From contig VGAC01000002.1 of NCBI GenBank assembly GCA_016870865.1, positions 25,792 through 89,791 on the forward strand: 64,000 nt of DNA, written 5' to 3'. A model generated the notes under the pieces. That model had not been told where the DNA came from, did no database searches, and saw nothing but the letters and a program-made list of their open reading frames with translations. Of this stretch, positions 1 through 64,000 are shown in pieces. A program made the translations under genes and the position numbers. Positions within the stretch are counted from its first letter, which is position 1; the number at the start of each line of letters is the position of its first letter. The DNA is from Actinomycetota bacterium. Lineage in GTDB: Bacteria > Actinomycetota > Acidimicrobiia > Acidimicrobiales > Ilumatobacteraceae.

Positions 1-47
1 CGCAAAGCGGCCCCGCCGGGACCGATGAGAAGGTTCTGCCATGGTGG

Positions 48-656
48 ATGAACCCCGTCAATATCGTCGTCATGGTTGTCGCGGCCGCGGTTCTCGCGGC
101 TGCCATCGGCTTCGTGTTCGGGGAATCCCGCGGCAAGGGTGCGAAAAATGAATCCGATATCGGCTTCCTTCAGGACATGCGGATCCACCACGAGCAGGCT
201 GTGAATATGGGCCTCATCTACCTCGATGTGTCGGCGTCCGGCATGGGCGATGGGTCCGACTCGCGGGGCATCCTGCGCCTGATCGCGCGCGAGATCATCG
301 TCAACCAGTCGAACGAGTCGGGGCGAATGGTGCAAATACTGCGCCAGTTCGACGCTGCCGAAACGAACGAAACCGACGAGGTGATGGGATGGATGGGTGA
401 GCCCGTTCCCCTCGCCCGAATGCCCGGTTACGCCACCGACGAGGAGATGCGGACGCTGCAGCAGTCACGTGGCGCCGAAGCCGACCGCCTCTTTGCGAAA
501 CTGATGATCGCCCACCACAAGGGCGGGGTCCACATGGCCGAACACGCGGGGATGCACGGCTCGAGCGATGAGGTTCGCGCCATGGCGGACTCGATGGTCA
601 AGGCTCAGAACAGCGAAATCGCCGAGATGAAGAAACTCCTCGCCGCCGCCGACTGA
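48..656 (+). CDS. DUF305 family protein, membrane anchored
   Basis: 202-aa ORF with an N-terminal hydrophobic helix. It carries two histidine-pair motifs (MRIHHEQAVNM and MIAHHKGGVHMA) characteristic of DUF305. Confidence 0.75.
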   Translation: MNPVNIVVMVVAAAVLAAAIGFVFGESRGKGAKNESDIGFLQDMRIHHEQAVNMGLIYLDVSASGMGDGSDSRGILRLIAREIIVNQSNESGRMVQILRQFDAAETNETDEVMGWMGEPVPLARMPGYATDEEMRTLQQSRGAEADRLFAKLMIAHHKGGVHMAEHAGMHGSSDEVRAMADSMVKAQNSEIAEMKKLLAAAD

Positions 657-661
657 GGCTT

Positions 662-1663
662 CTATTTGTTCGTGCGCTTGACTGCGGCGACGACGTCGTC
701 GACCTGCGGAAGGAATGCCTTTTCGAGGTTGCTGGCGTACGGGATCGGAATGTTCTTGCCGCCGACGCGCTGAACGGGTGCGGCAAGGGTGCCGAAGAGC
801 TCCTCGTGGATGCGACTCGACAATTCGGCGCCGAAACCGCAGCGCGTCACCGCTTCGTGCACCACGACGGCGCGCTTGGTTTTGGTCACCGACGCCATCA
901 CCGCGGCCTCGTCGTAGGGAACGATCGAGCGCAGGTCGATGACCTCTGCGCTGATGCCCTCGGCGGCGAGTGCCTCGGCGGCCTGCTTGCAGGTGTGCAC
1001 CTGTCGGCCGTAGGAGACGATCGAGACGTCCTTGCCCTCGACGACGGTGTTTGCCTTGCCGAGCGGAACACGGTGGTCACCTGCAGGAACTTCACCCGCA
1101 TACGCCGGATCCCAGTACATGAGCATCGGCTCGACGAAGAGCACCGGGTCGGCGTCGAAGATCGAACTGATGAGGAGGCCCTTTGCATCGGCGGGGTTCG
1201 AAGGGATGGCCACCTTCATGCCCGGCGAGTGCACCGCAAAAGCCTCGAGAAGCTCGGAGTGCTGCGCGCCGAAACCGCGACCGGCACCCGCGCTGGTGCG
1301 GATGACCATCGGCACGGTGGTCTGACCACCCGACATGTATCGGATCTTCGCGGCGTGGTTCGTGATCTGGTCGAGGCACACGCCTATGAAATCCATGATC
1401 ATGATTTCGGCGACGGGCTTGTACCCGGCGATCGCCGCACCGACGGCGGCACCGATGATCGCCGCTTCGGAAATCGGCGTCTTGCGAACGCGCTGGGTGC
1501 CGTACTTGGTCGAGAGGCCCTTGGTGATCTTGTAGACGCCACCCGACGGTTCGGCGATGTCCTCACCGAGGAGGAACACCTTTTCGTCGAGTCCCATGGC
1601 GACATCCATCGCCTCGTTGATGGCCATACCCATCGGCATGATGCGGGGTTCGGTCGTTGTCAT
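662..1663 (-). CDS. 2-oxoacid (pyruvate/acetoin-type) dehydrogenase E1 component, beta subunit
   Basis: The real start is an internal ATG (cat at 1661..1663) giving MTTTEPRIMPMGMAINEAMD...LLGEDIAEPSGGVYKITKGL...TPISEAAIIGAAVGAA, a typical transketolase-like E1 beta. The 5' part of track ORF 662..1909 is Arg/Ser/Thr-rich junk overlapping the alpha gene. Confidence 0.9.
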   Translation of the reverse strand: MTTTEPRIMPMGMAINEAMDVAMGLDEKVFLLGEDIAEPSGGVYKITKGLSTKYGTQRVRKTPISEAAIIGAAVGAAIAGYKPVAEIMIMDFIGVCLDQITNHAAKIRYMSGGQTTVPMVIRTSAGAGRGFGAQHSELLEAFAVHSPGMKVAIPSNPADAKGLLISSIFDADPVLFVEPMLMYWDPAYAGEVPAGDHRVPLGKANTVVEGKDVSIVSYGRQVHTCKQAAEALAAEGISAEVIDLRSIVPYDEAAVMASVTKTKRAVVVHEAVTRCGFGAELSSRIHEELFGTLAAPVQRVGGKNIPIPYASNLEKAFLPQVDDVVAAVKRTNK

Positions 1664-1673
1664 CGCGCGTTCC

Positions 1674-2666
1674 TCACTTGATGATTTCTTCGTAGACGTC
1701 GGTGTAGAGCTCGTCCATCGGCGGTTCGGGGCTGTTCGTTGCGAAGTCGACGGCGTCGTCGACGAGGGCCTTGATCCGGTCCTCGATCTCGGCGAGTTGC
1801 GATTCGTTTGCGTGGCCGTTCTCGATGAGCCACGCGCGGAATGCCGGCAGTGGGTCGGCCGCCATGGCGGCCTTGCGCTCTTCTTTGGGCATGTACTCCA
1901 TCGCGTCACCCATGAGATGGCCCCAGAAGCGGTAGGTGCGGGCCTCGATGAGCGTCGGGCCCTCGCCTGAGCGGGCTCGGGCGACTGCCTCGCCGGCCAC
2001 CTTCCACATTGCGACGGGATCGTTGCCGTTCACAGTCACTCCGGGCATGCCGTAGGAGGCGGCGCGCTCGGAGATGTACTCCACTCCCGTCGACATCGCC
2101 ATCGGGGTGTGCTCGCCGTAGAGGTTGTTCTGGCACACGAAGACGACGGGCAGCTTCCATACGGCCGCCATGTTCAGGCCCTCGTGGAAGGCACCGATGT
2201 TCGCTGCACCGTCACCGAAGTTCACCACGGTCACCTGGTCGGTTCCCGACAGTTGCGCCGCAAGGCCGAAACCGTTGGCGATCGGGATGCCCGCGCCGAC
2301 GATGCCCGTGGTCACCATGAGTCCCGAAGCAGGGTGGGTGACGTGCATCGGACCACCCTTGCCTTTGCAGGTGCCCGTGCCGCGGCCGAGGAACTCGGCC
2401 CACAGTTCACGCATCGGTACACCCTTTGCGATGTGGTCGTGGAGACCCCGGTAGATCGTCACGACATAGTCGTCGGGACGCAGGTGCACCGCGTAACCCG
2501 CACTGATGCATTCCTGGCCGCGGGGCGAGTAGTAGATCAACTGAACCTGACCGCTCGTCAACATCGAACGGAATCTCTCGTCGGCAGTCTTGATCTTCTG
2601 CTGGATTTCAAACATCCGGAGGAGCGTCTCGCGATCCGGTGCATCAGGGCGGTTCGTGGTTGCCAT
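1674..2666 (-). CDS. 2-oxoacid dehydrogenase E1 component, alpha subunit (TPP dependent)
   Basis: 330 aa with the TPP-binding region VVNFGDGAANIGAFHEGLNMAAVWKLPVVFVCQNN. It sits 10 nt upstream of the beta subunit. Confidence 0.9.
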   Translation of the reverse strand: MATTNRPDAPDRETLLRMFEIQQKIKTADERFRSMLTSGQVQLIYYSPRGQECISAGYAVHLRPDDYVVTIYRGLHDHIAKGVPMRELWAEFLGRGTGTCKGKGGPMHVTHPASGLMVTTGIVGAGIPIANGFGLAAQLSGTDQVTVVNFGDGAANIGAFHEGLNMAAVWKLPVVFVCQNNLYGEHTPMAMSTGVEYISERAASYGMPGVTVNGNDPVAMWKVAGEAVARARSGEGPTLIEARTYRFWGHLMGDAMEYMPKEERKAAMAADPLPAFRAWLIENGHANESQLAEIEDRIKALVDDAVDFATNSPEPPMDELYTDVYEEIIK

Positions 2667-2718
2667 AGGGACCCTTTCCTATCAGAAATCGTTCACAGCG
2701 CAGGGGGTCGGGCGGGTC

Positions 2719-3636
2719 CTAGCGATCGAGAAGCCCGCGCAGCAGGCCGGCGAGTTCGACCGGCCTGTCGCCCTGAATGCTGTGGCCGGCTCCCTCGATT
2801 TCGACCACCTCGGCATCGGGACGTCGTCGCAGGAGTTCGTCAACATCGGCATCGTCGACGACGGGCGACAGCGACCCCCGGAAGAGAGTGAGCGGACAGC
2901 CCAGGCCGGACACGATGTCCCACAACCCCGAGAGGGCTGCCACGGGCGCAGGTTCGGCCGCCACCGCTGCATCACGCACATGACCACGACGGTCGTAGCG
3001 CCACTGCCATGAGCCATCCTCGAGTTGCTTCGCATTGTGGAGAATGCCGCGGCGCAACGACGAAACGGTGCGCGTCGGATTGTGTTCGATGGTGCGCGCC
3101 AACAGGTCGTCGAAGGAGGCAAAGGATTGCGGGCCGTTGACGAAGTCGAGCACCGCTTTGGCCTTCGCCCCGGTGACACCCGGCGTGATGTCGACGAGTG
3201 CCAGCGTGCGCACCAGATGCGGGGCATGACCCGCCAGCGCGAGCGACGTGAGACCACCAAGGGACATGCCGACCACAACCTCGGCCGAGGGACCGTGCGC
3301 GGACATCAGATCGGCGAGATCCGCCGCCATCGAAGCAGGCGTATACGCGGCATCCTCGCGCCACTGGGAATGGCCGTGGCCGGGCAGGTCGACTGCGATC
3401 AGCGACTCACCGAGACCGAGGCACACAGTGTCCCACGTGTGCGCATTCTGCGAGCCGCCGTGCACGAGAACCAGACGCGGCTCACCGGTGCCCCACCTCA
3501 GGAAACTCATCGCGCGACCGTCGGCGAGCACGTGCGTGACACGGTCGACGCGCGGCTTCGGCGACACCCCGAGCGCGTACTCGGCGATGTTCTCGTGGAA
3601 GAGACCGAACTCGTCGTAATCAATGCGCTCACCCAT
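2719..3636 (-). CDS. alpha/beta hydrolase fold protein
   Basis: Internal ATG at 3636 gives MGERIDYDEF.... Contains LVLVHGGSQNAHTWD, the nucleophile elbow VVGMSLGG and a C-terminal GAGHSIQ. The upstream part of track ORF 2719..4176 is poly-Arg junk antisense to the next gene. Confidence 0.85.
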   Translation of the reverse strand: MGERIDYDEFGLFHENIAEYALGVSPKPRVDRVTHVLADGRAMSFLRWGTGEPRLVLVHGGSQNAHTWDTVCLGLGESLIAVDLPGHGHSQWREDAAYTPASMAADLADLMSAHGPSAEVVVGMSLGGLTSLALAGHAPHLVRTLALVDITPGVTGAKAKAVLDFVNGPQSFASFDDLLARTIEHNPTRTVSSLRRGILHNAKQLEDGSWQWRYDRRGHVRDAAVAAEPAPVAALSGLWDIVSGLGCPLTLFRGSLSPVVDDADVDELLRRRPDAEVVEIEGAGHSIQGDRPVELAGLLRGLLDR

Positions 3637-3640
3637 CGAT

Positions 3641-4762
3641 TCAGCCTCCGGTCGTGGGCACGGGGGCCCCGGTTGTGGTCGTGGGGTCGAGCATCTCGGG
3701 GATGGTCGTCGCTTGCTTCGGCCGCTTGGCCGCCGTTGTCGGCGCGACCGACGTCGTCGTGTTTTCACCGGTGTTCGTCGTCGTCGTCGACGTCTGCGCC
3801 TTCGGCTCGGATGTCGTGGTCGTGTAGTTCGGGTCGGGCTTGTCTGCAGGCGGCAACGGAGCTCCATACTTCTCGGGTTCCTGCACACCGTCAAAGACGT
3901 AGATGCGATCACCGTATGCCACGAGGTCCTGAAGGTACTCGGAGATGAACATCGGAATTCGAATGCATCCGTGCGACGCGGGGCGGATCGGCACCTGCGC
4001 CGCACCATGCACGGCAATACCGCCGTTGAAGTAGATGGGGTTCCACATGGTGCCGAGCTTGCTCTCGCGCGTGCCGGTGCGACGGTTGTAGAAATAGTAG
4101 AGACCTGCGGGTGTGATCGACTCGCCGCAGATTCCCTTTTTGATGGCTTCGGTTCCGTTGAGGTTTCCGTCCTCACCCGGGTCGATCGTTACCTCCTCAC
4201 ACCACGGCTTGTTGTCACCCGAGGACATATGCGTGATCACGACGGGTTGGTCCTGCTTGAAGACGATCAGCACCTGCTCGGGCAGGTATACCTCGACATG
4301 TGTGTCGGTTTGCGCATTCGGCCGGCGCGGACGCACGAGGCCATCGCGTTGCGCGACTTTCCACATCTCGTTGGTGAACTCATCCTTCACACCGCTGATG
4401 GGAATGCGCATGACCAACTTCTGAAAAGCCCACACGGCCTGCAGGGTCTGGTAGCCGAAGTCGCCGTCGATCAGGTTCGGGTCGAAACCGATGTCCTTCA
4501 GGCGGCGCTGCATTTGCATCACATCGTCGCCCGTGTCGCCGAGCGCGAGGGTTCGCGACAACGCAACGTCGGGTTGCGTGGTCGCGACGGCTTTCGTCGT
4601 CGTCGTGGCAGAGACCGCCGGCGGCGACCCATCACGGCCCGCCAGGGCAACCCCGACAACCGCCGACAACACCACCAGCGCGAGGTATGCCGGCCGCCAG
4701 CGACGCAAATGAGAACCCCGCTGATGGGGGGCTTGGTTGGGGTGGTCGGTGTGGGTGTCCAT
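3641..4762 (-). CDS. L,D-transpeptidase (YkuD) with peptidoglycan-binding domain and Thr/Pro-rich C-terminal tail
   Basis: TM/signal segment AYLALVVLSAVVGVALA, PG_binding-like DDVMQMQRRLKDIGFDP..DGDFGYQTLQAVWAFQK, and catalytic motif AVHGA...PASHGCIRIP. The last ~80 aa are T/P/A rich. Confidence 0.85.
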   Translation of the reverse strand: MDTHTDHPNQAPHQRGSHLRRWRPAYLALVVLSAVVGVALAGRDGSPPAVSATTTTKAVATTQPDVALSRTLALGDTGDDVMQMQRRLKDIGFDPNLIDGDFGYQTLQAVWAFQKLVMRIPISGVKDEFTNEMWKVAQRDGLVRPRRPNAQTDTHVEVYLPEQVLIVFKQDQPVVITHMSSGDNKPWCEEVTIDPGEDGNLNGTEAIKKGICGESITPAGLYYFYNRRTGTRESKLGTMWNPIYFNGGIAVHGAAQVPIRPASHGCIRIPMFISEYLQDLVAYGDRIYVFDGVQEPEKYGAPLPPADKPDPNYTTTTSEPKAQTSTTTTNTGENTTTSVAPTTAAKRPKQATTIPEMLDPTTTTGAPVPTTGG

Positions 4763-4796
4763 GAGGGCTGGACCGTCGGGGTGGTGGACCCCGAGA

Positions 4797-5528
4797 TCAA
4801 CCCCGAAGGCTACGAAGTTCCCTGCGCAGTGAGAACATCTCGCGCAGGATCTTGCGGATGACCGAGGGTGAACTGAGCGTGGAGATGCCTCGTGTGCGGG
4901 GGAAGTAGTCGACCCCGAACTGGATGACGCTCTTGCCCGTCTTTCGGGCCCGTATCACGAGTTCCGCATCGATGAACGAGCCTTCGCTCTTGAGTTCCAT
5001 TGCGCGCAGGAGCGACCCTCGGCACAATTTGAAGGCGAAATTGATGTCGCGCACCTTCACGCCGAAGAGCAGGCGCACGAGACCGTTGTAGACGGCCGAA
5101 TAGACGGTGCGGACGTAGCCCTCACCCGTGCGGTCGAAACGGTACGCACTGACGATATCGGCCTCGTAATAGCGCATCAGACGCACTGCCTTGCGGGCTT
5201 CGAGCATGTCGAAGGGCAGGTCGGCGTCGGTGTAGAGAACGAGGTCGCCGGTCGCGTTGGCAAAGCCCGTTTTCATCGACCCACCGAGTTTGCGGTTCAC
5301 GGGGTGGTGCACGACCCGCACACGAGGGTCTTCCACTGCGTACTTGTCGGCGAGCTCGGGCGTGGAGTCGGTCGATGCGTCGTCGATGATCAACAATTCG
5401 TACGTCTCGATCTCACCCGTGCGCACGAGTTCCTCGCAGAGCTCGCGACCCGCGGCCAGGGCGCGCCCGATGTAGTCCTCTTCGTTCCACATCGGGAAAA
5501 AGACCGTCATTTTCTCGAAGTTCGCCAT
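4797..5528 (-). CDS. family 2 glycosyltransferase (polyprenyl-phosphate sugar synthase-like)
   Basis: 243 aa with FFPMWNEEDYI, LLIIDDASTDST and LYTDADLPFD (DxD-type) motifs of GT2 / DPM1-like enzymes. Confidence 0.8.
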   Translation of the reverse strand: MANFEKMTVFFPMWNEEDYIGRALAAGRELCEELVRTGEIETYELLIIDDASTDSTPELADKYAVEDPRVRVVHHPVNRKLGGSMKTGFANATGDLVLYTDADLPFDMLEARKAVRLMRYYEADIVSAYRFDRTGEGYVRTVYSAVYNGLVRLLFGVKVRDINFAFKLCRGSLLRAMELKSEGSFIDAELVIRARKTGKSVIQFGVDYFPRTRGISTLSSPSVIRKILREMFSLRRELRSLRG

Positions 5529-5575
5529 CCCTTCGTCAGGCTACAGCGGTCACATTCGGCGTAGTATTCGGGCAA

Positions 5576-5950
5576 ATGTCCGCACCTTGGTCCCGTATTC
5601 TCGCGGCCACGTGGGTTTTGGTGGCGGTGGCACATGGTTTCATCTCGGTCGCAAGCAGGCGCACGGGTAAACCACTCTGGTGGGTCGACAACCACGGCAT
5701 CGCCGGAGATGCGACACCCGTCATCGGTGCGGCGGTCGTCTATCTCGCGATGCTCGCGGCTTTTGTCGTCGCGCTGCGGCGCGCACCGCGGTCACCATTC
5801 ATCTCCGCAGGCGTCGCCATCGCACTCGGCGCGAATGCGGTGGCCGACCTCGCCGCGGCTCCGGGCTCGGCGCTCGTCGCCCTTGCCGCGGTGGCATCAG
5901 CACTCGTCGCGTCGGTCGCGGCAGTGGCGGGGCGCACCGCGCGACGCTAA
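5576..5950 (+). CDS. small integral membrane protein, unknown function
   Basis: 124 aa with 3-4 hydrophobic helices and plausible composition, in contrast to the Arg-rich overlapping frames. No recognisable family. Confidence 0.5.
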   Translation: MSAPWSRILAATWVLVAVAHGFISVASRRTGKPLWWVDNHGIAGDATPVIGAAVVYLAMLAAFVVALRRAPRSPFISAGVAIALGANAVADLAAAPGSALVALAAVASALVASVAAVAGRTARR

Positions 5951-5991
5951 TCTCTCGTGGGGCAACGCGTTCGAGACTCAGGGGAGCGAAA

Positions 5992-6246
5992 ATGCGCGGA
6001 ATCAAACATCCGCTGTCGGGGGCGACATACGACCTCACCGAAGCGGGAACCATCCTCGTCCGCAAAGACGGCAAGGCCGGCGAGTTCACCAAGGACGGCA
6101 TTTACCTCAACGGGGACATCAAGCAGTGCGATCCACACCTGTGCGTGTGGATCGGTGGGCGGCAGATCACGGTCGACCCGAACATGGCAAGAAACCAACG
6201 GGCCGTCGCAGCGCAACGGCTGGCGAATCAAGGGGCAACGAAATGA
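5992..6246 (+). CDS. small hypothetical protein translationally coupled to the Rieske oxygenase
   Basis: ATG at 5992 is preceded by GGGGAGCGAAA. The 84-aa product is MRGIKHPLSGATYDLTEAGTILVRKDGKAGEFTKDG.... Its TGA (6244..6246) overlaps the ATG of the next gene (ATGA). Confidence 0.55.
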   Translation: MRGIKHPLSGATYDLTEAGTILVRKDGKAGEFTKDGIYLNGDIKQCDPHLCVWIGGRQITVDPNMARNQRAVAAQRLANQGATK

Positions 6247-7607
6247 CAATGACTTCACCTGCACCCGGCGAGGCCCGCTCACCGGGCCTCTCCTACCAGG
6301 ACCTGCACAAGAACGACTCGCGGCCGGTGCCCGAGGTTCTGCGTTGGGTCAACTGGGAATTCATGGGCGATACCGACATTCCGGTCGCCGCCTACACCAA
6401 CCGTGAATGGCACGAACTCGAGAAGGAGAAAATCTGGAAGCGCGTCTGGCAGATGGCCTGTCGCGAAGAAGACGTACCGAACGTCGGCGACACGCTGCGC
6501 TACGACATCTGCGAAAACTCGATTCTCGTGGTGCGTACAGCGCCCGACACCGTGAAGGCGTTCCACAACGTGTGTCTGCACCGTGGGCGCCTGCTGCGCG
6601 AGTTCGACGGCCCAGCCAACGAACTGCGCTGCCCATTCCATGGTTTTTGCTGGAACCTCGACGGCTCACTCAAGCAGGTGCCGTGCGAATGGGACTTCCC
6701 GCACGTCGAAAAGGACGAATGGAACCTGCCCGAGGTGAGGGTCGGCACATGGGGCGGGTTCGTGTTCATCAACATGGACCCGAACGCCGAGTCGCTCGAA
6801 TCCTTCCTCGGTGACTTTCCGTGGCACTTCGAGCGTTGGCCGCTCGAGAAGCGCTACAAGAGCGTGCACGTCGCCAAGATCTTCCCGACGAACTGGAAGG
6901 TCGTGCAGGATGCCTTCAGCGAGGCCTTCCACGTCGTGGCCACCCACCCACAGTTGCTGTCGAGCATCGGTGACGCCAATTCGCAGTACGACTGGAAGGG
7001 CAACTACTCGCGCGCGATCACGCCGAACGGCACTCCGAGCCCGCACATCAAATACGTGCCCACGCAGCAAGAGATGTTCGACGCGGTGGCCGACAAGCGT
7101 CTCGACGAGGAACCGTCGGTCGTTCTGCCGCCCGGGGTCACTGCGCGAGAGATGTTCGGCAACGGTGGTCGTGCGACCATGCACGACGTCTTGGGCGACA
7201 AAGCCGACGACTTCTGTGATGCCGAGTTCAGCGACAGCATCTATTACACGCTGTTTCCGAACTTCCATCCGTGGGGCGCGTTCAACCGCATTTGCTACCG
7301 CTTCCGTCCGTATGAGGACCGCCACGACATGTCGATCATGGAGTGCATGTACCTCGAGCCGTACGACGAGTCGAAGCCCAAACCGCCGGCGGCACCGATC
7401 CACTGGCTGGGTGTCGACGACGACTGGGCCGAGGCACCCGAACTGGGCAACCTCGCCCGCGTCTTCAACCAGGACACGTTCAATCTTCCGAAGGTGCAAC
7501 GCGGCCTGCGGGCAATGACGAAGCCCGGCGTCACCTTGGCGAACTATCAGGAAACGAAAATTCGCCACGTGCACATGCTCATGAACCGGTGGTTCCAAAA
7601 GCCCTGA
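6243..7607 (+). CDS. Rieske [2Fe-2S] non-heme iron oxygenase, alpha-subunit type
   Basis: Internal ATG at 6243 (MTMTSPAP...). Rieske motif CLHRG...CPFHGF and mononuclear-iron region NWKVVQDAFSEAFHVVATH. The upstream part of track ORF 5634..7607 is junk. Confidence 0.88.
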   Translation: MTMTSPAPGEARSPGLSYQDLHKNDSRPVPEVLRWVNWEFMGDTDIPVAAYTNREWHELEKEKIWKRVWQMACREEDVPNVGDTLRYDICENSILVVRTAPDTVKAFHNVCLHRGRLLREFDGPANELRCPFHGFCWNLDGSLKQVPCEWDFPHVEKDEWNLPEVRVGTWGGFVFINMDPNAESLESFLGDFPWHFERWPLEKRYKSVHVAKIFPTNWKVVQDAFSEAFHVVATHPQLLSSIGDANSQYDWKGNYSRAITPNGTPSPHIKYVPTQQEMFDAVADKRLDEEPSVVLPPGVTAREMFGNGGRATMHDVLGDKADDFCDAEFSDSIYYTLFPNFHPWGAFNRICYRFRPYEDRHDMSIMECMYLEPYDESKPKPPAAPIHWLGVDDDWAEAPELGNLARVFNQDTFNLPKVQRGLRAMTKPGVTLANYQETKIRHVHMLMNRWFQKP

Positions 7608-7619
7608 CGGGCAAATTGA

Positions 7620-9005
<1,386 letters not shown>

Positions 9006-10175
9006 TCAGCCGGCAATGACACGGGCAGCGATGCCCGCAACGAGTGCCGTACGGAACGGAATCGTCTCGACGATCACGTGCTCGCTCACCCCGTGCGCAC
9101 CGCCGCCCACCGCGCCGAGACCATCGAGGGTCTTGACGCCGATTGCCGCGGTGAAATTGCCGTCGGATCCGCCGCCCACCGCCACGCCAGCGATGTCGCG
9201 GCCGTCGATCTCGCCCGCCACCTCTCGGGCCAATGCGAAGAGTTCCGCCGACATCGATTCGTGCAGTGGCGGACGGTGGAGGCTGCCCGACACGGTGATC
9301 TTCGCCCCGTTGACGACGGGCTGCAGCGAGTTCATCAAGGACTCGACACGGGCTTTTTCCTCGGGCACCACGACGCGTGCATCGACGACTATCGAGGCAC
9401 GATCGGGCACGGTGTTGTCAGTCGTGCCTGCACTGGCCAAGGTCGGTGTCACGGTCGTACCAAGCTCGGGTTTTCCGAAACCGTTGATCACCCCCACCTG
9501 GTGGGCCAACTCGACCAGCGCATTGATTCCCTTTTCGGGTTCGAGTCCGGCGTGTGATGCACGACCCTCAATCGACACGTCGAACGTTCCGGTGCCCTTG
9601 CGTGCCACTTTCAACGCGCCGCCGTCGGCACTCGGCTCGAGCACGAGGACCGCGTCGACGCTGCGCGCCATTTCTTCCACGAGGCCTCGACTGGCTTTGG
9701 ATCCAACCTCTTCATCCGCGGTGAACAACATCGCCACGCGGGAGAGGTCGAAACCCGAGTCGCGGAGGATTCGTGTCGCGTACACGGCCTGCACGATGCC
9801 TGCCTTCATGTCAAAGACACCCGGCCCGCGCAGCACACCGGCCTCGTTGGTGAACGGTCGCTGCTCGAGCGAACCCACCTGGTGCACCGTGTCGTGATGG
9901 CCGAGGAACAGCACCGCCGGGCGCGCCGATGGCCGCACGACCACGTGCGGGCCGACGGGTGATTCCATCACTTCTGCCACCATCCCCGTTTCGCGCTCGA
10001 TGAGTTCGGCGACGCAACGTGCACCGACCGCCACGCGTTCGGCGTCACGCGACGGTGATTCCACCGAGACGAGTCGACCGATGTCTGCGACGGCGGCTGC
10101 GAGCGACTCGGTCGCTGCGACAAGGAAAGGGTGCACGGGAAAAGAATAGGGTGAATCGATGGATTTCATCGCCAA
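9006..10175 (-). CDS. M20 family metallopeptidase (carboxypeptidase/deacylase type)
   Basis: 389 aa with LGHHDTV, FTADEEVGS and a C-terminal GGGSDGNF. The start could be ATG 10169 rather than 10175, which would avoid overlap with the divergent gene. Confidence 0.8.
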   Translation of the reverse strand: MAMKSIDSPYSFPVHPFLVAATESLAAAVADIGRLVSVESPSRDAERVAVGARCVAELIERETGMVAEVMESPVGPHVVVRPSARPAVLFLGHHDTVHQVGSLEQRPFTNEAGVLRGPGVFDMKAGIVQAVYATRILRDSGFDLSRVAMLFTADEEVGSKASRGLVEEMARSVDAVLVLEPSADGGALKVARKGTGTFDVSIEGRASHAGLEPEKGINALVELAHQVGVINGFGKPELGTTVTPTLASAGTTDNTVPDRASIVVDARVVVPEEKARVESLMNSLQPVVNGAKITVSGSLHRPPLHESMSAELFALAREVAGEIDGRDIAGVAVGGGSDGNFTAAIGVKTLDGLGAVGGGAHGVSEHVIVETIPFRTALVAGIAARVIAG

Positions 10176-11043
10176 TTTGATGGATGCCGAACTCGATCCC
10201 GTCGAGTGGGCACGCGTGCGCGAAGACGAGGGCTGGCACGTCCTGGGTTGCGCCGATCACTTCTTTAGCGCCACCAAGACCTATCCCCACGTGTGGGTGA
10301 CGCTCGCCGCCATGGCGTCGGCGACCACGAAGGTGAACCTCACGACGTCCTTTGCCAACAATCTCTTCCGTTCACCCGTCGAATTCGCACAGGCATCGCT
10401 GCAGATGCAACGCATTTCACACGGCCGATTCGAGGCGGGTCTCGGAGCGGGTTGGGAGCGGGCCGAAGCCATCGGAGCCGACATCGACTATCCCGAGGCG
10501 GCGGTTCGCGCCGAGCGGTTCATCGAAGCGGCCAAGATCGTGCGCCAGTTCTTCGACACCGGCGCCTGCAGGTTCGAGGGCAAGCACTACGACATCGACG
10601 TGCCGCGCCTCGGGCCCGTCCCGGCCGGGGGTGCACCTCCCCTCGTGTGCTCGCTCGGCGGACCGCGCACGATCAGGAACATCGCCCCGATTGCCGACCG
10701 TGTCGAGGTGAAGTTGATCTCGAACATCACCCGCGACGGTGCTGTGAATCTGTCCGCAATGGCAAGCGTGCCCGAATCGCATCTTCATGATCTGGTGAAA
10801 CAGATTCGCGACGTCAATCCCACGGTTCCGCTCAGCGTGTTCATTCTCTGTTCGGCGGGCGATGACGAACGCTCCAAGAGTGTCGAGTCCATGCTCGGTG
10901 ACTCGTTCCTCGGTGAGTTCTTCGGCGCACCAGGAAAGGTGGCGGCGGCGATGGTGCGGCTTGCCGACGCAGGCGTGGACCGCATCGAGGTCAGCCCGTT
11001 CACCGAGGCGAGCTTTGCGGCACTCGCCAGGGAGCTGTTTTGA
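10159..11043 (+). CDS. LLM-class flavin/F420-dependent oxidoreductase
   Basis: 294 aa of luciferase-like monooxygenase type (GCADHFF..., ISHGRFEAGLGAGWER). An alternative start is ATG 10180. Confidence 0.75.
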   Translation: MDFIANLMDAELDPVEWARVREDEGWHVLGCADHFFSATKTYPHVWVTLAAMASATTKVNLTTSFANNLFRSPVEFAQASLQMQRISHGRFEAGLGAGWERAEAIGADIDYPEAAVRAERFIEAAKIVRQFFDTGACRFEGKHYDIDVPRLGPVPAGGAPPLVCSLGGPRTIRNIAPIADRVEVKLISNITRDGAVNLSAMASVPESHLHDLVKQIRDVNPTVPLSVFILCSAGDDERSKSVESMLGDSFLGEFFGAPGKVAAAMVRLADAGVDRIEVSPFTEASFAALARELF

Positions 11044-11121
11044 TCAGAGCGTCGTGACGACCCGCGAGCAGTCGAGTCGCGGCAGCGGTGGATCGTCCCC
11101 GAATTCGTGGCGGAAGGTCGG

Positions 11122-11207
11122 TGCCCGGGGTGGGGATCGAACCCACACGGTCCTTTCGGACCAGGGGGGTTTAAGCCCCCCGCGTCTGCCAATTCCGCCA
11201 CCCGGAC
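11122..11207 (-). tRNA. tRNA-Leu (anticodon UAA)
   Basis: The reverse complement folds as a class II tRNA: acceptor GUCCGGG/CCCGGGC, anticodon loop CUUAAAC, long variable arm GGUCCGAAAGGACC and T-loop GGUUCGAUCC. CCA is not encoded. Confidence 0.9.
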
Positions 11208-11214
11208 GCGAACG

Positions 11215-11568
11215 TCAGGCTACGCGTGAAACATTGCCAACCCTTTGGCCCGCGGCAACGGCCGAGACCAAAAGGGGCGTGACGGCCGACCACAACGCGG
11301 CGCGCACGGTGTCGGACTCGGGAGGCGCGATGTTGTTGACGACGATGACACCGTCGATCATGTCGGCGAGAACCGCGGCAACCGGACGGTTCTTGACCGC
11401 GACGGCAACGACGCCGCCACCCGGCCGGCGACGTACGGTGCGCTGGGCGCCGACGATGCGCGGGGGCATGCGAAAACCGGGGGCAACAAGGCCGAAACGC
11501 CCCGCGACGGTGCCCAAGAGGTTCGCGGCACTCACAAAGGTGGTGTTGTTCATGCCCGCTGTCGTCAC
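11215..11568 (-). CDS. hypothetical protein
   Basis: 117 aa with coding-like composition (…GFRMPPRIVGAQRTVRRRPGGGVVAVAVKNRPVAAVLADMIDGVIVVN…), whereas the opposite-strand ORFs are Arg/Gly/Asp junk. I do not recognise a family. Confidence 0.5.
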   Translation of the reverse strand: MTTAGMNNTTFVSAANLLGTVAGRFGLVAPGFRMPPRIVGAQRTVRRRPGGGVVAVAVKNRPVAAVLADMIDGVIVVNNIAPPESDTVRAALWSAVTPLLVSAVAAGQRVGNVSRVA

Positions 11569-11618
11569 GCCAACATAGTGACATCGGGGTGTGACACGGC
11601 CGTCCTAAATTTGTCGGG

Positions 11619-12551
11619 ATGAGCGCCGAACCCCTCAACCCAATCCAGCAAATGGTGCTTGATTCACTCGCCAAACGCCCCGATTTCGTGCCGTCCGCCC
11701 CCGGGCTGGCGGACGAAATCGAAGCCCACGTGTCCGAGGCGCTCGAACCAATCGCCGTCAACTACACACCTGCTCATCCGCTCAAAATCAGCAAGCACGT
11801 GCTGAACACGGTCCACGGATGCGAGGCCCGGTACGTCGCCAACCGCGACACTTTCGCATGGTCCGTTCCGCTGGTTCGTGGCACCGTGCTGCACAAAGCC
11901 ATAGAGCTTCTCATCAATGTTCGGGGGCCCCGAACACCTTCGGACATTGTCGACGACGCGCTCGACCGCATCGTCGAATCCGAACGTGGAACGGCCTCCG
12001 ACTTCATCGCCTCGTTGTCGCCCGCCGAGCAAGCCGAACTACGTGCCACCGTCGTCGACCTCGTCACGAAATACGAAGACTCGTTCCCGCCGCTCAAGCC
12101 GGAGTGGCGACCCGTCGTCGAATCGAACGCCAAGGCCGAACTCTGCGGCGGTTCGATCTTCCTCACGTCGCGCACCGACCTCACCATCGGCCCACCGGGG
12201 AGCAAGGTCATCATCGACCTGAAAACCGGACGCCCCAGCGCCACCCACCGCGAGGACCTGCGGTTCTACTCACTCGTTGAAATTCTCAAATCACGCCAGG
12301 CCCCGCGTCTCGCCGCCACATTCAACGTCGACACGCAGCGCATCGACGCCGAACCAGTCACGACCGACACCTTGCGTTCCGCCGTCCGCCGTCTCGTGGA
12401 GGGTGCGCAACTTCTCGACGAACTCGACCGCCGGAGGCGTCCCGCCACAAAATCGCCCGGCTTCACCTGTCGCTGGTGTTCATTGCTGTCCTCGTGCGAC
12501 GATGGCCGCACGTTCCTCGAAACCGACAGCGACAACTCCGACGCCTACTGA
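11619..12551 (+). CDS. PD-(D/E)XK nuclease family protein, Cas4/RecB-like with Cys cluster
   Basis: 310 aa. Has one N-terminal Cys (VHGCEARY), the core DLTIG...VIIDLKTG...EDLRFY (D...D/ExK pattern) and a C-terminal CRWCSLLSSC. The 1+3 Cys arrangement matches Fe-S containing Cas4/AddB nuclease domains. Confidence 0.75.
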   Translation: MSAEPLNPIQQMVLDSLAKRPDFVPSAPGLADEIEAHVSEALEPIAVNYTPAHPLKISKHVLNTVHGCEARYVANRDTFAWSVPLVRGTVLHKAIELLINVRGPRTPSDIVDDALDRIVESERGTASDFIASLSPAEQAELRATVVDLVTKYEDSFPPLKPEWRPVVESNAKAELCGGSIFLTSRTDLTIGPPGSKVIIDLKTGRPSATHREDLRFYSLVEILKSRQAPRLAATFNVDTQRIDAEPVTTDTLRSAVRRLVEGAQLLDELDRRRRPATKSPGFTCRWCSLLSSCDDGRTFLETDSDNSDAY

Positions 12552-13108
12552 ACGTCCATCAGCGCGAAGGGAACGCCGAGCCCGGCGCCCGACCGTGCCG
12601 TTGCGATGCGGCGTCCCCTCTGTGTGGCCGGTTTCGGGGCTCCGATGAGCTCGGGCCCGGCGAGCCCACACACGGCGTCGAGGTCGGTGACGTTGACGAC
12701 GAATCCCCACAGATGCGGCTGGTCGACCACGCCTCCCCCAGCGACGACTTCGACGATGACGTTGTCGACCCGGTGGAAGCCCTGGGACACACCGTTGCCC
12801 GCATCGCGCACACGCTTGCACGGTGCGCCGGTGAGACGCGTGACTTCGGCACAGGTGGACTCGAGGTCGTTCGTACGCCACACCACGTGGTCGACACCCA
12901 AACAGCCGATGGTCCCCGGTGGGCCCGCAAAGGGCTGGTCGGCGAGTTGCCAGCCGACCGAGCCGACTCGACGAGACGTGTCGACGATCAGCAACACGTC
13001 GGACAAAGAAAAAAGGGTTCGCGTCCCCTCGGTGGAGAGTTTCGCGAACCCCAGTGACTCCCACGGCTCGGGAGCGCCACCCACCGTCAAGGCGGCGATG
13101 GATGTCAT
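12545..13108 (-). CDS. VOC/glyoxalase-like family protein
   Basis: Internal ATG at 13108 (MTSIAALTVGG...) gives 187 aa with two beta-alpha-beta-beta-beta-like halves (GVDHVVWRTNDLE..., LWGFVVNVTDLD). The upstream part of track ORF 12545..13531 is junk. Confidence 0.6.
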   Translation of the reverse strand: MTSIAALTVGGAPEPWESLGFAKLSTEGTRTLFSLSDVLLIVDTSRRVGSVGWQLADQPFAGPPGTIGCLGVDHVVWRTNDLESTCAEVTRLTGAPCKRVRDAGNGVSQGFHRVDNVIVEVVAGGGVVDQPHLWGFVVNVTDLDAVCGLAGPELIGAPKPATQRGRRIATARSGAGLGVPFALMDVQ

Positions 13109-13130
13109 TGCAGGAACGTGGGTCTGCGGC

Positions 13131-13217
13131 TCAGCCGCGACCCATGTTCGGACGCTTGCCGTGGTTGGCCTTCGAGCGGCGGAGGCGGGCCTTGCGCTTT
13201 TTCGTCTTTTTCGACAT
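13131..13217 (-). CDS. mini ribosomal protein bL37-like (28 aa)
   Basis: ATG at 13217 and TGA at 13131..13133. The product is MSKKTKKRKARLRRSKANHGKRPNMGRG. The ORF falls below the track size cut-off. The ..ANHGKRPN.. core matches my recollection of actinobacterial bL37. Confidence 0.6.
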   Translation of the reverse strand: MSKKTKKRKARLRRSKANHGKRPNMGRG

Positions 13218-13242
13218 AGATCCGCAACGCTATCGCGGGGTG

Positions 13243-14538
13243 TCATCGACGCCACCGGTTGCGGGACTCCGTCTCTGAGGGTTTGCAGGTGTAGCTCACG
13301 CCCTTGTCCGACACGCCTGTCGCACCGAGCGGCGCGCAGAACGCGCCGGGGCTCACCGTGCTCGTCGCAGGTGCGCCACCCGCCGACGCGGCCGGTGGCA
13401 CGGCCGGAGCCGCAGGACTCGTCCGTGTCGCACAACCCGCCAGTGCCGACTTGACCGCAGCGTGTTCGCCCTCGTCCATCGACAGCGACCACCGCGCCTT
13501 GATCGACACCCAATTCGCAAGGTAGGTGCACCTATAGGAAGCAAGCGGCGGCAACCATTCGGTCGGGTCCTTGTCGGACTTGGATTGGTTGACCGAGTCG
13601 GTGACGGCCAAGAGCGTGCGGTCGTCGGTGAGGTCGTTGGCGTAGTTGGTCCGCTGCTGGGTCGACCAGGCATAGCCACCCGACTGCCACGCCTCGTTCA
13701 ACGCAACGACATGGTCGATGTCGACATCGGACGGGTTCGTCCATGTCGCGCCGTCGTAGGGCGAGTACCACGTTCCACTCGAAACGGTGCACGACGATCC
13801 AACGACCACCTTCGTTTGACTGTCACGTTTGAGAACCTCTCTGCGGGTATCGCAGCCGTCAGCGTCGAGATCTTTCCAATGCGGAAACAGTTCGCGGTCG
13901 TAACCCACGGTGTACTCGGGAACGATGCGGATGGTGGCCAGCACCTCGAGGGCCGACGACCCTGCCACCGGAACGGCCACTTTTGACGACGTGGTCGGTG
14001 CGGCGGCGACCGTCGTCGAGGGCATCGGTACCGTCGCACCAACGGTTGAGGTGGTCGTCGTCGTCGTCGTCGTCGTCGTCGGAACGGCCAACGCCCCGCA
14101 CGTGGCGACAAGGCGGCCGAGGAGCGCCGCCTCGGCCGGGTCGACCGTCAGGCTCCACGTCTTTTTCACCGCTATCCACTTGGCTACGTAGACACAACGT
14201 TTTGCCGGAGTGGGCAACCACTGCGCAGGATCACGGTCGCCGCGTTCGGCATTCGTTTCGACCGACAGGCCGATGCCGGCCGAGCGCGCGCCCGCACTTC
14301 GCGCGAACGACGAGCGCCGAGCCGCCGACCACGAGTTTGCCCCGGACTCCCACGCTTCGCGCAGCGGCACGACGAAGGGCACGCGCGACGAGCCCGCCCC
14401 CGCAAAGCGGGCGGGTGAGAAACCGGTGCGGACTTCGGCGCGGACTTCGAGACCGCTGACAGGTTCGACGGCACGCGCCAGGTTGGGATCAGAGACGACG
14501 AGCGTGGCGCCGCATGCGACCACGAGCCATCGCTTCAT
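13243..14538 (-). CDS. secreted DUF1524/HNH-type nuclease family protein with tandem (one degenerate) domains
   Basis: Internal ATG at 14538 gives signal peptide MKRWLVVACGATLVVS..ARA. The C-terminal module has GYDRELFPHWKD.DGDGC.TR, DIDHVVALNEAW and NQSKSDKDP.EWLP. The N-terminal module repeats its second half without the DIDH histidine. A Thr10 linker joins them. Confidence 0.75.
   Translation of the reverse strand: MKRWLVVACGATLVVSDPNLARAVEPVSGLEVRAEVRTGFSPARFAGAGSSRVPFVVPLREAWESGANSWSAARRSSFARSAGARSAGIGLSVETNAERGDRDPAQWLPTPAKRCVYVAKWIAVKKTWSLTVDPAEAALLGRLVATCGALAVPTTTTTTTTTTSTVGATVPMPSTTVAAAPTTSSKVAVPVAGSSALEVLATIRIVPEYTVGYDRELFPHWKDLDADGCDTRREVLKRDSQTKVVVGSSCTVSSGTWYSPYDGATWTNPSDVDIDHVVALNEAWQSGGYAWSTQQRTNYANDLTDDRTLLAVTDSVNQSKSDKDPTEWLPPLASYRCTYLANWVSIKARWSLSMDEGEHAAVKSALAGCATRTSPAAPAVPPAASAGGAPATSTVSPGAFCAPLGATGVSDKGVSYTCKPSETESRNRWRR
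14054..14080 (-). repeat. (GTC)9 trinucleotide microsatellite encoding the poly-Thr linker
   Basis: There are nine perfect GTC units on the plus strand, which read as ACG (Thr) in the coding frame of the nuclease gene. Confidence 0.9.
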
Positions 14539-14543
14539 CGCAG

Positions 14544-14795
14544 TCAGGCACCAATCGCCAGGTCCATCTCGATGAAGATGCACTCGCCCGGGCACACATC
14601 GGCCGCTTTGACCACCGACCCGTGGTGACGCGACGGGACCCACGCGAGGCTCCGCGCTCCACCCGGGTCGTTCAACGGCGAACCTTCCTCGGCGACGTAG
14701 GCGATGCCGTCTTCCAACTGCACGAAAACGTCGGGGCAGTGATCCACGCACAAACCGTCACCCGTGCACAGGTCTTGGTCGATCCACACGCGCAT
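14544..14795 (-). CDS. single-cluster ferredoxin
   Basis: Internal ATG at 14795 gives MRVWIDQDLCTGDGLCVDHCPDVF...VCPGECIFIE (83 aa), the actinobacterial Fdx pattern. It ends 5 nt before the nuclease gene start. Confidence 0.8.
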   Translation of the reverse strand: MRVWIDQDLCTGDGLCVDHCPDVFVQLEDGIAYVAEEGSPLNDPGGARSLAWVPSRHHGSVVKAADVCPGECIFIEMDLAIGA

Positions 14796-14843
14796 CGACC
14801 AAAATCTACCCGCGCGATCGTGCTTCTGCCCTACCCTGACGCC

Positions 14844-16880
14844 GTGACCGACGCCGTGACACCCCGCGCCGCGCGGCGCGGACATGTGCGCCGGCGGGTC
14901 ACGGGTGACGTCGACGATCCGTGGGCATGGTTGCAGAACCGAAACGACGCGGAAACGATCGCCTATCTCGAATCAGAGAACGCTTTCGCCGATTCATGGT
15001 TCGGTGCGGGAACACCGTCGATTGACGACGTGTTCGGCGAGATCAAGTCCCGTGTCGTGGAGACCGACATGTCGGTGCCGGTACGGCACGGTGACTGGTG
15101 GTACGTCTCCCAGACCCGCGAGGGTCTTGCCTATCCGGTGCATTGCAGGGGTCGCAGCGCAACCGCCGCAACCGAGACCGTTCTGCTCGACGAGAACGTC
15201 GAGGCGGGCGACAACGAGTATTTCGGCCTCGGTATTTTCGAAATCGACCGCATGCACTCCTTGGTTGCGTGGTCGCGCGACCTCGACGGCAGCGAGCAGT
15301 ACGAAATGCTGATCCGCAACCTCACCACCGGCGTCGACCTCGACGATCGCCTCACGGGCACGTCGTACGCCGGTGCCGCCTTCAGCAGCGATTCGGCGTA
15401 CCTGTTCTATGTGTTGAATGACGAGGCGATGCGCCCCTGTCGGGTGATGCGCCACCGCATCGGCGACCCACAATCGGCCGACGTCGAGGTCTTCAACGAA
15501 TCCGACGAACGCTTCTACGTCGGTGTCAGAGTCACGCGGTCAGGGCGCTTCATCATCATCGAAGCGGCGTCACGTACGAGCAGCGAGTGCATGATCATCG
15601 ACGCGACGAAACCACTCGAACATCCGCGACTGGTTCGCGCTCGCAGCGCCGACCTCGAGTACTCGGTCGATGACTGGGGTGACCGATTCGTCATTCTCAC
15701 GAACCTCGATGCGATGGACTTCCGCATCGTGACGGCACCGCACGACAACCCGGGTGATTGGACCGAACTCGAGCCGCACGAGGCGGGGTGCCGCATCACC
15801 GATGTCGATGCTTTCGAGAGTTTCCTCGCCATCACCGAATGGAAAGATGCGCAACCCCGTATTCGATTGCTTCACCGGGACGGTGGGCGCTGCGTGGTGC
15901 CCGTCATCGACGAACCCCACGATGTCGAGGTGGACTCGAACCCACAGTGGGTGACGGGGGTGCTTCGCTTTTCGTACCAGTCGATGCTCACTCCCCCGAC
16001 CGTCGCCGAATTCGACGTCGAGAGCGCCAATGTGAACGTCTTGAAGCGTGTGGATACGCCGAACGTCAACCCCATCGATTACGTCTCGTTCCGTGAATGG
16101 GCAACTGCCGATGACGGCACGCGCATTCCACTCGACGTGATGGTGCGTCGCGACACACCGACCGACGGCACCTCACCCGGCGTTCTCTACGCGTACGGCA
16201 GTTACGAATACTCGATTGCGCCCCGTTTTTCGGTCTCACATTTTTCGATGCTCGACCGGGGCTGGCTTTGGGCGATCGCCCATCCGCGCGGGGGTGGTGA
16301 ACTCGGCCGCCGTTGGTACCTCGAGGGCCGACTCCTCAACAAGCGCAACACGTTCACCGACACGATCGCCTGCGCGCGACACCTCGAGGAACGTGCCCTC
16401 GTCGGCCGTCGCCGCCTTGCCTTGTACGGCGGAAGTGCCGGAGGGCTTCTCGTCGGGGCGTGCTTGAACATCGCACCCGAATCGTTCGGTGCTGCCGTCG
16501 CAGCGGTTCCGTTCGTCGACGTGGTGTCGACGATGAGTGATCCATCACTTCCCCTCACGGTCACCGAATGGGAGGAATGGGGCGACCCGCGCGTCGAGCC
16601 TTGGGCGTCGTACATGCTGTCGTACTCGCCGTACGACAACGTGAAGCAGCGTGACTACCCACCTCTGTACGTCACCGCTGGCCTCAACGACCCGCGTGTG
16701 GGGTACCACGAACCGGCGAAGTGGGTCGCAAAGCTGCGCGCACTGGACTCACCCCCCGTCGTCTACTTCCGTTGCGAGATGGGGTCGGGCCACGGCGGGC
16801 CGTCGGGTCGCTACGAACTCTGGCGCGACGAGGCCCACAACCTCGTCTTCATGCTGCGAATGCTCACGCCCCGGCGATGA
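14844..16880 (+). CDS. ptrB: oligopeptidase B / prolyl oligopeptidase family S9A serine protease
   Basis: The N-terminus GDVDDPWAWLQNRND..YLESENAF is typical of oligopeptidase B. Also has the catalytic GGSAGGLL and C-terminal D and H regions. The start is taken as the in-frame GTG at 14844 (or 14856); the track ORF start at 14514 is antisense overlap. Confidence 0.88.
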   Translation: MTDAVTPRAARRGHVRRRVTGDVDDPWAWLQNRNDAETIAYLESENAFADSWFGAGTPSIDDVFGEIKSRVVETDMSVPVRHGDWWYVSQTREGLAYPVHCRGRSATAATETVLLDENVEAGDNEYFGLGIFEIDRMHSLVAWSRDLDGSEQYEMLIRNLTTGVDLDDRLTGTSYAGAAFSSDSAYLFYVLNDEAMRPCRVMRHRIGDPQSADVEVFNESDERFYVGVRVTRSGRFIIIEAASRTSSECMIIDATKPLEHPRLVRARSADLEYSVDDWGDRFVILTNLDAMDFRIVTAPHDNPGDWTELEPHEAGCRITDVDAFESFLAITEWKDAQPRIRLLHRDGGRCVVPVIDEPHDVEVDSNPQWVTGVLRFSYQSMLTPPTVAEFDVESANVNVLKRVDTPNVNPIDYVSFREWATADDGTRIPLDVMVRRDTPTDGTSPGVLYAYGSYEYSIAPRFSVSHFSMLDRGWLWAIAHPRGGGELGRRWYLEGRLLNKRNTFTDTIACARHLEERALVGRRRLALYGGSAGGLLVGACLNIAPESFGAAVAAVPFVDVVSTMSDPSLPLTVTEWEEWGDPRVEPWASYMLSYSPYDNVKQRDYPPLYVTAGLNDPRVGYHEPAKWVAKLRALDSPPVVYFRCEMGSGHGGPSGRYELWRDEAHNLVFMLRMLTPRR

Positions 16881-17262
16881 CGAGGCCCGCCGCGGCGACC
16901 AGCAGCGCGTTGCGCACGACGCTCGCCCACGAGATGGGCGTTGCGCGCACCGCGCCGAAACACATGCAGCGGGGTCGCTGGCCCGTGGCCAGGACGCGCA
17001 CCAACGCAGCCGTGAACGCAACGAGCATCACGGCCGCGGCGGCCGCGGAGGCAACCGGGGCCAGTCTCAAGATGAGCAGTGTGCCGACAAGGACTTCAAG
17101 CCACGGCAGGGCAATCCGCAGGACGGAATCAACGGCAGCGTTCCCGGTCGAAAAAGGCGTCCCCGCAACCTGCCAAGCCGCACGACTCGCGATCTTTGCG
17201 ACACCCGACCATTCAAAGACGAGGCCCAGTACGACGGCGGCCAGCGAACCCCAGGTCGTCAC
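16864..17262 (-). CDS. MauE/DoxX-like membrane protein
   Basis: GTG at 17262 gives VTTWGSLAAVVLGLVFEWSGVAKI...CMCFG, four hydrophobic helices with the MauE-type Cys pair. The start is uncertain. Confidence 0.55.
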   Translation of the reverse strand: MTTWGSLAAVVLGLVFEWSGVAKIASRAAWQVAGTPFSTGNAAVDSVLRIALPWLEVLVGTLLILRLAPVASAAAAAVMLVAFTAALVRVLATGQRPRCMCFGAVRATPISWASVVRNALLVAAAGLVIAGA

Positions 17263-17269
17263 GGCGCGA

Positions 17270-17758
17270 TCACCCGGCCGGGGTGACCGGCACGACCTTG
17301 CCGCGGTAGAACGCCAACGCGTTCTCGTCGCCCGCAGAGTCGAGATACGTGACGTGACCGACCGCAAAATGATGGTCACCGTGCACGTCGTTGGACTCCA
17401 GGTCACAATCGATCACCACGATCGAACCGGCAAGCCGCGGACAACCGTTCCGCGATGGCGACCAGTCGACACCAGCGAATCGGTCGTCTGATTCCTTCGC
17501 GAAGCGCCAGCACAGTTCATCCTGATTGGCGGCAAGAACATTGACCGTGAACTTCTTCGCAGCAGCGATGCCCGACCACGTGCGCGAAGAGACCCCGGGC
17601 AAGAAGCCCACCAGTGGTGGGTCGAGGGAAACCGAAACGAACGACCCGATGGTGACGCCCTGGGGCGCGCCATCGGGGTCGAATCCCGTCACCACGACGA
17701 CACTCGTTGGCACCTGGCCCAGCACCTGGCGAAAGAGTTGTGAATCGAAGCCCACCAC
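17270..17758 (-). CDS. flavin reductase family protein (FMN-binding split barrel)
   Basis: 162 aa containing FRQVLGQVPTSVVVVTG....GVTIGSFVSVSLDPPLV, as in HpaC/NADH:flavin reductases. Confidence 0.85.
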   Translation of the reverse strand: MVGFDSQLFRQVLGQVPTSVVVVTGFDPDGAPQGVTIGSFVSVSLDPPLVGFLPGVSSRTWSGIAAAKKFTVNVLAANQDELCWRFAKESDDRFAGVDWSPSRNGCPRLAGSIVVIDCDLESNDVHGDHHFAVGHVTYLDSAGDENALAFYRGKVVPVTPAG

Positions 17759-17799
17759 GAAAGAAAACTAGACCAGAACGGTCCGACTTGATCGACAGG

Positions 17800-18672
17800 T
17801 CAGACCAAAACGGTCTGGCCTTCGTGCGCCGCAAAGACCTCACAGCCGGCGGAGGCCGCGGCGCCGCGCAGGCACGACAACCGGGCATCGAGTGCGTCGT
17901 CGGAGCGCGAGGGGTCGTGGTGGAAGAGTGCAAGGTTCTTGACGCCGTGGGTCGTGGCGACCCACACCGCGTACTCGGCCGTGCAGTGGCCCCAGTCGGC
18001 TTTCTGGACGAACTCTTCGGGCGTGTACTGCGAATCGTGGATCAAGAGGTCGACGCCGTCGACGAGCTCGCGGGAAGCGTCGCTGATGCCGTACGAACCG
18101 TCCACGGGTTGTTGATGATCGGGAAGGTACGCGATCGAGCGGCCGTTGAAGTCGAGTCGGTAGCCGAAGGTTGGGCCGACGTGTGGGACGTACTTCGCGG
18201 TGACCTTCACGTGATCGACGAAAAACTCGCCCTCGTCGGTGTCGACAAAGTCGATCGTGCCGGGAATCCGATCGAGGTCCACCGGGAACAGTGGCGGACT
18301 CACCAGCTTGTCGAACATTTGCCTCACGCTCATGCCGTCCTCCTGCCGGGGACCGTGCACTCTGAAGGTGGTGTCGGGATTCAAAAGCGGTGCGAAGAAC
18401 GGGAGACCCTGGGTGTGGTCGAAGTGCGAGTGGGTGAGAAGGCACGTGCCGACGAACTTGGAGTCGCGTGTCAGGCACTCACTGCCAAAGGAACGGAGTC
18501 CGGTTCCCAAGTCGAAGAGAATCGGCTGACTGTCCGGTGACAGGACCGACACACACGACGTGTTGCCCCCGTAGCGGACGATGTCGCTGCCGTGACACGG
18601 GGTCGAACCACGCACCCCGTGGAATGTGACGCTGAACGCGGCGCCACGATTCGATTCACGAAAGACCCCCAT
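17800..18672 (-). CDS. MBL-fold metallo-hydrolase
   Basis: Internal ATG at 18672. Contains FHGVRGS, the HxHxDH motif LLTHSHFDHTQG and a later HD/H region. Confidence 0.85.
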   Translation of the reverse strand: MGVFRESNRGAAFSVTFHGVRGSTPCHGSDIVRYGGNTSCVSVLSPDSQPILFDLGTGLRSFGSECLTRDSKFVGTCLLTHSHFDHTQGLPFFAPLLNPDTTFRVHGPRQEDGMSVRQMFDKLVSPPLFPVDLDRIPGTIDFVDTDEGEFFVDHVKVTAKYVPHVGPTFGYRLDFNGRSIAYLPDHQQPVDGSYGISDASRELVDGVDLLIHDSQYTPEEFVQKADWGHCTAEYAVWVATTHGVKNLALFHHDPSRSDDALDARLSCLRGAAASAGCEVFAAHEGQTVLV

Positions 18673-18755
18673 CGCAATCGAAAGGTAAACCCGAAGTGAG
18701 CGGGAGCAAACGGTCGGGACACGTGACCTTCGTCGCAACGACTAGTTTTTCGTTC

Positions 18756-19637
18756 ATGTCCACGTCATCGGTCGGATCCATGCGGGTCAGCGCCCGCGGC
18801 ATGGACTTCCACTGCCTGACGATGGGCAGCGGTCCACTCGCCCTCTTGCTGCACGGTTTTCCCGACTCGGCGAGTTCGTGGATCCCGTTGATGCAACGAC
18901 TCGCCGACCGTGGCTGGAGTGCGGTCGCCCCCTACATGCGCGGCTACGCCCCGAGTGCGGTTCCCCCCGACGGGTGCTTCCAGACGGCGGCACTCGCCGC
19001 CGATGCCGTCGCACTCCACGAGGCCCTCGGCGGGGGCGGTGACGCGGTGATCATCGGCCACGACTGGGGGGCACCGGCCGCCTACGGCGCGGCTGTTCTG
19101 GCACCCGAAAGGTGGCGCCGCGTCGTGGGCATGGCCGTGCCACCGGGGCCCGCCGTGGGTGCGGCGCTCGTCGGCAACCTCGAGCAGTTGAAGCGCAGTT
19201 GGTACATGTTCTTCTTTCAGCACCCCCTCTCGGATCTCGTCGTTGGGGCGAACGACCTGGCCTACATCGACATGTTGTGGGCCGACTGGTCGCCCGGGTT
19301 CGACGGCGCGGCGGCGGTCGCCGCCACGAAAGATGCCCTGCGCGACCCGGCCAATCTTGCAGCCGCACTCGGCTACTACCGCGCCACTCTCGGCGTCGGC
19401 AAGAAGGACCCCGCGCTTGCCGACTTGCAGGCGCGCATGGGCTCGGAAGTGCCCACGCAGCCACTGCTCTACCTGCACGGTGCGAACGACGGCTGTATCG
19501 GCCGCGAGGTGGCCGAATTCGCCGCCGGTCTCGCGCCCGCCAACGTCGAGGTTCGCATCGTCGGTGGTGCGGGCCACTTCCTGCAACTCGAACAATCGGA
19601 CACCGTGGCCCAACACGTGCTGGGCTGGATCTCGTGA
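18756..19637 (+). CDS. alpha/beta hydrolase (epoxide hydrolase-like)
   Basis: LALLLHGFPDSASSW (HGFP motif), nucleophile elbow IIGHDWGA and C-terminal GAGHFLQLE. The start is either ATG 18756 or ATG 18780. Confidence 0.85.
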   Translation: MSTSSVGSMRVSARGMDFHCLTMGSGPLALLLHGFPDSASSWIPLMQRLADRGWSAVAPYMRGYAPSAVPPDGCFQTAALAADAVALHEALGGGGDAVIIGHDWGAPAAYGAAVLAPERWRRVVGMAVPPGPAVGAALVGNLEQLKRSWYMFFFQHPLSDLVVGANDLAYIDMLWADWSPGFDGAAAVAATKDALRDPANLAAALGYYRATLGVGKKDPALADLQARMGSEVPTQPLLYLHGANDGCIGREVAEFAAGLAPANVEVRIVGGAGHFLQLEQSDTVAQHVLGWIS

Positions 19638-21070
19638 CAAAGCCCGTGCTCCCCGACGGTCTGGTGGCCGTCGTCAAACGCGAATGCGCAACCTGCGTGA
19701 TGACCGAGCCGGTACTCGCCACCATCGCCGCATCGACGACCCTGAGCGTCTTCACCCAGGACGACGCGGCCTTCCCCGAATCGGTTCCCCATTCCCACGA
19801 TTCGGACCTGTCGATCTCGTGGCACCACGACATCGAGACGGTACCCACCCTCATCCGCGTCGAGAACGGCGTCGAAGTCGACCGCACCGTCGGCTGGAGC
19901 CGCGTTGCATGGCGAGCCATCACCGGTATCGGTGATCTCGGCGAAGAACTCCCCGTCATGCGACCGGGCTGCGGCTCGCTCAGCGTCGACCCCGACCTCG
20001 TCGACAAACTGCGTGCGCGCTTCACCGGTTCGGTTCTCACGGCACGACACATCGACATGGCATCCGCCGAGGACGAGTTCGAGTCGATGTTCAATCGTGG
20101 CTGGACCGACGGCCTACCCGTGATTCCACCCACGGCCGAACGTGTGTTGCGAATGCTCGCCGGCACCACGCGCGCGCCCGACGAGATCGTTGCGGTTGCA
20201 CCACCCGACCTCGTGCCCCTCAGCGTCGAGAAGATCGCCATCAATGCGGTCATGGCCGGCTGTCTGCCCGAGTACATGCCGTGGGTCATCGCCGCGCTCG
20301 AAGCAGTGTGCAACGACAGGTTCAACATGCACGGTGTGCTCGCCACGACGATGCCCGTCGGTCCGGTGATCGTGTGCAACGGCCCCGGCACCAAGCGCAT
20401 CGGTATGAACAGCGGAATAAATGTGTTCGGCCAGGGCAACCGCGCGAACATGACGATCGGACGTGCGGTGCAACTGGCGATTCGCAACGTCGGTGGTGGC
20501 CGACCGGGCGAGGTCGACCGCGCGACGCACGGCAATCCGGGCAAGCTGAGCTTTTGTTTCGCCGAGGACGAGGACGGCTCCCCCTTCGGCTCGCTCGCAT
20601 CCGAGCGCGGAATCCCCCCGGGCACCGATGCCCTCACCGTCTTCGCCGGTGAGGGTCCGCGTTGTGCCGTCGACCAACTCGCTCGAACGCCCGACGAACT
20701 CACGAACTCGTTCGCTGCCTGCCTGCGCAGCGTGATGCACCCGAAGTCGGCGCTGGCCTTCGACGTGTTGCTCGTCGTGAGCCCCGACCACTCACGCATC
20801 TACGCCGAGGCCGGTTGGGCTCGCGGGCGGATCCTGAGGGAGTTGCATGCGCGGCTTGAGATCGAGGCGAACTTGATCCTTCGCGGCGTCGACGGCATGG
20901 CCGAGGGTCTGCCCGATCGCTTCCGTGATCGCACGGTGCCGAAGTTCCGACCCGACGGGATTCTCTTGGCCCACGCCGGCGGCGGTGCGGGACTGTTCTC
21001 GTCGATCATCGCGGGTTGGGCGAACGGTGACATGGGCAGCCAGCCCGTCACCGTCGCGGTGAAGAGTTGA
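19634..21070 (+). CDS. thioredoxin-fold (CxxC) domain fused to an uncharacterised ~330-aa conserved domain
   Basis: GTG at 19634 overlaps the upstream TGA (GTGA). The N-terminal ~110 aa has LVAVVKRECATCV (CxxC) and the cis-Pro loop ETVPTLIRVENG of thioredoxins. The remainder (…NRGWTDGLPVIPPT…INAVMAGC…HGNPGKLSFCFAED…) I cannot assign. The upstream part of track ORF 19112..21070 is out-of-frame overlap. Confidence 0.75.
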   Translation: MTKPVLPDGLVAVVKRECATCVMTEPVLATIAASTTLSVFTQDDAAFPESVPHSHDSDLSISWHHDIETVPTLIRVENGVEVDRTVGWSRVAWRAITGIGDLGEELPVMRPGCGSLSVDPDLVDKLRARFTGSVLTARHIDMASAEDEFESMFNRGWTDGLPVIPPTAERVLRMLAGTTRAPDEIVAVAPPDLVPLSVEKIAINAVMAGCLPEYMPWVIAALEAVCNDRFNMHGVLATTMPVGPVIVCNGPGTKRIGMNSGINVFGQGNRANMTIGRAVQLAIRNVGGGRPGEVDRATHGNPGKLSFCFAEDEDGSPFGSLASERGIPPGTDALTVFAGEGPRCAVDQLARTPDELTNSFAACLRSVMHPKSALAFDVLLVVSPDHSRIYAEAGWARGRILRELHARLEIEANLILRGVDGMAEGLPDRFRDRTVPKFRPDGILLAHAGGGAGLFSSIIAGWANGDMGSQPVTVAVKS

Positions 21071-21082
21071 ATTCGTGACAGG

Positions 21083-21625
21083 ATGGGAAATGTGACGACT
21101 CCACGCCTGACCATCCTCGATCCGACGAGTGAGTCCCGGCCTGCTCGACGTGCGCTGCTGTCACGGCCGTCGTCGGTCGACGGCATGACGATTGGTCTGC
21201 TTGACATTCGCAAACCACGCGGAGATGTGTTCCTCGATCGCATCGAAGAATTGCTGACCGAGCGCGGCGCACGGGTGCTTCGCTACGCGAAGCCAACGTT
21301 CACAAAGCCCGCTCCGGCCGATCTGCGCCACGAGATCGCATCACAGTGCAACCTCGTGATCGAGGCTCTCGCTGATTGAGGCAGCTGCACGTCGTGCAGT
21401 GTGCACGACATCGCGGATCTGGAACTCCGTGGCGTGCCGTCGATGTTCGTCGCCTCGAGTGAGTTCATGACCGCCGCCATCTCGCAGTCCGAGGGGATCG
21501 GCTTCCCCGACGTCGCCCGCGTCTTTGTCGAGCATCCGATCCAGGATCGTACGGACGCGGAGATGGTCGCGATTGCCGAGGCTGCTTTCCCGGGGATCCT
21601 GGCTGCTATCTGCGCTTCGAACTGA
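21083..21625 (+). CDS. UGSC-motif selenoprotein (in-frame TGA at 21377..21379 read as Sec, residue 99 of 180)
   Basis: Track ORFs 21083..21379 and 21401..21625 share one frame. Read-through gives ...CNLVIEALAD-U-GSCTSCSVHDIADLELRG.... A SECIS-like hairpin lies immediately downstream. The gene starts 12 nt after the thioredoxin-fusion gene. Confidence 0.7.
21391..21409 (+). promoter_or_regulatory. candidate bacterial SECIS hairpin
   Basis: GTCGTGCA-GTG-TGCACGAC forms a perfect 8-bp stem (or 7 bp with loop AGUGU). It starts 11 nt after the TGA and has G/U in the loop. An alternative overlapping hairpin is CTGCAC-GTC-GTGCAG (21385..21399). Confidence 0.6.
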
Positions 21626-22475
21626 GCCTGTAACTACCGTCCACGAGCTCGACGAGGCCGTCGGTGACGAGCGAGGCGGCCAGCCGTTGGGCACGAACGA
21701 CGTCGTCCAATCGCATCGCCCCCGCCACCGCGGCAACATCGACGCCACCCTCCGTGAGTCGCTTCATCAATCTTCCGCGCGCCTGACGATCAGAACCCTC
21801 GAACCGAGCCTGGGCTCGGCTCGTGAAGGCCGTGGTACGGGCCGGATCCTGGCCATCACCGCGCCAGGCACAGTGCCCTGCGACGGGACACGATGCGCAG
21901 TCGGGTGTTCGTGCGTCGCACACGGTCGCACCGAAGTCCATGATCACTTGGTTCCAGTCGCGGGCGAGGCCACTCGGCAACATCTCGTCGGCGATCTCTT
22001 GCGTTTCCCGCGGCTTCAAGGCGCGGCCGTGCACCCGTGCGATGACGCGCGCCACGTTCGTGTCGACGACGGCGGCATCGTCACCAAACGCAAAGGCCAG
22101 GACCGCCCGTGCCGTGTACGGGCCGACACCCGGTAACTCCATCAGGGTCGCAAGGTCACGCGGCACGACTCCGTCGTGTCGGTCGACGATCTCGCGTGCC
22201 GAGTCCTGGATGTTGCGACAGCGGCGCGGGTATCCCATCCCCTGCCACTCCACGAGTAGGTCGGCGAGCGGAACCGCGACACACGCTGCAGGCGTCGGGG
22301 CAAGGGCCATGAATCTCTCGAACCGCGGATAAACCCGACCCACGTTGGTCTGTTGCAACATCACCTCCGAGACGAGAATTCGCCATGGATCACGCGTGGC
22401 GCGCCAGGGGAACTCGCGCACGCGGGGCATGCCCCAGGCGAGCAGGTCACTGGTGAAAGGATCTAGACGTCCCAA
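21606..22475 (-). CDS. mutY: A/G-specific adenine DNA glycosylase (HhH-GPD, 4Fe-4S)
   Basis: LLAWG...REFPWR..DPWRILVSEVMLQQT, the HhH segment LPGVGPYTARAV..AFG and Fe-S cluster loop CDARTPDCASCPVAGHC. The start is uncertain: TTG 22475 is favoured, and ATG 22556 would overlap the MaoC gene by 94 nt. Confidence 0.85.
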   Translation of the reverse strand: MGRLDPFTSDLLAWGMPRVREFPWRATRDPWRILVSEVMLQQTNVGRVYPRFERFMALAPTPAACVAVPLADLLVEWQGMGYPRRCRNIQDSAREIVDRHDGVVPRDLATLMELPGVGPYTARAVLAFAFGDDAAVVDTNVARVIARVHGRALKPRETQEIADEMLPSGLARDWNQVIMDFGATVCDARTPDCASCPVAGHCAWRGDGQDPARTTAFTSRAQARFEGSDRQARGRLMKRLTEGGVDVAAVAGAMRLDDVVRAQRLAASLVTDGLVELVDGSYRLSSKRR

Positions 22476-22978
22476 GCGGCGCTGACATCGTACGGGCGCG
22501 TGCGCGCGGGGGCGTTGGCCCGTTTCCACACCATCACCCGGCGACGGAAGTAACACACTTCCTTGCCGTCCTGGTTGAAACCCTTGGTTTCCACCGTCAC
22601 GATGCCGCGATCGGGCTTCGATTTCGACTCGCTGACATCGACCACACGCGTCTCGGCGTGGATCGTGTCACCGTGGAACGTGGGGAACTTGTGCTGCAGC
22701 GTTTCGACTTCGAGGTTGGCGATCGCCGCACCGCTGACATCGGCGACACTCATGCCGAGAACCAGCGAATAGACGAGGTTGCCGACGACTACGTTGCGAC
22801 CCTGCACGCTTTGCCCCGCGAACCAATCGTTTGTGTGCAACGGGTGGTGGTTCATCGTGATCATGCAGAAGAGGTGGTCGTCATACTCGGTGATCGTCTT
22901 GCCCGGCCAGTGGCGGTAGACGTCGCCGATCGTGAAATCCTCGAGGTGGCGCCCAAAGGGACGGTCGTGCTCTGACAT
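22463..22978 (-). CDS. MaoC-family (R)-specific enoyl-CoA hydratase/dehydratase
   Basis: 171 aa single hot-dog domain with DDHLFCMITMNHHPLHTNDWFA (hydratase 2 motif region). Confidence 0.85.
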   Translation of the reverse strand: MSEHDRPFGRHLEDFTIGDVYRHWPGKTITEYDDHLFCMITMNHHPLHTNDWFAGQSVQGRNVVVGNLVYSLVLGMSVADVSGAAIANLEVETLQHKFPTFHGDTIHAETRVVDVSESKSKPDRGIVTVETKGFNQDGKEVCYFRRRVMVWKRANAPARTRPYDVSAAWDV

Positions 22979-22989
22979 GAAACCGAACG

Positions 22990-24174
22990 CTAACCCACGG
23001 GTCCGGTGTCGTCATCATTGACGGGTGGCAGTGGATATTGACCCGTTCGGTCACGCGGGGCGCGCTTTTCGAAGAAGGCGATCTTGCTCTCGCTCTTCGT
23101 CACCGCTTCTTCGGCAACCACGCGCAACGGTTTGAGGCGGTCCCTTCGCTCGAGGGACCACGGCCCGACGCGCAGGCTGAGATAACAGCCCGCGCCGACG
23201 ACGATCGGCAACCAGAACTGCGCAAGTCGGTAGGCGAGGATGCCGACCGTGGCAGTCGACCGCGCGAGACCGAAACCCACGAGCGTCGGGATGTAGATGC
23301 CCTCGATTATTCCCAGACCACCGGGTGTGATCGGCACGACCGCCATCACATTCGCCAGACCGAAAGCGACGATGAGTCCGTCGATTGCAAGGTCTCCCCC
23401 GAAAGCACGCAGGAACACGTAGAGGGCGGCCATGTCGAAGAGCCAGTTCGCCGACGCCCAAAGAACGACCCGGATCAGCAACTGTCGATCGGCGATGAGA
23501 CCCTCGAGACGGTTACCGAGGTGGCGAATCACTTCGCTCACCTGGTCGGCATCGAGACGCACATGGCGGGCCAACCAGCGCACGGCCCGCTCGGCTCGAC
23601 CCTGGCCCTCCACCAAACCAAGGATCAACACCGAGGCAACCAGCATGAGGACGATGCCGACGATCGCCGCAAAGCCGTAGAGGGCGTTCACACCGCGGAA
23701 CGGAATCGAGATGATGAGGCCGAACCAGAGAATGAAGTTCAAAACGACGGCCGAGCCGATACCGGCGGTGGCGAGTGCGAACCCCGCATCAGGGCCGTGC
23801 ACACCCGAGAGGGTGAGCAACCGGTAACCCAGCGCCGAAGATGCGGCACTGCCGGCGGGCATGATGCTGCCGAGTGCTTTCGTGCTGAGCTGAATCCGGA
23901 AAAGCCTCAATACAGGGACCCGCTCGCCCTCGGGCCCGAGCGCGGCTCGTGTGAGTAGCGAGTAGCACACGAGTGCTGCAGCTTCGAGGCCGACGCCGAG
24001 GAGCAACATCGACCGGTTGACCTCGAGCAGGTCGTCGAGCGCGCGGCGGAAACCGGGAATCAGGGGCAGAACGAAGAGATAAACGACCGCCGCGGTGCCG
24101 GCCGTTTTCAGGGTTCTGACCCACACCTTGCGCCGGCTCGACGCCGCGTCGTTGGGCTCGACTTCTCTCGCCAT
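22990..24174 (-). CDS. flippase-like (YbhN/UPF0104, lysyl-PG synthase TM-domain family) membrane protein
   Basis: 394 aa with about 8 TM helices and the pattern ITPGGLGIIEG typical of TIGR00374/UPF0104 proteins. Confidence 0.7.
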   Translation of the reverse strand: MAREVEPNDAASSRRKVWVRTLKTAGTAAVVYLFVLPLIPGFRRALDDLLEVNRSMLLLGVGLEAAALVCYSLLTRAALGPEGERVPVLRLFRIQLSTKALGSIMPAGSAASSALGYRLLTLSGVHGPDAGFALATAGIGSAVVLNFILWFGLIISIPFRGVNALYGFAAIVGIVLMLVASVLILGLVEGQGRAERAVRWLARHVRLDADQVSEVIRHLGNRLEGLIADRQLLIRVVLWASANWLFDMAALYVFLRAFGGDLAIDGLIVAFGLANVMAVVPITPGGLGIIEGIYIPTLVGFGLARSTATVGILAYRLAQFWLPIVVGAGCYLSLRVGPWSLERRDRLKPLRVVAEEAVTKSESKIAFFEKRAPRDRTGQYPLPPVNDDDTGPVG

Positions 24175-24192
24175 GTTCCCACCGTAGGCGAT

Positions 24193-25164
24193 TCAAACGT
24201 TTTGGTGGCGCAGTTCATCGACCACGGCGACGAGATCGGCAACGACGTTCGTCCTGATCTCCGCCGGTGTCTTGCCGAGGCGTACCACGACAAGGTCGTC
24301 TTCGGGGACCACGATCGTGTACTGGCCCTCGTATCCCGTGGCGACGAGCGCGCCGGGCAGGCGCGGCCACGTCCACCAGTGGTGACCGTAACCGTTACCG
24401 GTTTCGGGGTCGGTGGCGATCGGTTTGCGCGCCGCCTCGACCCAACCATACGGAAGAATTTTTTCACCGGTCGGTGAGAGGCCATGCAGGTACAGACGAC
24501 CGAACCGCGCGAAGTCCGCGGCGGTTGCATAGACGTAGGATGACCCGACGAAGTTGCCGGCCGCATCGAACTTTGCGACCGCAGATCTCATGCCGAGCGG
24601 CTCGAACAATCGCCTGGCGATGAAGGTCTTCGTCCGTTCGCGTCGCTCCACCGGACCATCACCACCGATGACATCACCGCAGATCCGACAGATGATGTTG
24701 GTTGTCCCCGACGAATAGACCCAGTGGGTGCCGGGTTCGTGTGTCAAGGGACGCGACGCGGCATAGGCGGCATGGTCGTCTTTGCCCGAGCCGAACAACA
24801 TGTCGATCACGTGCGAGTTTTCACCCTCGACGTAGTTCTCCACCCATTCGAGACCGGGCCGCATTTCCAGCAGGTGACGCAGCGTGATTCGCCTCCGGCC
24901 GTCTCCGGCCCACTCCGGCACGGCTGCCGGTGCATCGAGGTCGAGGCGGCCGTCGTCGACGAGCAAACCGACGAGCGCATGGGTCATGCTCTTGGCCATC
25001 GACCACGAGATGTGTGTCACACCCGGCCCGCACGGGGTGGCGTAGTCCGACCCGTGGAAGGCAAACACCTCCTCCCCTCCGCGCCACGCAACGACCGCAA
25101 ACGTCTCGCCGTGGGTGGCGGTCGGCGGCATGCTCGAGCGGTATGAGTCGATGACTTGGCTCAT
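24193..25164 (-). CDS. serine hydrolase, beta-lactamase/esterase (class C-like) family
   Basis: Internal ATG at 25164 (MSQVIDSY...). SxxK motif SMAKSMT and a later YSSGTTN (YxN-like). The longer track ORF would overlap the divergent gene. Confidence 0.8.
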   Translation of the reverse strand: MSQVIDSYRSSMPPTATHGETFAVVAWRGGEEVFAFHGSDYATPCGPGVTHISWSMAKSMTHALVGLLVDDGRLDLDAPAAVPEWAGDGRRRITLRHLLEMRPGLEWVENYVEGENSHVIDMLFGSGKDDHAAYAASRPLTHEPGTHWVYSSGTTNIICRICGDVIGGDGPVERRERTKTFIARRLFEPLGMRSAVAKFDAAGNFVGSSYVYATAADFARFGRLYLHGLSPTGEKILPYGWVEAARKPIATDPETGNGYGHHWWTWPRLPGALVATGYEGQYTIVVPEDDLVVVRLGKTPAEIRTNVVADLVAVVDELRHQNV

Positions 25165-25219
25165 TTTCTGATCGTACCGATGGGCATCGCAGCGCTGGAC
25201 AGGACTAGCGTTTTGCGTC

Positions 25220-26836
25220 ATGGCCAGCACCGCATCCCTCCCGTCGCCCGACCTGCAGACCGCTGCGACGATCATCGAAACCGCGCGCGCAATGGTCGGC
25301 AAGGCCGTCCGCAAACTCGCCGCCAGCGGCGGTCCCGACGTCGAACAGGTTCTTGCCTACGACATCGCGCACGCGGCCGCCGCGGTTGAGACCGCACGTT
25401 CGATGCTCGACTACGGCGCCAAGGGCGACACCGAGGCGCGTCTCACCTGTGCCTTCACCGCCGACATGGTGCACGACCTCGTCACGCGTCTCGTCGGGCG
25501 CGAGCAACTCTGGGGGGTGAGCGTGGCTGACCTGTCCTTCGGCAACGACTTCGTCTCGGCGTTCCGTCTACCCGACTTCTTGGCGTCCCTCGCCGACAAA
25601 GAGGGCCCGCGCCACCTCGACGACGACTTCGAAATGGTGCAGGACACCTTCCGTTCTTATGCGAACAAGGAGGTCGCGCCACGCGCCGAGCATGTGCACC
25701 GTCACAACGCCGACGTTCCCGAAGAGTTGATCTCGGGTCTCGCCGAGATGGGTGCCTTCGGCCTCTCGATTCCATCGGAGTACGGCGGCTACAGCGAGGG
25801 CGGCGACGGCGAATACATGGGTAACGTCATCGCCACCGAGGAACTCTCGCGTGGTTCGCTCGGCATCGGCGGATCGCTCATCACGCGTCCCGAAATCCTC
25901 GCCCGGGCCCTGATGAAGGGTGGCACCGAAGAACAGAAACACGAATGGCTGCCGAAGCTCGCAACGGCAGAGGTTCTGGCTGCCGTCGCGGTGACCGAAC
26001 CCGACTACGGCAGCGACGTCGCAAACCTCAAGGCCACGGCTACACCCTCCGATCTTGCCGACGGTCGCAAGGGCTGGCGCATCAACGGCGTGAAAACGTG
26101 GTGCACCTTCGGTGCGCGCGCTGACGTATTGATGCTCCTCGCACGCACGAATCCCGATCGCAGCCTCGGCCACAAGGGCCTCAGCCTCTTCATCGTGCCC
26201 AAGGCGCACGGCGATGCGCACGGTTTCGTGTTCAACCAGACCGAGGGCGGCAAGATGGAGGGTCGCCCGATCGACACCATCGGTTACCGGGGTATGCACT
26301 CCTATGAAATCGCGCTCGAGGACTGGTGGGTGCCGGCGGAAAATCTGATCGGTCTCGAGTCGGGTCTTGGCAAGGGCTTCTACCTCCAGATGGCCGGCTT
26401 CGAAAACGGGCGCTTGCAAACCGCCGCGCGCGCCGTTGGTGTCATGCAGGCCGCCTACGAGGCTGCGCTCGATTACTCCAACAACCGTTCGGTCTTCGGC
26501 AAGAACGTCTACGACTACCAACTCACCAAGGCCAAGCTCGGTCGCATGGCCACGATCATCCAAGCCAGCCGTCAGTTCTCCTACGAAGTAGCCAAGTTGA
26601 TGGCCAAGGGCGAGGGCGCGATGGAAGCCAGCATGGTGAAGGCCTACGTCTGCAAGGCCGCCGAGTGGGTTGCCCGCGAGGCCATGCAGATCCACGGCGG
26701 CTACGGCTACGCAGAGGAATACTCGGTCAGCCGCCTCTTCGTGGATGCACGCGTGCTGTCTATCTTCGAGGGTGCCGACGAAACGTTGTGCCTCAAGGTC
26801 ATCGCCCGCCAGCTGGTCGACGCCGCGGGCAAATAG
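25220..26836 (+). CDS. acyl-CoA dehydrogenase with ~130-aa N-terminal extension (methylsuccinyl-CoA dehydrogenase-like)
   Basis: 538 aa. The canonical ACAD core starts near DDDFEMVQDTFRSYANKEV and ends with IHGGYGYAEEYSVSRLFVDARVLSIFEG. The long N-terminal extension is the hallmark I recall for Mcd; the specific substrate is inference. Confidence 0.8.
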   Translation: MASTASLPSPDLQTAATIIETARAMVGKAVRKLAASGGPDVEQVLAYDIAHAAAAVETARSMLDYGAKGDTEARLTCAFTADMVHDLVTRLVGREQLWGVSVADLSFGNDFVSAFRLPDFLASLADKEGPRHLDDDFEMVQDTFRSYANKEVAPRAEHVHRHNADVPEELISGLAEMGAFGLSIPSEYGGYSEGGDGEYMGNVIATEELSRGSLGIGGSLITRPEILARALMKGGTEEQKHEWLPKLATAEVLAAVAVTEPDYGSDVANLKATATPSDLADGRKGWRINGVKTWCTFGARADVLMLLARTNPDRSLGHKGLSLFIVPKAHGDAHGFVFNQTEGGKMEGRPIDTIGYRGMHSYEIALEDWWVPAENLIGLESGLGKGFYLQMAGFENGRLQTAARAVGVMQAAYEAALDYSNNRSVFGKNVYDYQLTKAKLGRMATIIQASRQFSYEVAKLMAKGEGAMEASMVKAYVCKAAEWVAREAMQIHGGYGYAEEYSVSRLFVDARVLSIFEGADETLCLKVIARQLVDAAGK

Positions 26837-26839
26837 ATC

Positions 26840-27529
26840 TCAGAGCGCCGACAACAAGTCACCAAGTGAGCGGATGCGCTCGACGTCGTGTCCCTGGGCG
26901 TCATCGTACGGGTCCACGAGAACAGGATGAAGCCCTGCGGTACGCGCGCCGCCCACGTCCATGACGAGTGAGTCTCCGACATAGGCGATGCGCGAACGCT
27001 CGATCCCCTCGAAGTGGACGAGAGCGTGATCGAAGATCCGCGGATCGGGCTTCTCGACACCGACGACATGGCTGTCGATGACGCAGCGCACGGAAGCAAG
27101 CGGCCCGGGGCCGACCTGACAGATACCGCTGACCTGCAGTGTTGACTCGATCTGGCCACTCGCATTGCTGACGATGCCAACAGCAACACCACGCGTTGTC
27201 AGTTCACGAAGCGCGGCTGCCGAACCCGGAATCGGGTATCGCCACAGCCGCGCATTTCCCTTTACGTGCGTGAGAACTTCGAGCGCGGCTTCCCTGTGTT
27301 CGTCGGGAACGGAGAGGTGGGCAAGATACGTCGCGTTGTAGTGAGTCCAGTCCGACTCGCCCACGCTGACCGCCGACTTCGCGGCCATGCCGGCGTAATG
27401 AGCCCTGACGTAGGTCTCGTGTCGGTCGTCGCCGCCGTAATAGGCGATCAGGGGCGCGAGCACATTTGGGTCTGGCAACACCAGCACGCCACCTGCATCG
27501 AGAAGAACCCCATCGAACCTGGCCGCCAC
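26840..27529 (-). CDS. HAD-superfamily hydrolase
   Basis: 229 aa with motif [11 protein letters not shown], motif II IVSNASG and motifs [19 protein letters not shown]. Confidence 0.75.
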
Positions 27530-27589
27530 GTCGTTCAGTCTCGCAGGCGGGTTTCATGGCCCAAACCCCGAAGCCCTACGCTTTGGAGC

Positions 27590-28639
27590 GTGCGCAGCGC
27601 AAAAGACTTCTTCAAACCCCTCGCCATCGGCGCCCCCGAGCCCCTGCGGGAGATCCCCTTGCGCCCGAGCCGCGTCATCCACTTCTTCCCACCACAGTTG
27701 GAAAAAGTCGTGGTCAAGTTGCCCGAGGTGATCCCGACCGTCGACATCCTCCTCGGCAACCTCGAAGACGCGATTCCGATGGCCGACAAGGAAGCCGCCC
27801 GTCGTGGCTTCATCAACGTCGCCAAGACGATCCCGATGGGTGATACGCAATTGTGGACGCGCGTGAATAGCCTCGATTCACCCTGGTTCCTCGACGACAT
27901 GAATGCGATCGTCACCGAAGCCGGCAGCAACGTCGATGTCATCATGATCCCCAAGGTCGAGGGCCCCGAGGACATCCACTACGTGGATCGCCTGCTCGCC
28001 CAACTCGAGGCAAAGGCCGGGCTCAAGCGCCCGATCCTCGTTCACGCCCTTCTTGAAACCGCGCGTGGTGTGGCCAACGTGGAGGAGATCTGCGCCGCGT
28101 CTCCGCGCATGCAAGGCCTCTCACTCGGACCGGCCGACCTTGCGGCCAACCGCCGCATGAAGACCACGCGTGTCGGTGGCGGACACCCGGACTACCTCGT
28201 GCGCCAAGACCCGAACCCCGACGACCCCGAGGGACCCCGCGGTACGTACCAACAAGACCTGTGGCACTACACGATGGCTCGCATGGTCGACGCTTGTGTC
28301 GCCAACGGCATCTATGCGTTCTACGGCCCGTTCGGCGACATCAAGGACGTCGTCGCCTGCGAAGACCAGTTCCGCAACGCCTACCTGCTCGGCTGTGTCG
28401 GCGCATGGAGCCTCCATCCCGTGCAGATCGACATCGCCAAGCGCGTCTTTAGCCCGCGACCACAAGACGTGCGGCAGGCTCAGCGTGTCATCGACGCGAT
28501 GGGTGACGGTACGGGTGCGATCATGCTCGACGGCAAGATGGAAGACGACGCATCGGTGAAGCAGTGCAAGGTCGTCGTCGAATTGGCACGCCAGCTTGCG
28601 GCACGTGATCCGCATCTCACCGACCTCTACGGATTCTGA
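27590..28639 (+). CDS. mcl: malyl-CoA/beta-methylmalyl-CoA/citramalyl-CoA lyase (HpcH/CitE superfamily, Chloroflexus Mcl type)
   Basis: The in-frame GTG at 27590 gives ..[30 protein letters not shown]...GNLEDAIP...[15 protein letters not shown]...[21 protein letters not shown]...WSLHPVQI. This closely parallels my recollection of Chloroflexus Mcl over the whole length. The upstream part of the track ORF is antisense to the HAD gene. Confidence 0.8.
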
Positions 28640-28661
28640 CCGGGCACGGAAACGAAATTCC

Positions 28662-29528
28662 ATGTCAAGCCTCCGCCCCCGCCGCTCGGTTCTCTACATG
28701 CCCGCCGCCAACGAGCGCGCGTTGGAAAAGGCCAAGACGATCCCGACCGACGCATTGATCTTCGATCTTGAAGACGCGGTGTCACCCGAGTCGAAGGATG
28801 TCGCGCGTGAGAACGCCGTGAGGGCCGCGTCGTCGGGCGACTACGCCAAGCGTGAAATCACCATCCGCTGCAACGGCCTGGACACCCCGTGGGGCGCAGC
28901 CGACATTGCGGCCGCGGCAAAGTCGTGTGCGTCGTCGATCGTCATCCCCAAGGTCAGCAGTGCAGCCGAAGTCGACGAGGTATCGCGTCATCTCGATGCC
29001 GCGGGCGCACCGGCGGAGATGACGATTTGGGCGATGGTCGAAACGCCGTCCGCGATTTTTGATTCACGCGAGATCGCGGCGCACCCGCGCGTCGCGGTTC
29101 TGGTGATGGGGACGAACGACCTCGTCAAGGAACTGCACGCGGTCCAAGTGCCCGGTCGCGCGCCGCTCGTCCCACACCTGGCCGCCGCACTTCTCGCCGC
29201 GCGAGAAGCCGGCAAGCCGATACTCGATGGCGTCTACAACGAGATCAAGAACGCCGAGGGCTTCCGTGCCGAGTGCGTGCAGGGAATGCAGATGGGATTC
29301 GACGGCAAGACGCTCATCCACCCTGATCAAGTCGCGATCGCCAACGAGGTGTGGGCACCGGGTGGGTCGGAGGTCGAACACGCCCACCGGGTCATCGAGG
29401 CATTCAACGCCGCACGCGCGGAGGGCAAGGGTGTGGTGCAACTCGACGGAAGGATGATCGAGAACCTCCACGTGGCCAACGCCGAGAGGCTGATCGCGAT
29501 CGCCTCGGCAATCGCCGAACTTGCTTGA
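28662..29528 (+). CDS. CitE-like HpcH/HpaI aldolase-lyase family protein (malyl-CoA thioesterase/lyase-like)
   Basis: Internal ATG at 28662 gives MSSLRPRRSVLYMPAANERALEKA...DALIFDLEDAV...IVIPKV...GTNDL...LIHPDQV (288 aa). Confidence 0.8.
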   Translation: MSSLRPRRSVLYMPAANERALEKAKTIPTDALIFDLEDAVSPESKDVARENAVRAASSGDYAKREITIRCNGLDTPWGAADIAAAAKSCASSIVIPKVSSAAEVDEVSRHLDAAGAPAEMTIWAMVETPSAIFDSREIAAHPRVAVLVMGTNDLVKELHAVQVPGRAPLVPHLAAALLAAREAGKPILDGVYNEIKNAEGFRAECVQGMQMGFDGKTLIHPDQVAIANEVWAPGGSEVEHAHRVIEAFNAARAEGKGVVQLDGRMIENLHVANAERLIAIASAIAELA

Positions 29529-29534
29529 TTCGTA

Positions 29535-30203
29535 TCAGAGATTTGCGCGGAACAAGGCGAGTACGCGCACCCATGCGGCTCTCGCCGCGTTCGCGTCGTA
29601 GACGTCGGGGCGGTCGTCGTTGAAGAACGCGTGGTGCGTTCCCGGATAGATGTGGAACGTGGCATTCTTGCCACGGCCCTTCAGGTCGGCCTCGAGGGCG
29701 AGGGCGGCTTCGGGTGAGGCGAATGCGTCGTTTTCCGCGTAGTGGCCTTCGACCACGGCGCCGAGCGCGTTCCAGTCGGGCTGCGCCTCGGCCCACGGAA
29801 TCACCCCGTAGAAAGGTGCGGCGGCGCGAACCGCGTCGGGGCGCTGGCACGCGAGCGTGAGGGTCAGTCCTCCACCCATGCAGTAGCCCACGACGCCGAC
29901 CTTCTTGCTCCCGGTTCGCTCTTGGAGGAAATCGACCCCACCGCTGAGGTCTTTACCGGCGCGCTCGAGAGCCAGACCCATCATCAACTTGCCGGCTTCG
30001 TCGGGTTCGCTCGCGGCCTGCCCGCGGTAGAGGTCGGGGGCAAGGGCGGTGAAGCCTTCGCTCGCAAACCTGTCGGCAACGGCCTTGATGTGGGGAACCA
30101 GACCCCACCATTCCTGGATCACGATGACACCCGGGCCCCCGCCGTCGGCGAGATAGCCCTGGCCCATCGTTCCGTTGCTCTTGAAAGAGACCATTTCACC
30201 CAT
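29535..30203 (-). CDS. dienelactone hydrolase family protein
   Basis: 222 aa with GVIVIQEWWGL, nucleophile motif GYCMGG and C-terminal GTHHAF. Confidence 0.85.
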   Translation of the reverse strand: MGEMVSFKSNGTMGQGYLADGGGPGVIVIQEWWGLVPHIKAVADRFASEGFTALAPDLYRGQAASEPDEAGKLMMGLALERAGKDLSGGVDFLQERTGSKKVGVVGYCMGGGLTLTLACQRPDAVRAAAPFYGVIPWAEAQPDWNALGAVVEGHYAENDAFASPEAALALEADLKGRGKNATFHIYPGTHHAFFNDDRPDVYDANAARAAWVRVLALFRANL

Positions 30204-30212
30204 GCGAGAAAC

Positions 30213-31052
30213 CTACATCGCGGAGCGAACGGTGAGTTCCGTCGCCGCCGGCGCCTCGGGTGCCAGACCACCTGCCTGCAGTGCGGCTGCGTCTTGGACA
30301 CCCTCGCCACCAACGACAGCGCTCACGAGCCCGAGCGAAATCATCTCGATGTCGCGGTGCCACGCTTCGCCCTGCGTGTCCTCATCGACGAGTCGCACTA
30401 TCGCATCGGCGAACACCTTCGGCAGCCGCGTACCGACCGGTGTGGTTGCCACGACGTCGATACCCGCGCAGTAGGCCGTCGCCGCAAGTTGTCCCGACCC
30501 GATGGGTGACCACAAACCGTCGGGCGCCGCGAAGGCGGTCGAGACCACGACTGCTCTGCTCTCCCCCACCGCCGCGGCGGCACGCCGGGGATCGACGAGG
30601 TGCACGACCACCTCGTTGCGCTCGAGCGCCCGCCTCATGTGCTCGGCCCCGTTGTCATCGCCGACCACGCACACCTCGAAGGCGACGCTCTGCACGAGCG
30701 CAACCGCGATCTCCCACGACCATCCGTTGACGACCACGGTTCCGCCGTCGGGGAAACGCGTTTGCAGATGGCCCAAAAGGTGTGTCGGTGTGGAATCCTC
30801 CCGCACCGCATCGACACAACGACGCAGAGTGTCGCGTGGTTCGAGTGAGGTGAGTAGTTCGGCACACAGCCACCACAGCGGACCACAGGTGGAATACCTC
30901 TCGACGATACGGCGACACGTGACCAAGAGATTCGCAGGGTCAGCTCCGAGATGGCGGAGTGCCGAGGCGGTCTCGCACACCAGTTCGGGGGCATCGGCAT
31001 ATCCCGCACGTGCCAGATAGCGCAGGCGCTCGATGGGGTGCACATCATCCAA
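30213..31052 (-). CDS. hypothetical protein, possibly degenerate eIF-2B/ribose-bisphosphate isomerase-like fold
   Basis: 279 aa with coding-like composition. The C-terminal half (GGTVVVNGWS...FEVCVVGDD...AVVVSTAFAAPDGLWSPIGSGQLA..A...GIDVVATTP) follows the strand/helix pattern of IF-2B family proteins. This assignment is tentative. Confidence 0.4.
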   Translation of the reverse strand: MDDVHPIERLRYLARAGYADAPELVCETASALRHLGADPANLLVTCRRIVERYSTCGPLWWLCAELLTSLEPRDTLRRCVDAVREDSTPTHLLGHLQTRFPDGGTVVVNGWSWEIAVALVQSVAFEVCVVGDDNGAEHMRRALERNEVVVHLVDPRRAAAAVGESRAVVVSTAFAAPDGLWSPIGSGQLAATAYCAGIDVVATTPVGTRLPKVFADAIVRLVDEDTQGEAWHRDIEMISLGLVSAVVGGEGVQDAAALQAGGLAPEAPAATELTVRSAM

Positions 31053-31081
31053 CGTAGTGCCGGCTTGCTACCGTTTCAGCC

Positions 31082-31570
31082 GTGGCAACCACCCCCTCTG
31101 CCGGTCTCGTTCTCACCCCGCTGGCCGGAGATGCCCGTCCGCTGCGTGAATGGCTCACCACGTTCCACATGGCTTCGATCGTCGTTGATCCGTTCACGAA
31201 CGAAAGTTCGTGGATCCTCGACACCGCCGCGCGGGTTTTGCGCGCCTTTTCGGGTGCCGCCGTGCGCGTGAACTTCATCGTCACCGCCACGCCCAAGGAG
31301 GCCAAGCAGTTCCTTGGATTGCTCGCCGAGGAGTTTCTCGTGTTCGTCGACCCCGACCGCACCACGGTACGCGGCCTCGGCCTGGAGAAGTTGCCGGCTT
31401 TCGTCTTCATCCAGTCCGACCTCACCGTGCCCGCCGCCGCCGAAGGTTGGCGTCCGGTTGAGTGGCGCAAGGTCGCCCAGTTGATTGCCACGACCACTGC
31501 ATGGTTGGCACCCACGATTCCGGGGCCAAAAGACCCGAGCCCCTACGCCGGCACACCGGCCCTCGTGTGA
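31082..31570 (+). CDS. thioredoxin-like fold protein lacking the CxxC cysteines
   Basis: GTG start, 162 aa. Has a TlpA/redoxin-like layout (IVVDPFTNESSW where WCxxC would be, and KLPAFVFI at the cis-Pro strand). Its TGA overlaps the hrpB GTG. Confidence 0.55.
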   Translation: MATTPSAGLVLTPLAGDARPLREWLTTFHMASIVVDPFTNESSWILDTAARVLRAFSGAAVRVNFIVTATPKEAKQFLGLLAEEFLVFVDPDRTTVRGLGLEKLPAFVFIQSDLTVPAAAEGWRPVEWRKVAQLIATTTAWLAPTIPGPKDPSPYAGTPALV

Positions 31571-34074
31571 CCCCCCCGCCGACTGGGCTACCGGTCGAGG
31601 CGTGCATCGCCGACCTCATCGAGGCGCTGTCGGTGCGACGTCGCTGTGTTCTCGTCGCGCCACCGGGGTCGGGCAAGACCACCCTCGCTCCGTTGAGGTT
31701 GCTGGAGAGCACGTTCCTGTCCAACGGCGAGCGAATCATCATGCTCGAGCCGCGCAAACTTGCTGCACGTGCTGCGGCGCGCCGTATGGCACAACTTCTC
31801 GGTGAACGCGTCGGTGAGACGGTCGGCTACCAGACCCGCGACGAACGCATCATCGGGCCGGCGACGCGTATCGAGGTGCTCACCGAGGGTGTGCTCACCC
31901 GTCGTCTGCAGCACCATCCCGACTTGACCGGTGTCGGCCTCGTCATCTTCGACGAAGTTCACGAACGCAATCTTCCCGGTGACCTGGGCCTTGCTTTGTT
32001 GTTGCATGCCCAAAGATCGCTCGGCACGTCACAGCGGATCGTTCTCATGTCGGCCACACCCGACACCGATCGCTGGCGCGCGTACCTGTCCGATGATGTT
32101 GGCGCAGTGCCGGTGGTGTCGAGTGACGGGAAGCTGTTTCCCGTCGAAATCGATTGGTGGCGGGCACCGACGATCAAGAAGGGCCAGCGCCGCGACTCCG
32201 ACCGATTGGAGAACAAGGTTGCCGACACGGTGTTTCGCGCACTGCGCGAAACCGAGGGAGACATCCTCGTGTTCCTCCCGGGAATCGGTGAGATACGTCG
32301 GGCCATCGAGGCCGCCTCACGCGTCGTCGATGCGAACGTCGATCTGCTCCCGCTCGCCGGTGCACTCAGCCAGGACGAACAAGACGCCGCGCTCGCACCC
32401 GGCAGAACGGGGCGGCGACGCATCGTGTTCTCCACCGACATTGCGGAAAGCTCCCTGACCGTCGAGGGCGTTCGTGTCGTCATCGACTCGGGCCTCGCCC
32501 GTTCACCGCGGTTCGACCCCAACACGGGAATGTCGAAACTTGTTCTCGGCAACGTCAGTCGTGCTTCGGCAGACCAGCGCGCCGGCCGTGCGGGCCGCCT
32601 CGGCCCCGGCCGCGCCTATCGCCTCTGGCCGCAGGCCGAACACGGTTCGCGCCGTTCGCAGATCGAGCCGGAAATCCTGCAGGTCGACCTTGCTGGGTTG
32701 ACTCTGGAACTTGCCGCCTGGGGTGTGGGCGTCGACGAACTGCGATTTCTCGACCAGCCACCGCGCGCAACATTCGAACAGGCCCGCGAACTCCTATCGC
32801 TTCTGGATGCTCTCGACGGCAACGGTCAAGTCACCGAACGCGGCCGCGCGATGCTCGACGTACCGCTTCATCCGCGACTCGCAGCGATGGTCGTAGGCGC
32901 ACACGACTCCGACGTCTGGACTGCGTGTCTGCTTGCCGCACTTCTCGAGGACCGCGACGTCGCACGAAGACAAGTTGGCCGTCTGGACGGGGTTCCCGAG
33001 GACCTCGGCTGGCGCATCGAATGCATCGACGAACTTGCCTCCGACGATCGCATCGACCGCCGCGCCGCTGCCCGCGTACGCGAACAGGCCCGCGACATTC
33101 TCCGTCGTTCGGGACGCACCGCCACATCCGGCTCGGCGCGTTCCAACCGCGTCGGAGCGCTGCTGCTGCGCGCCTACCCCGACCGACTCGCGGTGCGAAA
33201 GACCGGTGCCGGACAGTTCCAACTGCGCACGGGAAACGCCGCTTGGGTCCCCAAGGAATCGGACCTTGCCAACGAGCCATTTGTCGTCGCCGCCGACGTC
33301 GACGGCGACCGCAAGAACACGCGGATACGACTTGCCGCGGCGATCACGGCGGACGAAATCACCGACCTTCTCGCCGAGCGCGTGACGGTCAGGAACACCC
33401 TCACGTGGGATCGCGAGCGCAACGACCTCATTGAGGTGATCGAGTGGCGGCTCGACGGCATGAAGCTGCGTGAGGTGCGCCACAAACCGGCGCCCGGCCC
33501 CGATACGACGGCGGCACTCATCGACCGCGTGCGATCGACGAGCTTGCAGTGCCTGCCGTGGAACCCGGCGGCTGAGTCGCTGGTCGAACGGGTTCGGTTC
33601 CTCCACTCACGAGATGCGCGTTGGCCCGACTGGAGCAACAAGGTGCTCATCGCCACCCTCGACCGGTGGCTGGCGCCGTATCTCGCCGGATGTTCATCGC
33701 GCGCGGATCTCGACAACCTCGACTTGTCGATCGTCCTGCGCAGTGGTCTCCCCCACGAGGTCGGTCCTCACCTCGACGAAATGGCTCCCAGAACCATCAC
33801 GCTCGAAAACGGCCGCAACATGCGCATCACCTACCGCGGCGACGACACTCCCGTGCTCTCGTCGCGCGCGCAGCACTTCTACGGCACGGCGACCCATCCG
33901 TCGATCATGAACGGCGCCGTGCCCCTCGTCGTCGAACTTCTGTCTCCCGCAGAGCGACCGATTCAAGTCACCGCGGATCTGCCGGCTTTCTGGGCGGGTT
34001 CTTGGGCGGAAGTTCGCAAGGACATGGCGGGGCGGTATCCAAAACACGACTGGCCGTTGAATCCCGCCCGGTAG
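31567..34074 (+). CDS. hrpB: ATP-dependent DEAH-box helicase HrpB
   Basis: GTG at 31567 (GTGA overlap). Walker [16 protein letters not shown] (DEAH), SATP and QRAGRAGR motifs, plus the HrpB-specific C-terminal domain. 835 aa. Confidence 0.9.
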
Positions 34075-34132
34075 CGCCCGTCATCCACGCGCAAACGTGC
34101 ATCGACCGTCGACCAACCCCTACCGTGGGGTG

Positions 34133-35785
34133 ATGGCCGACTTCGATTTCACCGAACTCTTCCCCCTCGGGCCCGACACCACCAACTACCGCCTCATCAG
34201 CACCCAAGGCGTGTCCACCTTTAACACCCCCCAAGGCACGTTCCTCAAGGTCGACCCCTCGGCGATCACGCTTCTCACCAGCACGGCGATGCGGGACATC
34301 GCCCACCTCATGCGGTCGGGTCACCTCCAACAACTGCGCAACATCCTCGACGACCCCGAGGCCAGCGACAACGACCGTTTCGTCGCACTCGACTTGCTGA
34401 AAAACGCCGGCATCGCGGCCGGCGGAATCCTGCCAATGTGCCAGGACACCGGCACAGCCATCGTGAAAGCCAAGAAGGGCCAGTTCGTCTTCACCGGCGG
34501 CGGCGACGAAGAGGCGATCGCCAGGGGCGTCTACGACACCTATCTCACGAGCCACCTGCGTTACAGCCAGATGGCGGCGCTCAACATGTACGACGAAGTC
34601 AACACCGGCAATAACCTGCCCGCGGAGATCAAGATCGCTGCCACCGACGGCGACGAGTACAAGTTTCTTTTCATGGCAAAGGGTGGTGGTTCGGCCAACA
34701 AGAGCTACCTGTTCCAGGAAACCAAGGCCCTTCTCAACGAAAAGACCCTCCTCCCCTGGCTTTTCGAGAAGATGAAAACCCTCGGCACCGCCGCATGCCC
34801 GCCGTACCACCTTGCCGTGGTCGTCGGAGGCACGTCGGCCGAACTTGCAGTCGAAACGGCCAAGCTCGCCAGCGCCCGCTACCTCGACGCGCTGCCCACA
34901 ACCGGCAGCAAGACCGGCCACGCGTTCCGCGATCTCGACCTCGAGGCCAAGGTTCTCAAACTCGCACAGGACACCGGCATCGGTGCGCAGTTCGGTGGCA
35001 AGTACTTCTGCCACGACGTGCGCATCATTCGACTGCCGCGTCACGGTGCGAGTTGTCCCGTCGCATTCGCGGTCAGTTGCAGCGCCGATCGTCAGGCCCT
35101 CGGGAAGATCACCACAAAGGGCGTCTTCGTCGAGGAACTGGAAACCGACCCCGCCCGCTTCCTCCCCGAGGTCACCGAAGCCAACCTCGACGGTGAAGTC
35201 GTCGAGATCGACCTCACGCGTCCGATGGCCGAAATCCTCGGAACACTCTCGAAGCACCCCGTCAGGACGCGCGTCATGCTCACGGGCCCGATGGTGGTTG
35301 CCCGCGACATCGCACACGCAAAGATCAAGGAGCGTCTCGACTCGGGCGGCGGCATGCCGCAGTACCTGAAGGACTACTGCGTCTACTACGCAGGGCCTGC
35401 CAAGACCCCCGACGGCATGGCGTCGGGTTCGTTCGGTCCCACCACCGCCGGTCGCATGGACGGTTACGTCGGGGAGTTCCAGGCGGCCGGCGGCAGCCTG
35501 GTGATGCTCGCCAAGGGCAACCGCTCACGCCAGGTCACCGACGCGTGCAAGAAGCACGGCGGCTTCTACCTCGGATCGATCGGCGGACCCGCCGCACGCC
35601 TCGCGCTCGACTGCATCACCAAGGTCGAAGTTCTCGAGTATCCCGAGTTGGGCATGGAAGCAGTGTGGAAAATCGAGGTTCAAAATTTCCCCGCATTCAT
35701 CGTCGTCGATGACAAGGGCAACGACTTTTTCGAGCTCGTCGACAAACCGATGCCGGGCGCAACCGTCGTCAACCTGAAGAAATAG
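34133..35785 (+). CDS. fumA: class I (Fe-S dependent) fumarate hydratase
   Basis: [13 protein letters not shown]..., the [13 protein letters not shown] cluster-ligand region, and a C-terminal beta domain [16 protein letters not shown]...GSIGGPAA. A start at ATG 34133 is preferred over 34097. Confidence 0.9.
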
Positions 35786-35793
35786 CGAACGCC

Positions 35794-36615
35794 TCAGATT
35801 TCCGCGGCGAGTTCACCGAGACGTGACTCACCTGCGACGGTTTGTCCTCCACGTTCCATGAAGTTGCGCATGGCCTCCTGTGCTCGCGGCGTGCCGAGAA
35901 GCCGGTTGAACTCACCCGATTCGGTGAGGAGATCCGGTTTCAGATCTCCATCCGACCGCAGGACCGCGGCCTTCGCCGATGCAACCGCCTCGGGTGGAAA
36001 CTTGGCAATCCGTCCAGCCAAGCGATCCACGAAGGGCCACAGTTCATCCGCTCCGAGTGAGCGATTGACCATTCCCCAGTCGGCGGCGGTGTCGGCATCG
36101 ACGTCATCGGACCCGAGGATGACCTCCATCGCGCGATTGCGGCCAATCAAGCGTGGCAACCGGACGGTGCCACCCGCCCCGGGCACGATGCCGAGTGCAA
36201 CCTCGGGCTGGTTGAAGACCGCCCCGCCACGAAGGGCGATGCGCACATCGCACGCGAGCGCGAGCTCGTTGCCGCCCCCACCGCAACGCCCTTCGATGAC
36301 GGCGATTGTCGCCTTGGGCATCGTACGGAAGTTCTCGCACATGCGGTCGAAGTCGTGCAGTTCCCTCGGTACGGGCATGTCGTGGGGCATCTGCAGTATC
36401 AATGACACGTCGAAGTGAGCGATGAAGAAACCGGGGACCGCCGATGACAACACCACGACCCGCACGTTGGGATCGGTGGCCATCTCGTACGACACGCGAA
36501 CCATGTCGGCGTAGAGAGCCAGGTCGAAGAGGTTGACGGGTGGGTTGTCGATCACGACGCGGGCGACTCCCTCGTCGACCGACACGCGGATCACGGAGTA
36601 GCCCTCGTAGGTCAC
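35794..36615 (-). CDS. enoyl-CoA hydratase/isomerase (crotonase) family protein
   Basis: 273 aa with VVVLSSAVPGFFIAHFD and the oxyanion-hole region IAVIEGRCGGGGNELALACD. Confidence 0.85.
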   Translation of the reverse strand: MTYEGYSVIRVSVDEGVARVVIDNPPVNLFDLALYADMVRVSYEMATDPNVRVVVLSSAVPGFFIAHFDVSLILQMPHDMPVPRELHDFDRMCENFRTMPKATIAVIEGRCGGGGNELALACDVRIALRGGAVFNQPEVALGIVPGAGGTVRLPRLIGRNRAMEVILGSDDVDADTAADWGMVNRSLGADELWPFVDRLAGRIAKFPPEAVASAKAAVLRSDGDLKPDLLTESGEFNRLLGTPRAQEAMRNFMERGGQTVAGESRLGELAAEI

Positions 36616-37520
36616 GAGAACAGTGCCCGCAGTGCAGCGCGGGTGTTGGCCGATTCATCTGCGTCGCCACCGAACTCGACGGCGGCAAAGTCGGTGACAC
36701 CGATGTCGGCAAGGGCGGAAATTCGGTCGGTCACTTCCGCCGCCGTCCCGATGATCGCAATGTCGGCCGGGCCGGCAGCACCCTCCTTGTCGAGCATGGC
36801 GCGGTAGCTGGGCAGCTGGCCGTAGATCGCAAAGACCTGCGCCGCACGTTCACGCGCCTCGGCCACCTTGGTCGTCACACACACCGGGAGAGCCGCGATG
36901 ACCCGCTGTTTCGGCTTGCCGAGGGAATCCGAAGCCCGGTCGAGAACCGGAATCGTGTGGTTCGCCAACGTCGACGGACCCGTGCACCATGTCAGGGTTC
37001 CATCGGCCAACGCCGCCGTGACGCGCAGCATCTGCTCCCCGAGTGCGGCAACGACCACACCGAACGGTTGAGAGCCGGCAACCGAGACACCGGCGTGCGT
37101 CGAGTACACGTCACCCGAAAACGAGACATTGTTCGTCTTGTTCAGCGACTGCAGAACCGTGAGGTACTCACGCATGTGGCGCACCGGCTTTTCGAATGAC
37201 ATACCCATCATGCTTTCGATCACGATTTGATGGCTCAGCCCGATACCCAAGCACAGACGACCACCGACTGCCGCGTTGACGGTGAGACACTGCTGCGCGA
37301 GCATCATCGGATGACGCGGGTACGTCGGCACGACAGCGGTGCCGAGTTCGATACGCGGAACCTCGCGACCGATCAGGGCCAACAGCGTCAGTGCATCGTG
37401 GGCGAAGATCTGCGGCATCCAGTAACTGGCGAACCCGTCCCGCTCGGCCTGTTTGGCCTCGGCGACGACCTGATCAACCGTGCCCGACTGGGCGGCACCG
37501 CCGAACAACCCGAATTTCAT
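36612..37520 (-). CDS. LLM-class F420-dependent oxidoreductase
   Basis: 302 aa beginning MKFGLF.., then LGTAVVPTYPRHP and CLGIGLSH. There is a 4-nt overlap with the downstream crotonase gene. Confidence 0.8.
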   Translation of the reverse strand: MKFGLFGGAAQSGTVDQVVAEAKQAERDGFASYWMPQIFAHDALTLLALIGREVPRIELGTAVVPTYPRHPMMLAQQCLTVNAAVGGRLCLGIGLSHQIVIESMMGMSFEKPVRHMREYLTVLQSLNKTNNVSFSGDVYSTHAGVSVAGSQPFGVVVAALGEQMLRVTAALADGTLTWCTGPSTLANHTIPVLDRASDSLGKPKQRVIAALPVCVTTKVAEARERAAQVFAIYGQLPSYRAMLDKEGAAGPADIAIIGTAAEVTDRISALADIGVTDFAAVEFGGDADESANTRAALRALFS

Positions 37521-37567
37521 GGGCTGAAACTAGCAGCGATGTCCCGTCGGAGCCCGGGCCCCGGTAC

Positions 37568-39184
37568 CTACGACAGGCTCACCAAATCGAGCCACGATTG
37601 GTTGAAATAGTCGACCTGGCCGTCGGGAAGCAGGAGCACCTTCGTGGGTTCGAGACGCTCCACGAATTCGGTGTCGTGGCTGACGAAGATGATTGCGCCC
37701 CTCCAGTTGCTCAGGGCACCGGCGATGGCTTCGCGGCTCGCGGGGTCGAGGTTGTTCGTCGGTTCGTCGAGCAGCAGCAGATTGTTGCGTCCGACCATCA
37801 GCATCGCCAGCGCAAGTTTCGTCTTTTCGCCCCCCGACAGCGTTCCCGATTCCTGAAAAACCTTGCCCGACGAAAGGCCGAACATTCCGAGGTATCCGCG
37901 CAACTGGGTCTCCGTCAGGTTGAGGTGTGCCGGCGCTTCATTGCGCATGTGATCGATCAGGTTCGTGTACGGGTCGAGGTTGTCATGCTCCTGCGCGTAG
38001 TAACCCATCTGCACCTGGTGGCCGAATGCAAAGTCACCGTTGCTGGCCGGCACTTCACCGGCGAGGATGCGCAACATGCTCGTCTTCCCCGCGCCGTTCA
38101 GTCCGAGTACGAGCATGCGCTCTCCCCTGCCGAGGTCGAACGAGACGTCTTGGAAGATGGCCGGACCGCCGTAGGCCTTCGACAAATGGTCGACACGAAT
38201 GACGGTTTCGCCTGCTGCCGGAGGGTCGGGAAACTTGACCTTGAGCACGCTGTCTTTGGTCACGACTCTGGTGCGGTTGGCTTCCATGCGGTCGATGCGC
38301 TTTTCGATGCTGTGCGCCATCGATGCCTTGGTGGCCTTGGCGCCGAATCGATCAACGAGGGTCTGTAGACGATCAATTTCCCTCGACTCGAGGACCGCCT
38401 TGCGGGCTTGCCGCCCCTCGTCCTGCGCGCGGGCTGTTTTGTACTGGGTATAGGTGCCCTTGTATTCGATGAGCCTGCCTATGTCGTCTTCGCCCGGCCG
38501 GTCGAGGTGCAAGACGCGGGTGATCGCCTCGTCGAGCAGTTCCAGGTCATGGCTGATCACCAACAGCGCTCCACGGTATTGGCGAAGGAAATTGAGCAAC
38601 CATGTCTTTGCGTCGACGTCGAGATGGTTGGTCGGTTCGTCGAGCAACAGCACATCGCTGCCCGCAAAGAGGATCTTTGCCAGCTCCACACGGCGGCGTT
38701 CGCCGCCCGAGAGGACACCGAGTTGCAGATCAAGACGATCTGCGCGCAGGCCGAGTCCGGCCGCGATCGAACGCGCTTCACTTTCGGCTGCGTAACCACC
38801 CTGCGACGTGAAGAGATCGTGCGCCTTGGTGTACCGGTTGATATTGGCCCTGCTCGCGTTTTCCTCCATCGCGATGCGCAACTTTTCGATGCGGGTGAGC
38901 TGCTCGTCGATGTCACGTCCCGTGATGATGTGTCCGATTGCCGTGCGACCGTCGAATTCGCCCGCCTGCCGCGGGTCCTGGGACAGGTAGCCGAGCCCGC
39001 CCTTGCAGAGGATTTTTCCTGCGGCTGGTTCGAGGTCGCCCCCGAGCGTTTTGAAGAACGTGGTCTTGCCGGCACCGTTGCGGCCGACCAGGCCGACCTT
39101 GTGCTTGGGCATGATCGTGAACGATGCGCCCTCCAGGATCCTCTTGCCTCCCACCTCGACGGTGAGTGCGTCAACTTGCAGCAT
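37568..39184 (-). CDS. ABC-F family ATPase (two ABC domains, no TM domain; ribosome-associated type)
   Basis: 538 aa with Walker A GRNGAGKTT and GLNGAGKTS, signature LSGGERRR and LSGGEKTK, and an inter-domain linker. Confidence 0.9.
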   Translation of the reverse strand: MLQVDALTVEVGGKRILEGASFTIMPKHKVGLVGRNGAGKTTFFKTLGGDLEPAAGKILCKGGLGYLSQDPRQAGEFDGRTAIGHIITGRDIDEQLTRIEKLRIAMEENASRANINRYTKAHDLFTSQGGYAAESEARSIAAGLGLRADRLDLQLGVLSGGERRRVELAKILFAGSDVLLLDEPTNHLDVDAKTWLLNFLRQYRGALLVISHDLELLDEAITRVLHLDRPGEDDIGRLIEYKGTYTQYKTARAQDEGRQARKAVLESREIDRLQTLVDRFGAKATKASMAHSIEKRIDRMEANRTRVVTKDSVLKVKFPDPPAAGETVIRVDHLSKAYGGPAIFQDVSFDLGRGERMLVLGLNGAGKTSMLRILAGEVPASNGDFAFGHQVQMGYYAQEHDNLDPYTNLIDHMRNEAPAHLNLTETQLRGYLGMFGLSSGKVFQESGTLSGGEKTKLALAMLMVGRNNLLLLDEPTNNLDPASREAIAGALSNWRGAIIFVSHDTEFVERLEPTKVLLLPDGQVDYFNQSWLDLVSLS

Positions 39185-40185
39185 CAGCCGGCCGACGAAG
39201 TGGGTGCTGCTACGACGGTGGTTTGGGGCCCAGCGACGATCGGCGCCGGTGCGAGGGTCGACGCGGCGGCAGCGGGTTGGGGGGCGGTCGTGGTTGCGGG
39301 TGTTGTCGTCGTCGCCTCGGCCAGCGTGGCCGCCACGACAGCGGTCGTCGCTGACGGGTCCTGGACACTCGGGGGCGGGACCGTTGTTTCATCGAAGGCC
39401 GGCAAGACGTCGGGCAGCACGCGGCTGTCGTCCCGGAAGTAGACCTTCATGCAGTCACCGGGCGAAGACGGTGCAACTCCTGCGGCGCGCGCAATGGCAG
39501 TGGCAAGCACGACTCGACCTTCTGGTGTCGGGTGGACGCGGTCACGACCCAAGACCGAGGGCGACTTCGAGATGACCGCCCAGTCGAGAAGGGTTGTGTT
39601 CGGATAGCGCTCGACGAGGTCGCCTATGACCGAGTTGACTGCCTTTTGTCGTGCGCGGAAGACGGTCGTGTTCACGAGGATGACGGGTGTGTCACCGATG
39701 CGGTCGAGAATCTTTTCCATCGACTCGCGGTAAAGCTTCTTGCTGCCGGCGTAATTCGTGCCGAGTTCGATGAGCACGGCATCCCATCCCTCGTTCCATC
39801 GCTTGTCGAGGACATCGAGACCGAAATCGACGAACTGGCCCGCCTCGGCCTCGAGCGCGACGTTCCAACCTTGCGGAACGAGAAGCCCGCATGCCTCGTT
39901 GCCGTAGCGCTTGGCGATCGACGACAGAATCGAGTCGCCGATCATGAGAAGCCGGTTGCCCTTCGCAACCGCACCGAGCAGGGCGCCGTCGATTTCGGGT
40001 ATCTCGACTTCCGCGGCGATGTCGGGTGGGAGGGTTGCGACTCCGACGAAGTCGTTGCCCGGAATGCGACCGACGCCACCGAGGGTGCCACTGGTGTCAC
40101 CGACGCCGCCACCGCATGACGGAACCAACAGTGCGACGGCTGTGAGTGCGCAGACCCCGGCCGAGATCGAACGACGGGCGGTCAT
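39184..40185 (-). CDS. SGNH/GDSL hydrolase lipoprotein with Thr/Ala/Pro-rich C-terminal tail
   Basis: Signal plus lipobox LLVPSCGG, GDS block LLMIGDSILSS and DxxH block RDRVHPT. The last ~60 aa are low-complexity T/A/P. Confidence 0.75.
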   Translation of the reverse strand: MTARRSISAGVCALTAVALLVPSCGGGVGDTSGTLGGVGRIPGNDFVGVATLPPDIAAEVEIPEIDGALLGAVAKGNRLLMIGDSILSSIAKRYGNEACGLLVPQGWNVALEAEAGQFVDFGLDVLDKRWNEGWDAVLIELGTNYAGSKKLYRESMEKILDRIGDTPVILVNTTVFRARQKAVNSVIGDLVERYPNTTLLDWAVISKSPSVLGRDRVHPTPEGRVVLATAIARAAGVAPSSPGDCMKVYFRDDSRVLPDVLPAFDETTVPPPSVQDPSATTAVVAATLAEATTTTPATTTAPQPAAAASTLAPAPIVAGPQTTVVAAPTSSAG

Positions 40186-40613
40186 GGACGACGACGAAGT
40201 TCGTCGCGGATGTCCGTGAGGATTTCGTTCGTGGTCGGCGCCGGCTTTGCATTGGCCTCACCCGAGCGGAACCGGTTGTAGAGACGAATGACGACGAACA
40301 TGGCGAGCGAGACGAGGAGAAAGTTGATCGTCGCCGTCAACAGCGAACCCAGCGGAAGGAAACTGCCGTTCAGCGTTACGCCCTTGTCGTTGAAGTTCGG
40401 CGTCTTGCCACCGAAAATCGCACCCATCAGACCGCCGAGAATGCCGGGGTTGTCACCGCCGTTGCCAGCGAAGGAGTCGATGATCGTCTTGAAAGTTGCA
40501 CCGATGACGAAGGCGACGCCAAGTTCGACCACGTTGCCGCGGTCCACGAACTCACGGAATTCGCGAACGAGACGCTTCTTTTCCCTGATTTTCTCGCTGG
40601 AGAGGAGGGGCAT
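40182..40613 (-). CDS. mscL: large-conductance mechanosensitive channel
   Basis: 143 aa with FREFVDRGNVVELGVAFVIGATF..II.S, the canonical MscL N-terminus. Its stop overlaps the SGNH gene start (ATGA). Confidence 0.92.
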   Translation of the reverse strand: MPLLSSEKIREKKRLVREFREFVDRGNVVELGVAFVIGATFKTIIDSFAGNGGDNPGILGGLMGAIFGGKTPNFNDKGVTLNGSFLPLGSLLTATINFLLVSLAMFVVIRLYNRFRSGEANAKPAPTTNEILTDIRDELRRRP

Positions 40614-40638
40614 CGGGCCATTTTACGGGGTGTGGCGG

Positions 40639-41943
40639 CTATTTTCCGTCGCGCTCCTCGAGGTCGGAGAATCGATCGACTCGTCGCAACGCCGGAAACA
40701 AGAGCCACCACAGACCGGCGATACCCACCGTTGCGATGCCGCCACCGACGACGGCGCCGGCGGTGCCGACGGCCTGCGACGCGACACCCGACTCGAAGGC
40801 GCCGAGTTCGTTCGATGCGCCGATGAATACGTTCTCGACGGCAAGAACTCGTCCGCGTTTCTCGTCGGGAGTCACGAGAGGGACGATCGAAGAGCGGATG
40901 AAGACACTGACCATGTCGGCGGCACTCAACACGAGAATCGCGATGAAGGCCACGACGTAACTGTGCGTGAGGCCCAACACCACGGTCATGACACCGAACG
41001 TTGCGACCACGACGAACAACTTCTGGCCGACTCGCCGCCGTACGGGTCGCCACGCGAGGAAGACTGCCATGGCTGCGGCACCTATTCCGACGGCGGCCCG
41101 CAACCAGCCGTACGCAACGTCACCGACACCCAGACGTTCCTCGGCGATGACGGGCAACAAGGCGACTGCACCACCGAAGAGAACCGCAAAGAGATCGAGC
41201 GAAATCGCAGCGAGAAGAATCGGCGTACGCCTGATGAACACCAGACCTTCGATCGCATGACGAAAGGTCGGCCTATCCGGTGAAGCAGCGATGTTGCGCG
41301 GCACATTGACCCGCAGGATTGCGGCCATGCCCATGGCGATCAGAACGGACGCCACGAAGTACGCGACCCACGGATCGATGCTGTAGAGAAAACCCGACAT
41401 TGCCGGCCCGGCGATCGCCGCGCCCGTCCATGTGGCCGACGACAATGCGACGACCGCGGGAAGCCCACCCGGCGGTGCAATCGACGGCCAGATGGACCGT
41501 GCGGCTGGCGCAACAAAGGCACGGGATACCCCGTAGAGCAGTGTGATCAGAAAAATCGGCGCGACCGCCGTCGGGTTCGTGCGCGCATAGAACATCAGTG
41601 CAACCGCGCTGACGAGTTCACCCGTGACCGCGATCAGAACGACGTTGCGTCGATAGAAACGATCGGCCACGACACCCGTGACGAGAACCAACACCGCTGC
41701 GGGGAGAAACTCGACGAGGCCGATCCACCCGATGTCGATTTCGCGTCCGGTGATGTCGTACACCTGCTTGCCCAGGACCGCCGCCTGCAGCATGAGCCCC
41801 GTGTAGAGACACGTGCCGTAGACGAGCATTGCCCGCACGTCGCGGGAACGCAGCACCTCGCGTGAGGTCAACTGCGCAGGGGTCTCGGGAAACCTAGAGT
41901 GATGGGGGTCTGCGGACACTGAGGGGACCCTAGTCCGCCGCAA
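40639..41943 (-). CDS. MFS transporter (12 TM)
   Basis: 434 aa, hydrophobic throughout, with MFS loop motif VADRFYRRNVV between TM2 and TM3. Confidence 0.8.
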   Translation of the reverse strand: MRRTRVPSVSADPHHSRFPETPAQLTSREVLRSRDVRAMLVYGTCLYTGLMLQAAVLGKQVYDITGREIDIGWIGLVEFLPAAVLVLVTGVVADRFYRRNVVLIAVTGELVSAVALMFYARTNPTAVAPIFLITLLYGVSRAFVAPAARSIWPSIAPPGGLPAVVALSSATWTGAAIAGPAMSGFLYSIDPWVAYFVASVLIAMGMAAILRVNVPRNIAASPDRPTFRHAIEGLVFIRRTPILLAAISLDLFAVLFGGAVALLPVIAEERLGVGDVAYGWLRAAVGIGAAAMAVFLAWRPVRRRVGQKLFVVVATFGVMTVVLGLTHSYVVAFIAILVLSAADMVSVFIRSSIVPLVTPDEKRGRVLAVENVFIGASNELGAFESGVASQAVGTAGAVVGGGIATVGIAGLWWLLFPALRRVDRFSDLEERDGK

Positions 41944-41974
41944 AGAACGCTAGACTTATAGTCTGGAGGTCCGG

Positions 41975-43420
41975 TTGACATCGATTGAAGACGACACACG
42001 CTGGCTCGACGCCACCGACCAGGCGCGGCTCGTGCGCGAGGGCAAGGTGTCCGCACGCGAATTGGCCGAGGCTGCGATCAACCGCATCACGGCGGGGAAC
42101 CCGCAACTCAACGCGGTGAATTACGAATGGTTCGACCACGGCCGCGAACTGGCCACCGCAGTCGATCGCGACAAGGCCTCGACGGCATTCGCAGGCGTGC
42201 CGTTTCTCTTGAAGGACCTCCACACCTTCTACGCCGGATTCCCCATCTCGAATGGCAACAAGGCGATGAAGGCAGCGAACTACACGCCGAACTTTTCGAC
42301 GACGCTCGTCGAACGTTTTGCCGCACAGCGCCTGGTGTTCCTCGGACGCACGACATCACCCGAGTGGGGCAGCGTTCCGGTCACCGAACCCGAGGCCTGG
42401 GGCATCTCGCGCAATCCATGGAACCTGGACCGTACGTGTGGCGGTTCAAGCGGAGGTTCAGCGGCGGCGGTGGCCACGGGCATGGTGCCTATCGCACACG
42501 CAAGTGACGGCGGCGGTTCCGTTCGCATCCCGGCATCATGTTGCGGACTCGTCGGCTTGAAGGTGTCACAGGGACGTATCACCGTCGGGCCCACCCGCCT
42601 GGAGACGAACCTCGGTGTCGAACTGTGCGTGTCGCGCAGTGTGCGCGACACCGCAGCGATACTCGACGCAGTGCACGGCCCGGGCGTGGGGGATCTCGTC
42701 ATTGCGCCTCCCCCCACGCGGCCCTACGTGCAAGAACTTGGGGCACCCACCGGCCGGCTGCGGATCGGCTTTGCCACGACGAGATTCACGGGCGAGCCGA
42801 TCCACCCCGACTGCGTCGAAGCGGTAACGCGCACGGCAGCACTGCTGGACTCACTCGGCCACCACGTCGAGCCCGCGGTTCCTGCAGCATTGGACGACCC
42901 CCGTGCGACGGCACGCTTCTCGGCCCTCTGGGCCACGAACATGGCGGCAAATCGCGTCGGTCTGGCCGACCTGCTCGGTCGTCCGGTCACGATCGACGAC
43001 GTTGAGTTGATGAACTGGTCGATGGCCGAGTACGCGACGAGGCTTTCTGCGCTCGATTACTCGAACACGATCAGTGCCGCTGGCGCGTTCCGCCGCGAGG
43101 TCGCGCGCTGGTGGACCGAGGGCTGGGATCTGTTGCTGACACCGACTCTCTCGGCGCCGCCGCTTCCCGTCGGTACGTCGCGCAACAACCCCGCCGACCC
43201 CGGCGAGACAGGACGCATCGCAATCGACTGGGCTCCGTTCACGGCACAGTTCAACACCACGGGGCAACCCGCCATCAGCCTGCCGATGCACTGGAGCGAC
43301 GAGGGTTTGCCGATCGGTGTCCAACTCGTTGCGGCCTACGCACGCGAAGACGTGCTCATCCGCGTCGCGTCGCAACTCGAGTCGGCCGCGCCGTGGGCGC
43401 AACGTCACCCAAATCCCTGA
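41975..43420 (+). CDS. amidase-signature family amidase
   Basis: TTG start, 481 aa. Carries the AS signature GGSSGGSAAAVATGMVPIAHASDGGGSVRIPASCCGLVGLK. Confidence 0.9.
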   Translation: MTSIEDDTRWLDATDQARLVREGKVSARELAEAAINRITAGNPQLNAVNYEWFDHGRELATAVDRDKASTAFAGVPFLLKDLHTFYAGFPISNGNKAMKAANYTPNFSTTLVERFAAQRLVFLGRTTSPEWGSVPVTEPEAWGISRNPWNLDRTCGGSSGGSAAAVATGMVPIAHASDGGGSVRIPASCCGLVGLKVSQGRITVGPTRLETNLGVELCVSRSVRDTAAILDAVHGPGVGDLVIAPPPTRPYVQELGAPTGRLRIGFATTRFTGEPIHPDCVEAVTRTAALLDSLGHHVEPAVPAALDDPRATARFSALWATNMAANRVGLADLLGRPVTIDDVELMNWSMAEYATRLSALDYSNTISAAGAFRREVARWWTEGWDLLLTPTLSAPPLPVGTSRNNPADPGETGRIAIDWAPFTAQFNTTGQPAISLPMHWSDEGLPIGVQLVAAYAREDVLIRVASQLESAAPWAQRHPNP

Positions 43421-44206
43421 TCAGCGGGCGGTCCAGCCACCGTCGACGACGACGATCTGGCCCGTCATGAACGAGGATGCATCGCTGGCGAGGAACAGCA
43501 GCGCACCATCCAGTTCATCGGCCTTGCCCATGCGCGGGATCGGCGAGTTCAGGTTGATGTAGCGCTGGCTTCCCTCGTCGGACTCCATGCCGGCGGTCAT
43601 CTCCGTCTCGAACCATCCGGGACACAGCGCATTCACCCGCACACCCTTGCGCGCCCACTGCAGCGCGATTTCACGCGTCATGTTGATGACACCACCCTTG
43701 CTTGCGGCATAGTTCGCCTGCTTCACGGGTGATGCGCCGACAAGGCCGAGCATCGATGCAATATTGACGACCACACCCGACTTTCGTGCGACCATCCCCT
43801 CGCCGACCAATTTGGTGAGGTGCCATACCGCCACTGTGTTGATCTGCAGAACTTCTTCGAACGTCTCGAGAGTCTCGACCTCGATGCCAACACTGCGCGT
43901 GATCCCTGCATTGTTCACGAGAATGTCAATCCGACCGAACTGTTCTTCGGTTCGCTTCACCAGGTTTTCCCGATCGGTGGCCTTGGTTCCGTCGGTAGCC
44001 ACCGCCAGACTGCCCGGCAGTTCGGCAGCGAGTGCCTCGAGACGGTCGGCGCGCCGTGCGGCGATGACAACCCTCGCACCAACGGCATGAAGAACGCGCG
44101 CGAAGCGCAAACCGAGGCCCGACGAGGCACCCGTGACGATGGCAACACGACCATCGAGGCGAAACTGCGCGAGGGGATCGAGGTTCTGTGGCACGATCTC
44201 CACCAT
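43421..44206 (-). CDS. SDR family oxidoreductase
   Basis: Internal ATG at 44206. Contains VAIVTGASSGLG, NNAG and YAASKGG (YxxxK). 261 aa. Confidence 0.88.
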   Translation of the reverse strand: MVEIVPQNLDPLAQFRLDGRVAIVTGASSGLGLRFARVLHAVGARVVIAARRADRLEALAAELPGSLAVATDGTKATDRENLVKRTEEQFGRIDILVNNAGITRSVGIEVETLETFEEVLQINTVAVWHLTKLVGEGMVARKSGVVVNIASMLGLVGASPVKQANYAASKGGVINMTREIALQWARKGVRVNALCPGWFETEMTAGMESDEGSQRYINLNSPIPRMGKADELDGALLFLASDASSFMTGQIVVVDGGWTAR

Positions 44207-44951
44207 GCCAGAAACAGCCGCGGGGTCGGAAAGCCAGCCTCTGATCGTTCTCGTACACGGTGCTTGGCATGGGGCGTGGTGTTGGGCAGCCCTGCAGTCG
44301 GAACTCGACAACCGCGGTGTCGCCTCGATCGCGATCGACCTACCGGGTCACGGCGCCTCGACGCTCCCTTTCTGCGACCTGCATGGCGATGCCCAGCACG
44401 TCGCAGACGTGGTCACAGGACTCTCTGGCCCCGTCGTGCTCGTCGGACACTCCTACGGCGGGGCGGTCATCACCGAGGCCGTCCACCGCATCGAACACGG
44501 CGGGCGGACCCGCGTCACGCAGCTCGTTTACCTCGCCGCTTTTTGCCCCGATGAGGGCGAGTCGGTGATGGATCTGGCCCGACATGAATCCGGTGGACCC
44601 GTCGATCTCGGTGATGCGATGGTTCCCGTCGATGGTGGGCTTTTCGTCCTCGACCCCACGAAGGCTGCACCGGCTCTCTACGGCAACACTGGGGCGCGAG
44701 CGGTGGAGGCGGCATCAAGACGTTTGTGCCCGCAGCCCCTCGCGACGTTGATTCAGCCCGTCACGGATGCTGCATGGCGCCGGATCCCCGGCACGTACGT
44801 CGTCTGCACCCGTGACCGCTCGGTTCATCCGGGACACCAGGAGTACATGGCGACTCGTTGCGGCAACGTGGTGCGACTCGACACCGACCACTCACCGTTT
44901 CTCTCCAAGACAAGGGAAACGGCCGACCTGATTGCGAGCGCGGCCCGGTGA
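44205..44951 (+). CDS. alpha/beta hydrolase (methylesterase-like, HGAWHG type)
   Basis: Internal ATG at 44205. Contains LIVLVHGAWHGAWCW, nucleophile elbow LVGHSYGG and C-terminal DHSPFLS. Confidence 0.85.
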   Translation: MPETAAGSESQPLIVLVHGAWHGAWCWAALQSELDNRGVASIAIDLPGHGASTLPFCDLHGDAQHVADVVTGLSGPVVLVGHSYGGAVITEAVHRIEHGGRTRVTQLVYLAAFCPDEGESVMDLARHESGGPVDLGDAMVPVDGGLFVLDPTKAAPALYGNTGARAVEAASRRLCPQPLATLIQPVTDAAWRRIPGTYVVCTRDRSVHPGHQEYMATRCGNVVRLDTDHSPFLSKTRETADLIASAAR

Positions 44952-45853
44952 AGGTGCGTGTCGGTTACGGGTTTGGTGTGCGCACACAACTCAACGACAC
45001 CTCATTCTTCGATGTCGTCGATGCTCTCGAAGATCTGCGCTACGACAGCCTGTGGGTGAGTGAGCGCATCGGATCGGAGTGTCCCGACCCCGTGGTGGCG
45101 ATGTCGGTGGCAGCCGCGCGCACCAAGAAGTTGAAGTTCGGCATGAGTGTGATGGTGCTGCCCGGCCGCAACCCCGTCCTTCTGGCCAAACAACTCGCCA
45201 CCCTCGACCGCATGTCGAACGGGCGACTCCTGCCCGCATTCGGCCTCGGAGTCGCGGACAGCGCCGAACAACAGGCTTTCGGCGTCGAACGCGTCGAACG
45301 GGCGAAGATGTTCGACGAAGCCCTCGACGTGATGCGCAAGTGCTGGCTCGACGACGTGGTGAACCACGAGGGCAGGTGGTTCACGCTACGCGACCTGCGT
45401 GTCGAGCCGAAGCCCAAACAACAGCCACCCGACGTGTGGCTCGGCGGCATCGCACCGAGTGAACTAAAGCGTGTGGCGCGCATGAGCGATGGTTGGCTGC
45501 CGAGCTTCGTCATGCCCGACGAGGCCGCGACCGGGTGGGAGACCATCAACACCCACGCCCGGGAACTGGGTCGCAGCATCGAGGACGAACACTTCGGTGT
45601 CCTGATCCCCTATCGATTCGGTCCGCTTCCCGCTGCACTCGCCGCGGGCCTCGGTGCGCGCCGACCCGATCTCGCCGACCCCGGGGTTCTCGTTCCGAAC
45701 GGCTGGGACGAACTTGTGCTACGCATCAAGGAGTTCATCGCGGTCGGAGCGAGCAAGTTTGTCGTTCTGCCCCTCGTGGAACCAGCGGGATCGGATGCCT
45801 GGATCAGGCATCTTGAAGAGGCCGCCGATGTCGTCATTCCGTTGCAGACCTGA
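44948..45853 (+). CDS. LLM-class F420-dependent oxidoreductase
   Basis: GTG at 44948 overlaps the upstream TGA. The product begins VKVRVGYGFG..., then SLWVSERIG and RLLPAFGLG. 301 aa. Confidence 0.8.
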   Translation: MKVRVGYGFGVRTQLNDTSFFDVVDALEDLRYDSLWVSERIGSECPDPVVAMSVAAARTKKLKFGMSVMVLPGRNPVLLAKQLATLDRMSNGRLLPAFGLGVADSAEQQAFGVERVERAKMFDEALDVMRKCWLDDVVNHEGRWFTLRDLRVEPKPKQQPPDVWLGGIAPSELKRVARMSDGWLPSFVMPDEAATGWETINTHARELGRSIEDEHFGVLIPYRFGPLPAALAAGLGARRPDLADPGVLVPNGWDELVLRIKEFIAVGASKFVVLPLVEPAGSDAWIRHLEEAADVVIPLQT

Positions 45854-46514
45854 CACCCTCCGCCGCATCGGCGCGACGATGCTCGCAACGACCTTGGTGC
45901 TGTCCGTGCTGGTCGCACCGGCCCACGCGGCGACACCCGAGAAGAAAGCCCGCAGACCCCGCGTTCTCGTCCTTGGTGACTCGGTGTTCTCGATGTTGCT
46001 CGTCGCCGACGACGCGCTTGAGGACTTGAATGCCATCATTCCGGTCATCTACCGCGGCGAGCCATGCCAGAAGTTGTTGACGCGCGGCTGCGTCCCCGGG
46101 GTCAAGTTGAGCGCGTTGCAACAATTCCGCACCGCACGGGGCGAATTCACCGACGCAGTCCTCGTGGCCACCGGCTACAACGAGGGTGGGCTCGACGTGC
46201 TGCGAGAATCCCTCGCCGAGTTTCGACGCGAAGCCAAACGCCAAGATGTGAGGTTGATCTGGGCCACGTACCGCATCGCCGGAAACGTGAAGGAAAAGGC
46301 GACCCGGTTCAACCGTGAGCTTCGTCGGGCAGAGAGACGTAACGTCGTGTTCGACATCTTCGACTGGAACCGACTCTCGAGAAACCGACCCTCGTGGTTT
46401 TCGGGTGACAAGGTGCACCTCTCACGCGGCGGCACGGTCAATCTCGCACGTCGGCTCGGCAGATACCTGAAGCGAACCCTCGCTACGAAAGAGTCGGCCA
46501 CAACGCAAGGGTGA
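45828..46514 (+). CDS. secreted SGNH-hydrolase-like protein
   Basis: Signal peptide ...RRIGATMLATTLVLSVLVAPAHA, GDS block VLVLGDSVFS and a late GDKVHL block. The start is ATG 45828 (26-nt overlap with the upstream gene) or ATG 45879. Confidence 0.65.
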   Translation: MSSFRCRPDTLRRIGATMLATTLVLSVLVAPAHAATPEKKARRPRVLVLGDSVFSMLLVADDALEDLNAIIPVIYRGEPCQKLLTRGCVPGVKLSALQQFRTARGEFTDAVLVATGYNEGGLDVLRESLAEFRREAKRQDVRLIWATYRIAGNVKEKATRFNRELRRAERRNVVFDIFDWNRLSRNRPSWFSGDKVHLSRGGTVNLARRLGRYLKRTLATKESATTQG

Positions 46515-47301
46515 CCGCCGCCGCCACAAGCCGGTACCAACCGAAGTGCGCCAACGGTCGCTCGGCGAGATAAGCAACCAGCCAGCGCACGGCCAGCATT
46601 GCCGTGACGAAAGCGGTCGCGCCGCCCAGTAGCGGCCGGGCGAGGCCGAAGTCGTCGAGCAGTTGCCCGCCGTTCTTCGCCAGGTCGAACACCGTCGCCG
46701 CCGACAACGTGGCAAGACCGAGAAGGAAGCTGTACTCGAGCGCCGCCGACAGCGACAATCCCACCATCGCCGCGGCCGTGATCGTGACGAGACTGCGGCT
46801 CACCCCCGGCCACAAAGCCAGGGTCTGTGCACAACCAATGATCACCGCGTGCGCCATGGTGAGTTGACTCAGGGATGCACCGTCGCGCCGCGGCTTCCAG
46901 AGAATCAGGAACACGCCACCCACGACCCATGCGATGACGACCGGCCCGGGAGAGAACAGTTCGTCCTTGATGACGTCGCCGAACACGGCACCAACGACGG
47001 CCGCGGGGACGAACGACGTTACGAGCAAACCAAGTACCCGCCTGCCTTCGTCGTCACGACCGGCGACCCCCTTGATCATTGATGCAATACGTGCGCGGTA
47101 CACCAGAAACACCGCGAGAATCGCCCCGATCTGAATGGCGATTGCATAGGTGTCGGCGGCATCGCGGCCGACCGAGTCGCCGAGTCCGAGCCAGCGCTGG
47201 ACGACAAGCAGATGCCCCGTGGACGAGACGGGCAAATACTCGGTGATGCCCTCGACGACGCCGAGAATCACCGAGTCGAGCGTGCTGAGACTCCCCGACA
47301 C
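46483..47301 (-). CDS. uppP: undecaprenyl-diphosphate phosphatase
   Basis: 272 aa with GVVEGITEYLPVSSTGHL and a later PGVSRS motif, both BacA/UppP hallmarks. Confidence 0.92.
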   Translation of the reverse strand: MSGSLSTLDSVILGVVEGITEYLPVSSTGHLLVVQRWLGLGDSVGRDAADTYAIAIQIGAILAVFLVYRARIASMIKGVAGRDDEGRRVLGLLVTSFVPAAVVGAVFGDVIKDELFSPGPVVIAWVVGGVFLILWKPRRDGASLSQLTMAHAVIIGCAQTLALWPGVSRSLVTITAAAMVGLSLSAALEYSFLLGLATLSAATVFDLAKNGGQLLDDFGLARPLLGGATAFVTAMLAVRWLVAYLAERPLAHFGWYRLVAAAVTLALWPTLS

Positions 47302-47310
47302 AAGAGACGA

Positions 47311-47811
47311 TTACTTCCGCGGTGACGGGTGATAGCGCCCGGCCGGAAACGCGGGCTCGACCGTGTGCAGGATATCCCAGTCGTGAGTCAGGCGACGGTG
47401 CGAAATGCGCCAGTCACCGTCGCGACACTCGAATGAATCCCAGTAGCGGCCGGCGAAATTTTCGAGGTACTCACCCCGTTCGTTGCTGCAGCGGTGCCAT
47501 GCGATGATCTGTGTCTCGACTTCCGCACACGTCGCCGACGTGAACGTGACCAACGAATCGGACGGAAAGTGCTTGGTTGCGATCGCGTATTCGCGCAACT
47601 TCGACGTCGCGGCCTTGGCGAAGTCGGATGCCTTTCCCTGCACCACGCCATAGTCGGTCGTCGCATCGGCGTGGAATGCCTCCATCACCGTGTCGGCGTC
47701 GCATGTGTCGATGCCTTTGCAGTAGAGCAGAATCGCGCGCCGAATCGCCCGCTCGGCATCAGCGGCCTCGACAGAACCGAGAGGACCGTTCACGTCTTTT
47801 GTCGTCGCCAT
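47311..47811 (-). CDS. SnoaL/NTF2-like fold protein
   Basis: Internal ATG at 47811 (MATTKDVNG...), 166 aa, with AIRRAILLYCKGIDTCDADTVMEAFHADA typical of nuclear transport factor 2 family (SnoaL_4-like). The longer track ORF would run into tRNA-Glu. Confidence 0.7.
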   Translation of the reverse strand: MATTKDVNGPLGSVEAADAERAIRRAILLYCKGIDTCDADTVMEAFHADATTDYGVVQGKASDFAKAATSKLREYAIATKHFPSDSLVTFTSATCAEVETQIIAWHRCSNERGEYLENFAGRYWDSFECRDGDWRISHRRLTHDWDILHTVEPAFPAGRYHPSPRK

Positions 47812-47847
47812 GCGACCGACACTAATGCGACGAGTGCTACCACGAAT

Positions 47848-47923
47848 TGGCACTCCCAACGGGATTCGAACCCGTGCCGCCACCTTGAGAGGGTGGTGTC
47901 CTAGGCCACTAGACGATGGGAGC
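47848..47923 (-). tRNA. tRNA-Glu (anticodon CUC)
   Basis: The reverse complement is GCUCCCAUCGUCUAGUGGCCUAGGACACCACCCUCUCAAGGUGG...GGUUCGAAUCCCGU UGGGAGU G CCA. It has a cloverleaf with anticodon loop CUCUCAA. CCA is encoded. Confidence 0.9.
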
Positions 47924-47985
47924 CTGGGAGTCGAGAGACTATCAGCGGACCAAAAACTTCGGCCTGCACCTCGAGTGTCAAATTG

Positions 47986-48057
47986 CTGGGGAGCAAGGAA
48001 TCGAACCCTGAATAACAGAACCAGAATCTGCTGTGTTGCCAGTTACACCACTCCCCA
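47986..48057 (-). tRNA. tRNA-Gln (anticodon CUG)
   Basis: The reverse complement is UGGGGAGUGGUGUAACUGGCAACACAGCAGAUUCUGGUUCUGU...GGUUCGAUUCCUUGCUCCCCA G. The acceptor is UGGGGAG/CUCCCCA and the anticodon loop is UUCUGGU. Confidence 0.9.
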
Positions 48058-48096
48058 TCGGAGGCGGAGCCCCGCGGGTGCACAAATACTAACCCT

Positions 48097-48717
48097 CTAC
48101 CCCGTCACCTTCCACAGCCACCGGAAGCCGATGATTCTGCCGACGGCGACGCCGATGCCCTCCTTCACGTGCTTGGTCAGAGCCGAGCTTCCATCGACCG
48201 GGCTGGTCGACGTTGCCGACGTTGCCGCATCAAATCCGTTTTCTTCGGCGATGAGTCGCGAGCGCAACGAATGGAACGGGTCGGTGACGACGAGAATCGA
48301 GCGTGTTTTCGTGTCGAGCACGGAACTTTCGACGAGCGAGCGGAGATTGGCGAATGCCTCCCACGTCGAACGAGATTTTGATTCCTCTGCCACCGCAGCA
48401 TCGGTCACGCCACGCTCGACGAGGTAGTCCCTCGACGCGGACGATTCGGTGAACCTGTCCCCCGGTTGGTTTCCACCGGTGACGATCACGCGCGACGCGA
48501 CACCGAGCTTCCACAGTTCCACGACGTGATCAAGGCGCGCGGCCAGTTGTGGTGATGGACGGCCGTCGTATTGTGCGGCGCCCATCACGACGATTGCATC
48601 GACCTCGGTCGTGGTTGACGAACGTCCAACCCGCCACACTTCGAATGTCGTGAGTGCAATACAGAGCCCTGCGACGCACACGAGGAGCGCAACGAAACGC
48701 AGGGATTTGCCGAGCAC
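48097..48717 (-). CDS. DUF218 (YdcF/ElyC/SanA-like) domain membrane-anchored protein
   Basis: GTG at 48717 sits 13 nt after the gltX stop. Has a TM anchor FVALLVCVAGLCIAL, then AIVVMGAAQYDGRPSP.L..RL, VIVTGG and VVTDPFHSLRS. Confidence 0.75.
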   Translation of the reverse strand: MLGKSLRFVALLVCVAGLCIALTTFEVWRVGRSSTTTEVDAIVVMGAAQYDGRPSPQLAARLDHVVELWKLGVASRVIVTGGNQPGDRFTESSASRDYLVERGVTDAAVAEESKSRSTWEAFANLRSLVESSVLDTKTRSILVVTDPFHSLRSRLIAEENGFDAATSATSTSPVDGSSALTKHVKEGIGVAVGRIIGFRWLWKVTG

Positions 48718-48730
48718 GTTCAGCGACCGA

Positions 48731-50140
48731 TCAGAGTCGGGCGATCGCCGCACGCAAACGACCGACTGTGGAATCCCGACCCAGCACCTGGAGTGACTCA
48801 AAGAGCGGCGGACCAACCGAGCGGCCGGTGACGGCGACCCGCACGGGTGCCTGCGTCTTGCCGAGTTTGAGTTCGTGTCTTTCGGTGATGGCCTCGAACG
48901 CGACCTTCAGGTTCACCGCACTCCATTCGCTGCACGATTCACATACGGCCGCCATCTCGACGAGAACATCGCGCGCCCACGCCTCCTTGGTTGCCTTCAT
49001 CCACGAGGCGTCGTCGATGGCAGGTTGATCGAGGAAGAGGAAGTCGACCATCGATGGCACGTCGGCGAGCACCTGCACCCGCGTCTGCACCAGTTCGGCG
49101 ATCGCGGCGAACTTTGCCGCGTCGTATTTCGCGGCGGGCCACGGGACGGATGGGCTTGCGAGCACGGGCTGACACACCGCGATGAAGTCGGCGACCGACA
49201 TCGCCCTGATGTACTCGCCGTTGAAGGCGGTGAGTTTCTGAATGTCGAAAAAAGCCGGTGAGTGGTTCACGTCTTGGAGGCGGAATTCGTCGACAATGCG
49301 CTGCCACGAGACGATTTCGGTGTCACCGTGCGGCGCCCAGCCGAGGGTCATGAGGTAGTTCACCATCGCATCGGCAAGGATGCCCTCTTGTCGGTATTGC
49401 TCGACGGCTACCTTGTCGCGGCGCTTCGACAACTTTTTGCGCTGCTCGTTGACGAGCACCGGAACGTGGGCCCACGTCGGGACGACCGCACCAAGCGCGT
49501 GCCACAGCATCTGCTGCTTGGGAGTGTTGGGCAGGTGCTCTTCTGCACGCACCACGTGGGTGATGCGCATGATCTGGTCGTCGACGACGTTTGCGAGAAG
49601 AAACATCGGCGAACCATTGCCGCGCAACAGGACGAAATCCTCGATTGTTGCGTTGTCGAAGCGCACCACACCGCGCACGAGGTCGTGGGTAACGGTCTCG
49701 CCCTCGGGGACACGGAACCGCAGGACGCGCCCGGGTCCGGGCCCCAGGCCCCGCTCGCGGCTGAACCCGTCGTACCCGGGCCTACCCGACGCCTTTGCCC
49801 GCTCCTGGACCTGGTCGGGGGTGAGATCACAGAAATACGCCTTGCCCTGGGCATACAGACGCATCGCCGCCTCGACCTGCTCTGCAGCATTGTCGGACTG
49901 GAAGTAGGGACCTTCGAACTGTGGATGGCCATTGTTGATTCCCAACCACGCCAGGGCGTCGATGATGCCTTGCGTCCACTGTGGCTGGTTGCGGGACTCG
50001 TCGGTGTCCTCGATGCGCAACACGAACGTGCCGCCCTCGCGCAGGGTCAGCGCCCAGTTGTACAAAGCGGTGCGCGCTCCACCAACATGGAAGAAGCCCG
50101 TCGGCGACGGGGCGAATCGATACCGGGGACCGTTCGACAT
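48731..50140 (-). CDS. gltX: glutamate--tRNA ligase
   Basis: 469 aa with [18 protein letters not shown] (HIGH region), RIEDTD and KLSKR (KMSKS). Confidence 0.95.
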
Positions 50141-50170
50141 GACGGCCCAAGGCTACAGACGGAGAGAACC

Positions 50171-50533
50171 ATGCAGAATCAACCGAACGTCTTTGGGGAA
50201 CCGGTCACGACGTGTTGCACCAGTCCGATGACGGGCTGGTACCGCAACGGGTGCTGTGAAACGGGTGGTGACGATCACGGAGTGCACACCGTCTGCGCGG
50301 TCATGACCGATGAGTTCCTCGAGTTCTCGAAGTCGATGGGCAACGATCTCTCGACCCCGATGCCCCAGTACAACTTTCCGGGTCTCAAGGCGGGCGACAA
50401 GTGGTGTCTGTGTGCAATGCGCTGGCAGGAAGCACTCGACCATGGCAAGGCACCGCGCATCGATTTGTCGGCTACCCACATGCGCACCCTCGAGTTCGTC
50501 GACTTCGACGACCTGAAGCGCTTCGCCGTCTAG
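50171..50533 (+). CDS. DUF2237 family protein
   Basis: ATG at 50171 is preceded by GGAGAG. The 120-aa product contains GEPVTTCCTSPMTGWYRNGCCETGGDDHGVHTVCAVMT..FL.F....GNDL...WCLCAMRW. The rest of track ORF 49262..50533 is antisense to gltX. Confidence 0.8.
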   Translation: MQNQPNVFGEPVTTCCTSPMTGWYRNGCCETGGDDHGVHTVCAVMTDEFLEFSKSMGNDLSTPMPQYNFPGLKAGDKWCLCAMRWQEALDHGKAPRIDLSATHMRTLEFVDFDDLKRFAV

Positions 50534-51801
50534 TCCAAGAGGGTCAGGTCGGCAAACGACTCGCGGCGTCGCACCACGCGCACAGAACCATCGGCCACGA
50601 AGATGACCGCCGGTCGCGTGACCATGTTGTAGTTCGACGCCATCGAATACCCGTAGGCCCCGGTGACGGGCACCGCAAGCAGATCGCCCACCGCGAGATC
50701 GACCGGAACGTGCGCGTCGTCGATGAGGATGTCACCGCTTTCGCAGTGCTTGCCGACCAAGCGCACGGGACGATCGCGCACCGCCGTCGGGCGGGCGGGC
50801 ATGAATGCTTCATACTGCGCGTCGTAGAGCATGGGGCGCAGGTTGTCGCTCATGCCGCCGTCAACGGCGACGTAGTCGCGCACGTTCGGAATGTTCTTCA
50901 TCGACCCGACCCGGTAGACGGTGACCGCGGCAGACGCCACTATCGAACGTCCCGGCTCGACCATCACCTCGACACCGGGCGGCAGCCCGGCCGTCGCCGT
51001 ACGCACGACTGCCGCCCACTGGCCCATCGTCGGTGCATGTTCGCCGGCCGTGTGGGCGACGCCCAGCCCACCTCCAACGGTGAGTTCGGGTAGGCCGAGG
51101 GACGAGGAGAAATCCACCATCACCCCGGCTGCGCGGCCGAGCAGGTCGGCGTCGAGAACGTTCGAGCCGATGTGGAAGTGAACGCCCACGAGATCGATGG
51201 ATTTCGCCGCACGGCAGCGCTCGATGGCCCTCGACGCGTCACCGTTGGCGAGGTTGAAACCGAACTTCGAATCATCCTGGCCGGTCGAGATGTATTCGTG
51301 CGTGTCGGCATGGATACCAGGGGTCACGCGAACCTGGACCCGCACACGCGAACCGCCTGTCACGATCCTTTCAACTCGGTCGATCTCGTCGAAGTTGTCG
51401 ATGACGATGTGGCGCACCCTCTCGATGATCGCGTAACGCAGTTCCTCTTCGGATTTGTTGTTGCCGTGCATCACGCACCGGTCGGCGGGAACACCGGCGG
51501 CGCGGGCGACGTACAACTCACCCCCCGTGGCGACGTCGAGCATGAGACTCTCCTCATGGGCGAGGCGGGCCATTGCCTTGCAGAGAAACGCCTTCGTTGC
51601 GTAGATGACGTTGCCCGTACCGAACGAGGACACGGCCTCACGGCAGCGGTTGCGAAGGTGGGCTTCGTCATAGACGAAGAGGGGTGTCCCGAACCGGCTC
51701 GCAAGGTCGTCGATGCGACACCCCCCGATCGAGAGGTGACCGTCGGCCTCGACGGTCGCCGTGTCGGGCAGGAGACGCATTTCGACCGGTGCGCGGCTCA
51801 C
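50530..51801 (-). CDS. lysA: diaminopimelate decarboxylase
   Basis: 423 aa PLP fold-III decarboxylase with YATKAF (PLP Lys), HFHIGS, GGGLGV and CESGD. Confidence 0.93.
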   Translation of the reverse strand: MSRAPVEMRLLPDTATVEADGHLSIGGCRIDDLASRFGTPLFVYDEAHLRNRCREAVSSFGTGNVIYATKAFLCKAMARLAHEESLMLDVATGGELYVARAAGVPADRCVMHGNNKSEEELRYAIIERVRHIVIDNFDEIDRVERIVTGGSRVRVQVRVTPGIHADTHEYISTGQDDSKFGFNLANGDASRAIERCRAAKSIDLVGVHFHIGSNVLDADLLGRAAGVMVDFSSSLGLPELTVGGGLGVAHTAGEHAPTMGQWAAVVRTATAGLPPGVEVMVEPGRSIVASAAVTVYRVGSMKNIPNVRDYVAVDGGMSDNLRPMLYDAQYEAFMPARPTAVRDRPVRLVGKHCESGDILIDDAHVPVDLAVGDLLAVPVTGAYGYSMASNYNMVTRPAVIFVADGSVRVVRRRESFADLTLLD

Positions 51802-53528
51802 ATCGCCTCCGGGGCGTCAATGCCGAGCAGACCGAGTCCGGTTCGTAGCACGCGCGCCGTTGCATCGCACAGCACGAGGCGACTCGAACGCACGGGCTCG
51901 GCGGACTTCAGCACGGGGCAATTCTCGTAGAAACCGGTGAATGCCGTCGCGACCTCGTAGAGGTAGGTGCAAAGACGGTGCGGGCTCGCCTTGTCGATCG
52001 TGTCGCGGACCGCCGAATCGAACTGCAACAGGCCAAGGACGAGCGTGCGCTCCTCCTTGGCCGAAATCGACGGAAGGGTTGCCGCAAGCGAGTCGCGAGC
52101 CACGTCGGCGCGGCGGAAGATGCTACAGATGCGGGCGTGGGCGTACTGCAGGTAAGGGGCCGTGTTGCCGTCGAAGGACAACATCCGATCCCAGTCGAAG
52201 ATGTAGTCCTTCACCCGGTCGGTCGACAAGTCGGCGTACTTCACCGCACCGATACCCACCATCCGTGCGATCTCATCCTGTGCGGCAGCCTCGAGGTCGG
52301 GATTTTTTTCGCGCACCGCCGCCCTCGCGCGCTCGACGGCCTCGTCGAGCAGAGCCGACAACTTCACGCTCTCACCACTGCGACTCTTCAACATCTTGCG
52401 GTCCGACCCGAGCACGTTTCCGAAGGCGACGTGGCGCATCTCCACGGTCGCCGGAAGCCAGCCGGCCGCGCGTGTGGCGGCTTCGACCATCTGCAGGTGC
52501 TGGGCCTGCGGCGCACCAACGACGTACCACATGCGGTCGACTCCCAGTCTCTCGACCCGATCGATGACACAGGCGAGGTCGGTCGTTGCGTAGTTGTAGC
52601 CACCGTCACCCTTGCGGATGATCAGAGGTAGCGGCTCGTTCTCGCGGTTTGTGAAGCCGTTGAGGAACATCACGTCTGCACCGTCGCTTTGCCGGAGGTG
52701 ACCGCCCGAGCGCAGGCGCTCGACCACCACGGGAAGAAGGTCGTTGTAGGTGCTTTCCCCCATGAGGTCGTCGTCGGTCAACAAAACGTCGAGTTGGCGA
52801 TAGATACGGTTGAAGTACTTGGTGCTCTCGGCCACCAAGACGCGCCACATTCGCAGTGTTTCTTCTTCACCCGCCTGCAGTGCAACGACACGCATTCGTG
52901 ACCGCTCCTTGAAAATGTCGTCGGCCTCGAACTTCTTGCGTGCCTCTTTGTAGAAGCCGTCCAGGTCTCCGACGGAGAACTCTTCGGTGGCGCGGGCCTC
53001 GCCGAGGTCGAGCAGGTGCTCGATCAACATGCCGAACGGGGTACCCCAGTCGCCGATGTGGTTTTCGCGGATGACACGATTGCCGACGAACTCGTGCATC
53101 CTCACGAGAGCGTCCCCGATGACAGTTGAGCGGAGGTGGCCGACGTGCATTTCCTTGGCGACGTTCGGTGCCGAGAAATCAACCACGACCGTTTCACTTG
53201 TCGGTGCTGCCTGCACACCAAGCCGTTCGTCCGAAAGCGCGATACGAAGCTGGTCATTGAGAAAATCAGCCGCGAAAACGACGTTCACGAAGCCCGGGCC
53301 GGCGACTTCGACCGTCTCGCACATGTCGGAAACATCACCCAAACGACCGAGAACGTCGTTCGCGACGTCACGCGGCGGCCGACTCAGTGCCTTTGCAACC
53401 GAGAGTGCACCGTTCACCTGCGCATCCGCGTGTTCGCTGGGTCGCACGGCAGGGTCGACGGCCGAGCCCGCGAGTGCGGCGAAGGCTTCGGCGAAGCGTT
53501 GCGAAAGAAGTTGGAGGGGATCGGCCAT
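51798..53528 (-). CDS. argS: arginine--tRNA ligase
   Basis: Internal ATG at 53528 (MADPLQLL...). Contains SAPNVAKEMHVGHLRS (HIGH) and a C-terminal DALR anticodon-binding domain ending in M. Its stop overlaps the lysA start (ATGA). Confidence 0.93.
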   Translation of the reverse strand: MADPLQLLSQRFAEAFAALAGSAVDPAVRPSEHADAQVNGALSVAKALSRPPRDVANDVLGRLGDVSDMCETVEVAGPGFVNVVFAADFLNDQLRIALSDERLGVQAAPTSETVVVDFSAPNVAKEMHVGHLRSTVIGDALVRMHEFVGNRVIRENHIGDWGTPFGMLIEHLLDLGEARATEEFSVGDLDGFYKEARKKFEADDIFKERSRMRVVALQAGEEETLRMWRVLVAESTKYFNRIYRQLDVLLTDDDLMGESTYNDLLPVVVERLRSGGHLRQSDGADVMFLNGFTNRENEPLPLIIRKGDGGYNYATTDLACVIDRVERLGVDRMWYVVGAPQAQHLQMVEAATRAAGWLPATVEMRHVAFGNVLGSDRKMLKSRSGESVKLSALLDEAVERARAAVREKNPDLEAAAQDEIARMVGIGAVKYADLSTDRVKDYIFDWDRMLSFDGNTAPYLQYAHARICSIFRRADVARDSLAATLPSISAKEERTLVLGLLQFDSAVRDTIDKASPHRLCTYLYEVATAFTGFYENCPVLKSAEPVRSSRLVLCDATARVLRTGLGLLGIDAPEAM

Positions 53529-53619
53529 GCCGTTTCCAATTGTTGCCGACGGGGGGCCGTTTTGCGGTGTTAGTTCCTTGCGCACGGATAACCTGCATCA
53601 GCGCCCGGGTCACCGGTCG

Positions 53620-53691
53620 GCCCTCGTAGCTCAGGGGATAGAGCGTCGGCCTCCGGAGCCGGATGCGCAGGTTCGAATCCTGCCGAGGGCA
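53620..53691 (+). tRNA. tRNA-Arg (anticodon CCG)
   Basis: GCCCUCGUAGCUCAGGGGAUAGAGCGUCGGCCUCCGGAGCCGGAUGCGCAGGUUCGAAUCCUGCCGAGGGCA. The acceptor is GCCCUCG/CGAGGGC and the anticodon loop is CUCCGGA. Confidence 0.9.
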
Positions 53692-53717
53692 CTGGCGAGC
53701 CGTGTGATACTTCCCAC

Positions 53718-54929
53718 ATGGGAGAACCATCGACGAACGCCGCACAGTGCCCGTACAGTCCCACCGACCCTGCCACCGTCGAGGACCCTTTTCCGGCCTA
53801 CCGGCAACTCCGCGACGAATGTCCCGTGCACCACACCACGATGGCGGGCATCGATTTTCTCACGATCGCCCGACGCGATGACGTGCACACCATCCTCACC
53901 GCGCCGAATTTCTGGGTGAACCGCCACGGAGCCGGCATCGCCTATTCGGGCGAGGACGGCCGCGGCAACCTGCAGCACTACGACCAGCCCGAGCACACCA
54001 GGCGACGTGTCCTCATGCGCAACGAGTTCAATCCACTCGAGGTGCGGAAACACCGGGACGCGACGCGTGCGCTCGCCGTTGGTCTCGCCGCCGACATGGA
54101 GTCGGCGGGTGACGAGGCCGAGTTGCACGACGACTTTGCCTGTCCCCTTCCGATCCTCGGCTTCATCGACCTGATGGGCGTCGACCCCGGTGATCGTCAC
54201 CACATCAAGGCCTGGGCCGACCAGTTGGTGCTCGGTCTCTCGGACCCGAAACAGGCGGTGAGGCCGACCGCCGAAATCAAGGCCTACATCAATGATGCGG
54301 TTTGCCGGCGCCGACGGATCGCCGACGAAGGTGGAACCCCCCCACCCGGTCTTCTCACCGAGTACTCGCTGCGATTGCTGGAGGGCGAGCGGATTCCCCT
54401 CTTCGAGATGGAATCGATGGTTCTGCAGTTGCTGGTCGCCGGCCACGAAACGACGACCTCACTCATCACCAACTTCATGTGGCGCATGCTCGACGACACG
54501 TCACGCTGGGACCGCATCGTCGCCGATCATTCGCTGATACCGAACGCCATCGAGGAAAGTCTGCGGTACGATCCGCCGGTCCTCGGTTTGTTCCGTACGA
54601 ATGTCGAGGACACGACCATCCGCGGTGTTCACGTGCCCGCCAAGTCGAAGGTGATGACACTGTACGCGTCGGCCAATCGTGACCCCGAAGCCTTCCCCGA
54701 CCCCGATGTATTCGACATTGATCGCGACGAGATGCAGTTGAAGCGCCACTACAGCTTCGGGTGGGGCATTCATCACTGCCTCGGCGCACCGCTGGCGCGG
54801 CAGACCGCGCGCATCGCAATCGAGACACTCGCGGCACGTTTTCCGATGATGCGTGCGAACGGTCCGACAGAACGTCTCGCGCCTGAAATTCTGTGGGGTC
54901 GACGGAAACTGCCCGTGCGCCTGCGCTGA
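53718..54929 (+). CDS. cytochrome P450
   Basis: 403 aa with I-helix LLVAGHETT, ExxR (EESLRY) and the heme-thiolate loop FGWGIHHCLGAPLA. Confidence 0.93.
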   Translation: MGEPSTNAAQCPYSPTDPATVEDPFPAYRQLRDECPVHHTTMAGIDFLTIARRDDVHTILTAPNFWVNRHGAGIAYSGEDGRGNLQHYDQPEHTRRRVLMRNEFNPLEVRKHRDATRALAVGLAADMESAGDEAELHDDFACPLPILGFIDLMGVDPGDRHHIKAWADQLVLGLSDPKQAVRPTAEIKAYINDAVCRRRRIADEGGTPPPGLLTEYSLRLLEGERIPLFEMESMVLQLLVAGHETTTSLITNFMWRMLDDTSRWDRIVADHSLIPNAIEESLRYDPPVLGLFRTNVEDTTIRGVHVPAKSKVMTLYASANRDPEAFPDPDVFDIDRDEMQLKRHYSFGWGIHHCLGAPLARQTARIAIETLAARFPMMRANGPTERLAPEILWGRRKLPVRLR

Positions 54930-54939
54930 CGGTGCGGGC

Positions 54940-55677
54940 TCAGTGCCGTTCGGTGAACCTGAAGACCTCGCGCAGAGCCGCGTCAGTCAGTGCCGAGTCG
55001 GGTGGTCCCTGTGCGACCACACGCTGCGCAAGCAGCATCACAGTGTCGGCGGTGTCGGCATCACCGATTTCGTGCGTTGCCATCACCACGGTGACTCCCA
55101 GTGCGCGTTCTTGTGCAATGAGATCGGCGACCAATCGTCGACCCGCGACATCGAGCCCCGCGGTCGGTTCGTCGAGCAGCAACACCTCTGAGCGACGTGC
55201 CAACACCTGCGCAAGATGGGCGCGTTGCTGCTGGCCACCGGACAAGTCGCGCAGCGGGCGCTGTGCGTATTCGTCGGCACCCGTTCGTTGCATCGACTCA
55301 CGCACCACCTGACGGTCGTCCGAGTCGATGCGGCCCAACAGACCACGACGCGCAAACCGACCCATCGTCACGATGTCCTCGACGCACAACGGCAGGGTGT
55401 ACGTGGACACCGGATGCTGCGGCAGGTACGCCACACGGGCCGGCTGCGAACCCGGGCGCTCACCGAGCACGAACACGTCACCCCCCTGCGGTTTGAGCAA
55501 ACCCGTGAGTGTCTTCAAGAGAGTCGATTTGCCCGAACCGTTCGTTCCGATCAGTACCAACATCTGGCCCGGAAACAGTGCGAATCCGACACCATCGACG
55601 ACCGGCCGGTGGCCATGACCAACCGCCAGCGAAACCGCAGCGATGGACCTGGTGTCGTCAGCCATGGACATGCTCAT
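54940..55677 (-). CDS. znuC: metal (Zn/Mn) ABC transporter ATP-binding protein
   Basis: Walker A GTNGSGKST, signature LSGGQQQR and Walker B LLLDEP. The start is among ATG 55677, 55671 or 55665 and overlaps the permease gene end. Confidence 0.85.
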   Translation of the reverse strand: MSMSMADDTRSIAAVSLAVGHGHRPVVDGVGFALFPGQMLVLIGTNGSGKSTLLKTLTGLLKPQGGDVFVLGERPGSQPARVAYLPQHPVSTYTLPLCVEDIVTMGRFARRGLLGRIDSDDRQVVRESMQRTGADEYAQRPLRDLSGGQQQRAHLAQVLARRSEVLLLDEPTAGLDVAGRRLVADLIAQERALGVTVVMATHEIGDADTADTVMLLAQRVVAQGPPDSALTDAALREVFRFTERH

Positions 55678-56503
55678 GGACGTGGGGGTGGTCGTGCGGG
55701 TGTCGGATGCCGCGGCGACGGCCGAGCCAGCGTCCCACCTCGATGACAACGGCAGCGAGGCAGAACATCAGCACGGCCACAAAAACGATCGATGCACCCG
55801 CGGCGAGGTCGGCGTGGTAGCTGACCAACAGCCCGACGTACGACGACACGGCACCGACGGCCGCCGCGACGCAGATGACCGTCGAGATACGCCGGCCGAA
55901 CAGGGCACCCGTCGCCGCAGGAGCAACCAACATGCCCAGCACCAGCAGCGTTCCGACGGTCTGAAAACTCGCGACCACCGTCAGCGCCACCATTGCCAGC
56001 ATGATGTTGCCGTACCTGCGGGGGGAGAAACCCGAGGTTGCGGTGAGTCCTTCGTCAACCGACAACAACAGGAACGGCCGCCGGCACACCCACGCCACGC
56101 CCACGACGGCGACAAGCGCGACTCCCTGCCACACAATGTCTGACCACGAGACACCCAGTACCTCGCCGAAGAGCACGGCGGTGAGATCACCCGCGAATGA
56201 AGCCGAGCGTGACTGGATGATCACCCCGAGCGCCAGCATGCCGACGAACAACAGCCCGATCGAAGTGTCTCTCGACAGGCTGAAACGACGGTTCACCACA
56301 CCGACTCCCGCCATCATCACCGCCGCACCGATGGCAGCCCCGAGAACACCGGAGAAGCCGACGAGCAGCGCGACGGCAACTCCGGGCACCACGCCGTGGG
56401 CCAAGGCGTCGCCGACGAATGAGAGTCCCCTGAGCACGACGAAGGCACCGGCGACTGCACAGGTCACAGCGACGATGCAGGTCGCAAAGAGCGACAAACG
56501 CAA
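55658..56503 (-). CDS. znuB: metal ABC transporter permease
   Basis: 281 aa with about 8 TM helices of ABC-3 (ZnuB/MntC) type and a His-rich C-terminus HPHDHPHVHEHVHG. Confidence 0.85.
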   Translation of the reverse strand: MRLSLFATCIVAVTCAVAGAFVVLRGLSFVGDALAHGVVPGVAVALLVGFSGVLGAAIGAAVMMAGVGVVNRRFSLSRDTSIGLLFVGMLALGVIIQSRSASFAGDLTAVLFGEVLGVSWSDIVWQGVALVAVVGVAWVCRRPFLLLSVDEGLTATSGFSPRRYGNIMLAMVALTVVASFQTVGTLLVLGMLVAPAATGALFGRRISTVICVAAAVGAVSSYVGLLVSYHADLAAGASIVFVAVLMFCLAAVVIEVGRWLGRRRGIRHPHDHPHVHEHVHG

Positions 56504-56541
56504 GAACTCGTTGTCGATGAAGGGCCCGAGGAAAAAGTCCG

Positions 56542-57636
56542 TCAGGACAGGCCCGCCACGACGGAATCGGTGAGGGCCGACATCATCTCGGGATATCCGC
56601 CACCCTCGGGCACGAGGTGCGTCGCAAGTTCGACGACTTCGACTCCGACCTCTTTTGCCAACTGTTCGACAACGTCGGCCGGCGTGCCGAGCTCGGTAAA
56701 GATGGCCTTCACGTCCTCGCCCTTAGCGAGAGCTTTCAACTCGGCGAGATTCTTGGCTGTCGCTTCAGCTGCCGTCGAAAAGCTCGGGACGACCGAACCG
56801 AGGATCTCACACCCGTAACGCGCCGCGAAATAACCCAGCGAGTCGTGACCGGTAATCATGACGCACGGGTCGAGGCCCGACATTTTTGTTTCGATCTCTT
56901 TGTTGAGGTTCTCCAGCAACGACACCTGCGCTGCACCTGCGCTTGAAAGATCGGCGCCGATCACCGAACCAATTTGTTCGGCCATCTCTGGCACTGCCTC
57001 GGCAAGCGTGAGTGGGTCGAGCCAGATGTGCGGGTCCTCAGCGCCGTGACCGTGCTCTTTGTCGCCGTGCTCTTTGTCGCCGTGTTCTTCGTCGCCGTGC
57101 GCTTCGTCGCCGTGCGCTTCGTCGCCGTGCGCTTCGTCGCCGTGTTCTTCGTCGCCGTGTTCTTCGTCGCCGTGTTCTTCGTCGCCGTGCGCGTGGTCCG
57201 AACCTTTGCGTAGCGTGACGTGGTCCGCGACGTGAAACACCGGTACTCCCGACTTCTCCGTCTCGGCCAGTGCGTCCTCAAGACCTTCTTCCAAGTCCAA
57301 GCCGTTTGCAACGACGATCGCCGACGATGACATCATTTCGACATCCTTTGCCGACGGCTCGAAGTCATGCGGGTCTGTCCCATTTGGAATGATCACCTCG
57401 ACGCGTGCCGAGTCCCCGACAATGCCGGCAACCACGCTCTCAAGAGCGCTGTACGTGACGGCAACGACGGGTAGTCCATCGACTCCCCCGACCGGCGCAT
57501 TTGTCGAAGATGAAACCTGGGAATCGACGACGGACTCGGAGGCCGCAGAAGTGTCGTTGGTGCTCGAAGAATCTCCGGAGCACGCGCCGAGAGCGACGAT
57601 CGCGACTAACCATGAAGCACGCCTCAGAGCCCGCAC
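56542..57636 (-). CDS. znuA: metal ABC transporter substrate-binding lipoprotein with long His/Asp/Glu-rich loop (ZnuA-like)
   Basis: GTG start. Lipobox VALGACSG, ZnuA/TroA family blocks (DPHDFEPS, DPHIWLDP, HDSLGYF) and a ~55-aa insertion of HGDE(E/A/K) repeats. Confidence 0.85.
   Translation of the reverse strand: MRALRRASWLVAIVALGACSGDSSSTNDTSAASESVVDSQVSSSTNAPVGGVDGLPVVAVTYSALESVVAGIVGDSARVEVIIPNGTDPHDFEPSAKDVEMMSSSAIVVANGLDLEEGLEDALAETEKSGVPVFHVADHVTLRKGSDHAHGDEEHGDEEHGDEEHGDEAHGDEAHGDEAHGDEEHGDKEHGDKEHGHGAEDPHIWLDPLTLAEAVPEMAEQIGSVIGADLSSAGAAQVSLLENLNKEIETKMSGLDPCVMITGHDSLGYFAARYGCEILGSVVPSFSTAAEATAKNLAELKALAKGEDVKAIFTELGTPADVVEQLAKEVGVEVVELATHLVPEGGGYPEMMSALTDSVVAGLS
57046..57195 (-). 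repeat. 10 tandem 15-nt repeats (GTCGCCGTGNNCTTN) inside znuA
   Basis: The units are read directly from the sequence. They encode (H-G-D-E/K-E/A)n on the minus strand. Confidence 0.95.
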
Positions 57637-57666
57637 GACCCAAGCATAGGAGGACGAGAACCATTC

Positions 57667-58128
57667 TCAGTTATTTTCGTGCTCGAGAAGCCACGACTTG
57701 CGGTCGAGCCCACCCGCATACCCGGTCAACTCGCCCCCGGCACCGATGACACGATGGCACGGAACGATGATTGCCAGGGGGTTGCGGCCGTTCGCCCCGC
57801 CCACGGCCCTCACGGCCCGTGGCTTTCCCATCGCCTTGGCCTGATCCGCGTAGGTGATCGTCGAGCCGAAGGGAATCCTGCACAAGACCTTCCACGACAG
57901 GAGTTGAAAAGGCGTGCCTGCGGGTTCGAGAGAAAGATCGAAGGCCTGTCTGATCCCAGCGAAGTACTCCTCCAACTGCCTTGTCGCTGCGGCCAGATGC
58001 TCATTGTCCGGGGACCCCGAGCGAGTTCGCTCACCCGCGCTGAAACCGACGCGACGCAGACCGGTCGCGGATGCCACGAGCAACAGCCGACCAAGCGGTG
58101 AATCCGCGACATGTGTGAATTCGACCAC
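57667..58128 (-). CDS. ogt: methylated-DNA--protein-cysteine methyltransferase
   Basis: 153 aa with the active-site motif IIVPCHRVIG, preceded by a helix-turn-helix TYADQA..MGKPRAVRAVGGANG.NP. Confidence 0.92.
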   Translation of the reverse strand: MVEFTHVADSPLGRLLLVASATGLRRVGFSAGERTRSGSPDNEHLAAATRQLEEYFAGIRQAFDLSLEPAGTPFQLLSWKVLCRIPFGSTITYADQAKAMGKPRAVRAVGGANGRNPLAIIVPCHRVIGAGGELTGYAGGLDRKSWLLEHENN

Positions 58129-58193
58129 CTGACCTCCCTATCAGCCACCGTCACCGCATCCCGCACGGTGGTCAGTTGTATGGTGCAAAAGAG

Positions 58194-59702
58194 ATGTCCG
58201 CGAAGCCCCCGCACGCAGCCCCTGACCTTAGCCGTCGGGAAATCCTCACCGTCTTCATCGGTCTGATGGCGGGACTCAGCCTTGCCTCGCTGGACAGCAC
58301 CGCAGTCAATACTGCGATCGCAACGATGGTCGCCGACCTCGGTGGCCTGAGTGCCTACGCGTGGATCGGCACTGCCTACCTGCTCACGTCGACGGTCTCC
58401 AATGCGCTCTTCGGAAAGTTGAGTGACATATACGGACGCCGGCCGATGTTCCAGCTGGCGATCCTCACCTTCATCATCGGCTCCATTGGTTGTGCGGTCG
58501 CACAGTCAATGTCGGTACTTGTCATCTCGCGCGGCGTACAGGGGATCGGAGGGGGTGGCCTCATGTCGCTGGCCTTCGTCATCATCGGCGACACGGTTCC
58601 TCCGCGCGAGCGTGGTCGTTACGTGGGAATGATCACCAGCGTCTTCGCCGTCGGCAGCGTCCTGGGGCCGCTCGTCGGTGGCTTCTTCACCGAGCAGTTG
58701 TCGTGGCGTTGGATCTTCATCATCAACATCCCCATCGGAATCGTCGCGCTGATCATCACATCGGCTGCCCTCAAGATTCCACTCCAGAAGCGAGACCACA
58801 GGGTCGACTGGCTGGGCTCGGCACTGTTGACGTCATCGGTGACGTGCCTCATCCTGCTGTTGTCGTGGTCGTCCGAGGAGTACGGGTGGACATCTGCGTT
58901 CTCGGTCACGCTCGGCCTGGCAGCGGCCCTCGTGGGTATCGCATTCGTGCAGTGGGAGAAGAAGGCCCCCGAACCGGTGATGCCCCTGCACCTGTTCAAG
59001 ATCGACGTGATCCGCGTGACCGTGCCCCTGGTCGCATTCACGGGAACCATCATCTACGGCGCAAATGCCTTCATTCCGCTCTTTCTCCAGGCGGTCACCG
59101 GCGTGTCGCCCACAAACTCGGGCCTGCTCCTTGTTCCGATCATGGTGGGCGTAACGTTTGCAAGCATCACGACGGGTCGGCTGACCACACGAAGCGGCAC
59201 GTACCGACATTGGCCGATACTCGGCGCAGTCTCGCTGACGCTCGGCATGGTTTTCCTCTCGGCGATGTCCGATACGGGCCTTGGAATGACCAGTGCGCTC
59301 GTCGGCATGCTCTTTGTCGGCTCGGGCATCGGCAGCATCATGCCCACCTGCACACTTGCCACGCAGAATGCTGTCGACTGGCACGACCTGGGTGTCGCCA
59401 GTGCGGCGATCACATTCTTCCGCTCGCTGGGCGGCGCGATCGGACTTGCGGCTTTCGGCGCGATTCTCAATTCGCAGATCACGGGCAAGGTCGACAAGGC
59501 GCTGCTGCAGGCACCACGCAAAATCACGTCGATTCCCGACGTCGACGTGCGCAACTCGGTACTCGACGTTCTGGCGAACGGCATCAAGTTCCTCTACATC
59601 GTCGCCATTCCTGTTGCGATCATCGTGATCCTGATCGCGATCAAACTCCCCGGGCGCCCGCTACGACAGACCACCGGTGCACCGGCGGTGTCCGTCGACT
59701 AG
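58194..59702 (+). CDS. MFS transporter, DHA2 (14-TM, EmrB/QacA-like) family
   Basis: About 500 aa with LDSTAVNTAIATMVADLGG, motif A GKLSDIYGRRP and 14 hydrophobic segments. An alternative start is TTG 58176. Confidence 0.85.
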   Translation: MSAKPPHAAPDLSRREILTVFIGLMAGLSLASLDSTAVNTAIATMVADLGGLSAYAWIGTAYLLTSTVSNALFGKLSDIYGRRPMFQLAILTFIIGSIGCAVAQSMSVLVISRGVQGIGGGGLMSLAFVIIGDTVPPRERGRYVGMITSVFAVGSVLGPLVGGFFTEQLSWRWIFIINIPIGIVALIITSAALKIPLQKRDHRVDWLGSALLTSSVTCLILLLSWSSEEYGWTSAFSVTLGLAAALVGIAFVQWEKKAPEPVMPLHLFKIDVIRVTVPLVAFTGTIIYGANAFIPLFLQAVTGVSPTNSGLLLVPIMVGVTFASITTGRLTTRSGTYRHWPILGAVSLTLGMVFLSAMSDTGLGMTSALVGMLFVGSGIGSIMPTCTLATQNAVDWHDLGVASAAITFFRSLGGAIGLAAFGAILNSQITGKVDKALLQAPRKITSIPDVDVRNSVLDVLANGIKFLYIVAIPVAIIVILIAIKLPGRPLRQTTGAPAVSVD

Positions 59703-59738
59703 CAATAACCGCGCCATTTAACTGCCGCCCGAGGAGTG

Positions 59739-60980
59739 TTATGAACCGGCCGCCTTCGGCTCCTTGGGAAGCCCAAGGACGCGTTCTGCGACGATGTTGC
59801 GCTGGATTTGGCTGGTGCCGCCCCAGATTGTTTCGGAGCGGGAGAAGAAGAACGCCGACATCATCGGACTCACGGGGTAGCCCGCGCGACGCTTTTCGCG
59901 CGCAGTGCCGGGCCACGACGCCAAATCGGCACCCACATCCACCAACACGGAATCGGTGCCGAAGATGTCGAGAGCCAGCTCCATTGCTTCTCTGTGCATT
60001 TCCGACCAGAACATCTTGTTCGACGCACCGAGCGCGGCGACACCCGGGTCCTTCGACTTGTTCAACGTCGCCGTCAGCGAGCGAAAACCGTTGATGCGGA
60101 GGATCTGGATCTTCGTGTAGTAGCGCACGAGGCGCTGACGAATCAGTGGATCCTCGATGGCGCCGTTCGCCAGCGCGCGGGTGCGCATCATTTTGTATTC
60201 CTCTTCGAAACGTCGGTAGCCGGTGGTCGTACTCATCCCGCGCTCGAAGGCGAGCGTCGAGTTGGCGACCTGCCAACCGTTGTTCACACCGCCAACGACG
60301 TTGTCCTTCGGGCAGCGTGCATCAGTGAAGAACACTTCACAGAATTCAGCCGTACCGTCGGGCTGCACGATGCCGCGCACTTCCACGCCGGCCTGGCGCA
60401 TCGGCACCAGCAGGTACGAGATGCCCTTGTGCTTGGGCACTGTCGGGTCGGTACGGGTGAGGAGGAAGCAGTAGTCCGCGTGGTGACCGCCCGTTGTCCA
60501 CACTTTCTGGCCGTTGATCACCCATTCGTCACCATCGAGCACCGCCGTCGTCTTGAGACTGGCGAGGTCGCTGCCGCTGTTCGGCTCGCTGAAACCCTGG
60601 CACCAGCGCGTTTCTCCGCGCAGGATCTTTGGCAGGAATTCCTTTTTTTGTTCCTCCGTTCCCCACTGCAGAATCGTCGGTCCGACGAGCGTGTCACCGA
60701 AGAAGTCGGCACGCATCGGTGCCTTTGCAGCGGCAAACTCCTCCGAGAGCACGACGCCCTGCATTACGGACAGGCCCTTGCCGCCGTATTCTCTCGGCCA
60801 TGTCGCACAGATCCAGCCACCGTCGTAGAGCTTTGCGGGCCACGACTCGTTGAATTTCCGGCGATCGTCGGCCGACAGCTCGAACTCGGGGTCGAACCAA
60901 CCGTTGGGCAAGTTGGCGCGCAGCCAGGCACGCACCTCTTCGCGGAATTCCTCGGCATCGGCTGGGTAGGTCAACTCCAT
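59739..60980 (-). CDS. acyl-CoA dehydrogenase family protein
   Basis: Internal ATG at 60980 (MELTYPADAEEFREEVRAWL...), 413 aa. The FadE-type core has WCQGFSEPNSGSDLA and a C-terminal IWGGTSQIQRNIVAERVLGLP. Confidence 0.88.
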   Translation of the reverse strand: MELTYPADAEEFREEVRAWLRANLPNGWFDPEFELSADDRRKFNESWPAKLYDGGWICATWPREYGGKGLSVMQGVVLSEEFAAAKAPMRADFFGDTLVGPTILQWGTEEQKKEFLPKILRGETRWCQGFSEPNSGSDLASLKTTAVLDGDEWVINGQKVWTTGGHHADYCFLLTRTDPTVPKHKGISYLLVPMRQAGVEVRGIVQPDGTAEFCEVFFTDARCPKDNVVGGVNNGWQVANSTLAFERGMSTTTGYRRFEEEYKMMRTRALANGAIEDPLIRQRLVRYYTKIQILRINGFRSLTATLNKSKDPGVAALGASNKMFWSEMHREAMELALDIFGTDSVLVDVGADLASWPGTAREKRRAGYPVSPMMSAFFFSRSETIWGGTSQIQRNIVAERVLGLPKEPKAAGS

Positions 60981-61079
60981 TCGACAATTATCTACCCACC
61001 GGTAACCGGAGGACGAATTCACCTTCCTGCAACATCCGCCGCACATTCCCCAGACGGGTAATTTCTAGGATGGTCGTCC

Positions 61080-61337
61080 ATGGCGAACAGTCCCCTTGGG
61101 CCGGCCGAGACCGCCGTTCTGCGCGTCCTCGTCGACCGTGTGGGACGCGTCACGGGGCGCCCCGACCTGAACCGACTTGCCGGCCTCGACGGCTCCGAAC
61201 GTCGGTGCGATGCCGCGCTTGTCACGCTGCGGCGTCTCCTTGGGCCGGGCTCGATCAAAACCATTCGGCGACGTGGCTGGATGCTTTCCGAACAAAGCGT
61301 CGATAGTGCGCGGTTTCTGCTTGACTCTCGGAGGTGA
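61080..61337 (+). CDS. stand-alone winged-helix (OmpR/PhoB C-terminal type) DNA-binding protein
   Basis: 85 aa. LGPAETAVLRVLVDRVGRVTGRPDL...CDAALVTLRRLLGPGSIKTIRRRGWML matches the Trans_reg_C pattern, and there is no receiver domain. Its TGA overlaps the GTG of the next ORF. Confidence 0.65.
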   Translation: MANSPLGPAETAVLRVLVDRVGRVTGRPDLNRLAGLDGSERRCDAALVTLRRLLGPGSIKTIRRRGWMLSEQSVDSARFLLDSRR

Positions 61338-64000
61338 TTTCGTCGACTGTATTTGCAGCCAGCGGAGCGGGCACTCTCGACTTGGGTCGGGTTCTCCTCG
61401 AACTTGCCCTCATCCTCGCTGCCGCAAAGTTGATCGGTGAACTGGCGGAAAAAATCGGCACACCCGCCGTCCTGGGAGAAATCCTCGCCGGCGTCCTCAT
61501 CGGACCATCGGTGCTCGGCTTGGTGGAACCATCAGACTCGCTCTTTTTGATCGCAGAACTCGGAGCAATCCTTCTACTGATGCAAGTCGGAATGGAAACC
61601 GACCTAAACGAAATGCGACGCGTGGGTCGCGCAGCCCTCAGCGTCGGTCTCATCGGCGTGGCCCTGCCGCTCATCTTCGGTTCGGTGACGGGCCTGGCGT
61701 TTGGCGAGAGTGGAAACACTGCGCTGTTCGTGGGGGCGACCCTCACAGCCACGAGTGTTGGCATCACGGCCCGCGTGTTCGGCGATCTCAGGGTATTGAC
61801 GACAAGCGAAGCGCGTATCGTTCTTGGCGCCGCGGTGGCCGACGATGTGCTTGGCCTCATCATCCTCACCATTGTCACGCGCATGGTCGAAGAGGGGACC
61901 ATCGGTATCGGTACCATCGCAACGACAACGCTGACGGCCTTCGCATTTCTCGCCGTCGCGTCGCTCGTAGGCCTCTCCGCGGTGCCAAAAATCATTGCGC
62001 TCGCGGCGAAGAGGGCTTCTTCACCCGCAGCGGTTTCGGTGCTTGCCGTCGGTATTGCCCTTGCGTATTCGGGTGTCGCAGACGCAGCGAAACTTGCACC
62101 GATTATCGGTGCATTCGTCGCGGGAACCGCTCTCGGACGCACGGTTGCCCATCAGCGAATCGAGCGTGACGTGGCTGCCGTCGCATCTCTGTTCATCCCG
62201 GTTTTCTTCCTCCAAATCGGTATCGAGACCGACGTCGCGTCGATGGCGCGACCAAAGGTTCTGGCGATTGCAGGATTGCTCTTCGTCGTGGGCGCGGCGA
62301 CAAAGATCGTGGCCGGCATCGGAGTGGGCCGCAACGGCGGTGACAGGTTGTTGGTCGGCCTCGGCATGATGCCGCGCGGCGAAGTGGGTCTGATTTTCGC
62401 GACGATCGGCCTCGGTGTCGGGGTGTTCGACGACGACCTCTACGCGGCTCTCGTGCTCGTCGTCCTTGCGACGACGGTGGTCAGCCCTGCCGCTCTCCGT
62501 TGGCGGATCAGACGCAACGGCATCGAGGGCGCTGGGACCGCTGGGGACGGGGAGATCAGGCCTGAATCCGGCTGGTTGAGCGTGGTCGACGGTCGAATTG
62601 ACCTCGCCGCGAATCCGCCGACTTCGGCGATAGCGGACGTTTTGCTGGCTGCCGCGCTCCTTTCGGTCGACAACCAGCCAAGTGACACGCTGCTCGATTG
62701 GGTCACCGCGCACAGGGACGCCTCACTCGAATGGGACCGCGAATCAACGACGATCCTGCTCGAGGTTCTTCGTCATGGATCGCCCCGCTCCTGGCATCTT
62801 CTCGAGGCAGCGAATCTGTTCGACCGCACGATCCCTGAGATTGCCGCGGCGCTTCGCTCACGCGCAGCGGACAACATGGAGACTGGCACGACCCAACTCG
62901 TACGTTTTCCCACGGTCGAAGCACTGCGTGAAGAAACTGCTGTTGCGTCGTCGCACAGTGACACTCTTGTGCTCGCGGCGTTTCTGGTCGACATCGTGGC
63001 ATCTCCCGACCGGGTGCCCGCGATCCTCCATCATCTCGACCTCGACCTCAACACCGCGGGCGAGGTGGAAGATCTGCTCAACGGTGCAAAACTCCTGCGC
63101 GGCGCCGTCGAACACATGCCCAATCACATCGACGACAGAATCCTTCGAGACATTGCCCATGGTCTGCGTCAGCCGGGCATCGTCGAACGCAGTCGGCTGC
63201 TGGCCGATGCGATCGGAGGACTCGAAACGTGGCAGCGCACTGCGATGGTCGACTTCACCGTCAAAGTACAGGCCCTCCTCGCCCATCCAGAACTATTGAG
63301 TGGCGTCGATGACTCGCTCGCCGACATGCGACGCAGGCAAACAGCCGAACTCACCCCCGACCCCACACTTGTCGAGCGCATCAATCTTGCGCCGACGACG
63401 TACGTGCTGGCACATGAACCCGAGCGACTCCTTCAACAGATTCGCCTTGTCGAACCTGCTCCCCAGGGAAAGTCGGTTCGTACGACGGTTTGCGCGACGA
63501 GCGAACCGTCGCAGTTCGAAATCACCGTCGCGTGTCGCGACCGGCGGGGCCTCTTGTCGCGTCTCGCGGGTGCACTGGCGGATGCGGGCTACTCGGTGAG
63601 GACGGCAAGTCTCGCCACATGGCCCGACGGCGCGGTTCTCGACACGTTCGTCGTGACCGCCGACCCAGCTCCGGAGCCCAAAGTGTTGTCGAAGATCCTG
63701 TCACGGGCGCTTCGTGGTCGACGAAGTACGCGGCGCATTCAGGGACCTGCCCCGCGTCTCACGATCGACAACGCCATCCATCCATGGCACACGATCCTGC
63801 GCGTCACCGGCCTCGACCGTATCGGACTCTTGGCGGCGGTCAGCGCCGCCCTGAGTCGCGCGGGCGTCATCGTTCATCATGCAACGATCCAAACCCAAGA
63901 CGGCATGGCCGACGACACCTTTGAGGTATCCAATCGTGCGGGGCAGAAGTTGACCGACGACATCATCGTGCGCGTTCGTAGGAACCTTTCAAAATTGAGC
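61334..64000 (+). CDS. cation/proton antiporter (Kef/CPA2-like, ~390 aa) fused to a GlnD-like C-terminal region with two ACT domains; 3' end beyond the window
   Basis: I translated this frame by hand from 61334 to 64000: 889 codons with no stop. The N-terminus LLELALILAAAKLIGELAEKIGTPAVLGEILAGVLIGPSVLG and later MMPRGEVGLIFA are Na_H_Exchanger hallmarks. The C-terminus has FEITVACRDRRGLLSRLAGALADAGYSV..A....DGAVLDTFVV and TILRVTGLDRIGLLAAVSAALSRAGVIV..A.I.T.DGMADDTFEV (ACT x2). It is absent from the ORF track, presumably because it runs off the end. The exact start is uncertain. Confidence 0.8.
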   Translation, partial: MISSTVFAASGAGTLDLGRVLLELALILAAAKLIGELAEKIGTPAVLGEILAGVLIGPSVLGLVEPSDSLFLIAELGAILLLMQVGMETDLNEMRRVGRAALSVGLIGVALPLIFGSVTGLAFGESGNTALFVGATLTATSVGITARVFGDLRVLTTSEARIVLGAAVADDVLGLIILTIVTRMVEEGTIGIGTIATTTLTAFAFLAVASLVGLSAVPKIIALAAKRASSPAAVSVLAVGIALAYSGVADAAKLAPIIGAFVAGTALGRTVAHQRIERDVAAVASLFIPVFFLQIGIETDVASMARPKVLAIAGLLFVVGAATKIVAGIGVGRNGGDRLLVGLGMMPRGEVGLIFATIGLGVGVFDDDLYAALVLVVLATTVVSPAALRWRIRRNGIEGAGTAGDGEIRPESGWLSVVDGRIDLAANPPTSAIADVLLAAALLSVDNQPSDTLLDWVTAHRDASLEWDRESTTILLEVLRHGSPRSWHLLEAANLFDRTIPEIAAALRSRAADNMETGTTQLVRFPTVEALREETAVASSHSDTLVLAAFLVDIVASPDRVPAILHHLDLDLNTAGEVEDLLNGAKLLRGAVEHMPNHIDDRILRDIAHGLRQPGIVERSRLLADAIGGLETWQRTAMVDFTVKVQALLAHPELLSGVDDSLADMRRRQTAELTPDPTLVERINLAPTTYVLAHEPERLLQQIRLVEPAPQGKSVRTTVCATSEPSQFEITVACRDRRGLLSRLAGALADAGYSVRTASLATWPDGAVLDTFVVTADPAPEPKVLSKILSRALRGRRSTRRIQGPAPRLTIDNAIHPWHTILRVTGLDRIGLLAAVSAALSRAGVIVHHATIQTQDGMADDTFEVSNRAGQKLTDDIIVRVRRNLSKLS

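Follow-up and report, generated by a model that had tools for sequence, protein, structure and literature searches.

The fusion gene at the end of the window (the whole 64,000-nucleotide stretch of DNA that was analysed) joins a cation/proton antiporter of the NapA type to a cytoplasmic module that resembles the back half of GlnD. It is a real, conserved gene, and its junction is genuine. Its sequence features suggest, with a slightly better than even chance in our estimation, that the product is an antiporter of the nitrogen regulon that the GlnD-derived module gates in response to an amino acid, probably glutamine. The coordinates of all features are collected in Table 1.

The fusion is a conserved gene of freshwater Acidimicrobiia

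Translation of the window in frame +1 from the GTG codon at 61334 to position 64000 yielded 889 codons and zero stops, as the original prediction had read by hand. The full-length protein comprises 892 residues. In the identical protein P0001, the codons for S-E-T directly follow the window end, and after them comes the stop codon, which the prediction had placed in an extension of the contig. The same prediction had described the ORF as uncalled, which turned out to be an artefact of the window edge: the frame is absent from the ORF list because that list leaves out ORFs that extend past the limits of the source sequence. The gene has been called publicly under generic names, the automatic JGI name being 'KefB'. 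The two ORFs on the minus strand (61255-62142 and 62021-62713) shadow the high-GC fusion gene in antisense, also as proposed.

One can imagine a chimera or a frameshift joining an antiporter to a truncated glnD, or a glutathione-gated Kef-type system for K+ efflux whose tail was misread. Nothing apart from the unusual architecture and the label 'KefB' speaks for such an artefact, to which we assign next to no probability. The identical 892-residue protein is encoded on 23 contigs from several samples, and the JGI gene callers use the same GTG start. The architecture is common to 159 full-length relatives of 860 to 960 residues with 36-81% identity, the CPA2 half precedes the C-terminal half in all 68 genome loci with room for it, and 139 reference species encode the same arrangement. 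The chimeric junction against which the prediction had cautioned is thus already refuted by the conservation of a single architecture.

All of these reference species are Acidimicrobiia, mostly freshwater Ilumatobacteraceae (acIV), which are abundant lake bacteria that are difficult to culture. Lake metagenomes were the source samples of the fusion. The middle domain of the protein is essentially limited to this architecture, with 259 representatives among 1.84e9 proteins.

Table 1. Features of the fusion gene and of the region upstream of it, in window coordinates.
Feature	Residues	Position	Strand	Basis or remarks
Direct repeats 'nnnAC' (four, 11-bp period), TTCAC-n6-GCAAC-n6-CGCAC-n6-CAGAC		61018..61055	+	In the divergent promoter region, upstream of the wHTH and fusion genes
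Stand-alone OmpR/PhoB-type winged-helix gene, no receiver domain	85 aa	61080..61337	+	NCBIfam, Pfam and PDB matches; JGI gene call
Fusion gene	889 of 892 codons inside the window	61334..64000	+	Translation, P0001, JGI gene calls
CPA2 (NhaA-fold) cation/proton antiporter domain, NapA type	32-389	61427..62500	+	Pfam, NapA structure alignment
'DD' predicted ion-/proton-binding motif (NapA D156-D157)	D170-D171	61841..61846	+	Invariant in 159/159 relatives
Equivalent of NapA K305 (salt bridge to first Asp)	K324	62303..62305	+	NapA alignment; 159/159 relatives
Linker from last transmembrane helix to cytoplasmic module	391-408	62504..62557	+	Low conservation; pLDDT below 50 at start of C-half model
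Conserved beta-hairpin and helices opening the cytoplasmic module	409-457	62558..62704	+	Confident AlphaFold model; invariant G-W, PP, W
Predicted catalytically degenerate HD domain	~458-650	62705..63283	+	Family HMM matches the GlnD uridylyl-removing HD domain
Position of GlnD catalytic 'HD' dyad (E. coli H514-D515), His lost	V552-D553	62987..62992	+	Alignment of 'llLAAlvlD' to 'IFIAALFHD'/'LLLGALLHD'
GlnD-type pre-ACT linker with 'Y-x-L-x-H-x-P'	666-725	63329..63508	+	Collinear with E. coli GlnD 656-711
ACT domain 1, R-D-R-R-G-L-L loop and W-P-D-G-A-V-L-D-T-F	~726-795	63509..63718	+	Pfam ACT, GlnD alignment, AlphaFold, conservation
ACT domain 2; window ends three codons before the stop	~808-889	63755..64000	+	Pfam ACT and ACT_4, GlnD alignment to 811-883, AlphaFold

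The membrane half is a NapA-type antiporter

The N-terminal part of the fusion is a 13-TM transporter. Pfam Na_H_Exchanger matched its antiporter domain with 195 bits (cut-off 26.2; E 2.4e-57), and residues 21-390 aligned with residues 7-373 of Thermus NapA (5bz2/4bwz) at E 1e-64, compared with E 1e-15 for KefC. Seven antiporter residues (T140, S141, D170, D171, K324, R348 and E350) are invariant in the 159 relatives. Two Asp at motif positions 6 and 7 with a Lys at position 8 constitute the electrogenic signature (PMC6181914); DD marks the electrogenic NapA-type exchangers and QD those of the KefC type (PMC11150392, PMC6181914). Neither the QD motif nor the Thr of KefC was found in the fusion, in which, as in NapA, the place of KefC T127 is taken by Val or Ile (V142). 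A Pfam profile search of the fusion protein gave no match to the TrkA/RCK family at E <= 1, and the NCBIfam KefC/KefB models reached 47-64 bits against cut-offs of 750-800, over the membrane part only.

We thus rejected a Kef-type identity, given the DD and Lys residues, the missing RCK domain and the much closer match to NapA, and the same observations count against a Kef-type efflux system with a misread tail. The original prediction had described a CPA2/Kef membrane domain, of which the CPA2 assignment stood and the Kef assignment gave way to NapA. Judged from its sequence, the membrane half is a CPA2 antiporter of the NapA type, and it is probably electrogenic. The invariance of its predicted ion-binding site throughout the relatives argues for a working transporter.

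The cytoplasmic half derives from GlnD and contains a degenerate HD domain

The C-terminal half is collinear with GlnD 404-883 (133 bits, E 5e-43), in agreement with the proposal that the tail parallels the C-terminal half of that protein. The match of GlnD to the first ~50 cytoplasmic residues (409-457) was not significant (E 0.14-0.22). A family HMM built from the middle region alone (residues 405-665) matched E. coli GlnD 404-620 with 32.6 bits (E 3e-12) and one GlnD from Acidimicrobiia at residues 364-564 with 57.5 bits (E 7e-20), the latter match spanning the Pfam HD domain at 422-504; shuffled controls scored at most 4.4 bits. Pfam HD itself was not detected in the fusion, although it was detected in the canonical GlnD of the lineage.

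At position 552, the relatives have Ala, Leu, Val, Tyr or Ile, and a His in 0 of 159, while Asp553 is retained in 151. The first metal-binding His of the HD domain is mostly replaced by Glu, and the position of the last Asp has not retained this residue consistently in the same relatives. These alignments indicate that residues ~458-650 are homologous to the GlnD HD domain and that the catalytic site is dead, so that the original view of an HD-like region deprived of its catalytic His was well founded. Across the pseudo-HD family, R-S-W-R, E516, D553 and L-A-H-P-E-L are conserved. The protein encoded in the window departs from a near-invariant E-L-D-P-T-H motif of the family. The best fold match of the middle domain in the PDB was a class-II tRNA nucleotidyltransferase, 3wfs_C (TM 0.54, probability 1.0, E 5e-3). 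AlphaFold models of the cytoplasmic module were confident, with a pTM of 0.51 for the C-half and uncertain inter-domain geometry.

The homology to the GlnD HD domain and the neighboring P-II genes would fit a membrane-anchored, still active GlnD-like enzyme that removes uridylyl or adenylyl groups from P-II. The dyad His is however missing in 159/159 relatives, the first metal His is mostly Glu, the last Asp is not conserved, and Pfam HD recognizes the canonical GlnD of the lineage but misses the fusion. We consider such an enzyme highly improbable.

The tail, residues 666-892, aligns with the pre-ACT linker and both ACT domains of GlnD. Pfam ACT matched two stretches, 730-788 and 822-866, with 61.6 bits against a cut-off of 27. 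NCBIfam TIGR01693 paired fusion residues 666-885 with the C-terminal stretch of GlnD, ~220 residues long (624-845; E 1e-25), and the family C-terminal HMM matched E. coli GlnD 656-883 with 97 bits. The AlphaFold model has the beta-alpha-beta-beta-alpha-beta order of the ACT fold, and the tandem-ACT proteins matched in the PDB include 2nyi, SerB2 and aspartate kinase. The fusion is far from a complete GlnD: it scored 90 bits on TIGR01693 against an equivalog cut-off of 519.4 and also remained far under the cut-offs of the other GlnD models. In the Pfam search, NTP_transf_2 and GlnD_UR_UTase were not found in the fusion, and both were found in the canonical GlnD that at least one genome encodes in addition to it (L084:6966-9326). 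Both the pair of GlnD-like ACT domains and the missing nucleotidyltransferase domain had been foreseen. GlnD's ACT domains are needed for its response to glutamine, and a GlnD-like ACT domain makes an unrelated enzyme glutamine-activated (PMC11190351).

In most lineages, the fusion lies between a winged-helix gene and a P-II/Amt operon

In most lineages, the order is an OmpR-type winged-helix (wHTH) gene, the fusion, a GlnR box, P-II, Amt and P-II. The stop codon of the wHTH gene overlaps the GTG start of the fusion in a GTGA sequence (61334-61337), an arrangement that indicates translational coupling of the two genes. The small protein matches Pfam Trans_reg_C below the cut-off (E 2e-4), the NCBIfam C-terminal DNA-binding domains of the HemD-wHTH protein (6e-9) and RstA, and, in the PDB, the DNA-binding domain of RstA (E 0.008).

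The AC-n9 x4 pattern of the upstream repeats occurs twice in the window, once at 61018..61055. It was present in 14 of 44 wHTH-upstream regions versus 0 of 23 regions from the clade lacking the wHTH gene, and a related GTnnAC-n5-GTnnAY tandem is located upstream of the operon in 29 loci. The GlnR box consensus is a1-b1-a2-b2 (gTnAc / GaAAC, with 6-nt spacers; PMC10235972). We regard the repeats at 61018..61055 as a weak GlnR-box-like element of putative function. A strict a-b-a-b box was found once per locus in 38 loci, solely in the stretch that separates the fusion from P-II, and it is therefore predicted to serve the downstream operon.

P-II, Amt and P-II genes follow the fusion in 43 of the 65 loci with enough flank, and both P-II proteins have Tyr51. 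The location of these genes behind a GlnR-type box lends independent support to the proposed link with nitrogen status. The functions of the GlnD domains and an actinobacterial amtB-glnK-glnD operon have been described (PMC4285133). For the wHTH gene versus the P-II/Amt flanks, the 65 loci were distributed 41/0/4/20, i.e., 41 with both, none with the wHTH only and 20 with neither. The fusion is thus kept with no wHTH, P-II or Amt gene nearby in 20 of the 65 loci, all in one clade, and the nitrogen link is consequently not obligatory, at least locally.

This context might also suit a scaffold or "transceptor", in which the GlnD-derived module mainly docks P-II (GlnK) or the wHTH protein at the membrane and conveys nitrogen or ion status to transcription or to Amt control, ion transport being secondary or the sensed signal. 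The GlnD HD domain naturally acts on the modified T-loop of P-II, and the dead HD domain of the fusion is still retained, with the conserved residues listed above. The two adjoining P-II genes and Amt, the translational coupling of the wHTH gene to the fusion, its strict co-occurrence with P-II/Amt, and the GlnR-type boxes in both promoter regions, the upstream ones weak, are consistent with such a scaffold. Conversely, the ion-binding site is invariant in 159/159 relatives, which favors a working transporter, and 20 loci have kept the fusion away from all of these partners. A scaffold would in any case be compatible with ligand gating of transport. Taken as the main role of the protein, we consider it unlikely.

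Proposed function

For the reading that we favor, an amino-acid-gated antiporter, we propose that the back half of GlnD (dead HD domain, linker and two ACT domains) was copied and replaced stand-alone or RCK-type regulation of the antiporter. The ACT pair would bind an amino acid, most likely glutamine by analogy with GlnD, and the pseudo-HD domain would pass this signal on to the membrane half, in the manner of the RCK domain of KefC. Through this relay, the exchange of a cation (Na+, K+ or NH4+) for protons would track the nitrogen status of the cell, which could help to keep the cytoplasmic pH or K+/NH4+ in balance while ammonium is taken up and assimilated. Transcription of the fusion would probably be under GlnR-type or wHTH control. 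Among the points against gating by nitrogen status, the Na+/Li+ exchanger NapA has exactly the same ion site, and Na+/H+ exchange has no obvious physiological tie to nitrogen.

A broader scenario, possible but doubtful in our eyes, is that the back half of glnD was duplicated, lost its catalytic residues and was welded to a NapA-type antiporter beside an ancestral amt-glnK(-glnD) operon. The resulting glutamine-sensing pseudo-enzyme would turn nitrogen status directly into a flux of ions or protons, possibly of ammonium, and might also recruit GlnK, the co-translated mini-regulator or both to the membrane. In that scenario, bacterial nitrogen signaling would have an output branch that was unknown until now, operating alongside or without P-II modification in one of the most abundant freshwater actinobacterial lineages.

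Alternatively, the protein might be an efflux valve that expels NH4+ or K+ in exchange for H+ at high glutamine and guards Acidimicrobiia of alkaline lakes from ammonium overload and cytoplasmic alkalinization. In this, it would resemble the CPA2 system AmhT/AmhM of alkaliphilic Bacillus. The neighboring Amt and P-II genes, which follow a GlnR box, the predicted glutamine-sensor module and the lake origin of the samples would fit such a valve. However, the ion site corresponds residue for residue to that of the Na+/Li+ exchanger NapA (A-T-S-V-G, DD, K and P-R-G-E), the QD motif and the K+-site Thr of KefC are missing, and nothing in the sequence favors NH4+. A valve of this kind seems quite improbable to us.

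If gating by nitrogen status is correct, glutamine or nitrogen status would be coupled directly to cation/proton exchange, with a bearing on pH, K+ and NH4+ balance during ammonium uptake. The protein would also be a clean natural case in which a GlnD HD domain lives on as a pseudo-enzyme. The fusion may be part of the adaptation of acIV/Ilumatobacteraceae to alkaline or nitrogen-variable waters.

Comparison with known systems

The closest counterpart of the membrane half is NapA of Thermus thermophilus (4BWZ, 5BZ2, 5BZ3), with which it shares the A-T-S-V-G unwound helix, the D-D pair, the Lys and P-R-G-E. As the two align from end to end, elevator-type electrogenic exchange of a cation for two protons is the default expectation for the fusion. 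NapA has no cytoplasmic regulatory domain, whereas the fusion adds about 500 GlnD-derived residues. KefC and KefB (PDB 8BXG) similarly combine a CPA2 transporter with a C-terminal cytoplasmic domain, which binds ligands in KefC and putatively does so in the fusion. The cytoplasmic domain of KefC contacts the transporter module and inhibits transport (PMC11150392). KefC differs by its QD motif, its K+ selectivity, its electroneutral transport and an RCK Rossmann domain with AMP and glutathione as ligands; the fusion has DD and Lys, and a pseudo-HD domain and two ACT domains in place of RCK. Our literature search found RCK/KTN-regulated CPA2 exchangers, and none with an amino-acid-sensing ACT module or a GlnD-derived module.

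GlnD itself (TIGR01693; E. coli b0167; the canonical protein of Acidimicrobiia cited above) is collinear with the fusion over the HD region, the Y-x-x-x-H linker, ACT1 and ACT2. Unlike GlnD, the fusion lacks NTP_transf_2, GlnD_UR_UTase and the His of the HD dyad and begins with a transporter. Actinobacterial glnD adjoins amt and P-II genes, as the fusion does (PMC4285133).

In structure, the middle domain matched class-II tRNA nucleotidyltransferases and poly(A) polymerase (3WFS chain C, 3AQL) best, at moderate significance. In class-II tRNA nucleotidyltransferases, an HD-superfamily helical body follows the nucleotidyltransferase head, as in GlnD. The fusion differs from them in having no such head, and none of its features points to RNA binding.

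Lastly, plant ACR proteins and the alpha-amylase AMA2 of Chlamydomonas also reuse GlnD-type ACT domains as amino-acid or glutamine sensors, and the fusion has weak Pfam matches to ACR-type ACT families. AMA2 is activated by glutamine via its ACT domain, and the Asp, Leu and Phe residues stressed in that work (PMC11190351) are conserved in the fusion as D736, L740, F772, D828 and L832. ACR proteins and AMA2 are soluble and have the ACT domains only, whereas the fusion retains a degenerate HD domain and has a membrane transporter as its effector.

Reading frame and extent of the fusion gene

Translation bore out the original prediction of an open frame of at least 889 codons: from the GTG at 61334, 889 sense codons follow without a stop to the window end. 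The frame was missing from the ORF list because that listing leaves out frames running off the end of the sequence, and the two minus-strand ORFs noted in its place are antisense shadows of a gene of 60 to 65% GC. A database protein of 892 residues is 100% identical across all 889 window residues. It places the stop three codons past the window end, so that only S-E-T and the stop codon lie outside the window. The same start is called for the identical protein on 23 contigs of 20 to 175 kb from several lake metagenome samples, and the length of the N terminus matches that of the relatives. An 85-codon ORF lies upstream, and its stop overlaps the GTG of the fusion (GTGA at 61334-61337).

A first homology search returned more than 100 full-length proteins of 878 to 897 residues, with identities down to 46%, all of which carry Na_H_Exchanger and ACT domains. 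The CPA2 half lies 5′ of the C-half, i.e., the whole cytoplasmic module, in 68 of the 68 loci with room for it. A chimeric join or a frameshift, either of which would have left two separate genes, was therefore rejected on the basis of the identical protein on 23 contigs, the architecture conserved in these full-length relatives and the constant order of the two halves.

Features of the window, of L001 (the locus that continues the window past its end) and of L084 (a divergent Actinomycetota MAG locus)
Feature	Location	Strand	Remarks
Antiporter-GlnD fusion	window 61334-64000	+	GTG start
OmpR/PhoB-type winged-helix protein, 85 aa	window 61080-61337	+	no receiver domain; family matches
11-bp-periodic repeats	window 61018-61055		upstream of winged-helix gene and fusion
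Candidate GlnR a1-b1-a2-b2 box, GCCAC-n6-GAAAC-n6-GCGAC-n6-GAAAC	L001 12718-12755		about 50 nt past window end, before first P-II gene
F420-dependent FrhB/FpoF-like iron-sulfur protein	L001 15276-16487	+	constant downstream neighbor; equivalents in 60+ loci
Canonical GlnD, 787 aa	L084 6966-9326	-	NTP_transf_2, GlnD_UR_UTase, HD and ACT domains
Four tRNA genes (Leu-TAA, Glu-CTC, Gln-CTG, Arg-CCG)	window 11120-11207, 47848-48057, 53620-53692		Rfam
ORF, 652 aa	window 19112-21070	+	overlaps 582-aa ORF
ORF, 582 aa	window 19051-20799	-	overlaps 652-aa ORF

Distribution of the architecture

A search for orthologous fusions and their phyletic spread, as proposed in the original prediction, showed that a relative is encoded in 139 reference-genome species. 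The 80 best-matching species all belong to the Acidimicrobiia, for the most part to Ilumatobacteraceae or "acIV" freshwater MAGs. We also ran a profile of the middle region (residues ~405 to 665) against 1.84 billion representative proteins. It matched 259 representative clusters, nearly all at positions ~395 to 665 of proteins of 870 to 920 residues; at a library-wide E value of 1e-3 or below, it recovered members of the fusion family only and no GlnD. Matches of odd length were considered as alternative architectures and rejected, as they are 5′-truncated fragments of the same architecture that start inside the antiporter domain.

The architecture had been thought to be uncharacterized. Indeed, no Pfam or NCBIfam family describes an antiporter with a GlnD-type C-half, and full-text literature searches turned up no publication that describes ACT or GlnD-like domains on a CPA antiporter. 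The public names of the relatives are generic ("cation:proton antiporter," "NhaS3," "KefB/ACT," "hypothetical"). MAG contigs with eleven loci of the Acidimicrobiia type (L008, L009, L012, L014, L019, L022, L044, L063, L067, L079 and L083) have public record titles such as "uncultured Bifidobacterium," "Bifidobacterium breve," "Acidobacteria bacterium," "Ferrithrix thermotolerans DSM 19514" or "Acidimicrobium ferrooxidans DSM 10331"; these titles probably reflect mislabeled or placeholder taxonomy.

The membrane half is of the NapA type

The membrane half had been predicted to be a Kef-type CPA2 antiporter. The CPA2 assignment stood, with a Pfam Na_H_Exchanger match at residues 32 to 389 (E = 2.4e-57), but the Kef type did not. 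By far the closest solved structure is that of Thermus thermophilus NapA, which aligns end to end with the membrane half (E = 1e-64), whereas KefC reaches only E = 1e-15. In the "DD" motif of electrogenic NapA-type exchangers, the first Asp forms a salt bridge with a transmembrane Lys, whereas KefC-type K+ exchangers have a "QD" motif and a Thr at the position of a NapA Val (PMC11150392, PMC6181914). Residues T140, S141, D170, D171, K324, R348 and E350 are invariant in all 159 full-length relatives, and the position of the KefC Thr is occupied by Val or Ile throughout the family. No RCK/TrkA domain was detected in the fusion by the Pfam scan, and no QD motif is present. Thus, the invariant DD and Lys, the Val or Ile at the Thr position and the proximity to NapA indicate, at the sequence level, that the transporter half belongs to the NapA type and that its ion site is intact. 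The label "Kef-type" stems from automatic annotation and is a misnomer.

The cytoplasmic half derives largely from GlnD

Of the Pfam HMMs named in the original prediction, Na_H_Exchanger and ACT were detected in the fusion, and the middle region gave no Pfam match as a single sequence. The two GlnD-like ACT domains were upheld by Pfam, by the alignment with GlnD, by the secondary structure of the model and by matches to tandem-ACT proteins of the PDB. With the NCBIfam GlnD models, residues 666 to 885 match the final ~220 residues of GlnD, far under the family cut-offs. One tandem-ACT protein was the sole return of a PDB sequence search with the C-half, and Foldseek with the whole C-half model returned ACT pairs only. 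The fusion also retains the Asp, Leu and Phe residues that have been highlighted in ACT domains of the GlnD-like kind (PMC11190351).

The middle region is well conserved, with the motifs G-W, PP, R-S-W-R, E-L-D-P-T-H, L-A-A-F-x-x-D and L-A-H-P-E-L, and AlphaFold predicts a confident fold (pLDDT 86.6, pTM 0.84). The idea that it is a degenerate HD domain seemed unsupported by single-sequence scans: Pfam and NCBIfam searches with 15 members at E values up to 10 gave nothing useful, with one weak GlnD match at 0.019. Support came instead from HMMs built from the 159 family members and tested on the GlnD proteins of E. coli MG1655 and of the Acidimicrobiia locus L084. On E. coli GlnD, the middle-region HMM alone scored 32.6 bits (E = 3e-12 for one target) at residues 404 to 620, the region of the HD domain, and the HMM of the whole C-half was collinear with residues 404 to 883 (133 bits, E = 5e-43). 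On L084 GlnD, the middle-only HMM scored 57.5 bits (E = 7e-20) at residues 364 to 564, spanning the Pfam HD domain at 422 to 504. As controls, 500 GlnD shuffles did not exceed 4.4 bits, and 189 unrelated ORFs of the window did not exceed 3.2 bits.

On both GlnDs, the family sequence L-L-A-A-[FL]-x-x-D aligns with the catalytic dyad A-A-L-[FL]-H-D. The dyad His position is A, L, V, Y or I and never His, while the dyad Asp is kept in 151 of the 159 relatives; the remaining metal-ligand positions are likewise not kept as His or Asp across the family. These losses led us to reject an active uridylyl-removing enzyme. Together with the HMM matches to the GlnD HD region, they identify the middle region as a GlnD-derived HD domain that is catalytically degenerate.

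In Foldseek searches of the PDB, which holds no GlnD structure, the model of the middle domain matched no classical HD structure. The best matches were a class-II tRNA nucleotidyltransferase (3wfs_C, TM 0.54, probability 1.0) and poly(A) polymerase. In these enzymes, as in GlnD, a nucleotidyltransferase head is followed by a helical body of the HD superfamily. The structural matches are therefore compatible with a predicted nucleotidyltransferase-associated, HD-type helical body, without being decisive. The first ~50 cytoplasmic residues are modeled as a β-hairpin and helices (residues 409 to 457), and an HMM of residues 405 to 470 gave no significant match to GlnD (E = 0.14 to 0.22).

The window protein reads E-T-G-T-T-Q at residues 516 to 521 (window 62879-62896), where the family has the near-invariant E-L-D-P-T-H. 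Asp518 is found in 153 of the 159 relatives, and the window protein alone has Gly at this position. As the same sequence is present on 23 contigs, this is not a sequencing error.

Genomic context

Contigs identical to the window give the gene order acyl-CoA dehydrogenase (minus strand), 85-aa ORF, fusion, P-II, Amt, P-II and F420/FrhB-like gene. This order recurs in a relative of 46% identity, where there are two Amt genes, and in another clade the fusion lies between the same backbone genes without the 85-aa ORF, P-II or Amt. Among the 65 loci whose downstream flank is 2.5 kb or longer, 43 have P-II and Amt genes within 6 kb downstream of the fusion. The small ORF accompanies P-II/Amt in 41 loci, and 20 loci have neither; P-II/Amt occur alone in 4 and the small ORF alone in none (Fisher's test, 4e-13, for loci that are not phylogenetically independent). 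This ORF encodes an OmpR/PhoB-type winged-helix DNA-binding domain that lacks a receiver domain, perhaps a local regulator resembling GlnR. In loci without P-II/Amt, the FrhB/FpoF-like gene begins just 25 to 56 nt past the fusion stop, which suggests that the two genes are co-transcribed there.

Of 83 loci, 38 have a single copy of the element nnnAC-n6-GAAAY-n6-nnnAC-n6-GAAAY, in every case in the gap that separates the fusion from the P-II (or Amt) gene next to it, and no other copy of this strict element was found on either strand in 1.14 Mb. The element agrees with the a1-b1-a2-b2 box described for actinobacterial GlnR, of which the amtB promoter is the classic example (PMC10235972), and is thus a candidate GlnR site. 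Looser repeats lie upstream of the winged-helix gene and the fusion; the window copy is one of just two matches to four AC-n9 units within 64 kb. At the Rfam gathering threshold, only tRNAs were detected in the window, with no riboswitch and no glutamine- or nitrogen-related RNA element near the fusion. Elsewhere in the window, two long ORFs overlap on opposite strands; neither has a Pfam match, and NCBIfam gives the plus-strand ORF a weak thioredoxin-like match only.

Actinobacterial glnD usually takes third place in an amtB-glnK-glnD operon (PMC4285133), and the fusion, beside P-II and Amt, therefore occupies a glnD-like neighborhood. Within 10 kb on either side of the fusion, a canonical glnD was found among the loci only in L084, and none is present in the window. 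In L084 it is convergent and directly follows fusion-Amt-P-II, showing that the fusion and true GlnD can coexist and that the fusion is there an additional paralogue rather than a replacement. This arrangement hints at an origin by local duplication beside amt-glnK-glnD.

A model for nitrogen-responsive cation/proton exchange

A NapA-type antiporter that looks functional, judging by its ion site, is covalently attached to a GlnD-derived module of a pseudo-HD and two ACT domains, and is frequently embedded in a cluster for ammonium uptake and P-II that carries a candidate GlnR box. The fusion is a CPA2 exchanger confined to one abundant freshwater lineage, and we infer that it is regulated, with the new GlnD-derived module as its sensor. 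The ACT pair would bind glutamine or another amino acid, the pseudo-HD domain would pass the signal on to the transporter, and cation/proton exchange would thereby track nitrogen status. Such an exchanger could offset pH changes while NH4+ is being assimilated, keep K+ in balance with the glutamate/glutamine pool, or export NH4+. Less probably, the fusion acts as a scaffold for P-II or for the winged-helix regulator, or as an ammonium valve. Specialists in P-II/GlnD signaling and in CPA transport should find both architecture and context surprising, and the idea lends itself readily to testing.

In GlnD, the uridylyl-removing activity resides in the HD domain and glutamine switches the activity of the enzyme (PMC4285133); its ACT domains are needed for the glutamine response according to Zhang et al. 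(2010), as cited in PMC11190351. A GlnD-like ACT domain renders an unrelated amylase glutamine-activated (PMC11190351), and in KefC, the C-terminal cytoplasmic domain contacts the transporter and inhibits transport (PMC11150392).
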